Sequence record: OR352946.1
Reading direction: 5' to 3' (one strand)
Origin: Escherichia phage AV116
Length of the DNA: 64,000 bases
Every line of letters starts with the position of its first letter. Positions within the stretch are counted from its first letter, which is position 1. The position numbers were made by a program, and so were the translations under genes. This document shows positions 1 to 64,000 of this stretch, in pieces. The notes beneath the pieces are model-generated. The model had not been told where the DNA came from and did no database searches. It saw nothing but the letters and a program-made list of their open reading frames with translations.

Positions 1-266
1 GATTCCCAGTGGATAAAACGGCCAATGAATATATAATTCATTTAAGTGGCCGTCATTTCTCATCTAAATCAGAATTTGCATTTTTGCCTACAAAATCTAA
101 GACTGCCGAACTTTCTTATATGTATAGTTGTCCATACTTTAATTTGGATAACATCTATGCTGGAACTGTGACGATGTATTGGTATAAGGGGAGTAATATA
201 CTTGAGGAAGATCGCTTAGCGGCTATATGCAACCAAGCGATCCGAATACTAGGAAGGGCTAAATAA
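1..266 (+). CDS. t: holin T, C-terminal fragment (gene begins upstream of window)
   Basis: Frame open to window edge; C-terminus ...YMYSCPYFNLDNIYAGT...ILGRAK resembles T4-type holin T; convergent with asiA. Confidence 0.7.
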   Translation, partial: FPVDKTANEYIIHLSGRHFSSKSEFAFLPTKSKTAELSYMYSCPYFNLDNIYAGTVTMYWYKGSNILEEDRLAAICNQAIRILGRAK

Positions 267-539
267 TTAGTTGTTAGAATACATCGCTAAATGACGATAA
301 ATATTTTCAAAACCTTCATTGAATTCACTAATCAGTGTTTTCTTTTCTTCGGCAGTTAAATTTGTAATTAGTTTTCTGAACGAATTCTGATTTAGCTGCC
401 GACCATCTTTTTTAATTCCAATCTCATTCAAGAATCCGATGAAACTTGCTCGGTCTTCAACAATATCTTCCCTAGAGAATTTAATCAAAATAGAAGCAAT
501 AGTAATAATTTCACGTACGATTTCAATGTCTTTATTCAT
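267..539 (-). CDS. asiA: anti-sigma70 factor AsiA
   Basis: 90 aa from internal ATG (MNKDIEIVREIITIASILIKFSREDIV...); length and pattern of T4 AsiA; ORF-track start 584 is an in-frame upstream extension. Confidence 0.8.
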   Translation of the reverse strand: MNKDIEIVREIITIASILIKFSREDIVEDRASFIGFLNEIGIKKDGRQLNQNSFRKLITNLTAEEKKTLISEFNEGFENIYRHLAMYSNN

Positions 540-586
540 AACGTTTTTATTCATTCCACTTAATTGATAGGAGTATAGTACCATTA

Positions 587-802
587 TCAGTGTTGATTGT
601 AAACGGCTTTTTCTACGCTTTTAACGTAATTGGTATAGTCTTCCTGTTCGTACGAGTTTAAGGCTAAGAACAAAGCTAATAGTTCATTATAGACTAAAGC
701 CTCACGCTCACGTTCGGCTTCTACTACGTTCTGAAGATTATGGCTCATATTGTTCCTTATAACTATCAATGTAGTCCTGTATGTCAAAGAATGACATTTC
801 AT
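587..802 (-). CDS. small hypothetical ORF overlapping arn 3-prime end (doubtful)
   Basis: 71-codon ORF in another frame, overlaps arn-like CDS by about 65 nt. Confidence 0.15.
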   Translation of the reverse strand: MKCHSLTYRTTLIVIRNNMSHNLQNVVEAEREREALVYNELLALFLALNSYEQEDYTNYVKSVEKAVYNQH

Positions 803-1040
803 ATTCTAGGACATTAAGAGCCTGTTCTTCAGTGTAGTCAGAACCAAATACGATAGTGATTTCACCGGGTTTAGAATGACTGAAATCAACACTAAACTCA
901 ATTCGAGAACAGACTTCATCTTCCATATCTACGATAACACTACGACACACTTCTCGGTTAACCTGATAAAGCTCTGCAAGTTCTTCACATCGAATAACAA
1001 GTTCAGTGGCAGGATTTTCTTTGATTTTAGTAAGCATAGT
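738..1040 (-). CDS. arn: Arn-like anti-restriction protein (putative)
   Basis: About 100 aa from ATG at 1040 (MLTKIKENPATELVIRCEEL...); position between asiA and motA as in T4. Confidence 0.5.
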   Translation of the reverse strand, partial: TMLTKIKENPATELVIRCEELAELYQVNREVCRSVIVDMEDEVCSRIEFSVDFSHSKPGEITIVFGSDYTEEQALNVLEYEMSFFDIQDYIDSYKEQYEP

Positions 1041-1120
1041 CTTTACCCTTATGTTTTTGTTTGCGTTTAGATTGAAGTTCTGATTTCTTCTTGTCCTTAT
1101 GGACAGAAGCCTTATTGAAA

Positions 1121-1339
1121 TCATGTTTTGCTACAAGATTGTTCATAATGCTTTATAACCTCGTTTAAACATTTATCGGTAAAAGAAAACTTTTTAGCCA
1201 CAGAACATTCGATAATGTGCTCTTTCAAATCTTTAGAGTCGGTATATCCCATCTCAGTAATAAAGTGGCGAATTAAAGCTTTATTCTTATCATTAACAGA
1301 ATTAAAATAATCTGCTTTAGAATCAATTATTCTCATCAT
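1121..1339 (-). CDS. hypothetical early protein
   Basis: 72-aa ORF, co-directional, tightly packed. Confidence 0.45.
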   Translation of the reverse strand: MMRIIDSKADYFNSVNDKNKALIRHFITEMGYTDSKDLKEHIIECSVAKKFSFTDKCLNEVIKHYEQSCSKT

Positions 1340-1604
1340 CTAATTTCCTTAATTGATATTGCAACGAGCTAATAATTTCTTCGTTCATTTTAATATACAT
1401 GTCACGCAAGAAAGGTTTTAACCCATCACGAATAATTGCTAACGTATCACCTTTACATAAATTAACCAAATAAGGATGGTCTAAAGCGTCCCAACCAGGC
1501 TGATTAGCATACATACCATAGTTTTCTTCCATCATATGATTAAGACGTTTGATATCTTGGATACGTGATTCAATAGCATCTTTCTGGAGTTGTTTAATAT
1601 TCAT
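1323..1604 (-). CDS. hypothetical early protein
   Basis: 93-aa ORF, co-directional. Confidence 0.45.
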   Translation of the reverse strand: MNIKQLQKDAIESRIQDIKRLNHMMEENYGMYANQPGWDALDHPYLVNLCKGDTLAIIRDGLKPFLRDMYIKMNEEIISSLQYQLRKLDDENN

Positions 1605-2065
1605 TAATAAAGGTCCTCTGAATAAAGTTCTTTCTCACTTCCACCACGTTCAATACGTACCTGTCCAGCATACGTTGCAATAATCATTGCTTCTTCACGC
1701 GTCCAGTAATTAGAGTATTGGTCAATAAAGCCTTGGTCGTCACCACAAACTTGTTGCGAGACTAATTGAGGACCAACTATATCAAGTACTTCAGCCATAT
1801 CTTTAGAGTAATGACGAACTCCAGGAATAACTAGAGTTCCACCACTCTTCAATTTAAACCTATTAGCCGCACATACTATAACACGTTGAACTTTTTGGTC
1901 ATTATTCCAATAGCACGTTTGCCAACAGATTTCAGGAACTTCATTCATTATATCATCAGCAGAATAATTATAACCGTAGGACTGGAATTTTTCTGCTAGA
2001 CTTTCAGGAGTCTCACGAGACAAGGCCAAATCTAATAGCTCTAAACGTTCTTTAAATGATTTCAT
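1604..2065 (-). CDS. hypothetical early protein
   Basis: 153-aa ORF; 1-nt overlap with downstream ORF. Confidence 0.5.
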
Positions 2066-2391
2066 TTAAACCATTCCTTAATACGTTGCCAAATAGATTT
2101 TTGTGCTTGTTTATTTACACCAATCGAACGAATAATCGGTTGTGACTGCTGATATTCTTTATAATCTTCTTTATAGATTTCGTAAGCGGCATCAACAAAT
2201 GAACTGATCGCTGCCATGTAGTTTTTACGAAGGCCAAATGGAGCGTCATTATTTTCACGAATAACCGTATATTGGCCTGCTTTAATCTTTACAATTGTCC
2301 CTAAATAAGCCCCGTGGTACCAAATATCCCATCCTTCCTGAGTAGGTTCTGCACATTTACGAAGTTCGTTAATAATATTCAGCTTATTCAT
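2062..2391 (-). CDS. hypothetical early protein
   Basis: 109-aa ORF; ATGA overlap with upstream gene. Confidence 0.5.
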
Positions 2392-2401
2392 TATGTATTC
2401 C

Positions 2402-3034
2402 TCACAGTACGTTAGTTACAAGGGTAATGATTTCTTTGGACACATTAGGGAAGTCAATGTAAGTATATTTACCACCGATCTTAATCTTAACATCATTTTC
2501 AAGAGAAGTAAACAGCTTTGATTCAGTTTCTGACATGTTGTATGCAAAGATTCTAAGAGAACCATCTCGACGAATTTCGATCTGACGAATACCTAGAACT
2601 CGTTTTGCAAATCGAACTTCCAAGTTACTACGGTTTTCACCGATTTCTTTAACTTCAACTTTATCTTTAATATTTTCAAAAACAAAGTTTGCTAGTTCAT
2701 GCATTTCAGGAGTAACTCCACGTGCTTTTCTGGTGTTACGTTTCTGAAGAAGTTCTGGAGCATTTTCTTGAGCAAATAGGTCTGCAGCTTTTTGGATAAT
2801 ATCCATTGCTTCGCCTGTTGCTATAAGTCCATCACCAGATTTTTCGACTAAACCTTTCTTAATCAATACACCAATGTTAGAGTTAACAACCGATGCATTG
2901 TATTCTGCTTCCAGAGCTTCACGGACATTGGCAGCAGTGGTGAAGTTGTTCTTAATGATATAAACCATTATTGCAGCAGTTTTTTCATTCAGAGCGTTTT
3001 CAGAAGCTTTGATGATGTAAGTAACTTTAGACAT
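2402..3034 (-). CDS. motA: middle-transcription activator MotA
   Basis: 210 aa; MSKVTYIIKAS...NSNIGVLIKKGLVEKSGDGLI... matches T4 MotA pattern and length; adjacent to gene 52. Confidence 0.8.
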   Translation of the reverse strand: MSKVTYIIKASENALNEKTAAIMVYIIKNNFTTAANVREALEAEYNASVVNSNIGVLIKKGLVEKSGDGLIATGEAMDIIQKAADLFAQENAPELLQKRNTRKARGVTPEMHELANFVFENIKDKVEVKEIGENRSNLEVRFAKRVLGIRQIEIRRDGSLRIFAYNMSETESKLFTSLENDVKIKIGGKYTYIDFPNVSKEIITLVTNVL

Positions 3035-3073
3035 TTTATTTCTCCAATTTGGTTGTTTTGTTTTGATAGGTCT

Positions 3074-3102
3074 ATAATATCATGTTTGAAGCATATGTAA
3101 AC
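3074..3102 (-). promoter_or_regulatory. early sigma70-type promoter (GTTTAC-N17-TATTAT) upstream of motA
   Basis: Minus strand reads GTTTACatatgcttcaaacatgaTATTATagacctatca; leader carries GGAGAA RBS before motA ATG. Confidence 0.55.
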
Positions 3103-3123
3103 TGTTTTGTGAGAAAAATGCAC

Positions 3124-3144
3124 AAAAGGGAGCCGAAGCTCCCT
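3124..3144 (-). terminator. rho-independent terminator (GC-rich hairpin with UUCG loop then T-run) downstream of gene 52
   Basis: Plus aaaagggagcCGAAgctccct; on minus the hairpin is followed by TTTT. Confidence 0.5.
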
Positions 3145-3219
3145 AATCATGTTTGTCCAACCAATACAGCCAAATCACTAGTGCAGCTATTGCGCCGAGA
3201 AATCCTAAGGCTATGGCAC

Positions 3220-4545
3220 TCAAAGTGCCTCCAAGTCTTTAGTGTACTCTGTCACAACATCAGTAGACTTCCAATACTCATTTTCTTCTTTCTTAGCTTT
3301 AGCTTCTTCTGCTAGTTTACGTGCTTCATCGGAAGTGATATGGAAGATGTTAAGACCTACCAGTTTATCGACATGTTCTTTATACATTTCGATTTGTGCG
3401 AGCTCTTCAGTCAAAGCTTTACGAGTCTTGCCCTGAATCACAATTTCGCCGTTGATAACTTTTTTGATGAAGTGTGCCTTAGCAAAAGCCAGTTTAAATG
3501 CTTTTTCAGATTCAAGGATTTTGTTGTCAATACGTTTCTGAACGTAAGTCTTACGGACTTCAACAAAATCTTTGATTAAGTCCACTACGTTATCGTAGAC
3601 AGCTAATTTACCCTTTTCATTAATCACTGTGATGTTTTGTGAACGACGTTCGATGAGACTAAAATCTTTCATGATTTTTTCATGACGTAGCTCTTCATCA
3701 TCAGGAAGCGAGTACTCTTTACGGAACTTCACCTTAAACCCAAAGCCGTGTTCACCGCAATCATCTTCCCATGAGATTAGACCTTTGTCTTCCAACGGGT
3801 CAAGAACCTTACTCACATACGTTTCACGGTCGAATTTATATGGGATTTCAGTTATCTGCATTTGAGTGCGAGATGTGAACTTATATGTTCCGTGAATCTC
3901 ATAGCGCCCATCAACTTCATGTACTTCACCACGGAATTCCGGGAATTCAACTTTTGGCTTAGTGACATTTTTACCTTGAAGAGCTTGTAATACAGCCTTT
4001 TTGACTGATTTAAAACTATGAGGCAGAATATTTGTTGCGTAACCGGTTGCAATACCAGAGACGCCATTCAAAAGAACTGTCGGAATAATAGGAAGATAGA
4101 ATTTTGGTGGAATGTGTTCTTTATCTTCATGAGCTGGAGCATATTCAGTATCTTTATATACGTTATAGAAATTTTTACTTACACGAGCAAAAATATAACG
4201 AGATGCTGCAGCTTTTTGGACTGTTCTAGAACCAAAGTTGCCTTGGCCATCTAACAGTGGATAGTTGTTGTTCCATGTGTTAGCCATTAATGCACCTGCA
4301 TCTTGTGCAGAAGATTCACCATGGTGATAACCTAAATCTGCAACACCGCCTGCAATTGACGCAAGTTTATGAAATTTTTCTTTATTACCACGAGCCAAAT
4401 CTAACGCACGATGAACCACAAAACGTTGAACCGGCTTAAATCCATCAATCATGTTTGGGATTGCACGGTTTTCAACGGTGTACATAGCATATGCTAAGGC
4501 TTCGTTATCAATAATACTTTTTAGATTACGAGAATTCAATTGCAT
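3220..4545 (-). CDS. 52: DNA topoisomerase II medium subunit (gp52, GyrA-like)
   Basis: 441 aa; MQLNSRNLKSIIDNEALAYAMYTVENRAIPNMIDGFKPVQRFV... typical of T4 gp52. Confidence 0.9.
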   Translation of the reverse strand: MQLNSRNLKSIIDNEALAYAMYTVENRAIPNMIDGFKPVQRFVVHRALDLARGNKEKFHKLASIAGGVADLGYHHGESSAQDAGALMANTWNNNYPLLDGQGNFGSRTVQKAAASRYIFARVSKNFYNVYKDTEYAPAHEDKEHIPPKFYLPIIPTVLLNGVSGIATGYATNILPHSFKSVKKAVLQALQGKNVTKPKVEFPEFRGEVHEVDGRYEIHGTYKFTSRTQMQITEIPYKFDRETYVSKVLDPLEDKGLISWEDDCGEHGFGFKVKFRKEYSLPDDEELRHEKIMKDFSLIERRSQNITVINEKGKLAVYDNVVDLIKDFVEVRKTYVQKRIDNKILESEKAFKLAFAKAHFIKKVINGEIVIQGKTRKALTEELAQIEMYKEHVDKLVGLNIFHITSDEARKLAEEAKAKKEENEYWKSTDVVTEYTKDLEAL

Positions 4546-4549
4546 ATTT

Positions 4550-4690
4550 TCACCATATTAATGAACGAATAACCATTATAACATCTGAAATGAAAAGCAC
4601 TACTTTGATTAGTCCAAACATCACACCGTAGTACAGAACCGTAAGCAACAACAAGAGCCCTAAGGCTCCTGCTAAGATTTTCTTAATCAT
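4550..4690 (-). CDS. small hydrophobic protein (46 aa), not in ORF track
   Basis: ATG at 4690 overlapping upstream stop (TAATG); MIKKILAGALGLLLLLTVLYYGVMFGLIKVVLF...; fills 52-ndd gap where T4 has ac/stp. Confidence 0.35.
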   Translation of the reverse strand: MIKKILAGALGLLLLLTVLYYGVMFGLIKVVLFISDVIMVIRSLIW

Positions 4691-4836
4691 TACTCGCCTT
4701 TTAATACGTTAAGAAGAGCTAAGACCGCTAAGGTACCTTGTGATACGGCCTGTTGAAATACTGTTGTTTCGCCTGTAACTAAAGTGTTAACGAATAAAAA
4801 CGACCAACACAACAATGCAATAATCCATGCTACCAT
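4690..4836 (-). CDS. small hydrophobic protein (48 aa), not in ORF track
   Basis: ATG at 4836; MVAWIIALLCWSFLFVNTLVTGETTVFQQAVSQG...; translationally coupled to next ORF. Confidence 0.35.
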   Translation of the reverse strand: MVAWIIALLCWSFLFVNTLVTGETTVFQQAVSQGTLAVLALLNVLKGE

Positions 4837-4888
4837 TTTAATTACCTCAAAAATAAATTAAAGGCCCAACTTAATAGGCCTGTATAAA

Positions 4889-5335
4889 TTAGTAACTCTG
4901 CAGAATGAATTTGAAATTATCTGCCAGAAGACGGTTCATTTCAGTGAGTGTTTGATATTCTGATGTATGGTTGCGAGTGAATGCCAGAGCCAATTGTCCT
5001 TTACCATAACCAGTAGTCAGTGGTTTCATGTTCTTAGCTGCAACAAAGATTACATCATATTCAATATTGTTAGTGCCCATGGTACGGGCTAGTTGTGAAC
5101 GGCCTTGACGAATGTGAGAAAGAATTGCATCCAACCCTTGTTTAGAACGTTGACGTCCTACAAAGAATCGTGCTGCTACTTGTCGCCAATCAGATGAACC
5201 TTTAACAAAGAAGTAAAAACCTTCACGAGAACGAAACTCTTTAGAAACTTCAGAACCGTATTCACCATTACGAACTACTGCAACAACTTCACCGCCAACG
5301 GCCAGAAGGTCTTTACGAGTTAAATATTTGGACAT
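4889..5335 (-). CDS. ndd: nucleoid disruption protein Ndd
   Basis: 148 aa; ...[25 protein letters not shown]...[21 protein letters not shown]...LADNFKF matches T4 Ndd pattern. Confidence 0.65.
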
Positions 5336-5379
5336 GCTAATTTCCTCAATTGATTAATGTTTTTGTAATCCATGAGAGC

Positions 5380-5408
5380 ATTATACTCTGCTCTCAAGAG
5401 TTTGTACA
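5380..5408 (-). promoter_or_regulatory. early promoter upstream of ndd (copy 1 of exact 35-bp duplicate)
   Basis: Minus TGTACAaactcttgagagcagagTATAAT; identical 35 bp recur near 49717. Confidence 0.45.
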
Positions 5409-5411
5409 ATT

Positions 5412-5612
5412 TTATTCGGTTATATCAGAACGTTCAAAAAGCTCTTCAACAGTTAAACATTCAGTGTCATCTTCAATAAAGAATCGAGTCCAACACGTTG
5501 GGGCGATGCAGTTGTGAGTTTGTCCGGCTATAGAAGCTACACGAATAAGTTGCTGACCATTATTCAGGACAAATTTTTCACCAATTTCAACATCTTTAAA
5601 AAGCTTAGCCAT
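5412..5612 (-). CDS. hypothetical early protein
   Basis: 66-aa ORF with upstream promoter motif. Confidence 0.4.
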   Translation of the reverse strand: MAKLFKDVEIGEKFVLNNGQQLIRVASIAGQTHNCIAPTCWTRFFIEDDTECLTVEELFERSDITE

Positions 5613-5640
5613 TTTGTGTTCCTCATGTTTCAGTAGGACT

Positions 5641-5670
5641 ACTATACCATAATCCTACCGTGATGTAAAC
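5641..5670 (-). promoter_or_regulatory. early promoter (GTTTAC ... TATAGT)
   Basis: Plus gtaggactactataccataatcctaccgtgatgtaaac; -10 flanked by inverted repeat. Confidence 0.4.
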
Positions 5671-5862
5671 AATTAAATTACATTAAAATATGTTAAAGCC
5701 AACCATGTTCCAGTGAACGAACATGCAATGTAAAAACCAGTATCACAAATTGTTCTTAGTACAATAAGAAGTGCATTTTTCATAAGTACCTCAATGCAAT
5801 TGAAAATATTATACAAATCATAGGGATACTAAGCAACCATATTCCGATCCACATTTTAGAGC

Positions 5863-6126
5863 TCATATCTCAACTTCCGCGAGTTCCATATATCCTTTGT
5901 TGATAACCTCTTTAAGGTCTTTAGAAAGAATAACACCAAAATGGTCGTTCATATGTCCATTAACTAAACGAGTTATTTCGGCTTCAGATGACATATAAGG
6001 CACGTCTGAGTCCCAATGAGATAGTCCCAAATGGGTATAAATCATCCCTTCGTCATCTGCAGTGTTGTACATTGAAACAAATTCGCCTGTTACTTTATGT
6101 TTTGCGTAGAAAAATTTAAATTTCAT
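5863..6126 (-). CDS. hypothetical early protein
   Basis: 87-aa ORF with upstream promoter and RBS. Confidence 0.45.
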   Translation of the reverse strand: MKFKFFYAKHKVTGEFVSMYNTADDEGMIYTHLGLSHWDSDVPYMSSEAEITRLVNGHMNDHFGVILSKDLKEVINKGYMELAEVEI

Positions 6127-6152
6127 GATGTTATCCTCTTTTAGATAGGACT

Positions 6153-6182
6153 ACTATATCATAGTCCTACTTAGTTGTAAAC
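6153..6182 (-). promoter_or_regulatory. early promoter (GTTTAC-N18-TATAGT) inside 10-bp inverted repeat
   Basis: Plus gtaggactatgatatagtagtcctac...ttgtaaac. Confidence 0.45.
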
Positions 6183-6194
6183 ACTTTTATGAAA

Positions 6195-6876
6195 TTAAAG
6201 ATGAAGATACCACCCGTTGTAGTTGCTCTTGCGGACGATTTTCTTTAGGTCTTCATGGTCTCCCACGAACTTTATAGAATAAGAGAAGACGTCAGGTGAG
6301 GTTTCTTTGACATCTAATATAATAATGCAATCTGCGACTCGATGGTTCAAGAAGGGCCCTATATTGATTCCATTACCACCAGGATAATCACCACTGTATC
6401 CTGTGGTAACCGAAATCCATTTAGAATCTATCTGGTGCGTCTTGACTTCGACACGCAACCCGCAGTATTTAGGATGAGCTAACACGTCCCATGCATACGT
6501 GTACGGGTCTTCTACGTCTTCATTACCTTTATTAACATATCCGTCTAGCCAATTTGCTACTACATACTCTGCAAAGACTGCAACCTTACAACGTCGAACA
6601 ACGTCTTCTTTTATTTGACCTGGATCTTGTTTCAACGAGTACCGAGCAGTGTCAGCAATCTTCACCTTCATTTCACTAGTCAAAAACTCATTCGACAGGA
6701 TAAATGTCGGAAGATTCTTCAGCCTCAACAGCCCCAAGTTCGTCTTTACCATAGATACCTCTGATGTGTAGTTCGCCAAAATAAATGCGGTCACCTTCTT
6801 CAAGATATTCTGCATCTACAGGCGGAATTTCATTAACAACTTCGTCGCATTCTAACCAGCCGTAGTGTGCATCGCG
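6195..6876 (-). pseudogene. rIIB: rIIB-like remnant: no start codon, internal frameshift
   Basis: Protein-like open stretch without start (6691..6876, ...EYLEEGDRIYFGELHIRGIYGKDELGAVEAEE) continues after a frame change into the 206-codon ORF 6195..6815 (...DPYTYAWDVLAHPKY...); the part of that ORF before the shift has G-rich third positions. Confidence 0.35.
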
Positions 6877-7642
6877 TCATCATCCATGTTTGTTCTTTAA
6901 TAACACTTCCGATTGGATATACAATACCACCATAAACAGCCATGATATTACCACGTTCACCCCATGGAGCTTCCTTGGCCAAATATACATCGTCAAATTC
7001 TGGGAAGTATTTAATATCTTTAACACCACGAACTTCTGCAATATCACCTAGAGGACGCATAACATAAGCAATTTCGGATGCGAACTTTTCAAAATCTTCT
7101 GGGTTAACAGGCACAACTACTTCAACGCCGGTCCGGTCATCAGGACCCATCTTATCTACGAAGGTTGGCTTAATCTGTGGACCCGTGTCATCTTGGTAGA
7201 TTACGTAACCACGAACTTCACCGTTGTGATAAGACGTAAGGTTAAACGTATCGGTATATGCTAATGGAGCTTTAGAGCCGAGTCCGAATCCACCAATGAA
7301 ATCGTTACTCGATGTTTTAGTTGAAGCAAAATATGAGTTATAGATTCCTGGCTCTTCGTCATTACCTCGAATGGTGAAATCACTCATACCAGGACCAAAG
7401 TCTCGAACTACAAAACGTGGGTCTAAACGACCTGGAGCCTGAACAATAAACTTATCAGTGCAACCATTAAGAATTTGTCCATCGATACAGTTTGTGATTA
7501 ATTCACGTACACAAGCCAATTCTTTGTTTGTATAAAGGTCATTAGACAAAATCTTATAAACTTTGCTATTGCCTTGAATAGTAAATGCTGTGCTCTTACC
7601 GCCTGAACCAATAATCGTTTCTTTAGCCGTTTCGATAATCAT
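6833..7642 (-). CDS. rIIA: rIIA-like protein, truncated to the N-terminal GHKL-type ATPase domain
   Basis: 269 codons; Bergerat motifs [27 protein letters not shown]; sense ends about codon 261 (KEQTW) then non-coding-like tail; T4 rIIA is about 725 aa. Confidence 0.65.
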
Positions 7643-7654
7643 GTTTTTCTCTCA

Positions 7655-7855
7655 TCACAAGTTACGTTTAAAAATTTCTGCCACTTCGAGAAGTTCTTCT
7701 TTAGTAGCTGTGTCGGTTTGTATTTTATATCGAATTTCCTTAAAGCGTTCTTTAAAGGCTTCAGCTGATTCGATATCAAAAAATCTTTGGATAAGCCGGA
7801 ATTCCCGGAGCACTGCTTTATCAAAAAGTTCCAAGTCCACGTTATATGTTCTCAT
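7655..7855 (-). CDS. small protein (rIIA.1-like position)
   Basis: 66 aa from ATG at 7855 with GAAGAGAA RBS; ORF-track start 7885 reads through the inverted repeat. Confidence 0.4.
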   Translation of the reverse strand: MRTYNVDLELFDKAVLREFRLIQRFFDIESAEAFKERFKEIRYKIQTDTATKEELLEVAEIFKRNL

Positions 7856-7875
7856 AATATTCTCTTCAGTAGATT

Positions 7876-7936
7876 CCTGAGGCACTATTACTAAAGACCA
7901 TATAATCTATCATCTTATGTGTAATAGTGCCTCAGG
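7876..7936. repeat. perfect 16-bp inverted repeat with 29-nt loop
   Basis: cctgaggcactattac ... gtaatagtgcctcagg; intergenic between glycosyltransferase stop and small gene RBS; no T-run. Confidence 0.7.
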
Positions 7937-7947
7937 CGATTCAGGAT

Positions 7948-9048
7948 TTACGCTGTGAAGATTTTATCCCACATCGCAACAACTGCATCTCGATTATACT
8001 TCTTCCATACTGCTTCAGCACGTTTAACTCGAGCTTCGTATGTGTCAGTGAATTCTAATACAGCTTTTGTGTAAAGCGCAACTACTTCTTTCTTAGGAGT
8101 AGAGGAATCAATTTCTACACGCACAGTATCTGGGTCGTATTCGAATGTCGCATGAGGATAATCCTTAAAAACTAACTGGATTACAGGGACACCTTTAGAG
8201 ATGGCTTCAATAGAACTATTCTCTACCGTACCTGTGTCAGGACACGTATTAATAAGTGCTTTAGCTGTTTTAAGACGTTCCATGATTTCACTATGTGGAG
8301 CATCAATAATAACAGGATACTTAGCCGGTGGTGCCCATTTACTAGGACAGTATCCTGCACCATTTTCGCCTAGTGCTTTAATCGCTTCAAGAGCAACATC
8401 AGTGCGACGCATTTTAGTGTCATAACGTTGGGCACTAATAATCAAATCAGTTGCTGGGAGAACTTCTGGCTTTTCGGTCAAACAAATAACCGGGTAGTCA
8501 TCATGTTCAAATAATGGATTTTCACGCCAGTAATCATAATCAATGCTATCAGTAAGAGCTGAAGTCATATGGCAATATTTACGTTCAAATTCACGGAATG
8601 CTTTAGTAGGAGCATAGCTCTTACCACCGTATTTGTGGGTAAGAATAGTTTGTTTCCAAATTTCTACAATACCGCGAGATACAGGCTCAAATGGAGTTGC
8701 CATAAAATTTCTATGAACACTGGATAAACCGGCATCTTTAATTGCGTTAACAGTTAGTTTAGTCGGTTCCATAGTAACAACAAAATCGTATTCATGGATG
8801 CCGGCTAGTTCAACAATCTTACGAGCCATAGTATAACTCATACCTAGACTGAATTTAGTCAGATGACCAACAGGATGATGATTAACTTTCCAGTCACCAA
8901 ACGTGTCATTATCAAAGCCGATATAATCAATATCAGCACCGATGGACACAAGATATTTCAACACATTTAAATGTACTGCTTCAAGGCCACCTTGTACACG
9001 GTCAGGATTAAATGGGACTGCACGAGATGGGATAAACATAACTTTCAT
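7948..9048 (-). CDS. GT-B (GT4-like) glycosyltransferase
   Basis: 366 aa; N-terminus MKVMFIPSRAVPFNPDRVQGGLEAVHLNVLKYLVSIGADIDYIG typical of GT4 retaining glycosyltransferases. Confidence 0.55.
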   Translation of the reverse strand: MKVMFIPSRAVPFNPDRVQGGLEAVHLNVLKYLVSIGADIDYIGFDNDTFGDWKVNHHPVGHLTKFSLGMSYTMARKIVELAGIHEYDFVVTMEPTKLTVNAIKDAGLSSVHRNFMATPFEPVSRGIVEIWKQTILTHKYGGKSYAPTKAFREFERKYCHMTSALTDSIDYDYWRENPLFEHDDYPVICLTEKPEVLPATDLIISAQRYDTKMRRTDVALEAIKALGENGAGYCPSKWAPPAKYPVIIDAPHSEIMERLKTAKALINTCPDTGTVENSSIEAISKGVPVIQLVFKDYPHATFEYDPDTVRVEIDSSTPKKEVVALYTKAVLEFTDTYEARVKRAEAVWKKYNRDAVVAMWDKIFTA

Positions 9049-9074
9049 AATTAAGCCTTATTAAAATTAAAATG

Positions 9075-9092
9075 AAGCTCCCGAAGGAGCTT
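9075..9092 (-). terminator. hairpin terminator (UUCG loop) between HNH endonuclease and glycosyltransferase genes
   Basis: Plus aagctccCGAAggagctt; minus followed by cATTTTAATTTT. Confidence 0.4.
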
Positions 9093-9888
9093 AGGACATC
9101 CAACACATTTTATAACCTTTGCAGGTTCTGTTAGGATTATTTAATGCTTTCAATATATTAGAAGACCCTATATCTAAATACTCCCTTAATTCATAAAGAT
9201 AGTTAAAATCAATAGTTTCACCTGTTTTTACACTTGTGATTCTTATAGGCCTTCTTTCATATTTAGATTTATACAACTCTCTAGTCTTAGCTTTAGTTTC
9301 TTCTGACCTAGGAGTGTATGGTTTAAATCCTTTTGTTTTAAATGTTTCCATTCTTGATTTAGTTATTTTATCCTGGTGTTCTTTTGTTTTTACAGGTGCT
9401 TTTCGCCCATTCTCCCAAGATAACTTGTTGGCCTGTATTATTTTATCTATTGCTTCTTGCGTATGAGTTTTACCATAAAATGGATTTAATTCGCCTATAC
9501 GTTGTGAAGCAATATGTGACATTAATTCTCTTGTTGCTTTAGTATGTTTTTTACCTTTAAATGGATTGCCATTTTTAGCAATCCATTCTTTCATAAATCT
9601 AGAGTGCTCTTTAGAGAATTCTTGTTTAAGCCAATCATAATCTCTAGAATTTCTAGCTCCCATGTAAAAAGCTCTAATAGCCATAAGCATAGAACGGTTC
9701 TTATGAATTTTATAAAGCAATAAATGGGCGATAAAATGCTCTCTAGGGGTCATTTTAACTAGATTTGATTTAGCATTACTCCCACCCATAGATTTAGGCA
9801 AAATATGGTGAGTTTCAGTATAATTAGGAATAGTGCTGCGGTTTTTAGCCGCAGCGATAAGTTTATCATAAATTTTACGATAATTCAT
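9091..9888 (-). CDS. HNH homing endonuclease with NUMOD3 repeats (MobA-like)
   Basis: HHILPKSMGGSNAKSNLVKMTPREHFIAH HNH motif; NPFYGKTHT and NPFKGKKHT repeats; ATG at 9888 overlaps gene 39 stop (TAATG). Confidence 0.8.
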   Translation of the reverse strand: MNYRKIYDKLIAAAKNRSTIPNYTETHHILPKSMGGSNAKSNLVKMTPREHFIAHLLLYKIHKNRSMLMAIRAFYMGARNSRDYDWLKQEFSKEHSRFMKEWIAKNGNPFKGKKHTKATRELMSHIASQRIGELNPFYGKTHTQEAIDKIIQANKLSWENGRKAPVKTKEHQDKITKSRMETFKTKGFKPYTPRSEETKAKTRELYKSKYERRPIRITSVKTGETIDFNYLYELREYLDIGSSNILKALNNPNRTCKGYKMCWMS

Positions 9889-11711
9889 TATCCTAGCATC
9901 CAATCTTTACGGAGTTCAGGGTCGTTACCCATGAGCATTTCAAATAGTTCTTTCCAATTTTCAGGAAGTTTAACTACGTCGTACACAGGGTTTTGAATCA
10001 TTTCTTTATATTCATCCCGCTGAAGTGAGCCCAATCCCTTGATGTATCGAATACTATGCTTAGGCAGTGTATCTTTAACTTCTTCATACTCAGCTACAGT
10101 ATAAAACCATTTTTGAGTTTTGCCAATTTGTGCAATAATTACAGGCGTTTTAACAAAGCGAATACGTCCTTGTTCAAACAATTCAGGCCAATTACTAAAG
10201 AAAGCAAGCAAAGCCGGATAAATACTTCCAAGGCCGTCATGATCGGCATCGGTCATAATTGCAATATTACGGTAGTTCGTATTCTCTGCCTTTTCACCAA
10301 GAATAAGACCCGTGATAGCACAGATATCAAAGAGCTCTTTGTTCTTCATCATATCGGCATATGACATACCCCAGCTATTCATCACCTTACCACGTAATGG
10401 GAATCCGCCGTGTAGTTCACGGTCACGAACATCAATGAGATAACCAATTGCCGAATCACCTTCTGTTAAAAACAATGTCGTATCTGCATCTTTACCACAT
10501 TGGTTAGCTTTAATATGCTTATGAACCTTAGCTTTAGTTGCCTTTTTAGCTGCTTTAGTTTCTGCAGCCTTTTCTGCTGCCAATTTACGAGCTAATGCGG
10601 CTTCAATTATAGGCATTAAAACTGCGTCAGAATTCAAAATATTTTTTGCCAATTTTTTTGTATCTAATTTAATATGCGTCCGAATTTCGCCATAAGGACT
10701 TGTTAAACGCTCTTTGGTTTGGGAATCAAAACGAAGGTTCTTCATTCCACGAACGAACATTAAGAGAGTGAGACATTCCTTGATTCGCGCTTTAGTCACG
10801 TCGATTTTATATTTGCGTTTAATAGCCGGAATTAATTCTTCGCTAATGTCGTCCATCACACATTCAATGTGATGACCACCGTTTTTGGTATGGATGTTAT
10901 TCACATAAGTTAAATGACGGAAGCCATCTGGTGACCGTCCAATGGCAATAGAGCATCCGTCTTGTTCTTGAATGATGGTCTCTTCATCAAATTGTTTAGC
11001 AAACTTCTTAAAGTTACCTTGAATCTTTTTGCCATTAAATTTAAATTCAATACCAGGATAAACGACCGCCAATGTTTGGAGCCGGTCTATAGTAATATCT
11101 TGGTATATTTTTTCAAATTGATTCATTTCAAAATGTGAGAAATCAGGAATAAACTCGACCTTAGTACCGTTGTTTTTAGACGGCTTAGATTTCCAAGAAA
11201 TATTATCAGCGTTATTAGAACAATTAACGGTCAATTCATTTTTACCATCTGAAGTAGTGCCAACAAAAGAGACAGAAAAAATATTTGTTAATGAAGAACC
11301 GACACCGTTTTGTCCACCCGTAACACGTTCTTTGTCGTCACCAAAGTTGCCACCGGCTTTTGTACGTGTCCACGCCGCAACTGGTCCTGGAATTTCTTCT
11401 CCTTCAGGAGTAATAACTGTTTCTTGAGGAATACCTCGACCATTATCTTCAACAGTCACTTTATTAGAATTTAAATCAATACTAACGGAAATTTTATTAG
11501 CATATTTGAAATTGGTTCGAATAGCTTCGTCTACTGAGTTGTCAATAATTTCATCAATTAATTTGAGAACACCTGCAACATATTTAACCTTTTTAAATTC
11601 ACCGAATAGGAAACGTTCTTGTTCTTCATTGGCAACACTTCCAATATACATGCCAGGACGCTTCAAACAATGCTCTTTATCAGATAGCATTTCAATTTTA
11701 TTATCAATCAT
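9888..11711 (-). CDS. 39: DNA topoisomerase II large subunit (gp39, GyrB-like), unsplit
   Basis: About 607 aa from ATG 11711 (MIDNKIEMLSDKEHCLKRPGMYIGS...); one continuous ORF spanning ATPase and Toprim parts. Confidence 0.9.
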   Translation of the reverse strand: MIDNKIEMLSDKEHCLKRPGMYIGSVANEEQERFLFGEFKKVKYVAGVLKLIDEIIDNSVDEAIRTNFKYANKISVSIDLNSNKVTVEDNGRGIPQETVITPEGEEIPGPVAAWTRTKAGGNFGDDKERVTGGQNGVGSSLTNIFSVSFVGTTSDGKNELTVNCSNNADNISWKSKPSKNNGTKVEFIPDFSHFEMNQFEKIYQDITIDRLQTLAVVYPGIEFKFNGKKIQGNFKKFAKQFDEETIIQEQDGCSIAIGRSPDGFRHLTYVNNIHTKNGGHHIECVMDDISEELIPAIKRKYKIDVTKARIKECLTLLMFVRGMKNLRFDSQTKERLTSPYGEIRTHIKLDTKKLAKNILNSDAVLMPIIEAALARKLAAEKAAETKAAKKATKAKVHKHIKANQCGKDADTTLFLTEGDSAIGYLIDVRDRELHGGFPLRGKVMNSWGMSYADMMKNKELFDICAITGLILGEKAENTNYRNIAIMTDADHDGLGSIYPALLAFFSNWPELFEQGRIRFVKTPVIIAQIGKTQKWFYTVAEYEEVKDTLPKHSIRYIKGLGSLQRDEYKEMIQNPVYDVVKLPENWKELFEMLMGNDPELRKDWMLG

Positions 11712-12387
11712 TAGATTTTCTCTCAAATTGCATGACTATATTTTTGTATGAACCTTCCGGAAATCCACGTTTAATGCTTTCTTTAGCAAATTTCCCAACC
11801 TTTGGTTTATCCAATTCTAACCATAATTTATATAAAGCAGATTCATATTCCCATACAGGACTTTTACGATTTTTAAGCCCACACTTTATAAGCGCTTCCT
11901 TTGTATGTTTCTTATTATAAAATGGATTGTTTTTGCCACTCATTGCTTTAGAATGTTCCGGGCGCTTAATTCCATACATCGGATTAAGATCGCCTTTCTT
12001 GATAACGGATTGTAGTTCAATAGTTTCTTCAGAGTGATTGTGTCCATAAAATGGATTTAACTCTTTTGAAACATCCATACCAAAGCACCCATCGACTGTG
12101 GCATAAGACATGTTGAAAAATTTTTCAGATTTAACCACATTATGCAATTTCTGGTAATACAACTCACAAAACGTCGCTTCTTCCCGTGTATCAAATTCGC
12201 CAATAATACATGAATCAAATAAATGAGGATTATCTTTTATCTCTTTATCATAAATTTGTTTATATTTTTTCGACTTTACCGTACCATGATAGTGATTGTT
12301 TGTATGTTTATCAAGATAAGTAGACCCTATATAAAACGGTGGCAACTTATCGCCTGTGTATATTGTTAAGTATGTTATGTATTTCAT
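11704..12387 (-). CDS. GIY-YIG homing endonuclease with NUMOD3 repeats (Seg-like)
   Basis: KYITYLTIYTGDKLPPFYIGSTY; NPFYGHNHS, NPMYGIKRP, NPFYNKKHT repeats. Confidence 0.8.
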   Translation of the reverse strand: MKYITYLTIYTGDKLPPFYIGSTYLDKHTNNHYHGTVKSKKYKQIYDKEIKDNPHLFDSCIIGEFDTREEATFCELYYQKLHNVVKSEKFFNMSYATVDGCFGMDVSKELNPFYGHNHSEETIELQSVIKKGDLNPMYGIKRPEHSKAMSGKNNPFYNKKHTKEALIKCGLKNRKSPVWEYESALYKLWLELDKPKVGKFAKESIKRGFPEGSYKNIVMQFERKSND

Positions 12388-12415
12388 AAAGGTATTCTAT
12401 CATCCGAAATCTAAA

Positions 12416-12436
12416 GCAAAAAGGGCCGAAGCCCTT
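12416..12436 (-). terminator. rho-independent terminator (UUCG hairpin then T5) before the Seg-like gene
   Basis: Plus aaaaagggcCGAAgccctt; minus hairpin followed by TTTTT. Confidence 0.5.
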
Positions 12437-12857
12437 ATTTAAATTTAATTTTCTGAAGTGCATCAATTGCAGCCAAACGCCCTTGTTCACTTTTAACTGT
12501 AACGACCACATCGCCTGATACGATCACCGAACCATCAACAAATTCTATAGAGCCTTTTTTGAAATCGACAGCTGTATCTGGTTCCGGAACTTCTTCAAAG
12601 AATTTAAATTCTGCACCATAAAGCAGAATATCACCTTGCATACTAATGATTGTACGTCCAGGTCCATCGGTTTCAGCGGCAATAATCGAAACGCCGTAAC
12701 CAATCATCTCTTCCACAATAAAATCTTTGGACAATAAAGTAGTATGCAGATTAGTATTAAGACGTTTACCAGTCGTATTAAGAATTCTCAAGAAATTATC
12801 TTCCTGTCCTTTGATAATACGATATTTCTTACCAACTTCAAAACCTTTAAAAGCCAT
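12435..12857 (-). CDS. hypothetical early protein (position of T4 goF)
   Basis: 140-aa ORF; synteny only. Confidence 0.45.
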   Translation of the reverse strand: MAFKGFEVGKKYRIIKGQEDNFLRILNTTGKRLNTNLHTTLLSKDFIVEEMIGYGVSIIAAETDGPGRTIISMQGDILLYGAEFKFFEEVPEPDTAVDFKKGSIEFVDGSVIVSGDVVVTVKSEQGRLAAIDALQKIKFK

Positions 12858-12859
12858 AA

Positions 12860-13039
12860 TTAACCCTTCTTAAGTAAGTCGTAAAAACCACCGTTCACAT
12901 GTTTAGGAGCAGAAACCCGACGAGTAGACAGACGATGACATTCAGGGCAAACATCGGTTTCTCGTTCAGAAATTCTTTTAATTTTTTCATATTCATGACC
13001 ACAATCTTCAGATTGGCATTTATAGTCGTATAACGGCAT
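12860..13039 (-). CDS. zinc-ribbon protein (59 aa), not in ORF track
   Basis: [17 protein letters not shown]...CPECHRLSTRR; CxxC...CPxC; TAATG coupling on both sides. Confidence 0.5.
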   Translation of the reverse strand: MPLYDYKCQSEDCGHEYEKIKRISERETDVCPECHRLSTRRVSAPKHVNGGFYDLLKKG

Positions 13040-13470
13040 TATTGTTCCTTAAAGCGAGCTTTCAACATTTGATACAAAGACCATGCCTGGTCGTTATTTT
13101 CGATAGTAATCGTCATCACCGGAAATTCAGACAATTCGTCAAGTTCACCAGAATCTTGCTCTTCGGACTCTTGATATGGATTTCCAACTTCGTCAAAGAA
13201 CTCTGCTTCATTCGTGGAGAGCCAGATAAAGTTTTCATCAAGGATATCACCGCCTGTTGCGTATCCAACCGTGCCAGTAGATGTCACAATTTTAGTAGGA
13301 CGACCAAGATGGTCAACATCTAATACTTTAAATGGTTCCATGCCAAGACGTCGTGCATAAATCCCATTATCAGTGTGGTTTTTAATAAACTCTTCTTGGG
13401 CACGTTTATCTTTAAATTGGTACCATGAGTTAACGTGGAATTTATTAGCCATTAGTAAGTTTCCTTCCAA
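13039..13470 (-). CDS. hypothetical early protein
   Basis: 143-aa ORF. Confidence 0.45.
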
Positions 13471-13679
13471 TAAGTTGTACCGTTTTCAGTGATTTCACGG
13501 AAGATACCATAGATAGGCATTTCATCGCCGAGTTTTTCGTAAACGTAAACCACTTCGGTGTAGCATAAAAATTCGGTCCAGTTTTTCTGTACAACAACTA
13601 AATCAGGATTAAACAGAACATCTTCAAACTCATCGATGTTTGAATCAGTAGTTACGTTTTTAATGATTTGACGTTTCAT
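13452..13679 (-). CDS. hypothetical early protein
   Basis: 75 aa from ATG 13679 after AGGAGAA RBS; ORF-track start 13724 translates the promoter-leader. Confidence 0.45.
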
Positions 13680-13706
13680 AATATTCTCCTCTTGTTTTGA
13701 TAGGTC

Positions 13707-13735
13707 TATAGTATCATAGACCATAGTTGTTGTAC
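13707..13735 (-). promoter_or_regulatory. early promoter with stereotyped leader
   Basis: Plus ttgataggtctatagtatcatagacc...ttgtac; minus leader AGACCTATCAAAACAAGAGGAGAAtatATG. Confidence 0.45.
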
Positions 13736-13736
13736 A

Positions 13737-14261
13737 TCATTTTAGCAAAATAAAATCAACTTGTTCTGCCAATGAACGTCTAAACATTAATTGACAACTT
13801 CCGAGGATGAAATCAGGTGCTTCATAGACCGCGATGTAGTATCCTTTAGCTTTCAAGAGTTCAACATCCACCTGGTCATCAAACCATGCATAAACCGCAT
13901 CAACACTTTCAAATCCAAAATAGAACCCTTGAGCCCAATCTTCGTTCAATTCAAATGTGTGCTCAATTCTATAGTATCTTAAGATATTTTGTTCAAGGAG
14001 TTTGTCTTCATTTACTGTAGGACGATTAGGGACATTATAGTTGTCGCCGTGATGGTAGAAGTTACCTGAGAGTATTCCATGCTTATCAAGGAACTCCCAT
14101 GTTTCTTCAGAGTTGTCGGTGCCCGACCAACCGTATGGCGAGCGAGGTTCTTTATTCCAAGAGGTTTCCCAAATTCTGACGGCTTTACCATCTTCGATAG
14201 CAATTCCTGGTAATGATTCACGTTGAGTACAAAAACTACGTTCTACGCGATAAACTAACAT
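13737..14261 (-). CDS. hypothetical protein
   Basis: 174-aa ORF. Confidence 0.5.
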   Translation of the reverse strand: MLVYRVERSFCTQRESLPGIAIEDGKAVRIWETSWNKEPRSPYGWSGTDNSEETWEFLDKHGILSGNFYHHGDNYNVPNRPTVNEDKLLEQNILRYYRIEHTFELNEDWAQGFYFGFESVDAVYAWFDDQVDVELLKAKGYYIAVYEAPDFILGSCQLMFRRSLAEQVDFILLK

Positions 14262-14320
14262 ATTATTCTCCTCTGGTTGATATGGTTATAATATCAAAAC
14301 CAAAGGAGAAGTAAACAATT

Positions 14321-14740
14321 TTATGCGAAAGCAACTGGGCTATATTTTTTAATTTGGAATTCAGGAACTACCATGAACTGACCAGCGAAAACGATGTTAT
14401 AAAGCTTAATACCGTCTTCTACCCAACGGTCGCTAATAAATCCGGCGATTTGCTTAGTTTTCCACGGTGTTCCATCAGTTGCCGCAGCAATAGTGAATTC
14501 ATGGTCTTTTTCAACAGAAACTGATCTGCATAGTCCCCATTTGAACGCTTTTTCTTCCGGTTCAATGAATTGGCTTTTAACGTAACCAATGTTACCATCG
14601 GCGTCACGAACTTTAACTTCGTTACGTCCAAAAACCGGATCACTCACAGAAAGAACTTCAACCAACTTCCCGGCAACTTTAGAGCGAGAAGCAACAGATA
14701 CATATACGTAATCACCTGTAGAGAGATTTACAATATTCAT
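14321..14740 (-). CDS. hypothetical protein, tandem paralog A
   Basis: 139 aa; shares VASRSKVAGKLVEV, FKWGLC, GFISDRWVEDGIKLYNIVF with the adjacent ORF. Confidence 0.55.
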   Translation of the reverse strand: MNIVNLSTGDYVYVSVASRSKVAGKLVEVLSVSDPVFGRNEVKVRDADGNIGYVKSQFIEPEEKAFKWGLCRSVSVEKDHEFTIAAATDGTPWKTKQIAGFISDRWVEDGIKLYNIVFAGQFMVVPEFQIKKYSPVAFA

Positions 14741-14749
14741 AATAATTCC

Positions 14750-15214
14750 TTAAGCTTTACGAGGAGACACATAGCGAGTGATTTCAGATTCTTTAACAAC
14801 TCGGAAGTCACCTAAGAATACGATATTGTATAACTTTTCACCATCTTCAACCCATTGGTCACTAATGAAGCCACACATGGTATCAGTTGTGCTTGGATAA
14901 CCGTATTCGTCGATGTAATCAAATTCTTTATCGGTTATAAATTCAACGCCTTTGCAAAGGGCCCATTTGAACTGTGTAGTAGGCTCAACGATATCGCTTG
15001 AAGCAAAGTGGGCACTTACACGAGTTTCCAAGAATTTAGGACTTACATAGGCGAACTGAGTTTCAGTTTTTCCAGAACTAGGAATGATTCGAACTTTAAC
15101 TTCTTTAATACGGCCCATGCCATTAGTACGAAGTCCTACTACTTCAACCAGCTTTCCTGCAGCTTTAGAACGAGACGCTGTCGATACACGTTTAATTTCA
15201 CCAATATTAATCAT
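14750..15214 (-). CDS. hypothetical protein, tandem paralog B
   Basis: About 154 aa from ATG 15214; ORF-track start 15256 lies inside the promoter. Confidence 0.55.
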   Translation of the reverse strand: MINIGEIKRVSTASRSKAAGKLVEVVGLRTNGMGRIKEVKVRIIPSSGKTETQFAYVSPKFLETRVSAHFASSDIVEPTTQFKWALCKGVEFITDKEFDYIDEYGYPSTTDTMCGFISDQWVEDGEKLYNIVFLGDFRVVKESEITRYVSPRKA

Positions 15215-15244
15215 ATTTTTTCTCTCTTTGTTTAAGTTAAATTC

Positions 15245-15274
15245 ATTATACTCCAACCATCCTTGGTTGTAAAC
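15245..15274 (-). promoter_or_regulatory. early promoter (GTTTAC-N18-TATAAT), copy 1 of exact 27-bp duplicate
   Basis: Plus attatactccaaccatccttggttgtaaac; same 27 bp near 57814. Confidence 0.5.
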
Positions 15275-15279
15275 TGGTT

Positions 15280-15957
15280 TTATCGCTGTTTTACACTTAA
15301 CGGGTCAGGATTCTCAGGTACATCTTCAAGGCCAAGCGCATAACGCTGAGCATATTTTAACATCAAAATATCTTTAGCACAATCATGAATACTATCATGG
15401 GCAACGAATCCTTTTAGCGTACCCATCGGTAATGGACACATACTTAATCCTCGTGTCAACGAGTAAGCTTCGATTGCCGTACGAATATCGCGATGAGCCC
15501 AGAATTTAACCGGTTCTAATTTATCAGTATCAATATCTGGTTCAAGAACACCTTCATCACGATAGAGGTCACGAATCAAATCGACCAATATCGGGAAGTC
15601 AAAGCTCATACCACGGCACCACATCTGTGATTTCCGTTGGTCAACTTTATTAGCTCGGCAATAATCTAAAAAGATTTTAATGCCTTCAAGCGTAGTGACA
15701 TCGTCTTCAGACGGAGCCAAGTTTTTACGTGCTTCAGCTGATTGTTCTTTCCACCATTTCATAGTGGATTTAGCGAAAACTCGCTTCCCTTTCTGAGAAG
15801 CTAAATTAAATTTAATTCGCTTACCTCGTTGAACAAGTTCTTCAAACGATTCAACAACTTCAGGGTCTGAATTATATGCAATAACCGCAAGGTCAATAAC
15901 AGCCGCTTTTGATGTATTGCCGAATGTTTCAAAATCTATAATAACATCAGTGCTCAT
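15280..15957 (-). CDS. dexA: exonuclease A (DexA, DEDD 3-5 exonuclease)
   Basis: 225 aa; N-terminal VIIDFETFG Exo I motif; position next to dda. Confidence 0.7.
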   Translation of the reverse strand: MSTDVIIDFETFGNTSKAAVIDLAVIAYNSDPEVVESFEELVQRGKRIKFNLASQKGKRVFAKSTMKWWKEQSAEARKNLAPSEDDVTTLEGIKIFLDYCRANKVDQRKSQMWCRGMSFDFPILVDLIRDLYRDEGVLEPDIDTDKLEPVKFWAHRDIRTAIEAYSLTRGLSMCPLPMGTLKGFVAHDSIHDCAKDILMLKYAQRYALGLEDVPENPDPLSVKQR

Positions 15958-15966
15958 AATTTTCTC

Positions 15967-17280
15967 TCAAATAAAATGGACGTCAAAACGACCACGAGTT
16001 GTGCCGACATACAATAACTGTTTAGCTAGTTCTGAATCGGCATAATGGATACACGGTGTATAAACAAAGGCAGTGTCAACAGACATACCCTGGGCCTTAT
16101 GGAAGGTTGATACTGGTAGTGCCTTCACCTTAGTGAACATACGTTTAGCATCCCAGAATTCGCTCCATGGAGCTTTACCACCTTTATTCCAGAATTTGTA
16201 TGTTTCTGCGGTCTTAGCCAAAAACAAATTGAATTTATAAAGCTCTTCTTCAGAAGAAATAACCTTTATATCTTCGCGGATGTATTCTTCATCATCCCCA
16301 TATGTTTCTACTGTAAGATTCCAGTATCGTATCATATATTCGCCTGAAACACCACGTGCTTTAACGAATGTAGACGTTTCTACAGCATCTCGAATACGAA
16401 CGAATTGCCCATTATTGAAAAGCATTTCGGTCATATTTTTACCATCTAGCTTATATGTCTTAGTAAACGGCTCTTGTAGAACAATGACTTCGTCTTTAAT
16501 AAATGGTTTTTCTGTTTCAAGAAGTTTTCGGCGAATAATTGAATTTAACTTGTCCACCGACTTATTTGTGAATGCCATCATTCGATTTTCAAAAAGGTCT
16601 TCAGGAGTTTTAACGACATTAAAATAGTTCGTCATATACGATTTAAGGTCTGTATATCCATGAACACCATGTCCGTCAACTACTTTATCGTAAATCCATT
16701 TGCCATTACGAATATCAGTTGCAACATCAATAATTGGTGCATTGCTACGTTTAACTTCTGTAAGGTTGCATTGCACAAAGTCTTTGTGAGTGAAGAAAGG
16801 ACTTAGATACGCGGTTGATTCGCCTAGGTCTACCGGACGAATCTGGCATCGGTCGCCGATTCCAATTACTGTGCACCATTTAGGGATACTAGCTAACATT
16901 ATTTTAAACAGAGAACGGTCGCACATTGACGCTTCATCAAATAACAGTACACGACACAAGGCTAAGTCGGGAACCTTTTTCTGTTCAAACAATACGTTTT
17001 CTTCGTATGTAGTTGGGTTGATTTTAAGAATGCTATGAATAGTCGATGCTTCTTGACCGGCAAGTTTGCTTAGAACCTTTTTAGCGGCATGTGTTGGTGC
17101 TGCTAAAATAATACCTGATTCTCCAGAAGAAATAAGAGCTTCAACGATAAATCTAGTAAGGGTTGTTTTACCTGTACCGGCAGGCCCATTAATAGTTACG
17201 TGATGTTTCTTTTCTTTAATAGCTTTCATAACAACGTTGAAGGCGTTTTTCTGGCCTTCAGTCAAATCATCAAATGTCAT
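15967..17280 (-). CDS. dda: Dda DNA helicase (SF1B)
   Basis: 437 aa; MTFDDLTEGQKNAF...INGPAGTGKTT Walker A; strong resemblance to T4 Dda. Confidence 0.9.
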   Translation of the reverse strand: MTFDDLTEGQKNAFNVVMKAIKEKKHHVTINGPAGTGKTTLTRFIVEALISSGESGIILAAPTHAAKKVLSKLAGQEASTIHSILKINPTTYEENVLFEQKKVPDLALCRVLLFDEASMCDRSLFKIMLASIPKWCTVIGIGDRCQIRPVDLGESTAYLSPFFTHKDFVQCNLTEVKRSNAPIIDVATDIRNGKWIYDKVVDGHGVHGYTDLKSYMTNYFNVVKTPEDLFENRMMAFTNKSVDKLNSIIRRKLLETEKPFIKDEVIVLQEPFTKTYKLDGKNMTEMLFNNGQFVRIRDAVETSTFVKARGVSGEYMIRYWNLTVETYGDDEEYIREDIKVISSEEELYKFNLFLAKTAETYKFWNKGGKAPWSEFWDAKRMFTKVKALPVSTFHKAQGMSVDTAFVYTPCIHYADSELAKQLLYVGTTRGRFDVHFI

Positions 17281-17588
17281 CGTAAAGTCCCTGCAATTGG
17301 AATACTAACAATACGGCCTGTGTCCAGGATTCGTTGATACAATCTTTGTGTCTCCGCATCTAGTTTAACGTGTTTCATTTCAAGCTTATTAAACCAGAAC
17401 TTACGCGGAGTTTCGACCATTCTTAGAACTCCCATTTTTAAATCTGTTTTATACTGTGTTTTCAAAGTATCGAAAACTTTATCTGCAATATCCTTTCTAA
17501 AAAATACTGCAGGACGATGCTCATCAAGTGGAACCGGGACAGTAAATCCTTCCATATCTCGATAAACTATTGCATATACATAAACCAT
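17277..17588 (-). CDS. hypothetical protein (dda.1 position)
   Basis: 103-aa ORF, ATGA overlap with dda. Confidence 0.5.
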   Translation of the reverse strand: MVYVYAIVYRDMEGFTVPVPLDEHRPAVFFRKDIADKVFDTLKTQYKTDLKMGVLRMVETPRKFWFNKLEMKHVKLDAETQRLYQRILDTGRIVSIPIAGTLR

Positions 17589-17590
17589 AA

Positions 17591-18337
17591 TTAACCTTTA
17601 ATCAGTTGGAATAATGATGCGCTAAGTGGTAAGCCACGTTTCAATTTTAATTTACCAATGAAACCAATCTTTTCAAAACGTTGCAGACCTTGGATAACTT
17701 TATCATATGTATCGAAAAGCGATTCAGCGTCAGTTAATTTAGTTTTAGTTTTCCAGTCAGAGCCTTTAAGAAGAACGTTGAGTTTAGTAAGTTCATGGCC
17801 TTCTGCTTGATGTGAGCCATTAATGCGTGCTTTCAAAGCAACAATTCTAAGTTTAGACTCATTAGATAAAGGTTGATTTTTCATCATGTTCGCCATATGC
17901 TTAACACGGTTTTCACGTTTTGCTCGGATTTTTAAAATAGTACCATAAACCTTTTTAATTTGGGCCCATTTCTTCTCGTCGAGATTAAGTTTCTCTACTT
18001 TACGAGCAGAAGGATTAGCGATACGTCTTGCAATAGCATCACGTTTCTCAATAAGTTCTTCTAATGTTAAATCAGAACGAGCCGTGTTATATTTTTTCTT
18101 AACTGGGATAACATTACCTTTAATGTAGCCTATATCATTATTAAAACGTTCTAAGGATAATTTCTCACCTTCAACAGAGTTATTAAAAGATTCACCTGAG
18201 TAAGCGCAGACCTTTTGATCAAGAATGTTTTTAATGTAATTAAAGTCTAAGTTAAAATCCTTAGAGCGTCTCTTCGCAGAAGCTCTGGTGTGGTCAAGAC
18301 GACGATTGATTTTGTTAATTTTATTATTTGATAACAT
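17591..18337 (-). CDS. hypothetical basic protein (position of T4 srd)
   Basis: 248-aa Lys/Arg-rich ORF; synteny only. Confidence 0.4.
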   Translation of the reverse strand: MLSNNKINKINRRLDHTRASAKRRSKDFNLDFNYIKNILDQKVCAYSGESFNNSVEGEKLSLERFNNDIGYIKGNVIPVKKKYNTARSDLTLEELIEKRDAIARRIANPSARKVEKLNLDEKKWAQIKKVYGTILKIRAKRENRVKHMANMMKNQPLSNESKLRIVALKARINGSHQAEGHELTKLNVLLKGSDWKTKTKLTDAESLFDTYDKVIQGLQRFEKIGFIGKLKLKRGLPLSASLFQLIKG

Positions 18338-18385
18338 AATATTTTCCTCTGTCTTACGGACGTTAGGTCATTTAGCTGATAAGCT

Positions 18386-18414
18386 TATAATATCATGCCC
18401 TCAGGTAGTGTACA
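18386..18414 (-). promoter_or_regulatory. early promoter (TGTACA-N17-TATAAT)
   Basis: Plus aagcttataatatcatgccctcaggtagtgtacac. Confidence 0.4.
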
Positions 18415-18489
18415 CTCTTTTTTCATAAAATGCTTTAATTTTTTATGTGTTATAATGGTTCTGAGTTCCATCCGGTTATTCCAATTCAG

Positions 18490-19098
18490 TCAGTAACTGA
18501 CAATAGACAGATTCCAGATTGTATAACGTCCATCTTGAATAATAGAATCTACACGCAGTGTAGTCCCTATAGGGAGCATAAATTCACATTCGTCAGATAT
18601 AAGTCTAGCATTAGACCGTCTTGTCGCTTCAGGGAAAGCTCCATTGAACTCACAAGATGGCGCAGCCAGAATCATGTTAAGCATATGTTCACGGAAGTTG
18701 AAAGCAAATGGTGCATCTTTGATGCAGAACATATTAAATGTTCCGTAAAAATTATACGAAGCAAAGTTACGTGCTACACCGAACACTGGGCTGAAGCTCA
18801 TTACTCTGTCAAATTTAATAATACTACCAATGCCTTTATCATCGAGTGTGGCCATAGTTTTCTTAGAGATTCCACGATACATTGTCTCAGGAACAGAAGA
18901 CGACCAATTTCTACGAACAATTGCACTTAAATCTTGTTGGATGCTATCGGGCTTGTTTTCCATACACTGCCACAGTACACTTTGTTCAATGTCGCTGAAT
19001 TGCTCATCGATTTTGTACTGAAGCATATCTTGATAATCTGGGCATTGAGCACGACGAACCATTTCTTCAATTTCACACTCGTTATACGGCATAAACAT
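18490..19098 (-). CDS. modA: ADP-ribosyltransferase ModA-like
   Basis: 202 aa; paralog of the next ORF; length and order match T4 srd-modA-modB. Confidence 0.55.
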   Translation of the reverse strand: MFMPYNECEIEEMVRRAQCPDYQDMLQYKIDEQFSDIEQSVLWQCMENKPDSIQQDLSAIVRRNWSSSVPETMYRGISKKTMATLDDKGIGSIIKFDRVMSFSPVFGVARNFASYNFYGTFNMFCIKDAPFAFNFREHMLNMILAAPSCEFNGAFPEATRRSNARLISDECEFMLPIGTTLRVDSIIQDGRYTIWNLSIVSY

Positions 19099-19125
19099 TT
19101 AGGTTTCTCCTGTGGTTGATAAAGG

Positions 19126-19154
19126 TATAGTATCATCATCGGAAGAGTTTGTAC
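19126..19154 (-). promoter_or_regulatory. early promoter
   Basis: Plus ggtatagtatcatcatcggaagagtttgtac. Confidence 0.4.
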
Positions 19155-19155
19155 A

Positions 19156-19737
19156 CTAAAAATTCAACATTTTTAAATGAATGATTTTGTATAATCGAGA
19201 TAAAGGGTCATATTCTAAGTCTTCAATTTCCACAATCTCAAATCTAGAGATACCTGAGACCATATACTCTTGTTCAGATTCAATCATATCTAGGACGTCA
19301 ACACGCGTTTCTTCCATAACATGCTTAGGGTTCTTTCCGGCAAGTACAATGTTAACCATGTTTTGGTAGTAATCAAAAATGAATGGAGCATTCCTGAGAC
19401 TAAGAATAGTGTACGTCTGATATTCCCATCTCCCGGAGAATTGACGAGCTGTACTGAAATCAGTTGTGAACGATGTTACTCGTCCAGGAGACCAATGACA
19501 TCCAACAGAAAGAAGGGAAAGACGTTCTACTTCTTCTGGAGTTACACCACGGTAGAGTTCTACTGGTACTGTAGAAGTCATATGCTTACGAACAAGATGG
19601 TCTAATTCATAGTGGAAATCCGGGTCTTCCTTAGAATCGGTGCAAGCCCAGAGAATGTTTTGTTCTTGGCGGGTGAATTTGCTATCAATCAGATTTGTTA
19701 GGTATTCACGTTCTTGAAGTTCAGATTGACATGTCAT
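19156..19737 (-). CDS. modB: ADP-ribosyltransferase ModB-like
   Basis: 193 aa; paralogous to modA-like ORF. Confidence 0.55.
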   Translation of the reverse strand: MTCQSELQEREYLTNLIDSKFTRQEQNILWACTDSKEDPDFHYELDHLVRKHMTSTVPVELYRGVTPEEVERLSLLSVGCHWSPGRVTSFTTDFSTARQFSGRWEYQTYTILSLRNAPFIFDYYQNMVNIVLAGKNPKHVMEETRVDVLDMIESEQEYMVSGISRFEIVEIEDLEYDPLSRLYKIIHLKMLNF

Positions 19738-19764
19738 GATAGACCTCCATTTAAAGATAAGCCT

Positions 19765-19793
19765 ATCATAACACGAGAGGAGGGAATGTAAAC
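19765..19793 (-). promoter_or_regulatory. early promoter (GTTTAC-N17-TATGAT)
   Basis: Plus atcataacacgagaggagggaatgtaaac. Confidence 0.35.
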
Positions 19794-19953
19794 TACTTTT
19801 TAAGCTTTCCTGCTAAAGGTCCATCAGGACCAGGTTGTTCTAACATGAATAACGATGCTTTAAAAAGCAATGTCAACCCTTTCACCATTCGATACCATGT
19901 CTCAAAGTCTTTTTCCTTGATTTCTAGTAAGAATTTCTCTTTCAATTTCTCTT

Positions 19954-20142
19954 TCATTTCCAAGGACTCCATGGTGGAGGGTCGTCATAATAAGAGGCAA
20001 GGTCTTTCAGGGCTTCAACAGGTAAACTAAAGCCGTGTCGTTGTATAATACTATCTAGTTCATCAACAAGTTCACTACGATGCACTTTAGGAGCCTCAAC
20101 TTCAGGCTCGTCAAACATACTCATAAGGTCCATATTATTCAC
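19954..20142 (-). CDS. hypothetical small acidic protein
   Basis: 62-aa ORF. Confidence 0.35.
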   Translation of the reverse strand: MNNMDLMSMFDEPEVEAPKVHRSELVDELDSIIQRHGFSLPVEALKDLASYYDDPPPWSPWK

Positions 20143-20599
20143 CTAAATAAAAACTAGGCTGCTCGGAGAATGTTTCTAGCGCTACACCTTTTGTCTTAAA
20201 AAATTTCCAAATAGCTCGTTGCAAATGGATTAAATCTGCTAATGATGTAATAAAGTATTTTTTGGCAAAATACTTATGGTCTCGCTTTTCAAACAAGTCT
20301 AAACGCTTTTCAGGATTCACATAAACTGCATTTTCCGTAGATTCATAACCTAAGTCCTTTATGCCTTCTTCAAGACTAAACGGAGAATTTTTAGAACGAG
20401 TAATAGCTCCAACTCGCTCTACACGAATTTTGTAACCTTTAGGAATCTGCAATTTGCAGAATTCTTCTATGATATATTGCGGATTATTTAGACTTTTGTT
20501 AATGAGAATAGCTATTTCTAGTGGAGTCTTATCTTCCACTGGTATATGTTTAAATGACTTGGCTTCAAGCAAATACATTTTAAATAACATAGCATCCAT
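20135..20599 (-). CDS. hypothetical protein (mrh region)
   Basis: 154-aa ORF. Confidence 0.5.
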   Translation of the reverse strand: MDAMLFKMYLLEAKSFKHIPVEDKTPLEIAILINKSLNNPQYIIEEFCKLQIPKGYKIRVERVGAITRSKNSPFSLEEGIKDLGYESTENAVYVNPEKRLDLFEKRDHKYFAKKYFITSLADLIHLQRAIWKFFKTKGVALETFSEQPSFYLGE

Positions 20600-20805
20600 T
20601 ATAATTTCCTCGATGGTTCACCCATATAAAGTTTTACAATATGTTCGCCTTCATCTTCGACGAGCTTTTCTTCATGTTTCTGGAATTCTTTAGCCATATT
20701 CTCTTCAAGAACATCCAGCCAATCTTCTGGACCGACACCATCGTCCCAGCTTTTAAACCATTTAACTATCTTGTTCATTCGCAGCTCCCTGAGCTTGAAC
20801 CACAA
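20599..20805 (-). CDS. hypothetical protein
   Basis: 68-aa ORF, 1-nt overlap with downstream ORF. Confidence 0.4.
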   Translation of the reverse strand: MWFKLRELRMNKIVKWFKSWDDGVGPEDWLDVLEENMAKEFQKHEEKLVEDEGEHIVKLYMGEPSRKL

Positions 20806-21011
20806 TCAGAATAACTTGACCCAGAATCACCAGGCCAAGACGATACGTATGAATGATTATAATCGGAAGAGCTTGAAGCAGACTTAGGACGAATAACTTC
20901 TTCCATCATGCCGTCACCAATGTATTCCCAACTTTTTTCGTGTGTATCAGGAATAGGCATCATACCTTCGCCTGGTTTAACAGCAAACAACTTCTTCAGC
21001 ATCGTAAGCAT
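20775..21011 (-). CDS. hypothetical protein with Ser/Gly-rich C-terminus (start uncertain)
   Basis: ORF-track ORF 20775..21086 overlaps the upstream gene; start probably at an internal Met. Confidence 0.3.
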   Translation of the reverse strand: MLTMLKKLFAVKPGEGMMPIPDTHEKSWEYIGDGMMEEVIRPKSASSSSDYNHSYVSSWPGDSGSSYSDCGSSSGSCE

Positions 21012-21204
21012 TAATTGTTCCTCGAACAAAACGAACACCACCGTCATCCCAACGGATTTCGACATTAAATTTGACGTCTTCACCATCCATCATGAATGAG
21101 TGTACGACTACATCATCGTAATATCCAAGACCGTATTTCAACGAAACTTCTTGAGCAATCAAAGCACCTAATGTGTTATTAGGTTTAATCCAACGATTTA
21201 ACAT
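20977..21204 (-). CDS. hypothetical protein
   Basis: 75 aa from ATG 21204 preceded by AGAGGAGAA RBS. Confidence 0.5.
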   Translation of the reverse strand: MLNRWIKPNNTLGALIAQEVSLKYGLGYYDDVVVHSFMMDGEDVKFNVEIRWDDGGVRFVRGTINAYDAEEVVCC

Positions 21205-21232
21205 ATTGTTCTCCTCTTGAGTAAGTAAGAAT

Positions 21233-21262
21233 ATCTTAACACAGTTTTTAGTGGTTGTAAAC
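21233..21262 (-). promoter_or_regulatory. early promoter (GTTTAC -35) just downstream of soc terminator
   Basis: Plus ...atcttaacacagtttttagtggttgtaaac. Confidence 0.35.
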
Positions 21263-21271
21263 TGTAGAAAC

Positions 21272-21297
21272 AAAAAAAGGAATCCCGAAGGATTCCT
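21272..21297 (-). terminator. rho-independent terminator after soc (UUCG hairpin then T7)
   Basis: Plus aaaaaaaggaatccCGAAggattcctt; minus hairpin then TTTTTTT. Confidence 0.6.
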
Positions 21298-21305
21298 TAA
21301 ATTAT

Positions 21306-21542
21306 TTAACCACTTACTGATGTAGGGGTAAACATTGCAGCGTTCTTAGTTTTCCAAGTTGCTGCATCAGAAACGACATCAGAATAAGCTGCCTTTTCTG
21401 ACGGAAAGATTTGGTAATGAGAATCTGCAATCCGATGTTCGTTTGAATAAATCTCAAACGGTACAGAAACTTCCATACCTTTGACTTCTTTGCCTTCACC
21501 AGCCGGACGTGTAAAGGTTTTGATATTAACGTAACCACCCAT
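21306..21542 (-). CDS. soc: small outer capsid protein Soc
   Basis: 78 aa; GYVNIKTF...SHYQIFPSEKAAYS... resembles T4 Soc; preceded by TATAAATA late promoter. Confidence 0.65.
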   Translation of the reverse strand: MGGYVNIKTFTRPAGEGKEVKGMEVSVPFEIYSNEHRIADSHYQIFPSEKAAYSDVVSDAATWKTKNAAMFTPTSVSG

Positions 21543-21573
21543 AATTAACTCCTTTGTTGTTTAATTACAGGTG

Positions 21574-21581
21574 TATTTATA
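21574..21581 (-). promoter_or_regulatory. T4-type late promoter TATAAATA upstream of soc
   Basis: Exact TATAAATA on minus strand about 30 nt upstream of soc ATG. Confidence 0.5.
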
Positions 21582-21587
21582 ACTTAA

Positions 21588-22109
21588 TCAGTAACCATTA
21601 TCCTGACGTTCAAAGTTGTGTTGGTTTTTCAAGTAGTAAAGTTTAAAGATTTCTTCAGCGGAAAGACCCAAACCTTGGAACATATTCAGAACAAAGTGGA
21701 GAATATCAATCATCTCGAATTTAATTTCAAGCTGGTCTTCAGGAGACAGTTCATCGATACGACGATTACGATATTCAGCATGTTGTGCTTTCCATGGCTT
21801 CCACACAGAGCTGGCAGCTTTTTCACCGTTGGACATACCACCGAGTGAAGTCAGCAGTTCACGGAATTCATCATCAATATAATCTTTCTGATTACGCAGC
21901 CAATCAACAACATCACCGGCAGTAGCCAATTCATCAGGATGTTTGTTATGTTCAGGCTTGTCATTTGCCAGACGAACCTGTAAAGATTTCTGCATATCAA
22001 GCATTACCTGCAGTGGGTCTTTATCTTCGTGAATCAGAGCATTAAAATAAGCTTCTTCTGCTTTATCAACACCAGAAATAAGTTGTGAACATTCGTTAAA
22101 GTGTGCCAT
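21588..22109 (-). CDS. 56: dCTPase / dCTP pyrophosphatase (gp56)
   Basis: About 173 aa from ATG 22109 (MAHFNECSQLISGVD...DPLQVMLDMQ...IDDEFRELLTSLG...EIFKLYYLKN); ORF-track start is a TTG extension. Confidence 0.75.
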   Translation of the reverse strand: MAHFNECSQLISGVDKAEEAYFNALIHEDKDPLQVMLDMQKSLQVRLANDKPEHNKHPDELATAGDVVDWLRNQKDYIDDEFRELLTSLGGMSNGEKAASSVWKPWKAQHAEYRNRRIDELSPEDQLEIKFEMIDILHFVLNMFQGLGLSAEEIFKLYYLKNQHNFERQDNGY

Positions 22110-22198
22110 TATTTTTCCTTTCAATTCAGTATAAGAGAGTTAATTCTAACATTAATTTTATAAAGCGTAATAAATAATAAGGTAACTAAGGAGATATT

Positions 22199-22396
22199 AT
22201 GTTTAAACTTCCATCGTTAATCAACGCTATTAAAGGCAATAAAAAGAAAACTGCTATCGCTGCAATAGTTGTAGGTGGCATTATTTCATGGAACTTCGGG
22301 ATTGCACCATTGTTAGTTGCCAATGGTATTATAGTTCCTTCTGTTCCATTGGATACTGTAGTTGATTTGGCCTTTGCTATTATAGGGCTTGTTTAA
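22199..22396 (+). CDS. small membrane protein (plus strand)
   Basis: 65 aa; strong RBS ctaaggagatattATG; hydrophobic; convergent with gene 61, stop codons overlap. Confidence 0.4.
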   Translation: MFKLPSLINAIKGNKKKTAIAAIVVGGIISWNFGIAPLLVANGIIVPSVPLDTVVDLAFAIIGLV

Positions 22397-23415
22397 ATCT
22401 TCGAATAACGAGATAATCTCATTTTAGCATGCAACCCACTTGAAATATTCTGTTTCATATATTCTAAAATTTCTTGTGGTGTTGCATTTTCTTTCATTAC
22501 CATATCATTCACATCCTTTGAACTCCATGGAGCTCGGTCCCAGAACATGACACGTTCGCCTGCATCAACTAATCGCTTCATGCGAGCTATAGTATCCGGA
22601 TGCCTAGGTTCATTATCCATTACCCATACCCGACGTTCTTTAAATGGTACCACATCTAAATCTATCGAGCCGCCTGTAATAGCGATTGCATTGGGTATGA
22701 ATAAACTATCAATAGGGCCTTCCATTACCCAGACGTCCCCTTCCTTAACACGTTCAACACCATAAATTTTTGTTGCAGACTCAAACGCTTTAATAGTGAT
22801 ATATTTCTGAGGAGCATCTTTACGAAGTGCACGTCCTTGGAATGACTCGGCCTTCCCATCTTTATTAAAAATAGGAATAACTAAACGTGGTTCGGGAATC
22901 TCTTTCTTATACGTACCAGGTTGAATCTTGTTGACCAATTTGGGCCATTCTAATGTGAACCATAATCTGTTCCATGATTCTTTAGGAATACACCGAGACT
23001 TAACATATTTCACAATAGGATGCTCTTCAGGCAACTTGTCTAGACGAGAACAAGACGGCAAAGAATTTATAGTCTTTTTCTCCGGTTCTGGTTTATGTTC
23101 AGGAACCTTTTCAATCTTTGGTTCCATTCTAGCTTTTTCTTTACGAACTTCCATTAGATATTCGCGATAAAGCTCTTCATCATACTCTTTTAAGTATCCG
23201 GAAATTGTATTATGGTATTGACAGTTATAGCAATGTACATTACCAGGAGTACCGCCATAATACCAACCGCGAGCTTTCATTGCATCTGTCTGAGAGTCGC
23301 CACAAACTGGACATCGAAATGTTAATTTAAATGTGCTTGAATTATTGATTTGTCTAAAACGAGGTAGGTGAGAAAACGCACGATAAGCAAATTCATTATC
23401 TATCCATTCAGCCAT
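22393..23415 (-). CDS. 61: DNA primase (gp61)
   Basis: 340 aa; zinc ribbon CPVCGD...CYNC plus Toprim region; T4 gp61-like. Confidence 0.85.
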   Translation of the reverse strand: MAEWIDNEFAYRAFSHLPRFRQINNSSTFKLTFRCPVCGDSQTDAMKARGWYYGGTPGNVHCYNCQYHNTISGYLKEYDEELYREYLMEVRKEKARMEPKIEKVPEHKPEPEKKTINSLPSCSRLDKLPEEHPIVKYVKSRCIPKESWNRLWFTLEWPKLVNKIQPGTYKKEIPEPRLVIPIFNKDGKAESFQGRALRKDAPQKYITIKAFESATKIYGVERVKEGDVWVMEGPIDSLFIPNAIAITGGSIDLDVVPFKERRVWVMDNEPRHPDTIARMKRLVDAGERVMFWDRAPWSSKDVNDMVMKENATPQEILEYMKQNISSGLHAKMRLSRYSKI

Positions 23416-23454
23416 AGTATTCTCCAGAGGCCTTAAATTAATAAGGCCATCTTA

Positions 23455-23949
23455 TCACAACTTATTAATATTTACTTTAATTCGCTTTCTTTTCTTGGAA
23501 GGAATTTGTTCTGGACCTTTATTTACGACTGCACCTGTAGTAGTTCCTGATGCAATAGCTTGAGGGCTGCCACCTGAATCACCAGCAACCATATCCTCAA
23601 ATAAAGGGAGTTCTTTAAATATTTCTTTCTGTTGTTCTTCAGTAATGTTATAGCGTGAAGCTACAGCACTCCAAGCAGACATCATTGAGGCCATTCCATT
23701 AAGACCCGGAACAGTGCTCATCATTCGCTTCATTGAACGAACTGAAGCATGAAAAGGTGTATAAGCCGCTTTCTCTTCAGGAGTAGAAGGACGTTTAAGA
23801 ACACTTCCACGTTCATCGATGATTTTGGCTTCGTATGCTTTCCATTCGGTAAAAGGTTTTTGCATTAGTCGAATAAACTTATATGCATAAACAGAATCTA
23901 TTGCAGTGTTAATAATACCCATAGGTACCTCCTGAGTATATTTAATCAA
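23455..23949 (-). CDS. hypothetical protein (61.1 position)
   Basis: 164-aa ORF. Confidence 0.5.
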   Translation of the reverse strand: MIKYTQEVPMGIINTAIDSVYAYKFIRLMQKPFTEWKAYEAKIIDERGSVLKRPSTPEEKAAYTPFHASVRSMKRMMSTVPGLNGMASMMSAWSAVASRYNITEEQQKEIFKELPLFEDMVAGDSGGSPQAIASGTTTGAVVNKGPEQIPSKKRKRIKVNINKL

Positions 23950-24139
23950 TTACAAAGATTGCTTTGTCACCATTTATATCTGTGACTTCATATGTAGTGC
24001 CTTCATACTGTGGAATATTCCAAATTACACCGTCATTAGCTTTTACGCTAATATGGCATTGGTGTTTTGAAACAACTTCATAATCTTCAAAACTTGTAAA
24101 AACACTAATTTTAGAACCAGTGCAAATTGCAGTAGTCAT
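23942..24139 (-). CDS. hypothetical protein (61.2 position)
   Basis: 65-aa ORF. Confidence 0.4.
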   Translation of the reverse strand: MTTAICTGSKISVFTSFEDYEVVSKHQCHISVKANDGVIWNIPQYEGTTYEVTDINGDKAIFVID

Positions 24140-24140
24140 T

Positions 24141-24800
24141 TTAACCTCGATTCATAAATGCATTAAATATTTGGTCATCAACAGAAATTTCTAATTCGAC
24201 TTCAATTGCTTCAGCCTTTTCTTCAGGTGGTAATTCGTATCCACACACTACAATTTTTTCATCGATATCAAAATATACAGAAGCAATACGATTAATGTTA
24301 TTTTCAGTTAAGTCTAAATCAACATCAACATCTTTTTGATCTACACTTAAAGGATAACTAATACGGGTTATTTTATTATCTTTAACAAAGAGTCCGCCAA
24401 CGTACTCTGTACTACGTTTGAAGTTTACACGTTTCCGAATTGAAAGATATGATACATCTTTACCGTGAGCTCGGCTCATAGGACATAATGAATAGCTAGA
24501 ATAAGAGATGTCAAATCCTACACCTTCAATATGAGCCAACGTGTCATGATTAAACCAATTATAATCATATGCCAAATCCATTATATTGTAATATGTGAAA
24601 GGCACAGGATTAACATCATATGTTGTACCTTTAAAATCTGCCCAGGCAACGATTTCGTTATCTTTAACAATTACAAAAATTACACCAATATGGTATCCGT
24701 TATTATTTTCATTCGGCGTTATATTATAACATTGTGCATTAGGAAATTTACCATATTTAAATGGCGCATTTTTGTGCATATAATAAATCATATTATTCAC
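24141..24800 (-). CDS. hypothetical Asn/Tyr-rich protein
   Basis: 219-aa ORF in markedly AT-rich DNA. Confidence 0.45.
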   Translation of the reverse strand: MNNMIYYMHKNAPFKYGKFPNAQCYNITPNENNNGYHIGVIFVIVKDNEIVAWADFKGTTYDVNPVPFTYYNIMDLAYDYNWFNHDTLAHIEGVGFDISYSSYSLCPMSRAHGKDVSYLSIRKRVNFKRSTEYVGGLFVKDNKITRISYPLSVDQKDVDVDLDLTENNINRIASVYFDIDEKIVVCGYELPPEEKAEAIEVELEISVDDQIFNAFMNRG

Positions 24801-25086
24801 CTGTGATTTCGGTTACGATATCTTTGTTATCGAAATTAGGGTCACAATACAAAACATAGTTGTACTGCATGATACCGCCAGACTTAAGTTGTTCAACAAC
24901 TTTATTAACCATATTAGGACGGTCTCGTTTAGTGATGTTCATGATATCAGAGAAGATTTGTTGTTCAACATCTTCTTGATTTGCAGTCATTGACCACTCA
25001 CAGAGGTCTTTATCATAACCTGCCGTAACTGGAGCCGGTGCACATGATACTGCAAGTAAGATTGCTGCCAATGATAACTTTTTCAT
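24793..25086 (-). CDS. sp: secreted/lipoprotein, Spackle-like (putative)
   Basis: 97 aa; signal peptide with LAVSC lipobox-like cleavage site; size and position as T4 sp (61.3). Confidence 0.45.
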   Translation of the reverse strand: MKKLSLAAILLAVSCAPAPVTAGYDKDLCEWSMTANQEDVEQQIFSDIMNITKRDRPNMVNKVVEQLKSGGIMQYNYVLYCDPNFDNKDIVTEITGE

Positions 25087-25116
25087 TTTAACTCCTTAGT
25101 TGATTTGATAGGACTA

Positions 25117-25145
25117 CTATACTATAGTCCATCTATAATGTAAAC
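25117..25145 (-). promoter_or_regulatory. early promoter
   Basis: Plus ttgataggactactatactatagtcc...gtaaac. Confidence 0.4.
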
Positions 25146-25149
25146 AAGT

Positions 25150-25398
25150 TTATTCTTTTTCGCGAATAATAATTACTTGTTGAGGCTGCTGAGCAGATTT
25201 CTTTTCGGCAACGATAGACCAAATTAAAGTTCCAATCCAACCAATCATCGTCCAGTTAAAGAGTAAAGATACAAAGAAGATTGCTGTTGTGCTTTTTGTG
25301 CCACGAATAAGTGCTATTACCCAAGGCAACATGTAAATGATGATTGAACCAATACCTGCGATTAAAACTGCTACTGAACTAGCTACGAATAATTCCAT
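25150..25398 (-). CDS. two-TM membrane protein, superinfection-immunity (Imm)-like
   Basis: 82 aa; LPWVIALIRGTKSTTAIFFVSLLFNWTMIGWIGTLIWS resembles Imm-family signature. Confidence 0.4.
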   Translation of the reverse strand: MELFVASSVAVLIAGIGSIIIYMLPWVIALIRGTKSTTAIFFVSLLFNWTMIGWIGTLIWSIVAEKKSAQQPQQVIIIREKE

Positions 25399-25425
25399 GT
25401 TAATTTCCTCTTGATTTGTTATGTT

Positions 25426-25456
25426 TATAGTATCTTGTTTTAACTTTGGTGTAAAC
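25426..25456 (-). promoter_or_regulatory. early promoter
   Basis: Plus gtttatagtatcttgttttaactttggtgtaaac. Confidence 0.35.
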
Positions 25457-25459
25457 CAA

Positions 25460-25828
25460 TTAATTAAATTTGTTTAAACGTTCAATACACTGGACGTAGT
25501 TATTCGCGATTTGTTTCTGGGTAGGCTCTTTACCAGTTGTTTCAACATAGCGAATGAATGCGATTTCAGTAGCCTGTAAACAATGCTCTTTAACACGTTG
25601 TTCTTTTGACATAGCTACAGTATCAGAATCACGATAACGTTGAGCATGAGCATCAGCTTGAATCATTCGATTACCTACAGTAACCGGGTCTTCCACTTCA
25701 ACTTTAGGTTGGTCGTACTGTTTAACATTCGGATTGTAAATCAGTTGGCCGACGTTATTAGGGATAAAGCCATGAGCACCACATCCGGTTAATCCAAATA
25801 CCATTGCTAAAGCGATTAATTTTTTCAT
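25460..25828 (-). CDS. putative lipoprotein
   Basis: 122 aa; MKKLIALAMVFGLTGC signal peptide with lipobox. Confidence 0.5.
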   Translation of the reverse strand: MKKLIALAMVFGLTGCGAHGFIPNNVGQLIYNPNVKQYDQPKVEVEDPVTVGNRMIQADAHAQRYRDSDTVAMSKEQRVKEHCLQATEIAFIRYVETTGKEPTQKQIANNYVQCIERLNKFN

Positions 25829-25899
25829 TTCAATTTCCTCTGTAGTTGATAGAAAGATAGTAACACAGTATGTGGGGCTTGTAAACAGTTATTTTAAAA

Positions 25900-26088
25900 T
25901 TATCGAAAATCTGCTTCGAAAACTTTCTCATCATTAACAAATGCTTTAACTAATGCGTTGTTCACTTCAGCAAGTTGTACCGCAACCCACTCGATTTCTT
26001 CACGATCACCTGATAACATGATATCTTTAGTGAACATCTCGCCGCTTTTAAACCAACCGATAAAAGTAACTTTAGTTAATTTGCTCAT
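25900..26088 (-). CDS. dmd: Dmd-like antitoxin (inhibitor of RnlA/LsoA-type toxins), putative
   Basis: 62 aa from ATG 26088 (ATGA coupling); ...VTFIGWFKSGEMFTKDIML...LAEVNNALVKAFVNDEKVFEADF resembles T4 Dmd as recalled. Confidence 0.4.
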   Translation of the reverse strand: MSKLTKVTFIGWFKSGEMFTKDIMLSGDREEIEWVAVQLAEVNNALVKAFVNDEKVFEADFR

Positions 26089-26402
26089 ATTTCCTCGCAA
26101 AATGCCCATTCAGCGTGATAAACTGTAGCACCTTTAGTGTCATTCATTTGAACTACATCTACCGGAGAAATTACTCGATAGAGACGTGGTTCACCTCCAT
26201 AAGAGCGTGCTGCTCGTCCTGCATAAATCTTTGCTAAACCGATATCTTCAGTAAAGAATACACGATCCAAGTTTTTCTTACGTCCAGTTTCAGACAGAAC
26301 TCCTGTTTCTTCAGGAGGACAAAGCATGTTTTCGATGTTAGCTGAACTACTTGAACCGTGATAAAAAATCTTAAATTCTGCTTTACAATCGATGGTTTTC
26401 AT
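26085..26402 (-). CDS. hypothetical protein
   Basis: 105-aa ORF. Confidence 0.45.
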   Translation of the reverse strand: MKTIDCKAEFKIFYHGSSSSANIENMLCPPEETGVLSETGRKKNLDRVFFTEDIGLAKIYAGRAARSYGGEPRLYRVISPVDVVQMNDTKGATVYHAEWAFCEEI

Positions 26403-26427
26403 TTTGTTCTCCAGTAGTTGATAGGTC

Positions 26428-26457
26428 TATAATAACACAACTACTGGAGAAGTAAAC
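26428..26457 (-). promoter_or_regulatory. early promoter (GTTTAC-N18-TATAAT)
   Basis: Plus ttgataggtctataataacacaactactggagaagtaaac. Confidence 0.45.
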
Positions 26458-26832
26458 TTAAAAACGTAATTTAGATATATCTGCGTTGATTTCGTTTTGG
26501 TTTGCGTCGTATGCAATTAAACGAACCGCTTTAGATGGGTCATTCAATGCATAGAAATGATGGAACATTGCTCGAACGATATCACCATTTACGAGTTCTA
26601 CCTGGATAGGAGAACCTTTTTCGAGTTGGAAATGTTCATAAGCTTTGATGGTTCGTAGATAATCAAGTTTTTGATTTCCGGCTCCAACTATTTGTACGAT
26701 ACGTTTGCCCATGTTTTCCATACGAGATACAATAGTTTTAGGAGCAAGAATAACGTAGGTTGCCAGCGGAGAAACTACTTCAACAGTTGTGTTTTCGGTG
26801 ATTGCAGTAAAAATTGCTTGAGACATATTCAT
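26458..26832 (-). CDS. hypothetical protein
   Basis: 124-aa ORF. Confidence 0.5.
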   Translation of the reverse strand: MNMSQAIFTAITENTTVEVVSPLATYVILAPKTIVSRMENMGKRIVQIVGAGNQKLDYLRTIKAYEHFQLEKGSPIQVELVNGDIVRAMFHHFYALNDPSKAVRLIAYDANQNEINADISKLRF

Positions 26833-26898
26833 AATGTTTTCCTCTTGGTTGGTGTAAGTACATCATATCATGCCTAGAGGAAGATGTAAACCCCGAAA

Positions 26899-26914
26899 GG
26901 AGACCGAAGTCTCC
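26899..26914. other. GC-rich UUCG-loop hairpin downstream of gene 41 (T-run on plus side)
   Basis: ggagacCGAAgtctcc followed by ttttt on plus strand. Confidence 0.4.
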
Positions 26915-26920
26915 TTTTTA

Positions 26921-28363
26921 TTAAAATTTTAACTCGTTGGCTAAGCTATCTAGGTCAGCACGTGTTGCTTTGGCTTTACCTACGCGTTCCGTACGATTCA
27001 CCTCTGCCTGACGCATCTGAGCACCTGCGTTTTCATTTACTGTGTTAGGTGTGTTCATGCCTTCTTGCTCAATCTCAACCCATTTCTGATTGCCTTTACG
27101 TACACCCATCAGGAATTTATTCCACTTATTCTTATCACCATATCGTGATTTGATTTGTTTGATAAGTTGTTGTTCAGCTTGTGCAAGTTCTTCGGTTTCA
27201 ATTACGGCCAACATGAAATCTGCCGTTGCTGGTAAACCTGCTGATTCTGCAATATCACTCATGTTCATGTCTGAAGCATCCCATGCTGCACGTCCTACTT
27301 GAGCTGCAGTCCATAGAACTGTTTCAGATTCTACTGCTAATGCACGAAGTTCTTCTGCGATAGCTTTAACTAATGTGTAGCTATTTTCAGTGTAAACTCT
27401 GATACGACAAGACCCACAAATACCTAAGTAATCAACCATGATTACAGATGGCACAAAGTTCTTCTTGAGTTTCAATTCATTAAGCAATGCACGGAATGTA
27501 TTAGCATTAGCTCCGCCAGTAGGATACTGTTTAACTACTAAACGTCCTAATGTGGATTTTGAACGCCATTTTTCCATCTTGGCTTTATATTCAGCATAAG
27601 ATACGTTACCATCATCAATATCATCGAGCGATACGTCAAGCATGTTTGCATCTATACGCTTAGCACAAACTTCTTCAGCCATTTCCATAGAAATATAAAG
27701 AACATTATGACCTGTTTGAAGATAATCTGCAGCAAGTGAACAAAGGCCTAAAGATTTACCAACGTTAACACCGGCCATTAAAACATTCAGTGTACCGGTT
27801 TCAGCACCACCTTTAGTGATTTTATTCAAAATGTTTAATTTGAACGGGACCTTACGTGCTTTGTTCAGATAAGAAAGCCAGCGTGCTTCATAGTCTTCCA
27901 TCCAGTCATGTCCAACATAACTATCGAACGAAATTGAAAGTGCTTGACGCATAATATCAGGAATAGCTCCTACGTCAGGCATTTTCTTGTTACGTTGTTC
28001 TGGAGGTAGTTCAGCATTAGACTGAATCTCAATGATTTTGGACGTAGCATTATACATCGCTTTTTGCTGGACATATTTCTCAGTTTCTTTAACCAACCAT
28101 TCATGGTCTTCAGGAATATCAGCCAATTTTTCAATTAGGTCTGAAGTTCCTTTATATTCGGCTTCAGTTAAAGAACTGTTATCTAAAGCCACCTTTAATG
28201 CATTGATAGATGGCATTGCATTATATTCATTAACGTGGCTCTTTATAATTTTAAAGACGTTTTTTGCCGGTCCACGCTCAAAATACTCAGAATCCATATA
28301 AGGCCATACCTTAGAAAAATAAGCCTGGTCGTATACTAGATGAGACAAAATAATTTCTACCAC
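26921..28363 (-). CDS. 41: replicative DNA helicase (gp41, DnaB-like)
   Basis: 480 aa; Walker A LMAGVNVGKS; T4 gp41-like throughout. Confidence 0.9.
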   Translation of the reverse strand: MVEIILSHLVYDQAYFSKVWPYMDSEYFERGPAKNVFKIIKSHVNEYNAMPSINALKVALDNSSLTEAEYKGTSDLIEKLADIPEDHEWLVKETEKYVQQKAMYNATSKIIEIQSNAELPPEQRNKKMPDVGAIPDIMRQALSISFDSYVGHDWMEDYEARWLSYLNKARKVPFKLNILNKITKGGAETGTLNVLMAGVNVGKSLGLCSLAADYLQTGHNVLYISMEMAEEVCAKRIDANMLDVSLDDIDDGNVSYAEYKAKMEKWRSKSTLGRLVVKQYPTGGANANTFRALLNELKLKKNFVPSVIMVDYLGICGSCRIRVYTENSYTLVKAIAEELRALAVESETVLWTAAQVGRAAWDASDMNMSDIAESAGLPATADFMLAVIETEELAQAEQQLIKQIKSRYGDKNKWNKFLMGVRKGNQKWVEIEQEGMNTPNTVNENAGAQMRQAEVNRTERVGKAKATRADLDSLANELKF

Positions 28364-28372
28364 GATAACTCC

Positions 28373-28735
28373 TTAAAAGAATTTAAATTTTTTCTTGGTT
28401 CGTTCATTAAAAGCTTGTTGTACTTGCATTGTAACACATTTTTCAACATGTGGTGCAAGTTCTGCTTTTCTGTCCTGGTCAAGAACTGCAAAGTCCATTA
28501 CGATTTTACCATCAACCCAGTCTAGTTTTGTAATATAGACTATATGATGGGAACCGTCTTCAAGTGTAATCAGAATCTCTTGAATGACATTTTCCATTGC
28601 TGAACGGATAATTTTAAGAGATTCATTAAACACTCGTTCTTTGCGAATGTCCTCCCCTTCCGAAGAAGGGGATTCATCAACGATTTCTAGATTTAAATCA
28701 TCGAGATTATTCATCGAAATCTTCCATTTCGTCAA
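28373..28735 (-). CDS. 40: gp40-like protein (head vertex assembly chaperone position)
   Basis: 120-aa ORF between 41 and uvsX as in T4. Confidence 0.5.
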   Translation of the reverse strand: MTKWKISMNNLDDLNLEIVDESPSSEGEDIRKERVFNESLKIIRSAMENVIQEILITLEDGSHHIVYITKLDWVDGKIVMDFAVLDQDRKAELAPHVEKCVTMQVQQAFNERTKKKFKFF

Positions 28736-29879
28736 GGTCGTTTTCTATATCTGCTGCAGACGGAGCATCAGAAGTTTTAACCGGAACTTTAGTTGTTGCT
28801 TTGCAATTAATAAGGTCGTTAACAGCGTCATCAACTTCTTTAATAGAAGAGATAGCACCTAGTTTATATTTAGTTTCAATTGCATCTCGGAAAGGTTTGT
28901 GTTTAAACAAAGGTCCCCAGAATTCTACACAATCAGTAGCTTTAGCACGCCATGATTTTTCTTCACGAATCATTTCACCTGTTTCTTCGTCAAGGAATTC
29001 ACGAGCATACCAACCGGCTTTAGGCTTAACTACAAAACCAATTTCAGTTGCCATTTCTAACAAGCCACTGAATGGGTCAATACCGCCATCAAAATTAACC
29101 GTGATCGGGAAAGTAGATTTCTCTTTAACTGTACGAGATTTTTCCGCTTTCAACGTGAAGTCATAACCGGTCAATTCTGTACCTTCTTTAACCTGACGTT
29201 TAGAGATAAAAAATACCGTGTTGGCAGAATAAAGAATACCTGTACCACCGCCCATAATCTCTTTAGGATACAATCCGCCGATTTCCATTGCTGTATGGTT
29301 AATTGCAACACATGGAATATCTTTAATAGTCAGATAAGGAGTCACAATGCGGAACAGAGATTTAAGTGCCTTAGCACGAGACATATCACCTACAACTTTC
29401 TCGTTCAACGCATCTTCGGTTTCTTTCTTAGATGCAGTATTACCGATTGAATCGATAAAGATAATAACTTTATCACCGCGTTCAATAGCGTCAAGCTGAT
29501 TAGTCATATCAACTTTAAGTTGTTCGACAGATTGAATCGGAGTATGAACTACACGGTCTAAATCAACACCCATTGAACGAAAATAAGATTCTGAAGCACC
29601 GAATTCTGAGTCATAAAACAAACAGATTGCATCTTTATATTTCTTCATATACGCTGCAACCATAGTTAGTCCAAACAACGTTTTAAAGTGTTTAGAAGGA
29701 GCAGCAAAAATAGTTAAGCCTGATTGCAATCCTGCATTCAGAGCACCACCTAATGCAATATTCAACATCGGAATACGAGTAGGGACTTCATCACGATTAT
29801 TAAACAGCTTAGACTTAGTCAAGTCTGCAGTCATTTTAGAAGTAGAAGCTTTAATCAGACGAGATTTTAAATCAGACAT
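28707..29879 (-). CDS. uvsX: UvsX recombinase (RecA-like)
   Basis: 390 aa; RecA core with acidic C-terminus; T4 UvsX-like. Confidence 0.9.
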   Translation of the reverse strand: MSDLKSRLIKASTSKMTADLTKSKLFNNRDEVPTRIPMLNIALGGALNAGLQSGLTIFAAPSKHFKTLFGLTMVAAYMKKYKDAICLFYDSEFGASESYFRSMGVDLDRVVHTPIQSVEQLKVDMTNQLDAIERGDKVIIFIDSIGNTASKKETEDALNEKVVGDMSRAKALKSLFRIVTPYLTIKDIPCVAINHTAMEIGGLYPKEIMGGGTGILYSANTVFFISKRQVKEGTELTGYDFTLKAEKSRTVKEKSTFPITVNFDGGIDPFSGLLEMATEIGFVVKPKAGWYAREFLDEETGEMIREEKSWRAKATDCVEFWGPLFKHKPFRDAIETKYKLGAISSIKEVDDAVNDLINCKATTKVPVKTSDAPSAADIENDLDEMEDFDE

Positions 29880-29932
29880 TGTATTTTTCCATAGGCATCA
29901 TTATATTTTACTCATGTTTAAAAGATAAGATG

Positions 29933-29960
29933 ATTATATACTAAGGGTTATACAGCATTT
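29933..29960 (-). promoter_or_regulatory. candidate MotA-dependent middle promoter upstream of uvsX
   Basis: Minus aaATGCTGTA-N12-TATAAT (MotA-box-like at -30). Confidence 0.25.
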
Positions 29961-29977
29961 AAAACTTTAAATGGCTC

Positions 29978-30526
29978 TTAACGAGCCCATTTGATAATTT
30001 CTGTAATCAAATAATTACGTTCGCTTGCATTAAATCCTATAACTTTGTTAGCACCATCATGATTAAGTAATTGATACGTTTGGATTTTGTTATGAATTGC
30101 AAACTCTTCAAAATGTGAAATGACTGTATTAAAACCGAATGAAGACAAAGTAATAAGGTCGTCTTCAAAACTTTCAGTCATTTCGTTACGTGTTAAAATA
30201 ATTGTGAACACATCATGGTTTTGGCAAAGACGAACATAATCCTGTTCATAAACGTCAAGAACCGAGTCCGCATCTTGTCGAATACGTCCATAAACCCAGT
30301 TACTAATATATCCACGGTCTAATAGATAAATCTTAGTAGGGTCTAAATAATTCAACATTGTTTCGAAACAGCCAACTTCATTTCGAGACTTAACATCGAA
30401 ACGTCCATCAACCGTTCGTTTAGGGAAATCAATCTTTACATATCTTTCACTAATTTCCATTATGTCATTAATGAAAGTTGTTTTACCAGCATTATCTGGG
30501 CCATCTACTAAAATAATTTTAGCCAT
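29978..30526 (-). CDS. P-loop kinase-like protein
   Basis: 182 aa; Walker A ILVDGPDNAGKTT, Walker B IYLLDRG. Confidence 0.5.
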   Translation of the reverse strand: MAKIILVDGPDNAGKTTFINDIMEISERYVKIDFPKRTVDGRFDVKSRNEVGCFETMLNYLDPTKIYLLDRGYISNWVYGRIRQDADSVLDVYEQDYVRLCQNHDVFTIILTRNEMTESFEDDLITLSSFGFNTVISHFEEFAIHNKIQTYQLLNHDGANKVIGFNASERNYLITEIIKWAR

Positions 30527-30527
30527 T

Positions 30528-31427
30528 TTATTCCTCGATTACGACATCTTCGTATTTAGGTATATTATACGGTGAAGAAATTAAAGCGTTAAAGTAGATG
30601 AACTCACCAAGACCTGGATGGAATACTTCTTCAGGATTTTCGAAATATTGAATCTTCGGACGTCCTTTAAGAATTTGATAGTACTCAGTTTTAGTTGGTT
30701 TAAAAATTCGAATCAACGCTTCTTCAGGATACTTATTTCTGTCGAAGCTATTATTTGGATCGGTTATATAAAGCGGTTGGCCTAATTGAATTGCACATTC
30801 AACCACTTGTTCAAAACGATAGCACGGGTCACTAATTCGAAATGGATGAAAAATACCATCTAGATGAATAGGAGCCAAATCACCTACAAGACGCTGCATG
30901 ATGGAAGGACGTATAACTTTCTGCGTTACGATAATCTTATTACCATCTGCACCTGCGTTAACCAGCACTTCTTTTTGACGTTCATTCAACACAGTAGTTT
31001 GAAGTGAACGATTAACCGACAACATATCAGTTTTTAAGAATTCGTCAATATAAAAACGTGGTTTATTAGGGTCTGCAGTGATATTGAAATTGAATTCTAC
31101 ATCAAAAGCGCCGTCATATCCAGTGATATCTGTGATTAGAAAATCACAATCATAATAAGCAATTAATGAATCAACCACAAATTCATTTTCAGACCAGAAA
31201 TATTTACGAGTGTTATACGCGTTATCTTTATACCATAATGGAACAAACTTAAATTCTGGAAAAAGACGTTCGCATTCTTTAATATCAGATGCATTACGTG
31301 GATATGTAATCACATCACCCGGATTAGCACGGTGCAAATGAAGTTGGAAGTTGCCATCCTTAAGGATAGCATACTGTCCAGTTTCATAAGACCGCATACT
31401 CAAGATAGGTACGCGGAAAATAGCCAT
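30528..31427 (-). CDS. hypothetical protein at the beta-glucosyltransferase locus (candidate DNA sugar transferase)
   Basis: 299-aa ORF between uvsX and gene 42 where T4 carries beta-gt; no recognisable GT motif. Confidence 0.4.
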   Translation of the reverse strand: MAIFRVPILSMRSYETGQYAILKDGNFQLHLHRANPGDVITYPRNASDIKECERLFPEFKFVPLWYKDNAYNTRKYFWSENEFVVDSLIAYYDCDFLITDITGYDGAFDVEFNFNITADPNKPRFYIDEFLKTDMLSVNRSLQTTVLNERQKEVLVNAGADGNKIIVTQKVIRPSIMQRLVGDLAPIHLDGIFHPFRISDPCYRFEQVVECAIQLGQPLYITDPNNSFDRNKYPEEALIRIFKPTKTEYYQILKGRPKIQYFENPEEVFHPGLGEFIYFNALISSPYNIPKYEDVVIEE

Positions 31428-32143
31428 TAGTCAAGGAATCCTTTAACATAATCAAAATCACGTTCAAACACATGGGCACTTACCATGGTATGAGTATAAT
31501 CACCAACTTCTACACCACATTCGTTAGCGATATAATGAAGTAATTTTCCTTGGAGATAAAAATCCAACTGCATAACAACAGCACAGTTCTGGGAACGCAT
31601 ATGACAGTGGGTATAAAGCTTACCGTCACGAATATAATAGGTCACTGAGTCAGTACATGGATATTCAAGCGTTTCGTCTGAATCAAGCAAAGCCTGATCA
31701 GAACTTTCTAGAATTTGGAACACAACTCTTCGGGAGTTAGGCTTCTCTTTAAGTTCTTTTAGAAGAGCTGGTAATTGAGCCGCAATGCGAGGACCATAGA
31801 AAGTGTTGAAGTTCGCCGGCAAAACATCTGATTTTGGTTTAGAAATAAATTTAGCGACATTAGGATATGCCTTAAACGCTTCTTCTGCATTGGTACCACC
31901 AGAAATCATAAACTTCCAGAAGTCTTCGGCATATTCATAAGAGATGCGGTTAATACGTGGGTCGGTCATTTTGAATGATGATGGAGTGTCAACAACTACT
32001 GTCATAGACCCAATTTCATTACAACGTCCAATACGAGAATCAGTTACGAATTCCGGGTTTTCTAAAATTTCACGATTGACTGCTTTAAATGCGGTTTGAA
32101 AATCTGCGGCTTTGATATATTTCATTGTGTTATGTTTTCCCAT
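31427..32143 (-). CDS. 42: dCMP hydroxymethylase (gp42, thymidylate-synthase fold)
   Basis: 238 aa; ...RRVVFQILESSDQ...YPCTDSVTYYIRDGKLYTHCHMRSQN... TS-like active-site region. Confidence 0.6.
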   Translation of the reverse strand: MGKHNTMKYIKAADFQTAFKAVNREILENPEFVTDSRIGRCNEIGSMTVVVDTPSSFKMTDPRINRISYEYAEDFWKFMISGGTNAEEAFKAYPNVAKFISKPKSDVLPANFNTFYGPRIAAQLPALLKELKEKPNSRRVVFQILESSDQALLDSDETLEYPCTDSVTYYIRDGKLYTHCHMRSQNCAVVMQLDFYLQGKLLHYIANECGVEVGDYTHTMVSAHVFERDFDYVKGFLD

Positions 32144-32162
32144 GTTTACCTCAATACAATTT

Positions 32163-32188
32163 ATTATATACTCAATTCGTAAAGCTTA
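32163..32188 (-). promoter_or_regulatory. candidate MotA-dependent middle promoter upstream of gene 42
   Basis: Minus AAGCTTTA-N11-TATAAT. Confidence 0.25.
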
Positions 32189-32325
32189 TTTGAATTTCTT
32201 GACAATGTTGATATAACGTAAAGCTTCAGCATCGATACTTCCAAGAACACTATGAAGAAATGCGTCAGCGTAGTATTCCAATTGAACAGGTTTCTTTAAT
32301 CACTTTAGCCGCTTTAGTTTTAAAC

Positions 32326-32345
32326 AGGCCCATCAGGGCCTTTTT
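32326..32345. other. hairpin with plus-side T-run (terminator-like, orientation ambiguous)
   Basis: aggcccATCAgggcct then tttt on plus strand. Confidence 0.3.
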
Positions 32346-32422
32346 AAGAATTTGTTCGTTAGTGTTCAGTTTAATAGTCAAAATCTCTTCGTTAAGTTTA
32401 TAATTAAAAGTTTTTCTAGAAA

Positions 32423-33592
32423 TCATTCCGGGTACCTCAAAGCGTCATCAGAGTTAGTTATATCAATAATAGATATAGAGTTTTCTGCTAACCCGTTTTT
32501 AGATAATTGACGTTTATAATATCTTTCACAATATGTACACGTCGTCCCGCAGATTTCATTAGCACAATCGAAATCTGGATGTCTGAACCACCTTTTTTCT
32601 AAAAAGCCATCTAACAAAGAGGTTTCAATATTTACTGTATGTGAAAACTCAGTTTCGTTTTCAAGAGTGAAAATGGTCTCTAAAGGCTTCCACAGTTCTA
32701 ACAAATTACCTTCAAACTTTTCAGAAGCGTATGCTTCAAGAACTTTCAAAATGTAGTCTGTGCTACCTGTACGTCCTGAAACTTTGAATTGAGTGATACC
32801 AATATCATTATAAAGTTTCAAATCTTGAGGACGAACAAAACGAGTTCTCAACCAGTTAAATGGGTCTGTATCACGAGCTTTAATACAGTGCTGCATAGGA
32901 TATCCGTTTAAGGATTTAGCATCATCAGCGGTAACATCAGTACTATGGAAAATATAGCAAGAGTCACGATAGCTACAATGTGTTGTATACCCTTTACCAG
33001 CATTAGAACAGAACTCATTTACAAGAACTTCAAATATTATATTGTTCTTATTGCAAAACTCTGCTGCACGCTTCAGGAAAGAAACTGAACGGTTCTTATG
33101 AATTCCGCAGCAGACCTTTTTGATATTATACTGGTCATGCAAGTATTTGATTTGAGTTACAGCATCGACATGTAGAATTGTTGAAACTTCAATCTCAATG
33201 TCTTTATTGACTTCACGAACAATTTCCATAACAACAGGGTTAGCGATAGTAATACGCCATACGCCTATTGACCAAAGATACTGAACATAATCCTGAATAG
33301 CTTTCTTCTTCCACTCAACTAGTTCTCTTTTTGAACCAGGATTTATCGTGTTGAGTGTATAGTTAAAGCAAATACCTAATTCGTTACAACGTTTAACGTA
33401 GTCTTCTAACATCTTTTTGTCAACGTCAGGAAGCCTAAAATCAGGTCTGGCTGCTACAAAAGCCATTTCTCTTGTAGAGCCATATACTTCGTTTATCAAG
33501 CTATTAGGATAGGTTTTATTGAGCTCTACGATTTTATCAAGAAGAGCTAAATCAAAATTCGTTCCGATTTTAAAAGTATTCATTTTTTGCAT
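32423..33592 (-). CDS. Cys-rich protein of unknown function (weak peptidase-U32/TIM-barrel-like pattern)
   Basis: 389 aa; NEFCSNAGKGYTTHCSYRDSC and C-terminal CANEICGTTCTYC clusters; part of sugar cassette. Confidence 0.4.
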   Translation of the reverse strand: MQKMNTFKIGTNFDLALLDKIVELNKTYPNSLINEVYGSTREMAFVAARPDFRLPDVDKKMLEDYVKRCNELGICFNYTLNTINPGSKRELVEWKKKAIQDYVQYLWSIGVWRITIANPVVMEIVREVNKDIEIEVSTILHVDAVTQIKYLHDQYNIKKVCCGIHKNRSVSFLKRAAEFCNKNNIIFEVLVNEFCSNAGKGYTTHCSYRDSCYIFHSTDVTADDAKSLNGYPMQHCIKARDTDPFNWLRTRFVRPQDLKLYNDIGITQFKVSGRTGSTDYILKVLEAYASEKFEGNLLELWKPLETIFTLENETEFSHTVNIETSLLDGFLEKRWFRHPDFDCANEICGTTCTYCERYYKRQLSKNGLAENSISIIDITNSDDALRYPE

Positions 33593-33638
33593 CTCGCGTT
33601 AATTGATGCGATGGTTTTTGCAGGTCTTACTTAAATTA

Positions 33639-34040
33639 TTATAGATTCGGTTTATACGATTTAAATGTTTCGAATTCGCCTTTATTCATAAGAGCTTTGA
33701 ATTCGTCAGGACGCATAGCTTTGTCGTCGATAATCCAATCATATACTGGTTTATGTGTTAGCAAATTATGGTACTTCAAGCCAATGTTTGCCAAGTTCTG
33801 AATCAGACTTGGGAGAATGTCAATTGCTATACGTCCAGGACCTACTGACTTCATACCGCGAGCAGTGTAAAGCGTTATGGTATGCCCTGCATCATACAGG
33901 GCATTAATGGCAGACACCATTTCGACGTCTGGTTTGAAGTTCACGTAATCACGATTGTTATTCCACTCTGTTATACAATCATCGACATCAAAACAAAGAT
34001 TAAGCATGTTTTCTACACGGTGCATTAGATTCGTTCCCAT
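33639..34040 (-). CDS. HAD-superfamily phosphatase (small)
   Basis: 133 aa; motif I FDVDDC, motif II TLYTARG, motif IV DWIIDDK. Confidence 0.55.
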   Translation of the reverse strand: MGTNLMHRVENMLNLCFDVDDCITEWNNNRDYVNFKPDVEMVSAINALYDAGHTITLYTARGMKSVGPGRIAIDILPSLIQNLANIGLKYHNLLTHKPVYDWIIDDKAMRPDEFKALMNKGEFETFKSYKPNL

Positions 34041-35710
34041 TGATGAGTGATATCGCCACCGATTGGACGATAGGAAACACCAGTTTCTTTATCAGTTAGT
34101 ACCCATTTACCAGGATTTTTTGTAATCAGAGTAGCCGTTACAGGTTCTGCTACGTCATAACTAATAGAGCCGTCCTGAAGTACACGGCCCATGTTACGTA
34201 ATTGCTTAGTCAGAAGTTCCATACCTTTATAATATGCGGCTACCGCTTTAAGTGGATTATTCTTGAAATAACCACCTAATGCAATCCAGATAATTGCCAC
34301 AGCCAAATGATGATATTCATTAAACGAACTCAGCTTTCCATATTTGTAAACTAATGGATTGATGTTAATAGTCACATTACAAGTTGTTTCATCAATAGTA
34401 AACTGTCCCCAGGTCGGATTAGCATTGAATTCATCATAACCTGAAACAGCATAAAGCACTTTAGCTTCATCATACAATTTTGGCCCGTAAATCTTGGTTT
34501 CACCAAAATATCCACGAGGGTCGATAAATTTGACTTCGCCGTTATCAGTAATCATAGTATTACTGAAGTTCGGGTCACCATGAATAACAGAGTACTGTCC
34601 CTGAGAACGGTTATGATAACGAATAAGGTGTTCTAAAGCTTGTTTCAGCATTGGCTTCAGACGTCCAATCTTAGTGTAGTTCACATGTGTGATTTTACCA
34701 AATGAATCAATCAATGGTTGAATGCTTTCACAACGATCAATAACTTTCGTATAGAATTCTTTAGTGAAATCACGACGAACAGTTTCAGGACTTACAAAAT
34801 AAGTGTCTGTGCTGAATTTCAGTGCATCTAAAATTGCATCAACAATTTGTGGACGAGCAAGACTTGATTTGGATTTAATATATTCAAATGCCGGCTTACC
34901 TTTAATGCGTTCCATTTCAAAGTTATTTTCATTAACAGAAACTAACTGAGGAACTGAATCTGATTTCACTTTCAAATACCACGAAATCTCATCTTTCTGA
35001 AGAGCTCGACCTTGTTCAGTTAATGCGAATTTAGTTACAGTTTCTTCACCAATTTCAACTGCATTAAAACTACGATTAAGTTCACGAACTTCATGAGCCT
35101 TTTCAAGTTTAGGCATATCACCAAGGTCGATGATATTCATAAGCTCTGATTTATTGAATGCGCCGCTGTAAAGGAATTCTACGAAATCACGTCCTTTGCA
35201 GTATTCATGAATTTCCTCATCGGTAGAACCCATGTAGAATTCCCAGTCTTTGAACTGATAAATTCCTACAACATTACCACCTGTTGAACCTACGTTAGTG
35301 ATATTTTCACCGTCGAAATTATACCGACATTCATCACCCTTAACATAGATTGCGTTAACATTCCAAGACCATGAACCAAAATCAGGAATAATATCACACC
35401 AGTTAACAATTACATTATGGCCATCTAAATCTTTGTGTAATTTAGCAAGAGCATAAGCAGAACCATACGCTTCATCAACTGTACGAATAGTCACATTGAA
35501 CCCTTCTTGCTCACAATAAGCTCGAACAGTTTCAGCAAATTTTGAATGAACTACTACGATAATTTCATCTGCGCCAAGGTCAGAATAAATTGTATACAAA
35601 TTGCTCAGAATAGTGTCTTGTTTATAGTTAACAAGCACCTTAGGAATATGATGCGTTATTGGATACAAACGAGTTGCCAGTCCAGCACCAAGAATAACAG
35701 CTTTTTTCAT
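34025..35710 (-). CDS. bifunctional sugar-1-phosphate nucleotidyltransferase / APH-type kinase
   Basis: 561 aa; N-terminal MKKAVILGAGLATRLYPIT (G-x-G-x-x-T-R-L NTase motif); C-terminal HGDPNFSN Brenner motif of aminoglycoside/choline kinase family. Confidence 0.65.
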   Translation of the reverse strand: MKKAVILGAGLATRLYPITHHIPKVLVNYKQDTILSNLYTIYSDLGADEIIVVVHSKFAETVRAYCEQEGFNVTIRTVDEAYGSAYALAKLHKDLDGHNVIVNWCDIIPDFGSWSWNVNAIYVKGDECRYNFDGENITNVGSTGGNVVGIYQFKDWEFYMGSTDEEIHEYCKGRDFVEFLYSGAFNKSELMNIIDLGDMPKLEKAHEVRELNRSFNAVEIGEETVTKFALTEQGRALQKDEISWYLKVKSDSVPQLVSVNENNFEMERIKGKPAFEYIKSKSSLARPQIVDAILDALKFSTDTYFVSPETVRRDFTKEFYTKVIDRCESIQPLIDSFGKITHVNYTKIGRLKPMLKQALEHLIRYHNRSQGQYSVIHGDPNFSNTMITDNGEVKFIDPRGYFGETKIYGPKLYDEAKVLYAVSGYDEFNANPTWGQFTIDETTCNVTININPLVYKYGKLSSFNEYHHLAVAIIWIALGGYFKNNPLKAVAAYYKGMELLTKQLRNMGRVLQDGSISYDVAEPVTATLITKNPGKWVLTDKETGVSYRPIGGDITHQWERI

Positions 35711-35745
35711 GTTGAAGTCCTCATTGGTAAGTAGGAGTATTGTAC

Positions 35746-35895
35746 ACTATTCTAGTTAAAGCATTCATACTTTGCTTGTAGTCCAATCATAATCCATCCA
35801 ATCACAAGTGTTGGAATCATTACCGGAGCCGTTAAGCTCCAGTAGATAGTCATGACAAGCATCAATAGTAAAAGTCCTATTGTTATTGCTTTCAT
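35746..35895 (-). CDS. small membrane protein (49 aa), not in ORF track
   Basis: ATG 35895 overlaps upstream stop (ATGA); MKAITIGLLLLMLVMTIYWSLTAPVMIPTLVIGWIMIG... Confidence 0.35.
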
Positions 35896-36527
35896 TGTTC
35901 GCCTCGTAACATGGCACCTAGTGCACCGCCTGGATGGAACTTAAGGAAATCATTAGAGGTAAATCCACGTTCAGACGAAAGGTTGATAGCAAACGTATCG
36001 ATAAGCGCTAACAACAATGTAGTGGACATAGTCGGAGCTAAAGAGTTCTCGTCAACTTCTACCGCGATACCGGTACAGAACGTATAATCAAAAAGAGCTT
36101 CGTATTCTTGTGGAATGTCAGGGTTACAATGTAACAGAATCTGTTTAACCTGAGGACGAATCATACGAAGATGTTTAGCAACACCTATCATTTCTTCAGT
36201 CTTACCAGAACGACTGATGTGAACTAATACATCATTAGGTGCAATAAATCCTGCGTCACCATGAGAATAATGCCCAGTGTTCAAGTACATACTTGGGATA
36301 CCGAGTGAAGCAAAAGTCTCGGAAGCTTTAGTTGCGATATTAGCGTTCTTACCAACACCTGTAATAATTACCCGGCTTTCATAATTACTAAGTCCAGGGC
36401 GTCGAAGAGTTTCTAGAATAGCGTTATAACGAGCAGGGTTTTGACTAATTACTTTAGCCATAGTGGCAAGAGATGAAGCTTGTTTTACGATTGCGTCAAT
36501 AGCGATAGTGATTGGTGTAGTTTTCAT
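35892..36527 (-). CDS. SIS-domain sugar-phosphate isomerase, KdsD/GutQ-type (D-arabinose-5-phosphate isomerase-like), no CBS domains
   Basis: 211 aa; GVGKNANIATKASETFASLGIPS, HGDAG, ISRSGKT, LAPTMSTT, FHPGGALG align with API SIS domain. Confidence 0.7.
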   Translation of the reverse strand: MKTTPITIAIDAIVKQASSLATMAKVISQNPARYNAILETLRRPGLSNYESRVIITGVGKNANIATKASETFASLGIPSMYLNTGHYSHGDAGFIAPNDVLVHISRSGKTEEMIGVAKHLRMIRPQVKQILLHCNPDIPQEYEALFDYTFCTGIAVEVDENSLAPTMSTTLLLALIDTFAINLSSERGFTSNDFLKFHPGGALGAMLRGEQ

Positions 36528-36567
36528 ATTTCTCTCATTTAATTAGTTGGCCGTCCTTGGCATTATA

Positions 36568-39279
36568 TCAAAAATCAAACATATCGAACAGAGATGCTTT
36601 CTTCTCGTAATCGAGTTTAGCTGCTGATGTGAATCCTTCAAGTGGTTTAATAAATGTCTTCTCAAGGAGAACAGTGTAGTCCATCCAATGAAGTACATCG
36701 TCTTTAATTAAATCTGTGATTTCAGTACCAGAAGGCCATGCGATACATTTATCACCGAATGGGTTTCCTTCACGTAAAGGCAGAACATATACTTTTTCAC
36801 CTTCTACAACTTGCGGTGCATCGATATTACCTTTGATAGCCCGGTTATACGTCAGAATTCCACGAATATGGAACGGGCATTTAGGACCAGGGAATCCACC
36901 GACATCATATTTAGCAATGTTATTCGCAGAAGATACCGACGCGATGCTAATATAATTCAATTGACGGAATTCTTTTTCAAACTCTTTAAAATATTCTTGT
37001 AATGATTCTTCACCTTCTTGAAGCATACGACGAATACATTCTTTAAGAGCTTTCTGTACTGCTTTAGGGGTCGAAGATTTCTGAGTCTCTAGACCCATGA
37101 TTTTGAGTTTAGGCTCAGCGTAACGAGTGCCTTCCATATCCCACACGTTTAATGCATAACGTTTCTTACCAGTCCAGAATCCACCAATACCTTTAGAACC
37201 GAGCGGAGGACCAGCGATAGCTTCTCGGTCCATGAACATTAAGTGTTGTTTATTGTTCATGTATTCACACATTTCACGGAAACCTCTATCAATAGCTGGT
37301 TCCATACGTTCACGTGCAAACTTATCTAAGAAGTCTACCCAATGGTTGGTATCACGGAATTTAGATTCACCAACCTTATCGATAATTTTATCAGCAGATA
37401 CGTAAATAGAGTCTGTATCACCATAAAGAACGAAAGCTTCACCTTCTGTACCACAAACTTCATTCAGATATTCATTAACTTTACGTTCAATCCACTGTAA
37501 AGCCATTTGCCCGAATGTTGTGATTGCAGTAGCATTACGCAAATCATAATAACGGAACCAAACGTTGCCAAGTGCACCATAAAGTGAGTTGATAAGCAAT
37601 TTACGGTTAATTTGTGCAGTCATACCTGCAACTTCAGTACGTTGAGCTCTAAACAACATTTCATTAAGAGATTTAGCAGACAACTTTTTAATCTTTTCTT
37701 TAATCTCATCACTGAAGTCGAAACGATAATCAACATCTAATGGTTCGTCAATAGAAAGATTAGGATTATGCAATGCCTCTTTAATTATTTCACCATTACG
37801 TTGAGCTGCAAGCATGTAACCTTTATGTTCTTTACGTTGATTAAAGACCTTAGTGATTTCAGTTGGAACTACACCATCACGGTCTTTATAATACATCATG
37901 CCGTTAGGAGAACAACTGTACACATCTGAAGGACGTTCAGCGATTGCGTTAATATAATCATGTAATGGAGCTACTTTAAACGTTCCTGCTATTGTTTCTG
38001 GGCTAATATTCACTTGGCGAATGATGCTTGGATACAGAGATGTAAGGTCGAAACTCATTACATATTTGTATCGATTTGGAATAGGTTCCTTAACAAAAGC
38101 GCCGGGATAAGGTTGAACCGGGTGAGAACGACCTTGTGGAATCACCTTGTTCTGCTCTTTAAGGCTATTAAAAATAATAGCATCCCATGTTTTAATTGGG
38201 CTAAACACAGATTGAATCTGTATCTTAGCATAATAACCCATGTCCAAGCTCAAGTTGATGAACTGACGCTTAGCATCAATTTGCAATACACGATACACGT
38301 CGATAATGTTATAAGAAATATATCGTTGGTGATTGCTTTCACGAAGCTTAGAAATAGGGCCGTCATATTTCAGTTTACCAACGTTCAATTCAAATTCTGA
38401 AATGTAATCCAGAGAATACGACGGTTGATTGGTAAAAGAGAATTTTTTGTAAAGGTCAATGTAATCAAGAACAGAGATACCGAACAATGTAATGATTTCA
38501 CGAGAACCATACATGTTTTCGATAACTTTAACACGAGTTTTACGATGTGGCGATAAACGTTTCGCAGTAGATTCGCCAAAAATATTCTTGATTCGGTTAT
38601 ACACATATGGAATATCAAATGACTCAACGTTCCATCCGGTTAAAATGACAGGAGTTTTCTGTTGCCAGAAATTGAGATATTCCATCAATAATTCTTTTTC
38701 GTTATCGAACGGCATATAAATGATTTTATCGATAATTTCAGATGGAACTTCATCACCACCTTGTTCTTGAAGCTTAGCAGCGATTTCAATAGACCATTCT
38801 TCTACATTACCATACGGAGAATTCAATAGATCAAATACGTAGAACCTGTCGTCAATTGAGTCATAATGGGTGATAGCATCAATAGGATGCTTTGCTTGTG
38901 CCGGCTCAGGGAACCCGTCCGGAGATGTTACTTCGATGTCGAAGTTAGCCACACGAATTTTTGTATGGTCGTATTTGATTTCATAGTTATAAGTGTCAGA
39001 CAAATACGCCAATTTGAAATCGTCCATGCCAAGTGCTTCAAGTCCGATATCTTCCATGCGTTTAATCCATTGGGAGGCATCACGCATATTAGCGAACAAC
39101 TTACGAGTACACGGCTTACCGTAGATATCGAAATATTTCGTAGCCTGACTTTCTGGACAATGAGCAAACAGTGATGGTTTATATTCTACTTCACGAGTAC
39201 GTTCACGGCCATTAGAATCGATGTAACGTTCAAAAATTGAATCACCAATCTGTTCAACCGTTAAGTAAAATTCTTTCAT
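36568..39279 (-). CDS. 43: DNA polymerase (gp43, family B)
   Basis: 903 aa; YGDTDSIYV motif C, exonuclease motifs; T4 gp43-like. Confidence 0.95.
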   Translation of the reverse strand: MKEFYLTVEQIGDSIFERYIDSNGRERTREVEYKPSLFAHCPESQATKYFDIYGKPCTRKLFANMRDASQWIKRMEDIGLEALGMDDFKLAYLSDTYNYEIKYDHTKIRVANFDIEVTSPDGFPEPAQAKHPIDAITHYDSIDDRFYVFDLLNSPYGNVEEWSIEIAAKLQEQGGDEVPSEIIDKIIYMPFDNEKELLMEYLNFWQQKTPVILTGWNVESFDIPYVYNRIKNIFGESTAKRLSPHRKTRVKVIENMYGSREIITLFGISVLDYIDLYKKFSFTNQPSYSLDYISEFELNVGKLKYDGPISKLRESNHQRYISYNIIDVYRVLQIDAKRQFINLSLDMGYYAKIQIQSVFSPIKTWDAIIFNSLKEQNKVIPQGRSHPVQPYPGAFVKEPIPNRYKYVMSFDLTSLYPSIIRQVNISPETIAGTFKVAPLHDYINAIAERPSDVYSCSPNGMMYYKDRDGVVPTEITKVFNQRKEHKGYMLAAQRNGEIIKEALHNPNLSIDEPLDVDYRFDFSDEIKEKIKKLSAKSLNEMLFRAQRTEVAGMTAQINRKLLINSLYGALGNVWFRYYDLRNATAITTFGQMALQWIERKVNEYLNEVCGTEGEAFVLYGDTDSIYVSADKIIDKVGESKFRDTNHWVDFLDKFARERMEPAIDRGFREMCEYMNNKQHLMFMDREAIAGPPLGSKGIGGFWTGKKRYALNVWDMEGTRYAEPKLKIMGLETQKSSTPKAVQKALKECIRRMLQEGEESLQEYFKEFEKEFRQLNYISIASVSSANNIAKYDVGGFPGPKCPFHIRGILTYNRAIKGNIDAPQVVEGEKVYVLPLREGNPFGDKCIAWPSGTEITDLIKDDVLHWMDYTVLLEKTFIKPLEGFTSAAKLDYEKKASLFDMFDF

Positions 39280-39337
39280 TTAATTTCCTTTAGACGAGTT
39301 ATTGTCTTTTGTTTGTTGATGAACTTATTATACTCCA

Positions 39338-39357
39338 AATGGGACCGAAGTCCCATT
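39338..39357 (-). other. UUCG-loop hairpin between regA and gene 43
   Basis: Plus aatgggacCGAAgtcccatt, adjacent to TATAAT element. Confidence 0.35.
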
Positions 39358-39360
39358 GCT

Positions 39361-39729
39361 TTAATTACCAATTGTATATTTTGCTTTCAAAGTCCAGTCA
39401 TCTTTCTGTTTAAAAGAGATAACACGGAAGTTATTAGTCAGGCCAAACAGATCTTCACGAGCAGAGTCTTCAATAACAATCAAGCCCCAGTCTTCAAGCA
39501 ACTGAGCAATCGAATCACGTCGTTGGTAGTCTTCACCATCAATATCAACCTGACGTCCGTCCATACGCAGCATTTCTTTAAAGTGGACGATGTAGTATTT
39601 ACCTTGCTTTTGGAGGATATGACAAGACTGATAAAGAACTTTATCCTTGTTATTAGCGATGCCCATACGGGTCAGAGTCTCTTTGACTTTCAGAAAATCT
39701 TCGGGGTTCTTCAATTTAATTTCGATCAT
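39361..39729 (-). CDS. regA: translational repressor RegA
   Basis: 122 aa from ATG 39729; ...KPEDFLKVKETLTRMGIANNKDKVLYQSCHILQK...RVISFKQ matches T4 RegA. Confidence 0.85.
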   Translation of the reverse strand: MIEIKLKNPEDFLKVKETLTRMGIANNKDKVLYQSCHILQKQGKYYIVHFKEMLRMDGRQVDIDGEDYQRRDSIAQLLEDWGLIVIEDSAREDLFGLTNNFRVISFKQKDDWTLKAKYTIGN

Positions 39730-39731
39730 TT

Positions 39732-40295
39732 TTACCATTCCAATGCTAATTTTTTAAATTGTTTTTGTTCTTTCACATTTTTTGTAACTTCTTTGAGAAA
39801 CTCATCAGTGACCATGGCCTTCAGTTCTTTAAGGACTATTGGCAACTTGTTATTTTTTTCAAGGAGCCGCTTATACTCGGTAGCATCATTCATGTTGATT
39901 GTGTAATGTTTCATCAACAGTTTGATAACTAGTAACTCTGAAGTGTCTTCAACTAGTTTAGCCCATTTAGAGAATCGACGACCACGCGGAATTGCAGCCA
40001 TCATATAGTTGAAGTGCGCTTCATCACTTAATTCAGAACCGACTAAGTTCATCATGTAAACAGCTGGCATACATTCCGGGAACTGGGATAATGAGTTCTC
40101 AACCATAAATTTTGAGTAGTCGACCTGAGCAATTGACGTAGATTTCTTTTCATTAATAGCATTAATGATTTTAAAGAATTCATTCTCAGGTTTTTCTTTA
40201 AACATGTCAGCACATTTTTGAATCGCATCAGCGTCGTTAGACTTCCATGCAATTTGGTGCTCGTTAAGTTGGACGTCATCATCAAATAAGTTCAT
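39732..40295 (-). CDS. 62: clamp loader small subunit (gp62)
   Basis: 187 aa between regA and gene 44. Confidence 0.7.
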
Positions 40296-40296
40296 A

Positions 40297-41259
40297 TTAT
40301 TTCCAAGTCAGTTCGCAGGTCAGTTGAAGAAGCATATACATAACATGTAATTCAATATTACTTGCTAATCCATGAAACTTATTGTTTTCGCCTGCAATTT
40401 CATAAAGCGAAATAATACTTTTACCAGGTGCAACTTGGTCATAACATTCTGAAACTAATTTATCGATGAACCATGAATAATCTGCGGCATATTTTGGAGC
40501 TAATGCACGAAGTTGTTTGATATCTTTATTTTTCATTGCTTCTATGACATCATCTACCGTGCCACGGTCATTAGTTACGATAGACAAAATACCCGCATCA
40601 AGAACACCTTTAGACGAGTACTGGTCTAATTGACCAATTGTACGACGAAAGTCCGGGAAGTTCTTTTTAACCAGAGCTGCAACAACTTTCATATCAGCGA
40701 TTTCGATATTTTCGTTCTTACAGATTTCAACCATACGATGAATCATTTTCTTCATCATCGAGATTTTATCTTCTTCGGTTGGACGTCCGAATTCGATAAC
40801 TCGACAACGACTACGTAACGGTTCGATAATTCCATCGATGTTGTTAGCAGTAATAATAATAGAACAGTTACTAGAGAATTCTTCCATAAACGTACGAAGG
40901 TGACGTTGTGATTCGGCGAGGCCACTACGGTCAAATTCATCGATAACGATAACTTTCGGCTTGCCTTCCATTGAGACTGAACGAGCGAATGCAGTTAATG
41001 GACCACGCACAAAATCAATCTTACAATCAGAACCGTTGACGAACATCATTTCGGCATTAATATCATTACATAATGCTTTTGCTACGGTTGTTTTACCTGT
41101 ACCAGGAGAAGGAGAGTGTAAAATAATATGAGGAAGTTTTCCTTTAGATACTAAAGACTTGAATGTTTCATGGTCATACGCAGGCAGAATACATTCGTCA
41201 ATGGAAGAAGGACGATATTTCTGTTCTAGAATGTGTTCTTTGGAATTGATAGTAATCAT
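40297..41259 (-). CDS. 44: clamp loader large subunit (gp44, AAA+)
   Basis: 320 aa; Walker [11 protein letters not shown]. Confidence 0.9.
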
Positions 41260-41334
41260 GTAATTTTCCTCATTATCATTAAACTGGAGGATTTCTCCTC
41301 CATAATCGTATCACAATAAACGTAAAGCTTTGAC

Positions 41335-42021
41335 TTAGAAGTCGTGAGTAGAATCGGCTTCCATCGCAATAACATAACTTACTTGAGAGCTTTCAAACTT
41401 GGCTGCAACTTTATCACCAGCTCCCCACAACATTACTTTATAGTTACCTGGCTGGATTTTCATATTAGCCATATTGATTACGAAGTTAAAGTTGTTAGAA
41501 CCATCATAATCGGTAAGAGTCAAAGAATACTTAGGACGAGTTAGTCCTGAATCTTCAACTTTATTATAGCCATTGATAACAATTTTACCATCTTTATTTG
41601 TAATAGCAATTGTATCAATCTGAAGACCACGTGAAACTCGAAGCAATTGTTGAAGGTCTTCAGCTTTAATTTCAGTAATCACAGAAGCTACTGGGAATTG
41701 AATTGGCTTATTAGGAAAAACAATTGTGCTCTTGTCAGCGGCAGGCCAATAAACTGTGGAACGTGTATCTGCAATTTTAATATTGCCATCAGTGTGCATT
41801 GAAATTTCAGCATCATCAGACACTAGACTCAAAATGCTTAAGAAGCTATTCAAATCATAAAGTGCTACGTCAAAATCAATTTCATCAGAGATATTTGCTT
41901 CCGCATAAGTGGTGCCATTAACTGCACGAGTCATAATAAATTTACCTTGACTCAGCAGAATGCCAGAGTTAATAGAAGCGAAGTTTTTCAGAATATTTAC
42001 GGTTTCACGGCTAAGTTTCAT
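41335..42021 (-). CDS. 45: sliding clamp (gp45)
   Basis: 228 aa; MKLSRETVNILKNFASINSGI...ADSTHDF matches T4 gp45. Confidence 0.9.
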   Translation of the reverse strand: MKLSRETVNILKNFASINSGILLSQGKFIMTRAVNGTTYAEANISDEIDFDVALYDLNSFLSILSLVSDDAEISMHTDGNIKIADTRSTVYWPAADKSTIVFPNKPIQFPVASVITEIKAEDLQQLLRVSRGLQIDTIAITNKDGKIVINGYNKVEDSGLTRPKYSLTLTDYDGSNNFNFVINMANMKIQPGNYKVMLWGAGDKVAAKFESSQVSYVIAMEADSTHDF

Positions 42022-42917
42022 TTAGGTTTCCTATTAGCATAATAATTTGTCCAAGTCCGGATAGCACCTTGGTATGATTCATCATTAAAACCATGCTGAA
42101 TTGCATGTTTTCTAAATGTAATATAACTTGGTTTTCCTAAAGCAATCCACAATTCCTTTAATTTTTGTTCATGAAATATCCATGTACCTCTAGCTTTAGA
42201 TTTTCTGAATTTATCCTTAAATTCTTTGGTTGCATTTCTTTTCGAAGCTGCGATAGAGGCCTTTGCTCTATTTTCAGGTTTAGACCAATACAATGTTTTA
42301 GATATTTTTATTTTATCTTTAACATTAGGAGAATTCATTATATCTTTAAATTTTAAAGCAAAATCTCTATCGTTAAACATTTTTTTAGAACGAATAGAAA
42401 CTTTCTCTCTTCGTTCTTTGGTCCAATATGTTTTTTGAAATTCTCTAATTGCGTTTAAATGATTCTCCGACAATTTGCAATTTTTTCTAACACCGACGTA
42501 ATCTTCGTTTATTTCGTTTTTAGAAAGTTTTACTATTTTGCCTGTTTTTAAATTTTTATACGGTGCATATCCTTTAGCTGATATTCTAGACTTCTCGTTA
42601 GCATAAGCCTTATTAAAATATTTTTCATTTGAAACGGCTTTAACATTGAGTTGGAATAGTCTTTCTATTCTTCTAGGGTCTAATGTGGTTTCGCCTAAAA
42701 TTTTTACAGAATATTCGCCTTGGTCTATTAATCTGTTATATAAAGGAGAATACGAGGAATTAACACTACCGGTATATATTTTACCGGTAGAATCTTCAAT
42801 AATATCCTTTCCATTAAAATGACACGAAACTTTAGAACCTATATAATAACACGGGTATTCATTTTTAATCTCACGATTATAAAAGGTTATAAGATATATT
42901 AAATTCATAATTATCAA
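42018..42917 (-). CDS. GIY-YIG homing endonuclease (Seg-like)
   Basis: LIYLITFYNREIKNEYPCYYIGSKV; basic C-terminal DNA-binding region; AT-rich. Confidence 0.65.
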   Translation of the reverse strand: MIIMNLIYLITFYNREIKNEYPCYYIGSKVSCHFNGKDIIEDSTGKIYTGSVNSSYSPLYNRLIDQGEYSVKILGETTLDPRRIERLFQLNVKAVSNEKYFNKAYANEKSRISAKGYAPYKNLKTGKIVKLSKNEINEDYVGVRKNCKLSENHLNAIREFQKTYWTKERREKVSIRSKKMFNDRDFALKFKDIMNSPNVKDKIKISKTLYWSKPENRAKASIAASKRNATKEFKDKFRKSKARGTWIFHEQKLKELWIALGKPSYITFRKHAIQHGFNDESYQGAIRTWTNYYANRKPK

Positions 42918-43330
42918 GCAACAACCATCTGCTTTTTAATAGCTTCAGGCAGTGATTCAATATATTCTGGAATTTTAGAAGCAACAATTTCGCCAGCTGC
43001 AATTAGTTGTTCGTCGGCATCAACACAGTAAAAATCTTCAAGGCGTTCAGAACCGTCTTTATCAAGAACGATTTTAGCACCTGCTTCGATAGAATCTTTA
43101 TAGTGCTTACGCATCAAATGAATCCACATATCAGACACATCGTTATCAATAAAACCATAAATCATAAAACGAGTTTCTTGTGGCAAAGATTGGAGTTTTT
43201 TAGCACTTGCGTCATCACAATGCAGGACCCATGCTTTACGAACACGATTATGGTTATGTGGGTTAGCGTCAGTACGGATAGAAGTAACTTTCAGATCAGC
43301 AGCAGTGAAACCTTTAGCAGTAGTAAACAT
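42914..43330 (-). CDS. rpbA: RpbA-like protein (RNA polymerase binding protein position)
   Basis: 138-aa ORF between 45 and 46; synteny only. Confidence 0.4.
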   Translation of the reverse strand: MFTTAKGFTAADLKVTSIRTDANPHNHNRVRKAWVLHCDDASAKKLQSLPQETRFMIYGFIDNDVSDMWIHLMRKHYKDSIEAGAKIVLDKDGSERLEDFYCVDADEQLIAAGEIVASKIPEYIESLPEAIKKQMVVA

Positions 43331-43342
43331 ATTATTTCTCTC

Positions 43343-43543
43343 TTATTCGTAGAAGTCGGTAACTGTCCATGCGGAATTGCGATTAGACATTATTTTATTA
43401 TACTCATCTTTAAAAGCAGATTTGAGCATTTGTTCAGTAACAATATGTTCTTCACCTGAAAACGTATTGGTCAAAACATATTTTTTAATTTCAGGGACAA
43501 CGAGAAGATGTTGTCCAGTTGAATACTCCATGTTGTTCTCCAT
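43343..43543 (-). CDS. hypothetical protein (45.2 position)
   Basis: 66-aa ORF. Confidence 0.4.
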   Translation of the reverse strand: MENNMEYSTGQHLLVVPEIKKYVLTNTFSGEEHIVTEQMLKSAFKDEYNKIMSNRNSAWTVTDFYE

Positions 43544-43585
43544 TTAACACGATGTGGTCATTATAACCACATCGTGTTAAAGCGT

Positions 43586-45274
43586 TTATGAAACAGTCAT
43601 TACCGTAAATCGTCCAACTTTGCTCATTTGAAGATGTTGTCCATAAGCTTGTGGGTCATGGTCTCTGTGACTAATTATAAACACGTTTGCATCGGTTAGA
43701 GAGTTAAGAATTGTTGAAATAGCTTTAATACCTTCAGAATCAGTCGCGGAATCCATGACTTCGTCCATAATTAATGTATTGATTCTAACACCAGAGACCT
43801 TTTCAGCAATATCTCGCCATGTAAACAACAACGCGATATCGATACGTGCTTTTTCACCTTGACTAAATGAAGCATAACTGAACTCTTCACGACCACGTGA
43901 TTTTATAGATTCATTGAATTCTTCGTCAATAGAAAACACGTAATCAGCTTCCATGATTTTAAGATAATGGTTAATCTGCTTGTTGAACAGAGGCACATAT
44001 TTTTTAATGATAGCACCTTTAATACCAGAATCTTTTAACATATCTGTGATAATACCACGATGGTATTTTTCAAGAACGATATCCGATTTTGTTTTAATGA
44101 TTTTATCAAGTTCTTTTTGAAGCAAAGCTATCTCATCGGCATGGTCGATAAATTCCGCTGAGGCTTGTTCTATTGCAGCTTTAACTTTCTTAGCTTTATC
44201 AATAGTGGCAATCATTGCTTGTTTCTTGGTACGAATATCAGATGCAAGGTCCTGTTTAGTCTTAACATTAGCTCTATATTCGTCCACTAGGACACTCAGA
44301 TTATCTCTGTGGCAGGTAAGTTGCTCGAATGAGTGATTACATTCATGAAGCTTATCGGTAATCTTAGAGACAATAGGATCACCCTGGTGCAACTGTGATG
44401 CGCAAGTAGGACATGTACCGCCATCATGATACATCTTAATAACTTTGTTGTATGAGTCAATTTTAGATTTAATCAAGAATGCTTCTTGTCCTATCTTGTT
44501 GAATGCCTCAGTAGGGTCTTCATCAAGAACGATATTAAGTAGTCGCTCATTAGCTTCTTCGATTTCTGCTTTTAATGAACGAGCTTCTTTAGCTAGGTCG
44601 TCATACATATTCTGTAGACGCGCTACATTATCACCAGATAATTTCTTTTGACGTTCGATATTCTCGTTATAAATCTTAATTTGTTGGATAACACCATCTT
44701 TCTTGGCATCGAGAACTTGTCCCTGGGAATTAAGTTCTCGAACTTGAGACTTATTGATTTTATCCATTTCAGCGAGTGTGCCGACTTCTAAAAGGTCTTC
44801 GACAAGTTTTCTACGAGCAGGGGTGCTAAGAGCCATGAAAGGGGTATACCCTGCCGTCCCAAGCACAACGATCTGTTTAAAAGACGCGTATGACATTCCG
44901 ATGCTACGTTCAAATTCTTCTTGGAAGTCACGACTGCTGGCAGATTCATCAAGACGAACACCGTCAACGGAGATTTCGAAAATATTGGGCTTTTGGCCAC
45001 GTTTAATGAAGTATTTTTTATCATCGAATTCCATCCAAAGCTCAACTAAGAGCTCTTTCTTGTTCGTGCTATTAATGATTTGTCCTTTCTTAACATCACG
45101 AAATGGTTTACCGAAAAGTCCGAAAGTAATGGCTTCTAACATCGTAGATTTACCACCGCCATTTTTACCAGTGATTAATGTCTTTTGAACTTTATCTAAT
45201 TGGATATCAATAGGATTCCCACCTACCGACATGATGTTTTGATAACGAACACGATTTAATTTAAATGATTTCAT
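43586..45274 (-). CDS. 46: recombination endonuclease subunit gp46 (Rad50/SbcC-like)
   Basis: 562 aa; Walker A GKNGGGKST, zinc hook CPTC, coiled coil. Confidence 0.9.
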   Translation of the reverse strand: MKSFKLNRVRYQNIMSVGGNPIDIQLDKVQKTLITGKNGGGKSTMLEAITFGLFGKPFRDVKKGQIINSTNKKELLVELWMEFDDKKYFIKRGQKPNIFEISVDGVRLDESASSRDFQEEFERSIGMSYASFKQIVVLGTAGYTPFMALSTPARRKLVEDLLEVGTLAEMDKINKSQVRELNSQGQVLDAKKDGVIQQIKIYNENIERQKKLSGDNVARLQNMYDDLAKEARSLKAEIEEANERLLNIVLDEDPTEAFNKIGQEAFLIKSKIDSYNKVIKMYHDGGTCPTCASQLHQGDPIVSKITDKLHECNHSFEQLTCHRDNLSVLVDEYRANVKTKQDLASDIRTKKQAMIATIDKAKKVKAAIEQASAEFIDHADEIALLQKELDKIIKTKSDIVLEKYHRGIITDMLKDSGIKGAIIKKYVPLFNKQINHYLKIMEADYVFSIDEEFNESIKSRGREEFSYASFSQGEKARIDIALLFTWRDIAEKVSGVRINTLIMDEVMDSATDSEGIKAISTILNSLTDANVFIISHRDHDPQAYGQHLQMSKVGRFTVMTVS

Positions 45275-45525
45275 ATGTATTCTCTTCGAATGAAGTCCTC
45301 TACATATTTTAACATGTCATCCCTATCAGCAAAATATTCATCTAGTTCTGCATACATAACAACACCTGGTGCATACTCACAGGTAACATACATTGTTCCA
45401 AAGAAACGAGGAGTTGATTCCTCGTAATTCTCAGTCCATTCAACGATACCAATATAACCGTCACCAATACTAAATTCATGACGATGGATTTCATAATCAG
45501 TCTTCGTCATTATACGCATCCTCAA
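45271..45525 (-). CDS. hypothetical protein (46.1 position)
   Basis: 84-aa ORF. Confidence 0.45.
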   Translation of the reverse strand: MRMRIMTKTDYEIHRHEFSIGDGYIGIVEWTENYEESTPRFFGTMYVTCEYAPGVVMYAELDEYFADRDDMLKYVEDFIRREYI

Positions 45526-45754
45526 TACACGCTTCAGCCATTTTAAGAATAGAGCCAGGAGTATCGTTGTCCATTATATTAAAGCTAAATTCAATAGCCC
45601 AGTCGGTGCAGACATGAACTGCTTTAACTTCATTGCCTTCAACGCGTAATGGCTCAATCCAATACTTGATAGTGTTCTCGAATCCATCGTCATCTTTAAC
45701 GTCCATTTCAACTTCAAGCCTGAGTCCAGCATTGTTAAATTCATCTAAAGTCAT
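45497..45754 (-). CDS. hypothetical protein (46.2 position)
   Basis: 85-aa ORF. Confidence 0.45.
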   Translation of the reverse strand: MTLDEFNNAGLRLEVEMDVKDDDGFENTIKYWIEPLRVEGNEVKAVHVCTDWAIEFSFNIMDNDTPGSILKMAEACIEDAYNDED

Positions 45755-46773
45755 TGTGTTGCCTCAATATAAAGTTCGTTGGAATATTTGACCAGCGCTT
45801 CTCTGTCTTCATCTGAGATATCTGGAATCGCGTCAATATATTCTTTAATGATATCTTGAAGTGATTTAATCTCGATTTCCTGGTCGTCATCAGATTCAAC
45901 ACTGTTATCAACTTTAGAAACCATACGAAGAGAGTGAACTACTTTTTCAAGTTCAGATTCAAACTTAGTCAACTCTGAATCAATTTCTGATACTATAACA
46001 CGTACGGCTAGATTAGTATAATCAGAATAATTGATTTTGCCTTTAAATGGATAAGTGATTCGTCGATGCCATGTTGTTTCATTAGGAATAAATTCCATAC
46101 GTTCAACATCAGTGTCAAATACCCAGAATCCGCGCGGGTCGTTCTCATCACCTGCAGTAAGGGTCCATGGTGTCCCAATATATTTGACGTTAGCAGCTTC
46201 AGAGATTGTGTGGAAGTGGCCGGACCAGACTTGTTTATAGGTCTTTAAGAAATCAGGTTCAAGCCCATGAGACTTCATTCCTTTATAGAAATAGAAGCCA
46301 TTTAATTCCCAGTGCCCAACACAATACGCTGCAGAAGAAGTCTTGATGTGCTCTAAGATTTCACCTGTATTTTCTTCACACATCCATGGAATCAAATCAA
46401 TCAAGCACCCATCAAAATCTACTGTAGTTGGCTTATCATAAATTATTACGTTTTTACGATGGCTCAATAATTCTTGAACAGTGTTAGGATATAAGGTTGT
46501 TTTATAAAAGAGATCATGATTCCCAAGTATTGTATGGACTGTTATACCAGCGGCTTCCACCAAATCAAACATTTCACGCGTGAATTCCATACAACGTTGT
46601 GTGGTGTGGGCTCTGACATCAAATGTATCACCATATTGAATCCATGTTGTTATTCCATTTGCGACGGAATAGTCGATCATTTGTCTGAAACCGTCACGTT
46701 GTATAGCTTGAATCCAATCGTCGTCTTTTTTGACGCCTAGATGCAAATCGCCTATATTAAGTATTTTCATCAC
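45751..46773 (-). CDS. 47: recombination endonuclease subunit gp47 (Mre11/SbcD-like)
   Basis: 340 aa; phosphoesterase motifs GDLHLG, GNHD. Confidence 0.9.
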   Translation of the reverse strand: MMKILNIGDLHLGVKKDDDWIQAIQRDGFRQMIDYSVANGITTWIQYGDTFDVRAHTTQRCMEFTREMFDLVEAAGITVHTILGNHDLFYKTTLYPNTVQELLSHRKNVIIYDKPTTVDFDGCLIDLIPWMCEENTGEILEHIKTSSAAYCVGHWELNGFYFYKGMKSHGLEPDFLKTYKQVWSGHFHTISEAANVKYIGTPWTLTAGDENDPRGFWVFDTDVERMEFIPNETTWHRRITYPFKGKINYSDYTNLAVRVIVSEIDSELTKFESELEKVVHSLRMVSKVDNSVESDDDQEIEIKSLQDIIKEYIDAIPDISDEDREALVKYSNELYIEATQ

Positions 46774-47573
46774 ATACCTTTAAATTTGGAGTAAATTATA
46801 TTGTGGTACGATATATCAGGAAACCCTTTATCGACCGCAATTTTTCTAAACTTATTAGGACTTATTTTACCACACTCCATCCATAATGCAAACAACTCGT
46901 CAAAATGCTCATATGCTGGACCTCGACGAGCTTTTGACACAGCAGCACTTATGCGAGCCTTTTTCTCAGAATCAAGGTTTTTAAGAGAATTACTTATTTT
47001 ATTTTTTTGCTCTTCTGAATTGAAGGTGCCTTTTTCCCAGCCTAAAGGTTGGCTTCCTTCATGGAACATTTTTCTTGAAGTTCCATTGGTATACCATATT
47101 TTACCTTTATTGTGCCCTGATGCTTTATATTTTGGTGAGCGTCCTTTTATAAATCCTTCAGGTATAGTAGGAGCAAATGTTTGTTCAAGGGTTTCTGGGT
47201 TATACGAATGTATGTTATTTTTGGCGTTATGAGACCCATATAATGGGTGATTTTTACCAGAAACATCACGCCCAAAGAAACCAGTTGGTGATGCCAAAGA
47301 CATATTCATATACAAAGGATTTTTATGAGCTTGAACTCTAATTTGATAGTCCTTTTCCACCTTTAAAGCTTCTTCTCGTGTTGGATGTTCGCTCAAAATA
47401 CAAGAATCAAACAACGTAGGATTTTCTAAAAGTTCTTTGTTATAAATTTTACGATAGGCTTTAGATAGAATAGTACCATGATACCCGTTTAAATGTTTTT
47501 CTAAGCTAGTCGAACCTATGTAAAAAGGTGGTAGCTTATCTCCAGAATAAATTGTCAAATAGACTATAAACAT
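46770..47573 (-). CDS. GIY-YIG homing endonuclease with NUMOD3 repeats (Seg-like)
   Basis: 267 aa from ATG 47573 (MFIVYLTIYSGDKLPPFYIGSTS...); paralog of 11704..12387. Confidence 0.8.
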   Translation of the reverse strand: MFIVYLTIYSGDKLPPFYIGSTSLEKHLNGYHGTILSKAYRKIYNKELLENPTLFDSCILSEHPTREEALKVEKDYQIRVQAHKNPLYMNMSLASPTGFFGRDVSGKNHPLYGSHNAKNNIHSYNPETLEQTFAPTIPEGFIKGRSPKYKASGHNKGKIWYTNGTSRKMFHEGSQPLGWEKGTFNSEEQKNKISNSLKNLDSEKKARISAAVSKARRGPAYEHFDELFALWMECGKISPNKFRKIAVDKGFPDISYHNIIYSKFKGM

Positions 47574-47597
47574 ATATTTCTCCTTTGATTTAAGGAG

Positions 47598-47627
47598 ATT
47601 ATAACACGCCTTTAATGAAGCGTAAAC
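47598..47627 (-). promoter_or_regulatory. early promoter (GTTTAC-N18-TATAAT) for the Seg-like gene
   Basis: Minus GTTTACgcttcattaaaggcgtgtTATAAT then AAGGAGAA RBS. Confidence 0.5.
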
Positions 47628-47655
47628 AAAAAAAGGAAGCACTAGGCTTCCTTTT
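47628..47655 (-). terminator. rho-independent terminator (hairpin then T8)
   Basis: Plus aaaaaaaggaagcACTAGgcttcctttt. Confidence 0.6.
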
Positions 47656-47718
47656 GATATCGCCTAAGGCTTATAGGTCCTTAGAAATCTGGATGTTCAT
47701 CTTCAACAAAGCTAGTAT

Positions 47719-47934
47719 TCATCGCTGCCACCATTTTTTAAGTTGATGTGAATCTACCCATACCTTCGCTACAGGCTCAATATTAAAAATACCATCGGAC
47801 GTACGTCCAATCATTTTGTATTCGGTTTCAGATTGCTTGATACAAATATCACCATAAGAGCGAAGTCTAAAAGCGGCTCCTACTAGAAGCCGTTTAAACT
47901 TTGTTTGAACTAGCGCCATTAATGATGTCCTCAA
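47719..47934 (-). CDS. hypothetical protein
   Basis: 71-aa ORF; start uncertain. Confidence 0.35.
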   Translation of the reverse strand: MRTSLMALVQTKFKRLLVGAAFRLRSYGDICIKQSETEYKMIGRTSDGIFNIEPVAKVWVDSHQLKKWWQR

Positions 47935-48217
47935 TAGCCTGACGAGTAGTAACCCACTGGATTTTAATTAACTTGTCATTATATGGTTGTCTTAGAATAT
48001 CCCGAGATTTCTTAATAGCATATTCGTAAGCTTCGAAGTTGTTTTGAATTGCTGCTTCTTGAGCATGAGCATAAAGACGGTTTAGTTCAAAACGATTCTT
48101 TTTAAGAATCTTTTCGGATTTTTTACGTGCTTCAGCTTCATTTTTCTTTTGGATTTCTTGTAGCATTTTAGCTACTGCATCTTCTGCTTCTTTATTTTCA
48201 ATAATCTCGGTAGTCAT
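47894..48217 (-). CDS. hypothetical protein
   Basis: 107-aa ORF. Confidence 0.45.
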   Translation of the reverse strand: MTTEIIENKEAEDAVAKMLQEIQKKNEAEARKKSEKILKKNRFELNRLYAHAQEAAIQNNFEAYEYAIKKSRDILRQPYNDKLIKIQWVTTRQAIEDIINGASSNKV

Positions 48218-48218
48218 A

Positions 48219-48428
48219 TTATCTCATTAAATTAAAATAAAAACGTCCGTCCTCTTCAATACAGAACTCATACTCAACCGGAGTCCCATTTATCGAAAAT
48301 AACACGTCATGTGGGTTCAAAGGGTCGATGTCAAAATTAATTTTAAATTCACGACCCAACAGTTTTACCAAATAAGGGATTGCTTCGTCAAAAGGTTCTT
48401 CTAAGTAGTTAGAGATGTCAATTGTCAT
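48219..48428 (-). CDS. hypothetical protein
   Basis: About 69 aa from internal ATG; short overlap with gene 55 end. Confidence 0.4.
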
Positions 48429-48975
48429 CCTCATATAAAAAATCCAAACTAGGCGAATCGCTAACAACTTCCTTCTTTTCAGCCCCAGGAGCTTTATAAG
48501 CGGATTCTTCATAATGCGTCATTTTATCGTAGATGTCTTGAATAAACGTTTCATCTACCAACGCTACCATATCATCGTCATGACTGTCGTAGACATTATG
48601 AACGAAGTAACTATATTTCTTTGCAACTTCCTTACGTTCTTTTTTGATACGTTGGACAAAAGCATTAAAACAAGCTCGAGTTATGTATGCATGTGGGTTA
48701 TTGTACTTAGTTTCGTCGAAATTATGAAGTCCCTTAATAGAGGCTTCAATCCCATCTGCAATCATCTCCTGCTTCCAAGACTGGGTATATCCTGAAAAGT
48801 TGAAACGTTTGGACAGGCCTTCGGCGATAAGCATAATTGCTAAACCGATGGTATCATTCTGACGAATAATTTTGTTTGGGTCTTTATTATTTAAGAGCTC
48901 CTTTTTCCACTCGATTATAGCGGCGAGAAGCTCTTTATTATTCACATAGTTATTTTTAGGTTTTTGTTCAGTCAT
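48418..48975 (-). CDS. 55: late-transcription sigma factor gp55
   Basis: 185 aa from ATG 48975 ([24 protein letters not shown]...[12 protein letters not shown]); T4 gp55 pattern. Confidence 0.85.
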
Positions 48976-49130
48976 AAGTACCTCTTGGCTCAATTCATAG
49001 GTCTATTATATCATAATATTTAGAGACCTATCTTAAAGCACGAGATACTATAAAAGATACATAACTTTTATAAAGTTGTCGACTTAAAATTCACCAATCT
49101 TTTCTTCAGTTATACTGATTCGAGTTAATT

Positions 49131-49358
49131 TCATTCTAGTTCCTTTGCTGCTTCAAGAGCAGCATCCAGCGAATCAAATTGGTCAACGAAATCAATATTT
49201 AACGCATCGTCAACCGTAGCATATAACCACCATTGTTTGAATTCGTATTCAAGAATAAATCCAGGACCTTCAATCTGAGGAAGACCTAGGCTATTTGTAC
49301 CAACTTCGTAACCAGCTAGACGCAGGTCATTAATCAAAGTTTCTGTTAATACGCTCAT
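49131..49358 (-). CDS. hypothetical acidic protein
   Basis: 75-aa ORF. Confidence 0.45.
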   Translation of the reverse strand: MSVLTETLINDLRLAGYEVGTNSLGLPQIEGPGFILEYEFKQWWLYATVDDALNIDFVDQFDSLDAALEAAKELE

Positions 49359-49687
49359 TTTACCGCCTTAACAATTTTCAGGTCAACGAATTTTTTCTTA
49401 CGTTGATTTTTCATACGACGGATAGTCTTTTCAGAGATTTCATGTTTCTGATAAGCTTTAGATTCGACACCAAATGCAGCAACGTCAAATTCAGAAAGAA
49501 TGTATTGCACTAGAATTTCACGAATAGAGTTACGTCCAATTTTCTGCTCATGTTTTTGCATGATTTCATAGAGACGATATTCCCAGGCGTCAAGAACTTG
49601 AGGAGTAACAATATTGCCGGATTCCAGAAGAGCAACAACTTTATCGAAAGCGAAAGAATTAACTACGTTTTTGATTTTAGTAGACAT
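49355..49687 (-). CDS. hypothetical protein
   Basis: 110 aa from ATG 49687; ORF-track start lies in promoter. Confidence 0.45.
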   Translation of the reverse strand: MSTKIKNVVNSFAFDKVVALLESGNIVTPQVLDAWEYRLYEIMQKHEQKIGRNSIREILVQYILSEFDVAAFGVESKAYQKHEISEKTIRRMKNQRKKKFVDLKIVKAVK

Positions 49688-49724
49688 ATTATTTTCCTCG
49701 GTTATTTTATTATCCAATGAGAGC

Positions 49725-49753
49725 ATTATACTCTGCTCTCAAGAGTTTGTAAA
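49725..49753 (-). promoter_or_regulatory. early promoter (copy 2 of exact 35-bp duplicate)
   Basis: Same 35 bp as near 5372. Confidence 0.45.
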
Positions 49754-49756
49754 TCG

Positions 49757-49957
49757 TTATCCGAACTTTTTAGCGCCTTTCCAGCCTTCGTACATAACTG
49801 CACAAGTCAGTAGCACAGCGTGTTGGCATTCTTTGTATTTGTAAATCCAGAACCAGCGTAAAAAGTCTTCATCCTCAACACCGTTGAGTTTCATGTTGGC
49901 GAAGAATTCAGCTCGTTCTTCGCGAAGTTTTTGAGATAACATAGATTCAGGATTCAT
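49757..49957 (-). CDS. hypothetical protein
   Basis: Small ORF, start trimmed to internal ATG. Confidence 0.35.
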   Translation of the reverse strand: MNPESMLSQKLREERAEFFANMKLNGVEDEDFLRWFWIYKYKECQHAVLLTCAVMYEGWKGAKKFG

Positions 49958-50088
49958 TTTGTGTTCCACGCCCCGTTTTCATCGATGAACTTAATCCAGT
50001 CATTTACAGACCATTTAGTTGTATCACCCTTTGGATTAACATTTAAAGTATATAATCCCTGCTTAAAAAGCATTCGTTTGATATTCAT
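49954..50088 (-). CDS. hypothetical small protein
   Basis: 44 aa from ATG 50088 preceded by GAGGAAA RBS. Confidence 0.3.
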   Translation of the reverse strand: MNIKRMLFKQGLYTLNVNPKGDTTKWSVNDWIKFIDENGAWNTK

Positions 50089-50095
50089 AATTTCC

Positions 50096-50389
50096 TCAAC
50101 TGTAACGATAACATTCGTTAGCTTTACGTTTGGCTTCAGTATGAGAAGTATTATAATCATACTCTTCTTTACTGTAAACATCTTTTTTCAACTTACGAAC
50201 TTCTTTGCGGAGTTGTCGATTCATTTCGTTCTTGACTTCAGAATCAACGCCTTTCATACGTTTCCATTTATCTGAGCGGAAGATGTTTTCAACCATGTCT
50301 TTGTGGCTAACACCGTCAGGAGCTTTACGTTTACCAAAATAGTCGTAATCACGAACTTTCAAATCTTTACGACGATACGTTTTACCCAT
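50096..50389 (-). CDS. hypothetical basic protein
   Basis: About 97 aa. Confidence 0.4.
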   Translation of the reverse strand: MGKTYRRKDLKVRDYDYFGKRKAPDGVSHKDMVENIFRSDKWKRMKGVDSEVKNEMNRQLRKEVRKLKKDVYSKEEYDYNTSHTEAKRKANECYRYS

Positions 50390-50396
50390 AAGTACC

Positions 50397-50645
50397 TCAG
50401 AGGTTGATTGATACAATGCGTTTGATAAAATTCACTTCACTTACTGAAAGGTCTTTAAGACCGATTGATTCTAAACGCTGAATAAAAGTCAACATTGGGA
50501 TATAGTCCCATTGTGTTTTAGTCGTTTGATAAGTACGGACGCCATTAGCAATTTCAACATGCAAATCGGAAATGGTAATGAATACCGGTCGCTCGTCATT
50601 AACTTTAAGGGTTAGAACAACTTTCTTTGAATCTAAACTAATCAC
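50397..50645 (-). CDS. hypothetical protein
   Basis: 82-aa ORF. Confidence 0.45.
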   Translation of the reverse strand: MISLDSKKVVLTLKVNDERPVFITISDLHVEIANGVRTYQTTKTQWDYIPMLTFIQRLESIGLKDLSVSEVNFIKRIVSINL

Positions 50646-50944
50646 GGCTTAATTTCCTTCGCAATTGAACAGAAGATACCACGGTCACAAAGCATTTCAC
50701 CAATTTCTGGATATTTGATTGAACGGTACCAAACATCCAGGCTTGAAACTCTGGTTATCCGTACTGCATTACCGTTGACAGAATAGTACTGGTCAACCTT
50801 AATTTCTTTATCTTCAATTGTCATTTTATTTTCCTCTATAGTAGATGGTTTAATCTTAACACATCTATCGAGGATGTAAACTGTTTTATGAAAATATTTT
50901 TGATTTGAGAGGGGCACAAGGAGATAGTGAAGTGAAGATTCCAA
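50642..50944 (-). CDS. hypothetical protein
   Basis: 100-aa ORF. Confidence 0.45.
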   Translation of the reverse strand: MESSLHYLLVPLSNQKYFHKTVYILDRCVKIKPSTIEENKMTIEDKEIKVDQYYSVNGNAVRITRVSSLDVWYRSIKYPEIGEMLCDRGIFCSIAKEIKP

Positions 50945-50989
50945 TGGATTATATTAGAAATGAGATAAAGAAGACCAGGCGGCACCTGG

Positions 50990-51298
50990 TCAATCTTCTA
51001 TGATATCAGAGTCGTATCCTAATGAAATCAAGGACTTTTTAAACTCTGCAATATTCTTTTGTTTCTTATCATTTAAAAATATGACAGGATAACGAATATT
51101 AAGTGAAGTGAATCCTGCACGTTTAGCAAGAGATACGATTAAAGGACGGTCATATTCAATCTTACCATTATTAGTGAGGACTTTATAAAATGTATAAGGA
51201 GCATTGAGCTCCTTTAAAAGTTTTGTAACAGTATAACATCCTGGACAACGTCCAACTTCTTCAGGGATGCCATAAATTTCAATCTTGTTGTGTTCCAC
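50990..51298 (-). CDS. nrdH: glutaredoxin-like protein NrdH
   Basis: 102 aa; CPGC redox motif. Confidence 0.7.
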   Translation of the reverse strand: MEHNKIEIYGIPEEVGRCPGCYTVTKLLKELNAPYTFYKVLTNNGKIEYDRPLIVSLAKRAGFTSLNIRYPVIFLNDKKQKNIAEFKKSLISLGYDSDIIED

Positions 51299-51300
51299 AA

Positions 51301-51513
51301 TTATTCCTTGCCAAGAACAGAATTCAGTTTATTAGTAATTTTGTCCAAACGTTCATTGAATTCGCTGGAGGATAAACCCTTTTCCGGAGAAATTAAACTA
51401 ATCACGAAAAATACACCAGTAAAAGGAATAAGAAAAATAGCTCCAACTGCCATAAACAAAAAGAACGTTACAGTTGTAAGAAAATCAGCTAAACCTTTAC
51501 GAAATTTGTACAT
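51301..51513 (-). CDS. small membrane protein
   Basis: 70 aa, one or two TM segments. Confidence 0.45.
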   Translation of the reverse strand: MYKFRKGLADFLTTVTFFLFMAVGAIFLIPFTGVFFVISLISPEKGLSSSEFNERLDKITNKLNSVLGKE

Positions 51514-51623
51514 ATTTACCCTTAATTAACTAAGAATTGATAATCATTAAACTATATTGCGAATAAAATTCTGGACCAAAACGAAAAATCATATCATTTA
51601 TAGTATCCATAATGTAATTCAAT

Positions 51624-52094
51624 TTAATCATGTTTCCACACCCCATCGGTATTTGACCAAAGTCGCTGATTATCTGATCCTCGCCACAGTTTTTTGGTCG
51701 GAAGATTTTTCTCATACTTCCCATCAATAATAACATCAACATATTTAAGCATTTCTAGTTGTTTAATATCTTCAAACTTATATCCTGTCCACAACCAAAT
51801 GCTTTTATTGGGATAAAGATTTTTTACTGTTTGAACAATGCAATGAATAACATCTCGGTTATCAGGATAGAGAGGGTCACCTCCGGTTATAGTTAATCCT
51901 TCTATATAATCATTATTCAAACATTCAATTAATTGTTCTAGTGTTTCACCAGTGAATGGAATACCATTTCTAGCATTCCATGTTGATTTATTATAACACC
52001 CTTCGCATTTATGCAAACAACCTGTAACGAAAAGAACGACCCTACAACCAGGGCCATTCACAAAATCGCAAGGATAAAATCTATCATAATTCAT
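51624..52094 (-). CDS. nrdG: anaerobic ribonucleotide reductase activating protein NrdG (radical SAM)
   Basis: 156 aa; CLHKCEGC cluster motif. Confidence 0.85.
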   Translation of the reverse strand: MNYDRFYPCDFVNGPGCRVVLFVTGCLHKCEGCYNKSTWNARNGIPFTGETLEQLIECLNNDYIEGLTITGGDPLYPDNRDVIHCIVQTVKNLYPNKSIWLWTGYKFEDIKQLEMLKYVDVIIDGKYEKNLPTKKLWRGSDNQRLWSNTDGVWKHD

Positions 52095-53908
52095 TGGTGT
52101 TTAACCCTATGCATGATTTCTTTATTTTTACCGAGATTAAATCCGCGTTCGTTCGGATTTCCCAAATAGCCGCATGTTCTTCTTATGGTGTTCATCTTTT
52201 TAGGATCAGTTTCTCCGCAAACTGAACAAACAAATCCATTTTCGGTAGGAGTCATTTCATGAGTACTTCCACATGTAAAACATTTATCTACTGGCATATT
52301 AACACCAAAATAATCTAAATGTTGTGCAGCATAATCCCAGACAGCCTCAAGTCCTTTTAAGTTATTTTTCATATCAGGAAGTTCAACATAAGAAATGTGA
52401 CCACCTGTCGCAATGAAATGATACGGCGCTTCACGAGAAATCTTTTCAAACGGAGTAGTATTTTCTTCTACTGAAACGTGGAAACTGTTAGTGTACCAGC
52501 CTTTATCGGTAACATCTTTTACACTTCCATATTTTTCTGTATCAAGTTTACAGAAGCGATAACAAAGGTTTTCAGCAGGAGTAGAATACAAACTAAAAGC
52601 AAAACCAGTTCTTTCAGTCCACTGTTTAAGATGAGCATTCATTTTAGTTAAAATTTCTTGTCCAATATCACGACCGACAAGAATATTCAATTCATGAATA
52701 CCGATGTATCCTAAAGACACTGAACTTCTACCGTTTTTAAATAGCTCAATTATATCGTCATCAGGTTTAAGACGAACCCCGAATGCACCTTCTTGGTAAA
52801 GAATAGGAGCAACAGTCGCTTTAACTCCTTTTAAGGAACTAATTCTACACATCAAAGCTTCAAAACACAGGTCCATTCGTTCATTGAATAATTCAACAAA
52901 TTTCTGTTCATTGAACTGTGTTCCAATATAAGAATCTAATGCGATACGAGGAAGATTCAGTGTTACAACGCCGAGATTATTACGACCGTCAAGAATTTCA
53001 TTTCCAGTTGAATCTTTCCATACGCTCAAGAAACTACGGCAACCCATCGGAGAAACTGGAACTGAAGAACCGGTAATAGCTTTATTATTCTTAACTGAAA
53101 TAATGTCAGGATACATTCTTTTGCTTGCACATTCTAACGCAAGTTGTTTAATATCATAGTTTGGATCATCTTTATAAAGATTAACACCTTCTTCAAAAAA
53201 CATAACAAGCTTAGGGAAAATAGGAGTTATTCCATCACGTCCAAGGCCTTTAATGCGGTTTTTAAGAATTGCCTTCTGAATCATTCGTTCAGTCCAGTCA
53301 GTTCCCGTACCAAATGTAATTGTCACAAAAGGCGTTTGTCCGTTTGAACTAAAGAGAGTGTTTACTTCATATTCATAAGCTTGGAATGCATCGTATACGT
53401 CTTTTTCTGTTTTAGATTGAGCATAATTCAGAATGTCTGGTATTTGCCATTTTTCTGCATCTTCAACATGTTTAGCGTATGTGCGTTTAACATAAGGAGA
53501 AAGAACTTTATCGACATTCGCAAATGTAGTTCCGCCATACTGGTGTGAAGCAACTTGTGCAGTAATTTGTGCCATAATTGCAGTAGCAACGCCAATAGAT
53601 TTAGGCGTTTCAATTTGAGCATTGCCTAATTTAAATCCATTCTCAAGCATTCCTTTTAAATCTACTAAACAGCAATTAGTAAAAGGCAATGATATACTAT
53701 AATCTAAATCGTGAAAATGAATTAATCCGACATTATGAGCATTTACAATATGGCTCGGAAGAATACTACAAGCGATATGTTTAGAAACAATACCGGCCAT
53801 TAAATCTCTTTTTGTTGGAAAGACACGAGAATCTTTGTTGGCATTTTCGGTATTTAATTCTTTATCTTTATTTGAAATAAAATTTAAAACATCTTTCTCT
53901 AAAGACAT
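52091..53908 (-). CDS. nrdD: anaerobic ribonucleoside-triphosphate reductase NrdD (class III), intron-less
   Basis: 605 aa; glycyl-radical motif RTCGYLG; C-terminal zinc site. Confidence 0.95.
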   Translation of the reverse strand: MSLEKDVLNFISNKDKELNTENANKDSRVFPTKRDLMAGIVSKHIACSILPSHIVNAHNVGLIHFHDLDYSISLPFTNCCLVDLKGMLENGFKLGNAQIETPKSIGVATAIMAQITAQVASHQYGGTTFANVDKVLSPYVKRTYAKHVEDAEKWQIPDILNYAQSKTEKDVYDAFQAYEYEVNTLFSSNGQTPFVTITFGTGTDWTERMIQKAILKNRIKGLGRDGITPIFPKLVMFFEEGVNLYKDDPNYDIKQLALECASKRMYPDIISVKNNKAITGSSVPVSPMGCRSFLSVWKDSTGNEILDGRNNLGVVTLNLPRIALDSYIGTQFNEQKFVELFNERMDLCFEALMCRISSLKGVKATVAPILYQEGAFGVRLKPDDDIIELFKNGRSSVSLGYIGIHELNILVGRDIGQEILTKMNAHLKQWTERTGFAFSLYSTPAENLCYRFCKLDTEKYGSVKDVTDKGWYTNSFHVSVEENTTPFEKISREAPYHFIATGGHISYVELPDMKNNLKGLEAVWDYAAQHLDYFGVNMPVDKCFTCGSTHEMTPTENGFVCSVCGETDPKKMNTIRRTCGYLGNPNERGFNLGKNKEIMHRVKHQ

Positions 53909-54720
53909 AATTCTAATTTATCCTTTTGAAATTCTTCGTCTAAATATGGGTTCCAACCCATTTTAAACCTTTTGATGAAATTATCAATTCTAAATTTCGG
54001 TAAATTTAACTCCGCAAAAATAGATGATTTACTTTTAAAATCTGGACCTAAATAATCATATAAAATTTCTGCGTATTTTAACCATAATATATAAGTACCA
54101 GATTTAATTGCGTTCGGAGTTTTCCAAGGTTTTACACCATACATCGGATTTCCACTTCCTTTATGCCTGATAGAAGATGAAATTCCAATTTTAATTTTAG
54201 CTTCCTTTGTATGCGAAAATCCACGATGCGGATTTTCTTTCCAGTATTTTTTAGCAGCTTCTGATATTTTCTTTCTGGCTAAATTAGTATGATGCTTTCC
54301 ATAAAATCCATGATTTTTGCCTTTATTACGATTTCTTTTAATCATGGTTATTGATTGCTTTTCTCTAGTTTCTTTAGAAGGAGAAATACCATATGTCGTA
54401 AATTTGCCATCAGCATATGCTAAATTAAAATACTCTTTATTCCATACATCTTTTTCTATATTCTTTTGAAATTCAGCTTCAATGCTAGTTATTTGTTCAT
54501 CTCCGACTAATTGAAAATATAATATTTCAACTTTCGGCGTTTCTTTCAATAAGGCTTTTTGAAATTCGGAAGATGACGAAGACGAATAATAAAATTTACC
54601 ATTTTTATCAATAATATTCGTTCCATCAAAAGTGCAATTGGTTTTACTTCCAATGTAATAATATGGTGGGGTTTTAGCATTAATTCTATTAATAAATGAT
54701 AGTTTATATACTACATTCAT
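53899..54720 (-). CDS. GIY-YIG homing endonuclease (free-standing)
   Basis: VVYKLSFINRINAKTPPYYYIGSKT; NPMYGVKP NUMOD-like repeat. Confidence 0.75.
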   Translation of the reverse strand: MNVVYKLSFINRINAKTPPYYYIGSKTNCTFDGTNIIDKNGKFYYSSSSSSEFQKALLKETPKVEILYFQLVGDEQITSIEAEFQKNIEKDVWNKEYFNLAYADGKFTTYGISPSKETREKQSITMIKRNRNKGKNHGFYGKHHTNLARKKISEAAKKYWKENPHRGFSHTKEAKIKIGISSSIRHKGSGNPMYGVKPWKTPNAIKSGTYILWLKYAEILYDYLGPDFKSKSSIFAELNLPKFRIDNFIKRFKMGWNPYLDEEFQKDKLELCL

Positions 54721-55190
54721 TTTAAACTCTTTCTAAGCTGCTTTTTGAATGAAGCTATTAATTGTGTTTTAGTATCAGATTCAGTATATTCAAATCCTCT
54801 TTGAAGCATCTCAGCCATCATTTCCTCTTTACCTAGTCTTGAGAACTCTTTAGTTTTGTCTGGAACAAAATTAGGATGGATATTATTATCAGAATAATCT
54901 TGTTTCAAATAAGCAAGAAGAGCTTCAAGCCATTCTAAGTAGTCAACGTTTTGACCTTTCAAACCGGAACGGTTGAACTTATGCTTCATTTGACCTTCTG
55001 CTGCGTTGCACAGATTACAGAGTAATCCACGAACTCTACCGGCTTTTGGCCCGTTTAATTCATGGTCGTGGTCAAGATGGTTACCTTGAACATCAGGGTC
55101 TAATTCACGGTGGCAAATAGGACACTTACCGTTCTGTGCATCATAAAATTTTTGTTTTTCTTCTTTATATTTTGCGCCTGATAATAACAT
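54717..55190 (-). CDS. 49: endonuclease VII (gp49, Holliday junction resolvase)
   Basis: 157 aa; CPICHRELD...HLDHDHELNGPKAGRVRGLLCNLCN matches T4 endo VII. Confidence 0.9.
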   Translation of the reverse strand: MLLSGAKYKEEKQKFYDAQNGKCPICHRELDPDVQGNHLDHDHELNGPKAGRVRGLLCNLCNAAEGQMKHKFNRSGLKGQNVDYLEWLEALLAYLKQDYSDNNIHPNFVPDKTKEFSRLGKEEMMAEMLQRGFEYTESDTKTQLIASFKKQLRKSLK

Positions 55191-55229
55191 GATAAACCCT
55201 TACCTTAAATAGATAAGGGTATTTATAAT

Positions 55230-55427
55230 TTAGTAAACGTTATAAAAGTTACGATGAGAACGTTTAGCTTTGCGAAGCTGACGTTTAGTTGGTCGAACCG
55301 TAAATGGTCGTCCGGAGAAAAAATTCGGATCGGTTTTAATAAGCAAATACCAATCATGCTTGCCATTTTTTAATAAACGGTACAATAATTTAACTTGCAT
55401 AATAATCTCTTCCCATTTCCAAATCAA
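55230..55427 (-). CDS. hypothetical basic protein
   Basis: 65-aa ORF. Confidence 0.35.
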   Translation of the reverse strand: MIWKWEEIIMQVKLLYRLLKNGKHDWYLLIKTDPNFFSGRPFTVRPTKRQLRKAKRSHRNFYNVY

Positions 55428-55528
55428 TCATATCGTTTACTGTAGGTTCATCATAACACGTTTCTTCGTCGTTGTAAACTGTTTCGACGTCTGGCTCGAC
55501 AGTTTCCCATCGAGCCGAATACCATGGT

Positions 55529-55864
55529 TTAACCCCGGAGTTTATTGAGCTCTTCATAATCAATCCAGGATTCTAGCCCTGACGGCAGGTCACATTCAAT
55601 GTTCCACAGAAGCTCTTCAATGGCTTGCAGGCGATTATATTCTTCAACGGTAATGGTAACCATTGGTTTTGGCTTTTTAACCATCATGTCATTCATCAGA
55701 ACGTACAGGTCTTCACAAACAGCCGGGTCGTCCCATGTCCATACTTCAGCATCTCGAACCAATGAAGTCGGAATCGAATTTAAAACTTCAAGCTTAGTAG
55801 GAGCATCAGGGCCGAGAAGAGTTGCTACAAATTTATATGCTTTGGCGAAATCAATATCGTTCAT
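55529..55864 (-). CDS. hypothetical acidic protein
   Basis: 111-aa ORF. Confidence 0.45.
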   Translation of the reverse strand: MNDIDFAKAYKFVATLLGPDAPTKLEVLNSIPTSLVRDAEVWTWDDPAVCEDLYVLMNDMMVKKPKPMVTITVEEYNRLQAIEELLWNIECDLPSGLESWIDYEELNKLRG

Positions 55865-56124
55865 TTAAAATATTCTCGCAGTTGGTCAAATCCACCAATG
55901 TGACTTCCGTCAGGAGCAAACACTTGAGGCATAGTCAATCCAACTTGTGATTCGCGTCCAAGCTTAACAAGAAGCTCAGTAATTTTCTCATCGTCGAACA
56001 CACCTTTTTCTGGCATAACATTAATGAATTCGAACGGCTGTTTCTTAACAGTCAGCAATCGTTTCGCATTATCACAATAAATGCATTTATGAATAGTAGA
56101 GTCATACCCGTACACTTTAAACAT
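55861..56124 (-). CDS. nrdC: thioredoxin/glutaredoxin NrdC
   Basis: 87 aa from ATG 56124; CIYC active site. Confidence 0.75.
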   Translation of the reverse strand: MFKVYGYDSTIHKCIYCDNAKRLLTVKKQPFEFINVMPEKGVFDDEKITELLVKLGRESQVGLTMPQVFAPDGSHIGGFDQLREYFK

Positions 56125-56530
56125 TATTTTTCCTTTCATCGATTAAATATGCAACGCCAAATACAATACATGTAATAAAACCTGTGATACAGATAGAAAC
56201 CAACAACACCGTACCAAAGAACCAAATCAAGTTATCTTTAGTAGTTTGTTTGATATCCATCTCACGAATTTCTATAGCTATCGTATCACCTTTATTCAGA
56301 AGCGTATAAAACGAAGGTGATACATGCCTGTCAAAAACTCGTCCTTGCTCATCTTTATAGACTGCAATAAATTCTAATTTAGAATATTTTCCTGTAGATT
56401 GACCTGAAATTAATTCCACTACCTCCACAGGAATTACTTTAGTTTCCATGTAAGTATTCTGGCTGTTCCAAATGAATGGAATGATGGCAAAAACTAAAGC
56501 TGCGATAAAACAACGAAGGCTATATCTCAT
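56117..56530 (-). CDS. membrane protein
   Basis: 137 aa; N-terminal and C-terminal TM helices. Confidence 0.5.
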   Translation of the reverse strand: MRYSLRCFIAALVFAIIPFIWNSQNTYMETKVIPVEVVELISGQSTGKYSKLEFIAVYKDEQGRVFDRHVSPSFYTLLNKGDTIAIEIREMDIKQTTKDNLIWFFGTVLLVSICITGFITCIVFGVAYLIDERKNNV

Positions 56531-56835
56531 TATAATGTTCTCTCAAATTTGTGGAAGCATTTACGGCATTTCAATTTCAAGTTATCGGTGGTCCAGTTAA
56601 CCAGTTGGACTTGGATAGTTCCACATTCCGGGCATGGATGTTTTGCTGCCGATTTGGCAGCATTTTCACGTCGTTCAACCATTTTCATGATTTCGTTCCA
56701 TGCCGGAGGAACGAACTCTTCTTCACCGTGGATTTTATCTTGCTGAACAAATTCAATATTTGAACTATCGTCAATAAACTTAACCAAGCGGTGATTAGTG
56801 TTCATATCAATATCCTCTAAAAGACGTAGTTTCAT
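56530..56835 (-). CDS. zinc-ribbon protein
   Basis: 101 aa; CPECG...CRKC. Confidence 0.5.
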   Translation of the reverse strand: MKLRLLEDIDMNTNHRLVKFIDDSSNIEFVQQDKIHGEEEFVPPAWNEIMKMVERRENAAKSAAKHPCPECGTIQVQLVNWTTDNLKLKCRKCFHKFERTL

Positions 56836-57785
56836 TATAAAACCTCAATGGCATTTCGTAAACCATCCGCTTTCGCATTCAGAGCTTTTAACGATTTAGT
56901 TTGTTCTGCAATCTGGGCTTCGACTTCTTTAAGACGAGATTTGAGATATTCGCGTTCTTCTCTTAAGTTATCAACTTTTTCTGCTTTAGGTTCTTTAATA
57001 GTCTTAAGTTTATACCCGTTAGGGGACTTCAGCTTAATTCGGGTACGAGAACTGTATAACATTGAACCGTTATCTTCGGATTCGTCGAACGTTTCAACAA
57101 CATCCATAGTCTCTAACAATGTAATAAGTTTATAAGACAACGAACGAACGGTTTTGTTATGCTTATTAATTTCTTCGGCTTTCATGGTACCGAGATTACG
57201 TGAGTAGTAATAAGGAACCTGGATATCAATTGACAATGATGCGTTACCATTACCAGTTGGTTTGAATACTGCAGTAACCCAATCTTTAACATGAACTTTA
57301 TTTGTACGACCATCACCGCCTGTGAATAATTTACGAGAATGTTTAAAAAGCATATTCACTTGGTTATTGAATTCACAAGCAAATTTATCAGCAAATTTAG
57401 TTTCAGGAATGGTAGATAACCAATCAGCTAAATGAGTCTTTTTAACATCGTTAATAATAGTAAATTCAACCAAATCGGTTTTAGATGTCACAGATTTAAT
57501 AAAGCTCGGCTTCATAAAGTTTTTAATGTTATCGCGAGCTACAGTAGAAGATAATAAACGAGAACGTTTGAACCATTGAAGCAGTGTCCCTAATGATTGA
57601 GAATACGCATTCTGAGTATCTTTACAGATATGATTTTCTTGGCCTGTGTATGTACCAAAATCGCGAAGAATACCACTTACTACATCTCGGTGTGGAACAT
57701 CAAATCCTAGTGCACCAGAAGCGCGCTGAGCATGAATGTTAGCGATAAGACCGGCAAAGTATTCAATGTAATGTGAACGTGTCAT
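56835..57785 (-). CDS. hypothetical protein with C-terminal coiled coil
   Basis: 316-aa ORF. Confidence 0.55.
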   Translation of the reverse strand: MTRSHYIEYFAGLIANIHAQRASGALGFDVPHRDVVSGILRDFGTYTGQENHICKDTQNAYSQSLGTLLQWFKRSRLLSSTVARDNIKNFMKPSFIKSVTSKTDLVEFTIINDVKKTHLADWLSTIPETKFADKFACEFNNQVNMLFKHSRKLFTGGDGRTNKVHVKDWVTAVFKPTGNGNASLSIDIQVPYYYSRNLGTMKAEEINKHNKTVRSLSYKLITLLETMDVVETFDESEDNGSMLYSSRTRIKLKSPNGYKLKTIKEPKAEKVDNLREEREYLKSRLKEVEAQIAEQTKSLKALNAKADGLRNAIEVL

Positions 57786-57813
57786 AATATTTTCCTCTCG
57801 TTAAGATAGAAAG

Positions 57814-57845
57814 ATTATACTCCAACCATCCTTGGTTGTACATCA
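57814..57845 (-). promoter_or_regulatory. early promoter (copy 2 of exact 27-bp duplicate)
   Basis: Plus attatactccaaccatccttggttgtac. Confidence 0.45.
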
Positions 57846-58838
57846 TTCCTTAAGAAGTTTTACTACCTGAATAAGATTAGCTCGTTCTGTTTTATTTTTA
57901 CCGTTTAAGCCTGCTAATCGTGAGATTTCATCGTCAGTCTGTTGAATAGTTACATTAAGTTCGTTAATCAAAGCTTCAAAGTATTTGATTTGCTCAGCAT
58001 GTTTTGATTCAAATTTCTGAACCGGATTAACGTATTGATTCAGTTCATCAATAAGGTCTTTAAGAGCATCTTCTTGGTTGATATCATATTCAACTTCTTT
58101 TATTTCTTCAACAAGCTCGTCTTTATATCTAACGTCTTTTAGTCCTAGTGCTGGTCCTGAAATCTCTTCTTTAAGAGTACAAACATATCCAATACGGTAT
58201 CCAATGCCGTCTCGCTTGATATCAACTTCGTCGATAAATCCACAATGTTTAAGACCAGAGCCGATTAGGTTAAAATATCCTTGACGTCTTCCTTCAAACG
58301 TTACACGAACTACTAAGACGGTTTTGCCACCGACCTTTTGAAGCTCACATTTATAAAAGTCAGTTGAACCTGAATAACGTGGATGAGTTTTAAAGTTCAT
58401 CTGACGATCTAGACCCATTTGTAAGCGTGCTGATACGGCCAGAAAACGTGTTTGGTTCTCGTTAAGATGAGCAACAATCCATTTCAAAGGCATTTTACCC
58501 TGTTCACGACCGAACAAATCAGTACGTCCTAAATTACGCAGGATATTGTTAGAGTTAATCATCGACAGAACGTTAAGTTTATTCAGCGCGCTGAAGATTC
58601 CATCGGCCATTGATTTTCCGTAACCTTTACACGCTTTAATAAGCGCTCGCGGTAGATTAGTATAGATTTCAGATGGCATATGAAAATCAAATTTACTAGT
58701 CAGTAATTGATGAACTTGGATAGCAATTTGCTCATAATTAAGTGCTCTGCGATCGTTATGGTCTTTAAACCACACTTTAATCTGTGAAGCACATAAACCG
58801 TTAATTTCATGTTTTACCGCATCAGATGTAATGCTCAT
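57843..58838 (-). CDS. hypothetical protein with C-terminal coiled coil
   Basis: 331-aa ORF. Confidence 0.55.
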   Translation of the reverse strand: MSITSDAVKHEINGLCASQIKVWFKDHNDRRALNYEQIAIQVHQLLTSKFDFHMPSEIYTNLPRALIKACKGYGKSMADGIFSALNKLNVLSMINSNNILRNLGRTDLFGREQGKMPLKWIVAHLNENQTRFLAVSARLQMGLDRQMNFKTHPRYSGSTDFYKCELQKVGGKTVLVVRVTFEGRRQGYFNLIGSGLKHCGFIDEVDIKRDGIGYRIGYVCTLKEEISGPALGLKDVRYKDELVEEIKEVEYDINQEDALKDLIDELNQYVNPVQKFESKHAEQIKYFEALINELNVTIQQTDDEISRLAGLNGKNKTERANLIQVVKLLKE

Positions 58839-58900
58839 AACTATTTCCTCAGATTGAATTGGAACTCAAAACCATTATAACCCGTCCTTGGGTAAAGCGT

Positions 58901-59428
58901 TTATGCGTGAACCGTCTTTAAACGTTCTTCAAATTTCCGAAGAGTACTAATACGTTCTGCTTTCTGTTTTGTATAGTTTGCAATACGTTCTGAAGTGAGA
59001 GCGTATCGTTCGTTTACTGTTTCTTTCATGAAGTCAGGGATTTCACGAGAAGCTTTAATTTCATCAAACTTATCGAGTACTGCCTGGTCTTCAGCAATTA
59101 AATTTTCGTACATCTCGATATCTTTCTTGATGAAGTCGATATCTTCCTGGGTTACTTTGGATAAACGAGATGCTTTATCCTTTTTGTACTGCTCGTTAGT
59201 TTCACGAGACCAGAATAATGTACGTTTTTTGTTAGTGTTTTTGTAGACTTCCACAATTCCAACTGAATCGATGATAACAATCCAATTCCAGCGAGATTTG
59301 AAAATCTGACCTCCGTCCACGGTAATCTCGTTACCATAAGCAATGTCATTAAAGAACTTGCTTTGTGCTTCAGATTTAAATTTACCGTCGTTATAATTTA
59401 CCAGGTTGAAAATATCTTTAGCGTTCAT
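58901..59428 (-). CDS. hypothetical protein
   Basis: 175-aa ORF. Confidence 0.5.
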   Translation of the reverse strand: MNAKDIFNLVNYNDGKFKSEAQSKFFNDIAYGNEITVDGGQIFKSRWNWIVIIDSVGIVEVYKNTNKKRTLFWSRETNEQYKKDKASRLSKVTQEDIDFIKKDIEMYENLIAEDQAVLDKFDEIKASREIPDFMKETVNERYALTSERIANYTKQKAERISTLRKFEERLKTVHA

Positions 59429-59454
59429 GTTTTACCTCCAGTAGTTGATAGGTC

Positions 59455-59484
59455 TATAATAACATAACCATAGACCTTGTAAAC
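59455..59484 (-). promoter_or_regulatory. early promoter (GTTTAC-N18-TATAAT)
   Basis: Plus gataggtctataataacataaccatagaccttgtaaac. Confidence 0.5.
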
Positions 59485-59486
59485 AA

Positions 59487-59774
59487 CTAAAAGAAACTTT
59501 TTTCGGTATTTTTTCCACTGAACCAAACCGACTTCGGGATTTTTTGTAATTTTTCAGATTTAAGTTTCTCTTCCTGCTCTTTCTTATATACACCCTTGTC
59601 GTACTGGAGCATCTCTATGGCATTCTTTTGCAAACAATCTAAGGTAATTAAGGCTTTAGTTTTTCCTTTCAAGGAAGAGTCCTGGCGAACCTCCTCGCTA
59701 TATTGCATCGTAGAACTAACCATACGATGAGCATAGAGTTCGACTGCTGCTTTAATTTTTTGCATAAAATCCAT
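59487..59774 (-). CDS. hypothetical protein
   Basis: 95-aa ORF. Confidence 0.45.
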   Translation of the reverse strand: MDFMQKIKAAVELYAHRMVSSTMQYSEEVRQDSSLKGKTKALITLDCLQKNAIEMLQYDKGVYKKEQEEKLKSEKLQKIPKSVWFSGKNTEKSFF

Positions 59775-59912
59775 AACATATCCTCTTTGATTTGTACATC
59801 ATTATTTTTAAATATTTCTATGCCCTCAGTAGGTTCCTGGTGTCCTTCTTTGAGGTAAGCCATATGATTATTCATCTTTATGGCTTTTGTTACCTCAGAA
59901 CTTCCTATAAGC

Positions 59913-60905
59913 TTATTTCAGTAAAGTTACTTCGGAGATTTCTTCCCAACCATCTTTATCAGTTGAAATAAAATCTGCTACATAAAGAGCCGTACGTAAT
60001 GATACATTGCGAAGACGAGATACGTTAGCCTTCATCCAGGACAATGCTTTATACGTTTCTGCATCCGTCAGACCACGTTTCTGCATCATGTCAGTAGATA
60101 ATATTACATCTTCAACTCGAACCATAATCTCTTCATTAGAGTGTACTCCAAGGTCGAGATACACTGAACGAGATACTAAAGCTTGAAGGTGTGGAGCAAG
60201 TTTCGAACCGCGTTCTAACTCTTTATCGATATCAACGTTTGTAATGAAAACGATAGTACCTTCAAACTCAAATTCTTTATCAATACCCTTATCATCGAGA
60301 TAAGATGACGCAGTGCTCCAACAAACTTTGCGTTTATCTCCGGTATCTAATGCTGCTTTAAGAAGATTCAAGATGTCCATATCTGAGAATACGTCAACGT
60401 CGTCGATTAAGAGAACGCTGTCTGCATCACGGTTGAGCCAAAGTTGTTCGTAAAGGCCAATACCAGAGATTTTACCATTAATACTTTTGTATTTGATGAA
60501 ACCATTATCATTAGCATTATTAAGTGCTTTATCCAGAGAATACGTCTTACCAATACCTGCTGCACCTGAAATAATGAGTGAACGAATTTTGCCATCAATA
60601 ATGCCATTCGTCATCATGTTCATTACTTTAAAGCGTTTGTTGATACGAGTTTTCATATCTTCAGTGCTTTCAGCAACTGCAACTGGTGATGTCTCAACTC
60701 CTTCCATTACGATGTCTGATTTGAAGACCCATACTCCACGTTCAGAACCATCAATCATAACGAAAATTTTACCATCACCTAAGTGGGAACATTCAGGATT
60801 AAGCTTTGCCGGGAACCAGGTCTTTGTGGCAACATAAGAACCAGAGATTTCGTTATTACGATAGATACCTTTTTTGATTTGAACGTTGAACATTTTATTC
60901 TCCAA
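59913..60905 (-). CDS. P-loop ATPase (AAA-like)
   Basis: 330 aa; Walker A ISGAAGIGKTY, Walker B LLIDDVD. Confidence 0.6.
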   Translation of the reverse strand: MENKMFNVQIKKGIYRNNEISGSYVATKTWFPAKLNPECSHLGDGKIFVMIDGSERGVWVFKSDIVMEGVETSPVAVAESTEDMKTRINKRFKVMNMMTNGIIDGKIRSLIISGAAGIGKTYSLDKALNNANDNGFIKYKSINGKISGIGLYEQLWLNRDADSVLLIDDVDVFSDMDILNLLKAALDTGDKRKVCWSTASSYLDDKGIDKEFEFEGTIVFITNVDIDKELERGSKLAPHLQALVSRSVYLDLGVHSNEEIMVRVEDVILSTDMMQKRGLTDAETYKALSWMKANVSRLRNVSLRTALYVADFISTDKDGWEEISEVTLLK

Positions 60906-60932
60906 ATTTACTCATTTCGTTTCGATAGGTCT

Positions 60933-60961
60933 ATAATAACATGTTTAAAGCAAAAGTAAAC
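60933..60961 (-). promoter_or_regulatory. early promoter (GTTTAC-N17-TATAAT)
   Basis: Plus gataggtctataataacatgtttaaagcaaaagtaaac. Confidence 0.5.
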
Positions 60962-60963
60962 AA

Positions 60964-61182
60964 TTATTTGCGACGAGTTTTTTTGGTAAGAGGTTGAAAG
61001 AACACTGCTTTACCAGCAGGAGTCAAAGTGACTCGTAATGCATTACCGATTCCCAAGGATGCTTTAACCAGACCTTTAGATTTCAGTTCACCGAATGCTT
61101 GACGTTGGTCTGCATCACGAGTGTTAACCATAAGACCTTTATCACCAGCTTCACGAATCATTTCTAACATTTTGGTTTTCAT
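60964..61182 (-). CDS. hypothetical protein
   Basis: About 73 aa from ATG 61182; ORF-track start translates promoter-leader. Confidence 0.45.
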   Translation of the reverse strand: MKTKMLEMIREAGDKGLMVNTRDADQRQAFGELKSKGLVKASLGIGNALRVTLTPAGKAVFFQPLTKKTRRK

Positions 61183-61209
61183 TTTGTTCTCCTCTTGTTT
61201 TGATAGGTC

Positions 61210-61238
61210 TATAATAACATATCCTAAAAGCATGTACA
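61210..61238 (-). promoter_or_regulatory. early promoter (TGTACA-N17-TATAAT)
   Basis: Plus gataggtctataataacatatcctaaaagcatgtacac. Confidence 0.45.
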
Positions 61239-61277
61239 CTACTTTTTAAAAATATTTGACCCCCTAAAGGGCCCGAA

Positions 61278-61293
61278 GGCCCTTATCATTTAT
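61278..61293 (-). other. GC-rich UUCG-loop hairpin downstream of nucleotidyltransferase gene
   Basis: Plus agggccCGAAggccct. Confidence 0.35.
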
Positions 61294-62275
61294 AGTATGA
61301 ATTGTGGTTTTCTAAGTAGACTTGCTCAAGAAAGTCATCCCAGAAACTCATATCTACTTTTTGTTGCATACCGTTCTTAGCGGCTTGTTCCGATGCTTGT
61401 TCAACTTGGTCAACGATATCTTCTAGGAATTCTTGTACAGTTTTAAACGTATGTTTACCAAGCTTAACATCGAGAATAAATGGAGCATCCTGAAGTGGGT
61501 AAACCAGGTCGCCGGTTTTGTAAATTTCCAATAATTGAAGTCCACCACGACATGCATGACTCAATGCTTTCCAATCAATACCTTCATTGGCTTCAGCCTT
61601 ACGAGCACGTTCACCATAGTTCTCTTCCAGTTTAACCAGGATGGCATTGAACTCTTTGTTAGTTAACGTATCTTGGAATTTACGGTCCAACAGACTATAA
61701 AATGTTTGCTTACCTGTTTTCTCGTTTTCGGTTTCAACCCATGAAGCAAATTCACCTACAGGCAGAACATTCTTCATATGTGATAAACGAATTACTGCAC
61801 CATTATCAAAGTATTGTCCCCATTCATTAGAACGTTTAAGGGCTTGACGAAGAACAGCCAGTCGAGAACCCTTGACACCGTATTTAGAAGCTTGCTTACG
61901 GACATACCCTAAATAAGATTTCATGTTAGTAGTATAGAAACGAGACCTGTTATCTTGAATATACTTCCATACATCAGGCAAATCAGATTTAACTACTAGA
62001 CTTTGTGGAGTGTGAAGCATATCTAATGCGACGGTTTCACCATCCGCAGCTAGTTTAAAGAAATATTTGAGACTGTACAACTCATGGTCCACGTCGTCTT
62101 TTGTGTTCTTAGAAGATGTGTTATTCGTGTTCTTGCTCATGTGTTCTTTAACGTTACCGGTCAAAATATCACGAGCATGAGGGACATAAATTTCTTTAAA
62201 ATCGATGTCAGATTCAGGAGTAGACGTTCCATAAAGGTGGCTGCCAAAGTAGCCTTTCATAATTGTTTTCATCAT
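61286..62275 (-). CDS. Pol-beta-superfamily nucleotidyltransferase
   Basis: 329 aa; N-terminal GSHLYGTSTPESDIDF fits G-S-x(9-13)-D-x-D. Confidence 0.5.
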   Translation of the reverse strand: MMKTIMKGYFGSHLYGTSTPESDIDFKEIYVPHARDILTGNVKEHMSKNTNNTSSKNTKDDVDHELYSLKYFFKLAADGETVALDMLHTPQSLVVKSDLPDVWKYIQDNRSRFYTTNMKSYLGYVRKQASKYGVKGSRLAVLRQALKRSNEWGQYFDNGAVIRLSHMKNVLPVGEFASWVETENEKTGKQTFYSLLDRKFQDTLTNKEFNAILVKLEENYGERARKAEANEGIDWKALSHACRGGLQLLEIYKTGDLVYPLQDAPFILDVKLGKHTFKTVQEFLEDIVDQVEQASEQAAKNGMQQKVDMSFWDDFLEQVYLENHNSYYK

Positions 62276-62745
62276 TTAGCCTTATATTCAAGAGTAGGAC
62301 AGACTTTTTCTTTACGAGCTTTAAGGTATTCGCCTATTAATGATTTCTTACGTTCAATAGGCTCAAGTCCATTTTTAATTCGTTCTTGGTTTTGTGCAAT
62401 GAGCTCAATTTCTTTATAATATTTTCTGTCGTTATATTTGTCTAACAACCAAGACGGACCAATTACCAACCCGGTAGCAATAAAAGCCATGACTGCCACC
62501 ATTAAAATGCCTACACCAATTGAAGCTGGAACTAATGTCCATAGACTGCTAAAAACAAAGAATTTAGTTAAAATTTCCTGGCCAATGATTGTGACTGCTG
62601 CTAAAATAGCAAATCCAATAATTGAAACGGCCAATACCGGGATTAACGTTTTCCAAAAATAAGCACACAACGTTTTCGGCCGATTCCATGTACTATTGAA
62701 CGCGGCATAAATTTTAAAATGCCAAGAGTTTTCATTGATAATCAT
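62272..62745 (-). CDS. multi-pass membrane protein
   Basis: 157 aa; at least three TM segments; ATGA coupling to the nucleotidyltransferase gene. Confidence 0.5.
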   Translation of the reverse strand: MIINENSWHFKIYAAFNSTWNRPKTLCAYFWKTLIPVLAVSIIGFAILAAVTIIGQEILTKFFVFSSLWTLVPASIGVGILMVAVMAFIATGLVIGPSWLLDKYNDRKYYKEIELIAQNQERIKNGLEPIERKKSLIGEYLKARKEKVCPTLEYKAK

Positions 62746-62754
62746 AATAATTCC

Positions 62755-63285
62755 TTATTTCAAAGTCGGGATAATGGAATCAAGATAAGCTTTAAGAGCA
62801 ACTGCTTCATCTTTGTCTAATGTAATGATATGTTGACGAAGGTCATCAATTTGACGAATAACTACGACATCACCGTCTTCATAAGAAGGATTAACGCCTA
62901 GGACTGTTGTATAGTCAGGGCGGTCCTGATTTGTAATAAAAGCATTACGGCATTTAGCCCATTGAAGTTTGGCCTTTTTGGCTGTTTCAGATTCAATGAA
63001 TTCTTTCACCTTAGCGACAAATGTTTTCCAATTATTAATAGAAAAACATTCATCTTCGGTTTCGATATTAACCCCACTATAAAGTCCGTGATAAAAACGA
63101 ACTTGAAGGTCTTCATCAATGTTAATTACAGATGCATGACCAGGTGGATTGAGTTTCAAAATCTTGTCTAGTTCCATAGGAAGAATAGTAACAACATCAT
63201 CTTCTTGCGTCAGAACATACGCATAACCACGTTTTTCGATACATAAATCGCCAAACAACTCGGTTGTTTCAATTACAGTTTTCAT
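62755..63285 (-). CDS. hypothetical protein
   Basis: 176 aa from ATG 63285. Confidence 0.5.
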   Translation of the reverse strand: MKTVIETTELFGDLCIEKRGYAYVLTQEDDVVTILPMELDKILKLNPPGHASVINIDEDLQVRFYHGLYSGVNIETEDECFSINNWKTFVAKVKEFIESETAKKAKLQWAKCRNAFITNQDRPDYTTVLGVNPSYEDGDVVVIRQIDDLRQHIITLDKDEAVALKAYLDSIIPTLK

Positions 63286-63286
63286 A

Positions 63287-63466
63287 TTATTCACCAATTA
63301 AAGTTTCAACAAAATTCACCAAAGCATCCTGGCAAGCATCAACCTGATTTTCATAAAAGTCTCCGTTATCATTTACCGCGTGATAAGCTACAACATTCAA
63401 ATCTGAATCGGCTTCACGTAGGTCACGGATAAGGTCCATCAATTTATTAGCTTGTTCACGGGTCAT
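63287..63466 (-). CDS. hypothetical acidic protein (59 aa), not in ORF track
   Basis: MTREQANKLMDLIRDLREADSDLNVVAYH...; ATGA coupling upstream. Confidence 0.35.
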   Translation of the reverse strand: MTREQANKLMDLIRDLREADSDLNVVAYHAVNDNGDFYENQVDACQDALVNFVETLIGE

Positions 63467-63573
63467 TTTACCATACTCGTTTCAATAAGATTCACTATGC
63501 CGTTTACCATGTTATAAGTAAACATCGGATAATTGTATTGTATCACAACGTATACGATAAGCAAAAGTTTCAT
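63463..63573 (-). CDS. small hydrophobic protein (36 aa), not in ORF track
   Basis: MKLLLIVYVVIQYNYPMF...; GGAGAA RBS; downstream of promoter at 63603. Confidence 0.25.
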   Translation of the reverse strand: MKLLLIVYVVIQYNYPMFTYNMVNGIVNLIETSMVK

Positions 63574-63602
63574 TTTGTTCTCCATTTGTTTTGATAGGAC
63601 TA

Positions 63603-63631
63603 CTATAACATAGTCCTATCAAGATGTAAAC
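63603..63631 (-). promoter_or_regulatory. early promoter inside 10-bp inverted repeat
   Basis: Plus gataggactactataacatagtcctatcaagatgtaaac. Confidence 0.45.
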
Positions 63632-63864
63632 TACCGATTATGTTTTAAATGTTGATAAAGTTCTTCAACTTGTTTAGGGTCCAAAACAATTAGGTCATTT
63701 TCTTGGCGAAGATAAATCCATCCCTTATCTCCAGGACCATTTTTACAAAACATCACCACCATATCATCATCTTCAGCGCTTTCAGGTAAAAGTTCAAGTA
63801 CACCGTCTTCAGATTTTCCAGTATAATCGTAAAGCATAATATCCTCACATAATCTCGTTAACAT
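63631..63864 (-). CDS. hypothetical acidic protein
   Basis: 77-aa ORF. Confidence 0.45.
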   Translation of the reverse strand: MLTRLCEDIMLYDYTGKSEDGVLELLPESAEDDDMVVMFCKNGPGDKGWIYLRQENDLIVLDPKQVEELYQHLKHNR

Positions 63865-63994
63865 ACATTTGCAATTCGGTGTGGGCGTCAGCCATCTTTT
63901 TCATAGCTCTGTTAATGTCGATGTCTCCATCTTCGCAACCATGAGCATTTTCCCAATCAGATACCGCATTAGCGTACTCTTCAATCAAAAACAT
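63848..63994 (-). CDS. small hypothetical ORF at window edge
   Basis: 48 aa from ATG 63994. Confidence 0.2.
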
Positions 63995-64000
63995 TAACTT

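Follow-up and report, generated by a model that had tools for sequence, protein, structure and literature searches.

A probable SegG-like homing endonuclease gene between gene 49 and nrdD of a Mosigvirus phage, and its linked nrdD block

What is the gene that separates gene 49 from nrdD in Escherichia phage AV116, and by which route could it spread? In phage T4, nrdD directly adjoins gene 49. A preliminary description of the AV116 DNA had noted that T4 nrdD is interrupted by an intron, which is correct (a 1033-nt intron carrying I-TevII), and had read the AV116 gene as one continuous 605-codon ORF preceded by a GIY-YIG endonuclease gene. It had proposed intron-less homing or, alternatively, collaborative homing directed at nrdD of competitor phages. 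The comparative evidence strongly supports the former route and speaks against the latter.

Layout of the locus

The window is the whole stretch of DNA that was analysed (64 kb of record OR352946.1). The phage hosting the locus belongs to the genus Mosigvirus (RB69 group) and is 99.5% identical to phage AV109; an assignment to the T4 species was dropped. The features of the locus are as follows, carriers being phages with the endonuclease gene.

51624-52094, minus strand: nrdG, directly after nrdD; matched by radical SAM models (Pfam)
52091-53908, minus strand: nrdD, intron-less, class III ribonucleotide reductase, single ORF of 605 aa (ORF and Pfam)
53330..53409, minus strand: empty intron insertion site ±40 nt, at nrdD nt ~540 (about window position 53369)
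53684..53908, minus strand: recoded nrdD 5' block, nt 1-225, codons 1-75, with fixed carrier/non-carrier differences
53899-54720, minus strand: free-standing endonuclease gene, SegG-like GIY-YIG, 273 aa (ORF, phrog_7504, SegG similarity)
54262..54333, minus strand: NUMOD3 DNA-binding motif, aa 130-153 (Pfam PF07460, E 6e-7)
54406..54720, minus strand: predicted GIY-YIG catalytic domain, aa 1-105, with VVY (3-5), YIG (22-24), E81 and N99
54717-55190, minus strand: gene 49 (gp49, endonuclease VII; Pfam)
55220..55227, minus strand: T4-type late promoter box TATAAATA, upstream of gene 49

The coordinates agree with the earlier picture of an endonuclease gene wedged between its neighbours: its ORF overlaps gene 49 by 4 nt (ATGA, 54717-54720) and nrdD by 10 nt (ATGTCTTTAG, 53899-53908), and nrdD and nrdG overlap by 4 nt. 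The gene lies outside any intron or intein and has the same orientation as its neighbours. NrdD was matched by Pfam NRDD (PF13597) over 1-562 of 562 model positions (E 5e-170) and by Gly_radical (PF01228), and the glycyl-radical motif RRTCGYLG was found in it. No group I intron was detected by an Rfam scan of positions 51000-56000 at E<=1.

The endonuclease protein and its expression

The GIY-YIG label given to the 273-aa protein was correct, its basis being the similarity to T4 SegG and the conserved residues rather than Pfam. The protein shares 40% identity with the N-terminal domain of T4 SegG (E 4e-27), a GIY-YIG homing endonuclease whose activity was shown by experiment (PMC2988022, Table 1). 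The residues V3-V4-Y5, Y22-I23-G24, E81 and N99 were invariant or nearly so across 24 homologues, and Y5, Y22-I-G24, E81 and N99 align with identical residues of T4 SegG. The protein also matched phrog_7504, annotated as 'homing endonuclease' (1.5e-33), and fits the alpha/beta fold of GIY-YIG domains. The Pfam GIY-YIG model (PF01541) gave no match at E<=0.01, NUMOD3 being the sole Pfam match; NCBIfam TIGR01453 (group I intron endonuclease) scored 21.8 bits, below its cut-off of 56. A local HHalign comparison with a small PF01541-containing profile yielded a probability of 17%, YIG, E and N being aligned with their counterparts. A phmmer search against PDB sequences returned nothing useful, and the endonuclease profile matched the DNA-binding domain of I-TevI (1I3J, E 3e-5). 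Regarding the canonical arginine shortly after YIG (R27 in I-TevI), no conserved Arg follows YIGSK in the SegG-like group, active SegG included, and R12 and K26 are conserved instead. By sequence, the protein is assigned to a divergent SegG-like subfamily of GIY-YIG proteins.

More NUMOD3-like repeats follow the NUMOD3 motif, and the C-terminal domain (aa ~197-273) is helical and carries the motif GWNPYLDxEFQK, which is kept in P0002 and P0004. The gene is under purifying selection (pN/pS 0.18), with all 11 examined ORFs intact, and its GC content is 0.25-0.30 versus 0.35-0.38 in the flanks. An origin as an escaped intron ORF was rejected because BLASTP showed no relationship to I-TevII.

A sigma-70 scan for a promoter of the endonuclease gene did not rise above shuffled sequences, and neither a late nor a MotA box was found inside the gene. 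Only two T4-type late boxes occur in the 64-kb window, one of them upstream of gene 49; since the endonuclease gene lacks its own promoter, this box (55220..55227) is the nearest promoter-like element. Its ATG and translation initiation region are the ones from which nrdD is translated in phages without the endonuclease gene. RNA structure at the start codons of the endonuclease gene and nrdD was not significant (z -1.1 and +0.8, respectively), giving no evidence for hairpin-based translational control.

Distribution, the recoded nrdD block and decay variants

DNA of the endonuclease gene was found in 49 phage records, invariably in the slot between gene 49 and nrdD. Of more than 700 T-even-type records holding the 49-nrdD locus, 48 have the gene intact and at least 676 have the empty T4-type site. 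Scans of IMG/VR and JGI metagenomes added only three further copies, all near-identical. The carriers fall into two genera, Mosigvirus and Tequatrovirus, and their copies are 96.7-100% identical in nucleotide sequence, whereas for gene 49 the identity between the genera is only 65-83% (sliding identity); the sequence comparison thus shows transfer of the gene across genera. The left boundary of the insert lies exactly at the gene 49 stop/ATG, and as far as this ATG the sequence of MLP2 is a 99.7% match to T4 gene 49. The last ~110 nt of gene 49 are conserved across genera with no carrier-specific differences, and this 3' end forms the left homology arm. The nrdD region is mosaic between genera in general.

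Nine carriers and nine non-carriers were compared over 2755 aligned nt of 49-nrdD-nrdG. All 62 fixed differences fell within nrdD nt 4-222 (the last disjoint column being nt 225), a clustering with a chance of 1e-68 under uniform spread, and nothing differed consistently outside nrdD nt 4-225. Within the block, differences affect 52 of the 75 codons and are non-synonymous in 29. Block DNA was present in 49 records, namely the 48 with the endonuclease gene and OLB35, so that block and intact gene were linked in 48 of 48 cases. Because the fixed differences are confined in this way, the mobile unit appears to comprise the endonuclease gene and the recoded block. The block, presumed to be a cleavage-resistant allele, would be the right-hand part of the cassette; that it confers the resistance is our inference from these differences. 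A search for a donor of the block gave nothing above 65% amino acid identity (next-best protein match).

Several records represent decayed or rearranged forms. OLB35 carries an in-frame loss footprint of the endonuclease gene and has kept the block (this record is flagged UNVERIFIED), and FL18 has a deletion variant at the locus; such deletion derivatives indicate that the endonuclease gene is dispensable. An older, frameshifted homologue (56-66% identity) was found in the metagenomic contig L060, where its stop/start overlap with nrdD matches that of the window gene. The resident nrdD there is truncated, and the homologue stands behind its codon 55; the breakpoint, nrdD nt 165, lies within the densest cluster of fixed differences. 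This breakpoint, known from one metagenomic contig, could reflect unrelated illegitimate recombination. The contig with a partial nrdD duplication is Logan contig SRR27536177_201122.

Homing route, predicted target and comparison with known systems

Taken together, the patchy presence at a single slot, near-identity across genera with differing flanks, complete linkage to the block, purifying selection and decay derivatives make it probable that the product of the 273-codon gene is a SegG-like GIY-YIG homing endonuclease and that this free-standing gene spreads by intron-less homing. Judged by sequence alone, spread through ordinary homologous recombination, with no drive from the nuclease, is a possible though less likely alternative. 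The gene would be transcribed as part of gene 49 transcripts, with translation starting from the ribosome-binding region and ATG used by nrdD where the endonuclease gene is absent. During co-infection with a T-even-type phage lacking the gene (Mosigvirus or Tequatrovirus), the endonuclease may bind its target through the NUMOD3 and C-terminal modules and cut both strands of the competitor nrdD within its first ~225 bp, most likely around nt 130-190. The phage recombination machinery would then use the carrier genome as repair template, with homology arms provided by the conserved gene 49 3' end and by the part of nrdD beyond nt ~225, and the endonuclease gene and the recoded block would be copied together into the recipient. 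The 62 fixed differences in its own block would shield the carrier from cutting.

The proposed alternative of collaborative (trans) homing, in which the endonuclease would cut at or near the intron site and mobilise the group I intron in nrdD of partner phages, is most improbable on these data. The mobile intron of T4 does lie ~540 nt from the nrdD start, and some carriers (G8, fPS-2, Manna and F26) also have an intron, which could be carried along when long tracts are co-converted, the route described for MobE and the nrdB intron (PMC2790892). However, the window phage is intron-less, as are most carriers, and the introns of G8 and fPS-2 encode their own intact I-TevII (99-100% identity). The three endonuclease slots around nrdD are, moreover, occupied in all combinations among relatives. 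The 80 nt around the insertion site show no distinction between carriers and non-carriers, so that cutting there would be suicidal for the carrier genome. The window differs from RB69 at only 1 of these 80 positions, and the intron-containing alleles of T4 and G8 have six substitutions in common within the 20 nt that open exon 2. Being alike in both groups, the empty site probably remains an I-TevII homing site. As there are no fixed differences beyond nrdD nt 225, the first ~225 bp of nrdD are the likely target of the 273-aa protein, rather than the intron site at nt ~540.

Two further explanations concern the activity of the protein and the position of its target. An inactive or domesticated passenger, its patchy cross-genus pattern produced by ordinary homologous recombination among co-infecting T-even phages, would suit the general mosaicism of the region, the missing Pfam GIY-YIG match with no evident canonical Arg, and the dispensability of the gene. 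We regard it as unlikely, as the gene is constrained and intact in every ORF examined, its core GIY-YIG residues are conserved as in active SegG, and copies 97-100% identical occur in genera differing by 17-35% in gene 49. The fixed differences are also sharply limited to a 225-nt block adjoining the gene, as a nuclease with a resistant allele predicts. It is very unlikely, in our estimation, that an active endonuclease cuts outside the block (deeper in nrdD, in nrdG, or hundreds of bp off as SegG does), the block being a hitch-hiking remnant of the donor. Free-standing endonucleases of T4 can cut hundreds to thousands of bp away (PMC2988022), and no lineage with a block like it is known, which would fit a donor that has not been sampled. 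Linkage by itself is insufficient to place the cut in the block, because block divergence alone would suppress internal crossovers. A carrier must nevertheless differ from its victims at the target; the nine-against-nine comparison offers nothing consistent elsewhere, and the L060 breakpoint falls inside the block.

A broader version of intron-less homing is possible, if doubtful: the endonuclease gene and the first 75 nrdD codons would be an old, co-evolving unit of cutter and resistant target that crosses genera, cuts at nrdD codon ~45-60, and through mis-repair sometimes remodels or deletes nrdD. Having taken over the translation start of nrdD, such a unit would leave nrdD starting within the 3' end of the endonuclease gene, as it now does. 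A partial duplication of nrdD occurs in L060, and the whole gene is lost in FL18. If this version held, homing endonucleases would directly drive both the recoding and the loss of an auxiliary metabolic gene.

When a cell is infected by related phages together, free-standing homing endonucleases influence which of their genes persist (marker exclusion), a process relevant to the design of phage cocktails and to understanding mosaic T-even genomes. The element described here is missing from the T4 catalogue and occupies a third endonuclease slot around nrdD; literature searches turned up no account of such a gene in the 49/nrdD slot. Unnamed and uncharacterised, the element belongs to a well-known class rather than to a new kind of system, and it leaves the accepted view of how this class operates unchanged. 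The comparative data supply a precise target prediction (nrdD nt ~130-190 of RB69 or T4), a candidate resistant allele and natural examples of element loss.

One close parallel is T4 SegG, located between genes 59 and 32. Besides the 40% identical N-terminal catalytic domain with the same motif set, both are promoter-less cassettes transcribed from an upstream gene, and both are co-inherited with a divergent segment of a flanking gene (SegG: PMC2988022). They differ in slot (59/32 versus 49/nrdD), in target (gene 32 versus presumably nrdD here) and in length (210 versus 273 aa), and the relationship does not extend past residue ~126 into the middle and C-terminal DNA-binding regions; the name 'SegG' given in the record of phage JK42 therefore denotes family-level similarity, not orthology. 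T4 SegF (Belle, Landthaler and Shub, 2002, via PMC2988022) is likewise a free-standing GIY-YIG gene between two conserved genes, with its target in the neighbouring gene of phages lacking it and with co-conversion of flanking markers (localised marker exclusion). Cleavage and biased inheritance were demonstrated for SegF (PMC2988022), whereas comparative genomics points to them here.

I-TevII, from the T4 nrdD intron, shares with the 273-aa protein the GIY-YIG superfamily, the phage group and the putative nrdD target, and coexists with it in G8 and fPS-2. It has no detectable sequence similarity to this protein, and it is intron-encoded and acts at nrdD nt ~540, whereas the present gene is free-standing with its signature at nt 4-225. 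MobC and SegH, which Sandegren and colleagues reportedly presented in 2005 as endonucleases of the nrdD/nrdG slot, are also free-standing neighbours of the anaerobic reductase genes, and T4 nrdG beside mobC has a ~250-nt divergent 5' block of the same kind. They lie, however, on the opposite side of nrdD, which for SegH is judged by its slot and the title of that paper. Occupants of the nrdD/nrdG slot comprise the HNH protein MobC, a 279-aa HNH-like protein (TadeuszReichstein) and a 276-aa GIY-YIG protein (FL18, fPS-2); none was similar to the 273-aa protein at E<=1e-5. Finally, in the collaborative homing of F-CphI/psbA and the trans homing of MobE/nrdB intron, a free-standing gene also stands beside a gene that bears an intron in some relatives; the present locus differs from both in having no endonuclease-less intron and no carrier-specific change at the insertion site.

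Gene order and the product of the endonuclease gene

The ORF list placed four genes in close succession, all of them minus-strand:

54717-55190, minus strand: gp49, 157 aa
53899-54720, minus strand: endonuclease ORF, 273 aa
52091-53908, minus strand: nrdD, 605 aa
51624-52094, minus strand: nrdG, 156 aa

The overlaps were 4 nt between gp49 and the endonuclease ORF (ATGA), 10 nt between the endonuclease ORF and nrdD (ATGTCTTTAG), and 4 nt between nrdD and nrdG. Pfam identified gp49 as endonuclease VII, NrdD as full-length NRDD (1-562/562, E 5e-170) with a glycyl-radical domain, and NrdG as a radical-SAM activase. No intron was found at 51000-56000 (Rfam, E<=1). In T4, gene 49 directly overlaps nrdD, a 1033-nt intron carrying I-TevII interrupts nrdD, and the gene between nrdD and nrdG is mobC. 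The ORF layout, Pfam, Rfam and the T4 comparison agreed with the preliminary description, which gave an endonuclease gene wedged between gene 49 and nrdD with 4- to 10-nt overlaps, and a nrdD that, unlike the intron-split T4 gene, is uninterrupted over 605 codons. AV116 is assigned to Mosigvirus; across 3.6 kb, the window and AV109 had 99.5% identity, and the window's gp49 was 99% identical to that of RB69. In Killian (OQ446694), nrdD is publicly annotated as 'endolysin'.

The sole Pfam match of the 273-aa protein was a NUMOD3 motif (aa 130-153), and PHROGs assigned it to phrog_7504 'homing endonuclease' (1.5e-33). Its N-terminal 126 residues matched T4 SegG (40% identity, E 4e-27), which is an active free-standing GIY-YIG endonuclease targeting gene 32 (PMC2988022). 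Across 24 aligned homologues, E81 and N99 were invariant, and Y5, Y22 and G24 nearly invariant; the family profile also matched the DNA-binding domain of I-TevI (E 3e-5). A GIY-YIG catalytic domain is supported, and the assignment is weakened by the lack of a PF01541 match in Pfam, a probability of 17% in HHalign of the family against a small canonical profile, a canonical Arg after YIG that is not evident, an empty Foldseek search, and no similarity to I-TevII. The TIGR01453 score was far under that model's cut-off. The protein was filed as a divergent SegG-like GIY-YIG endonuclease. Orthology to SegG was rejected, since the N-terminal domain alone is in common and the locus is different. GenBank labels for the gene were 'homing endonuclease', 'hypothetical protein' or 'SegG' (JK42, MK962756), the last being wrong as orthology. 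A metagenomic contig (Logan SRR25010926_599, 3501-4139) encoded an endonuclease at the position of SegG, with gene 59 on one side and gene 32 on the other, that had the C-terminal motif KLGWNPxLDxEFQK and the N-domain in common with the window protein; the C-terminal module is therefore not restricted to nrdD-targeting enzymes.

Distribution, the recoded nrdD 5' end and decay variants

DNA of the endonuclease gene was present in 49 of 50,697 phage records, invariably between 49 and nrdD. An empty T4-type 49/nrdD junction was found in at least 676 records, and an artificial empty junction made from the window's own flanks matched 837. The T4-like phages UPWr_E4 (PP418987) and BYEP02 (OR757454) gave two-piece matches at this junction, annotated 'endonuclease VII (x2)', which suggests a duplication or insertion there. 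Carriers of the gene included Mosigvirus (AV109, phage 55, JK42, ST0) and Tequatrovirus (fPS-90, MLP2, TadeuszReichstein, G8, fPS-2). Eleven copies, all intact, exhibited 96.7-100% nucleotide identity and a pN/pS of 0.18, while identity in the first 360 nt of gene 49 was just 65-83% between the same phages. The GC content of the gene was 0.25-0.30, versus 0.35-0.38 in the flanks. Horizontal transfer of the gene and purifying selection on it were both evident at the sequence level.

Nine carriers and nine non-carriers from both genera were compared in a gapless alignment of 49, spliced nrdD and nrdG (2755 nt). All 62 fixed differences between the two groups, and all 72 columns without any common base, fell within nrdD nt 4-225 (window 53684-53905); no fixed difference was found in gene 49, the remaining nrdD or nrdG. 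Under a uniform spread of fixed differences, the chance of such clustering is 1e-68. In this recoded block (nrdD nt 1-225), 52 of 75 codons differed between carriers and non-carriers, 29 of them non-synonymously, versus just 10 between RB69 and T4, and the densest cluster of fixed differences was at nt 132-184. Between carriers of both genera, the block was 95-100% identical. The left boundary was exact: MLP2 was 99.7% identical to T4 gene 49 until the ATG, and the endonuclease ATG lay at the nrdD-ATG position of non-carriers, preceded by an identical gene 49 3' end. Block DNA occurred in 49 records, namely OLB35 and the 48 in which the endonuclease gene is intact, and NrdD N-termini more than 65% identical to the block product were absent from the other phages searched. 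The gene and the block are clearly linked in this record set. From the block limit, the exact left boundary and this co-occurrence, we infer a mobile unit of ~1.04 kb (53684-54720), consisting of the endonuclease gene and the recoded nrdD 5' end. It is flanked by two arms conserved across genera: on the left the final ~110 nt of gene 49, on the right the part of nrdD that starts at nt ~226.

Three decay or rearrangement variants of the element were recognized. The Mosigvirus OLB35 (MH992122, 2800-2830; record flagged UNVERIFIED) was without the endonuclease gene, and its NrdD started with MNVVYKL (endonuclease residues 1-7), in frame with a carrier-type block. The junction is an in-frame deletion footprint, and the deletion also puts the original translation start back before nrdD. 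In the Mosigvirus FL18 (PP400780, 2501-3992), endonuclease codons 1 to ~205 were joined to the last ~20 NrdD codons; all of nrdD was deleted, giving a T-even-type phage without NrdD, and the fusion gene was followed immediately by the GIY-YIG endonuclease of the nrdD/nrdG slot and then nrdG. A further metagenomic contig (Logan SRR27536177_201122, 2188-3400; gp49, 64% identity) contained a frameshifted endonuclease homologue (56-66% identity), the stop of which overlaps the nrdD start as it does in the window. Here, truncated resident nrdD (codons 1-55) preceded the homologue and a complete nrdD followed it, a partial 5' duplication. The nrdD start 3' of the homologue was 67% identical to the window block versus 58-60% to the non-carrier type. 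The breakpoint (nrdD nt 165) lay inside the nt 132-184 cluster and would fit a break near nt 165 repaired from a donor, if gene 49 of that donor was too divergent to act as left arm; coming from a single contig, it is no more than suggestive.

Probable homing mode and expression

The preliminary description had suggested intron-less or collaborative homing. In the former, the enzyme would cut nrdD of non-carriers within nt 1-225, most likely at ~nt 130-190, recombinational repair would copy the endonuclease gene and block together, and the block would render the carrier resistant. Block linkage, cross-genus transfer, purifying selection and the decay variants argue for intron-less homing. Collaborative homing was rejected for the AV116 genome, which is without an intron: the intron insertion site and 40 nt on each side were the same in carriers and non-carriers (window versus RB69, 1/80 positions differing), and the introns of G8 and fPS-2 encoded an intact I-TevII. 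T4 and G8 had six substitutions in common within the first 20 nt of exon 2, versus all 17 intron-less alleles; I-TevII presumably cuts just 3' of the intron insertion site, at these substitutions. The window equivalent (~53350-53369) retained the intron-less sequence and is presumably sensitive to I-TevII. Every occupancy combination of the three slots (49/nrdD, intron, nrdD/nrdG) was seen. The intron lies ~315 nt past the block, and its passive hitch-hiking is possible in phages with both.

The endonuclease gene probably depends on gene 49 transcripts for its expression. At 55227-55220 there is a late box of the T4 type (TATAAATA), and no promoter-like elements were found inside the endonuclease gene; in T4, promoter-less cassettes of this kind include several of the seg and mob genes (PMC2988022). 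The nrdD start lies 10 nt within the endonuclease gene 3' end, with a distant upstream AAGGA and nothing closer, so that translational coupling of nrdD to this gene is possible. No significant RNA structure was found at the endonuclease and nrdD start codons.

Neighbouring slots and known systems

The T4 nrdG 5' end adjoining mobC (~nt 50-290; alignment columns 2341-2580) was 48-80% identical to mobC-less phages, versus 97-100% outside that ~250-nt stretch. T4 mobC/nrdG is read as the same signature, an endonuclease gene with a recoded neighbour. Sandegren et al. 2005, going by its title, reports SegH as a mobC replacement on this other side of nrdD. The MobC target was given as unknown in a 2010 review. 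In TadeuszReichstein, the nrdD/nrdG slot is occupied by an HNH-like endonuclease of 279 aa (4608-5447). Its gene opens with codons 1-13 of nrdG (MNYDRFYPCDFVN) and appears to have captured the nrdG translation start, like the window element with nrdD.

The 49/nrdD slot is absent from the list of T4 endonucleases (PMC2988022, Table 1), and no description of this element was found in a literature search. The element is an uncharacterised addition to an already known class of endonuclease elements, and its value lies in a sharp, readily testable target prediction and in natural gain/loss intermediates. Among GIY-YIG endonucleases it falls in the SegG-like branch and, as judged here from sequence comparison, resembles T4 SegF and SegG as a probable case of intron-less homing with localised marker exclusion.

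Follow-up and report, generated by a model that had tools for sequence, protein, structure and literature searches.

The 329-aa enzyme encoded by one of two overlapping genes of an RB69-like Mosigvirus is, judged by its sequence, the ortholog of NrdC.11 of phages RB69 and T4 and is assigned to a phage clade of RlaP (PF10127), a nucleotidyltransferase (NTase) of the Pol-beta superfamily. The best explanation of the data, held here with moderate confidence, is that the enzyme acts as an RNA 3′-end-repair NTase of the NrdC.11/RlaP type and that the 157-aa membrane protein encoded by the upstream gene is a separate, phage-specific protein, linked to the enzyme by synteny. The whole stretch of DNA analysed, 64 kb in length, is referred to as the window.

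The two genes were delimited as open reading frames on the minus strand of the window. The membrane-protein gene, the ortholog of RB69ORF104c (phrog_944), is located at 62272..62745 (157 aa) and the NTase gene, the nrdC.11 ortholog, at 61286..62275 (329 aa, or 328 aa from a second start codon). An overlap of 4 nt between the two reading frames had been reported in the initial annotation, in which the strand was left unstated, and this overlap was found again as the sequence ATGA at 62272..62275 (minus strand), formed by the stop of the membrane gene and the start of the NTase gene. The junction reads ...GCT AAA TGA TG..., where the first ATG of the NTase gene (62275-62273) shares 4 nt with the TGA stop. 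The second in-frame ATG (62272-62270) would result in a 1-nt overlap (TGATG) and a product of 328 aa, which is the NTase length in many database entries. An AAGG Shine-Dalgarno sequence at 62283-62280 is spaced 7 nt from the second ATG, which is the better spacing, and 4 nt from the first. A -4 or -1 junction is also present in directly adjacent gene pairs of Mosigvirus-type loci and of T-even loci with about 68% identity, and the ATGA overlap is consistent with translational coupling of the membrane gene and the NTase gene.

The neighbours at the locus are ordered nrdC.10, ORF102c, NTase gene, membrane gene and mobD.1. An AAGGAA Shine-Dalgarno sequence of the membrane gene, identified from the sequence and the ORF table at 62751..62756 (minus strand), overlaps the TAA stop codon of the upstream gene mobD.1/y05I, and the genes are therefore read as one polycistronic unit; in this lineage the membrane gene is predicted to be co-transcribed with nrdC.11. 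Directly after the NTase stop codon, the sequence and a terminator scan revealed a GC-rich hairpin with the sequence AAGGGCC-UUCG-GGCCCUU and, behind it, a U-rich tract (61258..61284, minus strand), which together form a terminator-like end of the putative transcription unit. Promoter-like matches in the region showed no excess (12 matches, compared with 14.2 expected from shuffled sequence).

The locus DNA is 96.5% identical to that of RB69, in whose annotation the two genes are listed as nrdC.11 and 'membrane protein', flanked by nrdC.10/ORF102c and mobD.1. T4 nrdC.11 holds the same genomic position, and the enzyme is about 78% identical to its Tequatrovirus (T4-type) orthologs. The earlier statement that the pair has no obvious T4 counterpart thus has to be revised for the enzyme; for the membrane gene it holds at least in the examined region of T4 (47-60.5 kb), where the gene was not found. 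The close T4 relatives RB51 and RB32 carry the membrane gene, with about 49% identity. Both genes are real; tblastn matches were obtained in 1519 phage records for the enzyme and in 1125 for the membrane protein. In many GenBank records the enzyme carries the label 'thioredoxin', an annotation error worth correcting.

The assignment of the enzyme to RlaP is based on a match to PF10127 with 49.1 bits (E 7.7e-13), the curated gathering cut-off of the family being 23 bits; the match is confined to the N-terminal 137 residues of the enzyme (residues 7-137, profile positions 23-144 of 249). A precomputed PF10127 assignment was present on all listed enzyme homologs, and phrog_388, 'nucleotidyltransferase', matched the enzyme with an E-value of 4e-126. 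The N-terminal GS-x10-DID motif on which the initial annotation had relied was confirmed as GSHLYGTSTPESDID at residues 11-25, with G11, S12, D23 and D25 invariant in 123 enzyme homologs; the third acidic position, D85, is occupied by Glu in over 90% of these homologs. The enzyme fits the Pol-beta NTase pattern hG[GS]-x9-13-DxD with a third catalytic carboxylate, and its catalytic residues are intact. No match to the enzyme was found in the NCBIfam and PADLOC libraries, and PDB sequence searches with the enzyme, its N-terminal domain and the 123-sequence profile returned nothing relevant.

Structure prediction and fold comparison, suggested earlier as a check of the Pol-beta-type fold, were performed with AF2 and Foldseek and gave NTase matches which, together with the PF10127 score, bear this fold out. 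In the AF2 model (pLDDT 89.5), an N-terminal NTase domain is joined to a C-terminal domain that is mostly helical but includes a small beta subdomain (residues 177-201); residues 309-324 form a terminal helix. Its best structural matches are HalB, the NTase-like protein 3c18 and kanamycin nucleotidyltransferase. RNA-tailing enzymes are represented in the fold lists by CutA and Cid1 alone, with Foldseek probabilities of at most 0.07. The kinship with cGAS/DncV-like or CCA-adding enzymes that had been considered in the initial annotation found neither a sequence nor a fold match in the Pfam, PADLOC and Foldseek lists. A cGAS/DncV-like CD-NTase of the CBASS type was rejected in view of no CD-NTase or Mab21 match in sequence or among the listed folds and no PADLOC model match, and a CCA-adding enzyme or poly(A) polymerase (PF01743-type head with neck and body) in view of no Pfam match.

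The 157-aa protein is matched over its full length by phrog_944 (E 2.5e-53), a 'membrane protein' family which includes RB69ORF104c, RB32ORF096c and ICP1 gp169; Pfam, NCBIfam and PADLOC gave no match to it. The family comprises 1724 clusters at 50% identity and was seen here only in phage and in viral or metagenome contigs. Two family alignments revealed conserved motifs near both termini, S7 W8 H9 ... L26 C27 x Y29 F30 W31 on the N-terminal side and the basic Y-L/I-K-A-R/K-K-x-K-x-C149-P150 on the C-terminal side, of which SWH...LCxYFW and KA[RK]KxKxCP are invariant or nearly so. Between them lies a hairpin of two transmembrane (TM) segments (about 32-55 and 68-100), followed by a variable charged linker before the C-terminal motif. 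At least three TM helices had been proposed for this protein. The Kyte-Doolittle profile shows two strong hydrophobic peaks with centres at 34-56 and 71-93 and a mere shoulder between them, and a low-confidence AF2 model (pLDDT 68, pTM 0.34) contains two long helices (26-65 and 68-124); the number of TM helices is therefore put at two, possibly three segments. The hydrophobic region has basic residues on either side, in agreement with an N-in/C-in hairpin. The protein is read as a small protein of the inner membrane that is specific to phages, is built as a 2-TM hairpin and probably has its two conserved ends in the cytoplasm.

Counter-defence of phages by RNA repair is textbook knowledge for T4, whose polynucleotide kinase/phosphatase (Pnk) and RNA ligase 1 (Rnl1) act against PrrC. 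In the role proposed for the enzyme, a metal site formed by D23, D25 and D85 would add one or two nucleotides in a template-free reaction to the 3′-OH of broken RNA, for example tRNA halves, and would thereby restore nucleotides that RloC-type anticodon nucleases of the host had trimmed. A functional tRNA could then be resealed by T4-type polynucleotide kinase/phosphatase and RNA ligase 1, the genes of which are located elsewhere in T-even genomes. NrdC.11 would thus be an accessory RNA-repair and counter-defence enzyme, the missing 'nucleotide-restoring' arm of T4 repair against base-trimming nucleases such as RloC. This idea is already in the literature, and the locus in the window adds one more ortholog.

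Both RNA 3′-end tailing by the NrdC.11 clade and a role against 'smart' ribotoxins are inferred by homology to the Pseudomonas enzymes. PfRlaP and PaRlaP add 1-2 NMP to RNA 3′-OH ends, prefer cleaved-tRNA mimics and Mn2+, and are inactive on DNA and protein, as described in a preprint of December 2025 in which T4 NrdC.11 is counted in the RlaP family as part of SSN cluster 5 (PMC12776372). Among the end-restoring NTases of jumbo phages, RlaP is described as the most common (PMC7824862), and the T4 block nrdC.11-mobD.3 can be deleted and is dispensable in the laboratory (PMC9825161). Several observations count against a tailing role: the NrdC.11 clade is distant from the assayed RlaPs, with a separate SSN cluster and a Pfam match limited to the N-terminal domain; the window carries no RNA ligase or Pnk gene; and HalB, the nearest solved fold, makes DNA. 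Among the roles listed in the initial annotation (signalling, RNA-modifying or anti-defence), the RNA-modifying role is the one best supported.

Instead of separate proteins, the NTase and the membrane protein could represent a true functional module, as the initial annotation had implied, in which the membrane protein would serve as membrane anchor, as sensor or as blocker of incoming or membrane-associated ribotoxins and would cooperate with any end-healing or sealing enzyme encoded beside it. Although considered unlikely, this reading is favoured by the linkage of the two genes in 10 lineages of the membrane protein among T-even relatives, retained in a plastic region and with identities of the membrane protein down to 25-35%, by a lineage (L036) with reversed gene order in which the genes are still about 0.3 kb apart, and by the conserved 4-nt or 1-nt overlap. 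Genes of RNA repair also occur near the membrane gene in unrelated phages: in Pakpunavirus it directly precedes Rnl1 and then a P-loop kinase, in a 210-kb uncultured phage contig (L077) it directly precedes HAD_PNKP, an AAA_33 kinase and then Rnl1, and in further lineages (L104/L152, L102, L142 and L164) RNA ligase or Pnk genes are located within 1-2.5 kb. The Pfam families recurring among 140 dereplicated neighbours were AAA_33 (3), HAD_PNKP (2), RNA_lig_T4_1 (2) and Radical_SAM (2). Two candidates were excluded from this evidence: ICP1 gp170, which follows gp169 and is a dNMP-kinase-like P-loop protein, and a 343-aa downstream protein (L026/L080), for which hhalign against the NrdC.11 profile gave a probability of 0.2 and Pfam nothing. 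The latter had first looked NTase-like with its GDIDVLV motif and phrog label 'DNA polymerase'. Against an obligate module stand T4, which keeps nrdC.11 with mobD in the place of the membrane gene, some relatives with other genes inserted between the two, and distant phages carrying either gene without the other. About one third of the nrdC.11-positive phage records have no membrane gene (1519 compared with 1125 records, the latter including phages without nrdC.11), and the immediate downstream neighbours of the membrane gene fall into 45 unrelated clusters. In about 88% of the lineages outside the T-even relatives no RNA-repair gene is present within 4 kb of the membrane gene, and in the reverse census a gene of the membrane family was found within 5 kb at only 1 of 80 Rnl1 loci; owing to the latter result the link to RNA repair is regarded as loose and the estimate for a functional link was lowered. 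RNA-repair genes are, furthermore, frequent in large phages, and part of the enrichment may reflect chance and the clustering of accessory genes. Conserved synteny within the nrdC-tk accessory region accounts best for the linkage, and any functional tie to RNA repair is loose at most. In three phage groups unrelated to one another, members of the membrane-protein family do adjoin RNA-repair genes, and a still more doubtful proposal is that the phrog_944 protein is an unrecognised companion of phage RNA-repair and anti-ribotoxin systems. Its two conserved cytoplasmic ends, which contain the invariant Cys27 and Cys149 and a near-invariant His9, might in this case bind metal or RNA as a platform that localises or regulates cleaved-tRNA repair at the inner membrane. 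If functional, such a link would bring a membrane component into RNA repair; the present evidence for it is weak.

Other alternatives to RNA 3′-end repair concern the substrate or product of the NTase. The enzyme might nucleotidylylate a small molecule, as NTases of the kanamycin or lincosamide type do, or a protein, for example by MNT-type AMPylation of a host toxin, rather than RNA. This would agree with ANT(4')/KNTase as top Foldseek matches, with the common two-domain layout of NTase and helical domain, and with the remoteness of the NrdC.11 clade from the assayed RlaPs. It is nevertheless judged improbable, as the enzyme is assigned to PF10127 rather than to the families of MNT or of antibiotic NTases (the score for NTP_transf_2 was 14 bits, below its cut-off), the fold matches are weak (E-values of about 2e-3, TM-scores of about 0.3), and the assayed RlaPs left proteins and DNA unlabelled (PMC12776372). 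The gene order, with the TM protein ahead of the NTase, also resembles the HalA-HalB operon and raises the idea of a Hailong- or CBASS-like pair, in which a nucleotide or oligonucleotide made by the NTase gates or regulates a membrane channel or effector, or of a decoy of such a pair carried by the phage. This idea is very improbable: the likeness to HalB is that of the generic NTase core (15% identity, Foldseek TM-scores of 0.26-0.38, no sequence-level match), no PADLOC model matches either protein, no CD-NTase or cGAS is among the listed fold matches, and the tested members of PF10127 tail RNA. Moreover, the membrane protein has only 157 aa and is widespread without any NTase, which cannot be reconciled with a toxic effector dependent on an NTase guard. 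Membership of the pair in the Hailong system was rejected; no sequence relationship was found.

Compared with known systems, the pair differs from Hailong in several respects. HalA is a tetrameric TM ion channel and an obligate partner, and HalB is a Tyr-primed NTase synthesising oligo-dA; HalB has about 217 aa compared with 329 aa of the enzyme, and the membrane protein of the window is much smaller than HalA. Hailong is a bacterial defence operon, whereas the pair consists of phage genes that are separable in nature. Kanamycin NTase ANT(4') and 3c18 share the two-domain fold class of the enzyme (Foldseek probability 0.98-0.99), with 8-12% identity, TM-scores of about 0.3 and no family-level sequence match. 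The RlaP enzymes of Pseudomonas fluorescens and P. aeruginosa are, like the enzyme, PF10127 proteins with a Pol-beta NTase domain, three catalytic carboxylates and a helical domain following it; in PfRlaP the C-terminal helix packs back on the NTase domain, with a cleft between the domains. The NrdC.11 clade belongs to SSN cluster 5 and Pseudomonas RlaP to cluster 1a (separate at 1e-30), and the model of the enzyme has the beta subdomain at 177-201 as an extra element. The Pseudomonas RlaP-type gene context, between rtcB and rtcA or beside a ligase, is absent at the enzyme; the search of the 64-kb window yielded neither an RNA ligase nor a Pnk homolog, a departure from the 'ligase-associated' context that defines RlaP. 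The published definition of the RlaP family includes T4 NrdC.11 despite this context. The 157-aa protein is a full-length member of phrog_944 and shares the N- and C-terminal motifs with the other members. The closest counterpart of the enzyme is NrdC.11 of T4 and RB69 (phrog_388), which has the same position, length and conserved residues and differs in nothing substantive; upstream of nrdC.11, T4 carries the homing endonuclease gene mobD, whereas the window carries the membrane gene.

The window derives from a T-even phage of the RB69-like (Mosigvirus) type, the 2.4-kb stretch around the gene pair being 99.3% identical to AV115 and 96.5% identical to RB69. In the ORF table, a gene for a 329-aa nucleotidyltransferase (NTase) is located at 61286-62275 (-) and a gene for a 157-aa membrane protein at 62272-62745 (-). 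The 4-nt overlap described in the initial annotation is borne out by the sequence of the junction (GCT AAA TGA TGA AAA), where the first ATG of the NTase gene shares four bases with the upstream TGA stop. An alternative in-frame ATG three bases downstream, which shortens the overlap to 1 nt and the product to 328 aa, is better spaced from the AAGG Shine-Dalgarno sequence and is used by many database entries; with either start the junction is consistent with translational coupling. Since the membrane gene has its own ribosome binding site (AAGGAA), which overlaps the stop codon of the upstream mobD.1, and a GC-rich UUCG hairpin followed by U-rich sequence lies directly 3′ of the NTase stop codon, the pair closes a polycistronic unit.

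The MobD.1 ortholog (62755-63297 (-)) matched the Pfam models T4_y05I_N (E 2e-40) and T4_y05I_C (E 1.5e-19), described as 'putative transcription factor'; its gene lies directly upstream of the membrane gene and is probably co-transcribed with it. An ortholog of RB69ORF102c (60964-61239 (-); phrog_6001, unknown function) is placed between nrdC.10 and the terminator-like hairpin, and is a GTG-started ORF of 91 aa in the window versus a 72-aa product in the RB69 annotation. The NrdC.10 ortholog (59913-60905 (-)) is a 330-aa P-loop protein of phrog_1250, a family of unknown function, with sub-threshold matches to AAA_22, AAA_16, STAND NTPase and HTH_37 models.

In the RB69 annotation the NTase gene is nrdC.11, with nrdC.10/ORF102c on one side and, on the other, a 'membrane protein' gene and then mobD.1. 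T4 nrdC.11 occupies the same genomic position and Tequatrovirus orthologs are about 78% identical, so the suggestion that the pair has no obvious T4 counterpart was wrong for the enzyme. By tblastn the NTase was found in 1519 phage records, reaching as far as Aeromonas, Acinetobacter, Vibrio KVP40 and an Erythrobacter phage. It matched Pfam PF10127 (RlaP, 'RNA repair pathway DNA polymerase beta family') with 49.1 bits at a cut-off of 23, the match being limited to residues 7-137, and phrog_388 with an E value of 4e-126, while PADLOC and NCBIfam returned no match. The GS-x10-DID motif is present at residues 11-25 (GSHLYGTSTPESDID); in an alignment of 123 sequences G11, S12, D23 and D25 were invariant, a third acidic position was conserved (D85 here, Glu in most homologs), and many residues of the C-terminal half were conserved as well. 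Many GenBank and UniRef entries (e.g. AV115, moha, mogra) name this protein 'thioredoxin', apparently by name bleed from the gene symbol nrdC.11; it lacks a thioredoxin domain and belongs to the PF10127 nucleotidyltransferases.

A confident AlphaFold model based on the same alignment (pLDDT 89.5, pTM 0.78) comprised an NTase domain followed by a C-terminal domain that is helical for the most part and includes a small beta subdomain. Foldseek searches against the PDB returned kanamycin nucleotidyltransferase, the NTase-like protein 3c18 and HalB of the Hailong system, with modest scores (E ~2e-3 to 1e-2, probability up to 1.0). The proposed nucleotidyltransferase fold is supported in this way, but no cGAS/CD-NTase or CCA-adding enzyme, to which the protein had been likened, was among the listed hits.

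A preprint of December 2025 (PMC12776372) characterized two Pseudomonas RlaP enzymes. Both extend RNA 3′-OH ends by one or two NMPs, also accept dNMPs, do not use DNA or protein as acceptors, and prefer Mn2+ and the broken end of a cleaved-tRNA mimic; aminoacylation of a tRNA missing one anticodon-loop nucleotide was partly restored when RlaP acted before ligation (PMC12776372). The authors proposed RlaP as an antidote to 'smart' ribotoxins such as RloC and explicitly counted T4 NrdC.11 as a family member, in a distinct cluster of the similarity network (PMC12776372). In jumbo phages RlaP is the commonest end-restoring NTase and its distribution tracks that of RNA ligases (PMC7824862). The T4 nrdC.11-mobD.3 block can be deleted in the laboratory (PMC9825161). 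Pnk and Rnl1 of T4-type phages are 5′-phosphate/3′-OH enzymes and hence chemically compatible with a 3′-OH tailing step; neither gene was found within the 64-kb window. In T4-type phages both are encoded elsewhere in the genome. The RlaP biochemistry, the family placement of T4 NrdC.11 and this compatibility make nucleotide restoration the best-supported mechanism: by analogy, enzymes of the NrdC.11 clade would restore one or two nucleotides on damaged RNA, template-independently, before re-ligation.

The membrane protein matched phrog_944 ('membrane protein') with an E value of 2.5e-53, and Pfam, NCBIfam and PADLOC gave no match. At least three TM helices had been proposed; the Kyte-Doolittle profile of its hydrophobic part displayed two strong peaks with a shoulder between them, and the AlphaFold model, of low confidence (pLDDT 68), contained two long helices, so that this count is unsupported. 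The protein is most simply read as a 2-TM hairpin whose two ends both face the basic (cytoplasmic) side. An exhaustive profile search yielded 1724 clusters at 50% identity, and the best 150 of the 1724 representatives were all small stand-alone proteins of 50-243 aa. In the family alignments the hydrophobic core and linker were variable and both ends sharply conserved (S7, W8, H9 ... L26, C27, x, Y29, F30, W31 at the N-terminus; K142, A143, x, K145, x, K147, x, C149, P150 at the C-terminus).

In a first set of 119 membrane-family loci, 39 (T-even-type loci from IMG/VR and metagenomes) carried nrdC.11 within ~1.3 kb of the membrane gene, and a later scan added L129, L130 and L145. A -4 or -1 overlap was scored directly in Mosigvirus-type and ~68%-identity T-even loci, and in Tequatrovirus-type loci the nrdC.11 match likewise begins where the membrane gene ends. 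In other genera the two genes are separated by unrelated ORFs of 73, 136, 172-193 or 254 aa, and in the lineage of locus L036 the order of the pair is reversed. One insert, located exactly between both genes in a Dhaka-like phage (L015 4459-5223), encodes a homolog of MobD that shares 79% identity with the T4 protein. In T4, mobD (L128 1130-1909) lies between mobD.1 and nrdC.11, the published mobD insertion site, and no trace of the membrane gene was detected in T4 47-60.5 kb; mobD thus apparently homes to the junction of the membrane gene and nrdC.11. Roughly a third of the nrdC.11-positive records, including KVP40 and the Erythrobacter phage, lack the membrane gene, and the membrane gene occurs without nearby nrdC.11 in ICP1 (gp169), Serratia phage BF, Aeromonas phage AS-zj and dozens of uncultured phages. 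As each gene is found without the other, the two proteins are not mutually dependent. Among T-even relatives the coupling to a membrane protein is conserved but can be dispensed with.

Over all loci with a scorable downstream ORF, the gene immediately 3′ of the membrane gene fell into 45 unrelated clusters. Direct adjacency, genes at short distance and neighbour censuses nevertheless hint at RNA repair. In Pakpunavirus an Rnl1-type RNA ligase gene and a P-loop kinase gene come next after the membrane gene. In an uncultured 210-kb phage contig (Ga0222646_100003; L077 4001-7020) the membrane gene directly precedes a HAD_PNKP phosphatase gene, an AAA_33 kinase gene, a 128-aa ORF and the Rnl1 gene, and so stands at the head of a complete T4-type healing-and-sealing cassette with split Pnk. 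An RNA ligase or Pnk lies within 1-2.5 kb in four further lineages, and in one an NrdC.11-like gene lies at a distance of 3.4 kb. Of the Pfam families in a first census of 140 dereplicated neighbours, only AAA_33, HAD_PNKP, RNA_lig_T4_1 and Radical_SAM recurred. A second, independent census covered 146 neighbours; its few recurrent families again included RNA_ligase (PF09414), together with NAPRTase, DNA polymerase B, PD-(D/E)XK nuclease and Helicase_C. An RNA-repair gene was present within 4 kb in 17 of 95 membrane-protein lineages, and in about one in eight of those outside the T-even relatives (counting those with 4 kb or more of flanking sequence). In the reverse test only one of 80 IMG/VR Rnl1 loci (5-kb flanks) contained a family member. 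RNA-repair genes are common in large phages, whose accessory genes tend to lie clustered. A link between the membrane family and RNA repair is suggestive only and, on balance, rather doubtful.

The accessory island of Pseudomonas Pakpunavirus (L003, L037-L042; e.g. phage Kat) encodes, in this order, an HTH protein, the phrog_944 membrane protein, the Rnl1-type ligase, the P-loop (PNK-like) kinase, a ribose-phosphate pyrophosphokinase and a nicotinamide phosphoribosyltransferase, and thus holds RNA-repair and NAD-salvage genes side by side. In Vibrio phage ICP1 (L002 2923-4055) the gene for gp169, a divergent family member, runs into the start of gp170, which encodes a dNMP-kinase-like P-loop protein (phrog_139); metagenome loci L106-L108 and L110 show the same pairing. 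In two soil-phage contigs (L021 899-1816, L027 4466-5344) a conserved 292-305-aa phrog_10932 protein, with no Pfam match and no known function, follows the membrane gene after a 3-nt gap.

Nucleotide restoration on RNA was weighed against two other roles for the NTase. Transfer of nucleotides to small molecules or proteins would be compatible with the fold but is improbable, as both the family assignment and the substrate tests on RlaP (PMC12776372) speak against it. Still less credible is a signalling pair like Hailong, in which the NTase product would regulate the adjacent membrane protein: the sequence relationship, the sizes of both proteins, the assignment to PF10127 and the free-standing occurrence of the membrane gene all count against it. 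The gene pair of the initial annotation is real in all but the TM count. Only the recurrent, loose proximity of an uncharacterized membrane family to RNA-repair genes is mildly novel; the NTase itself is one more ortholog within a family that is known, named and recently characterized, and not a new signalling enzyme.
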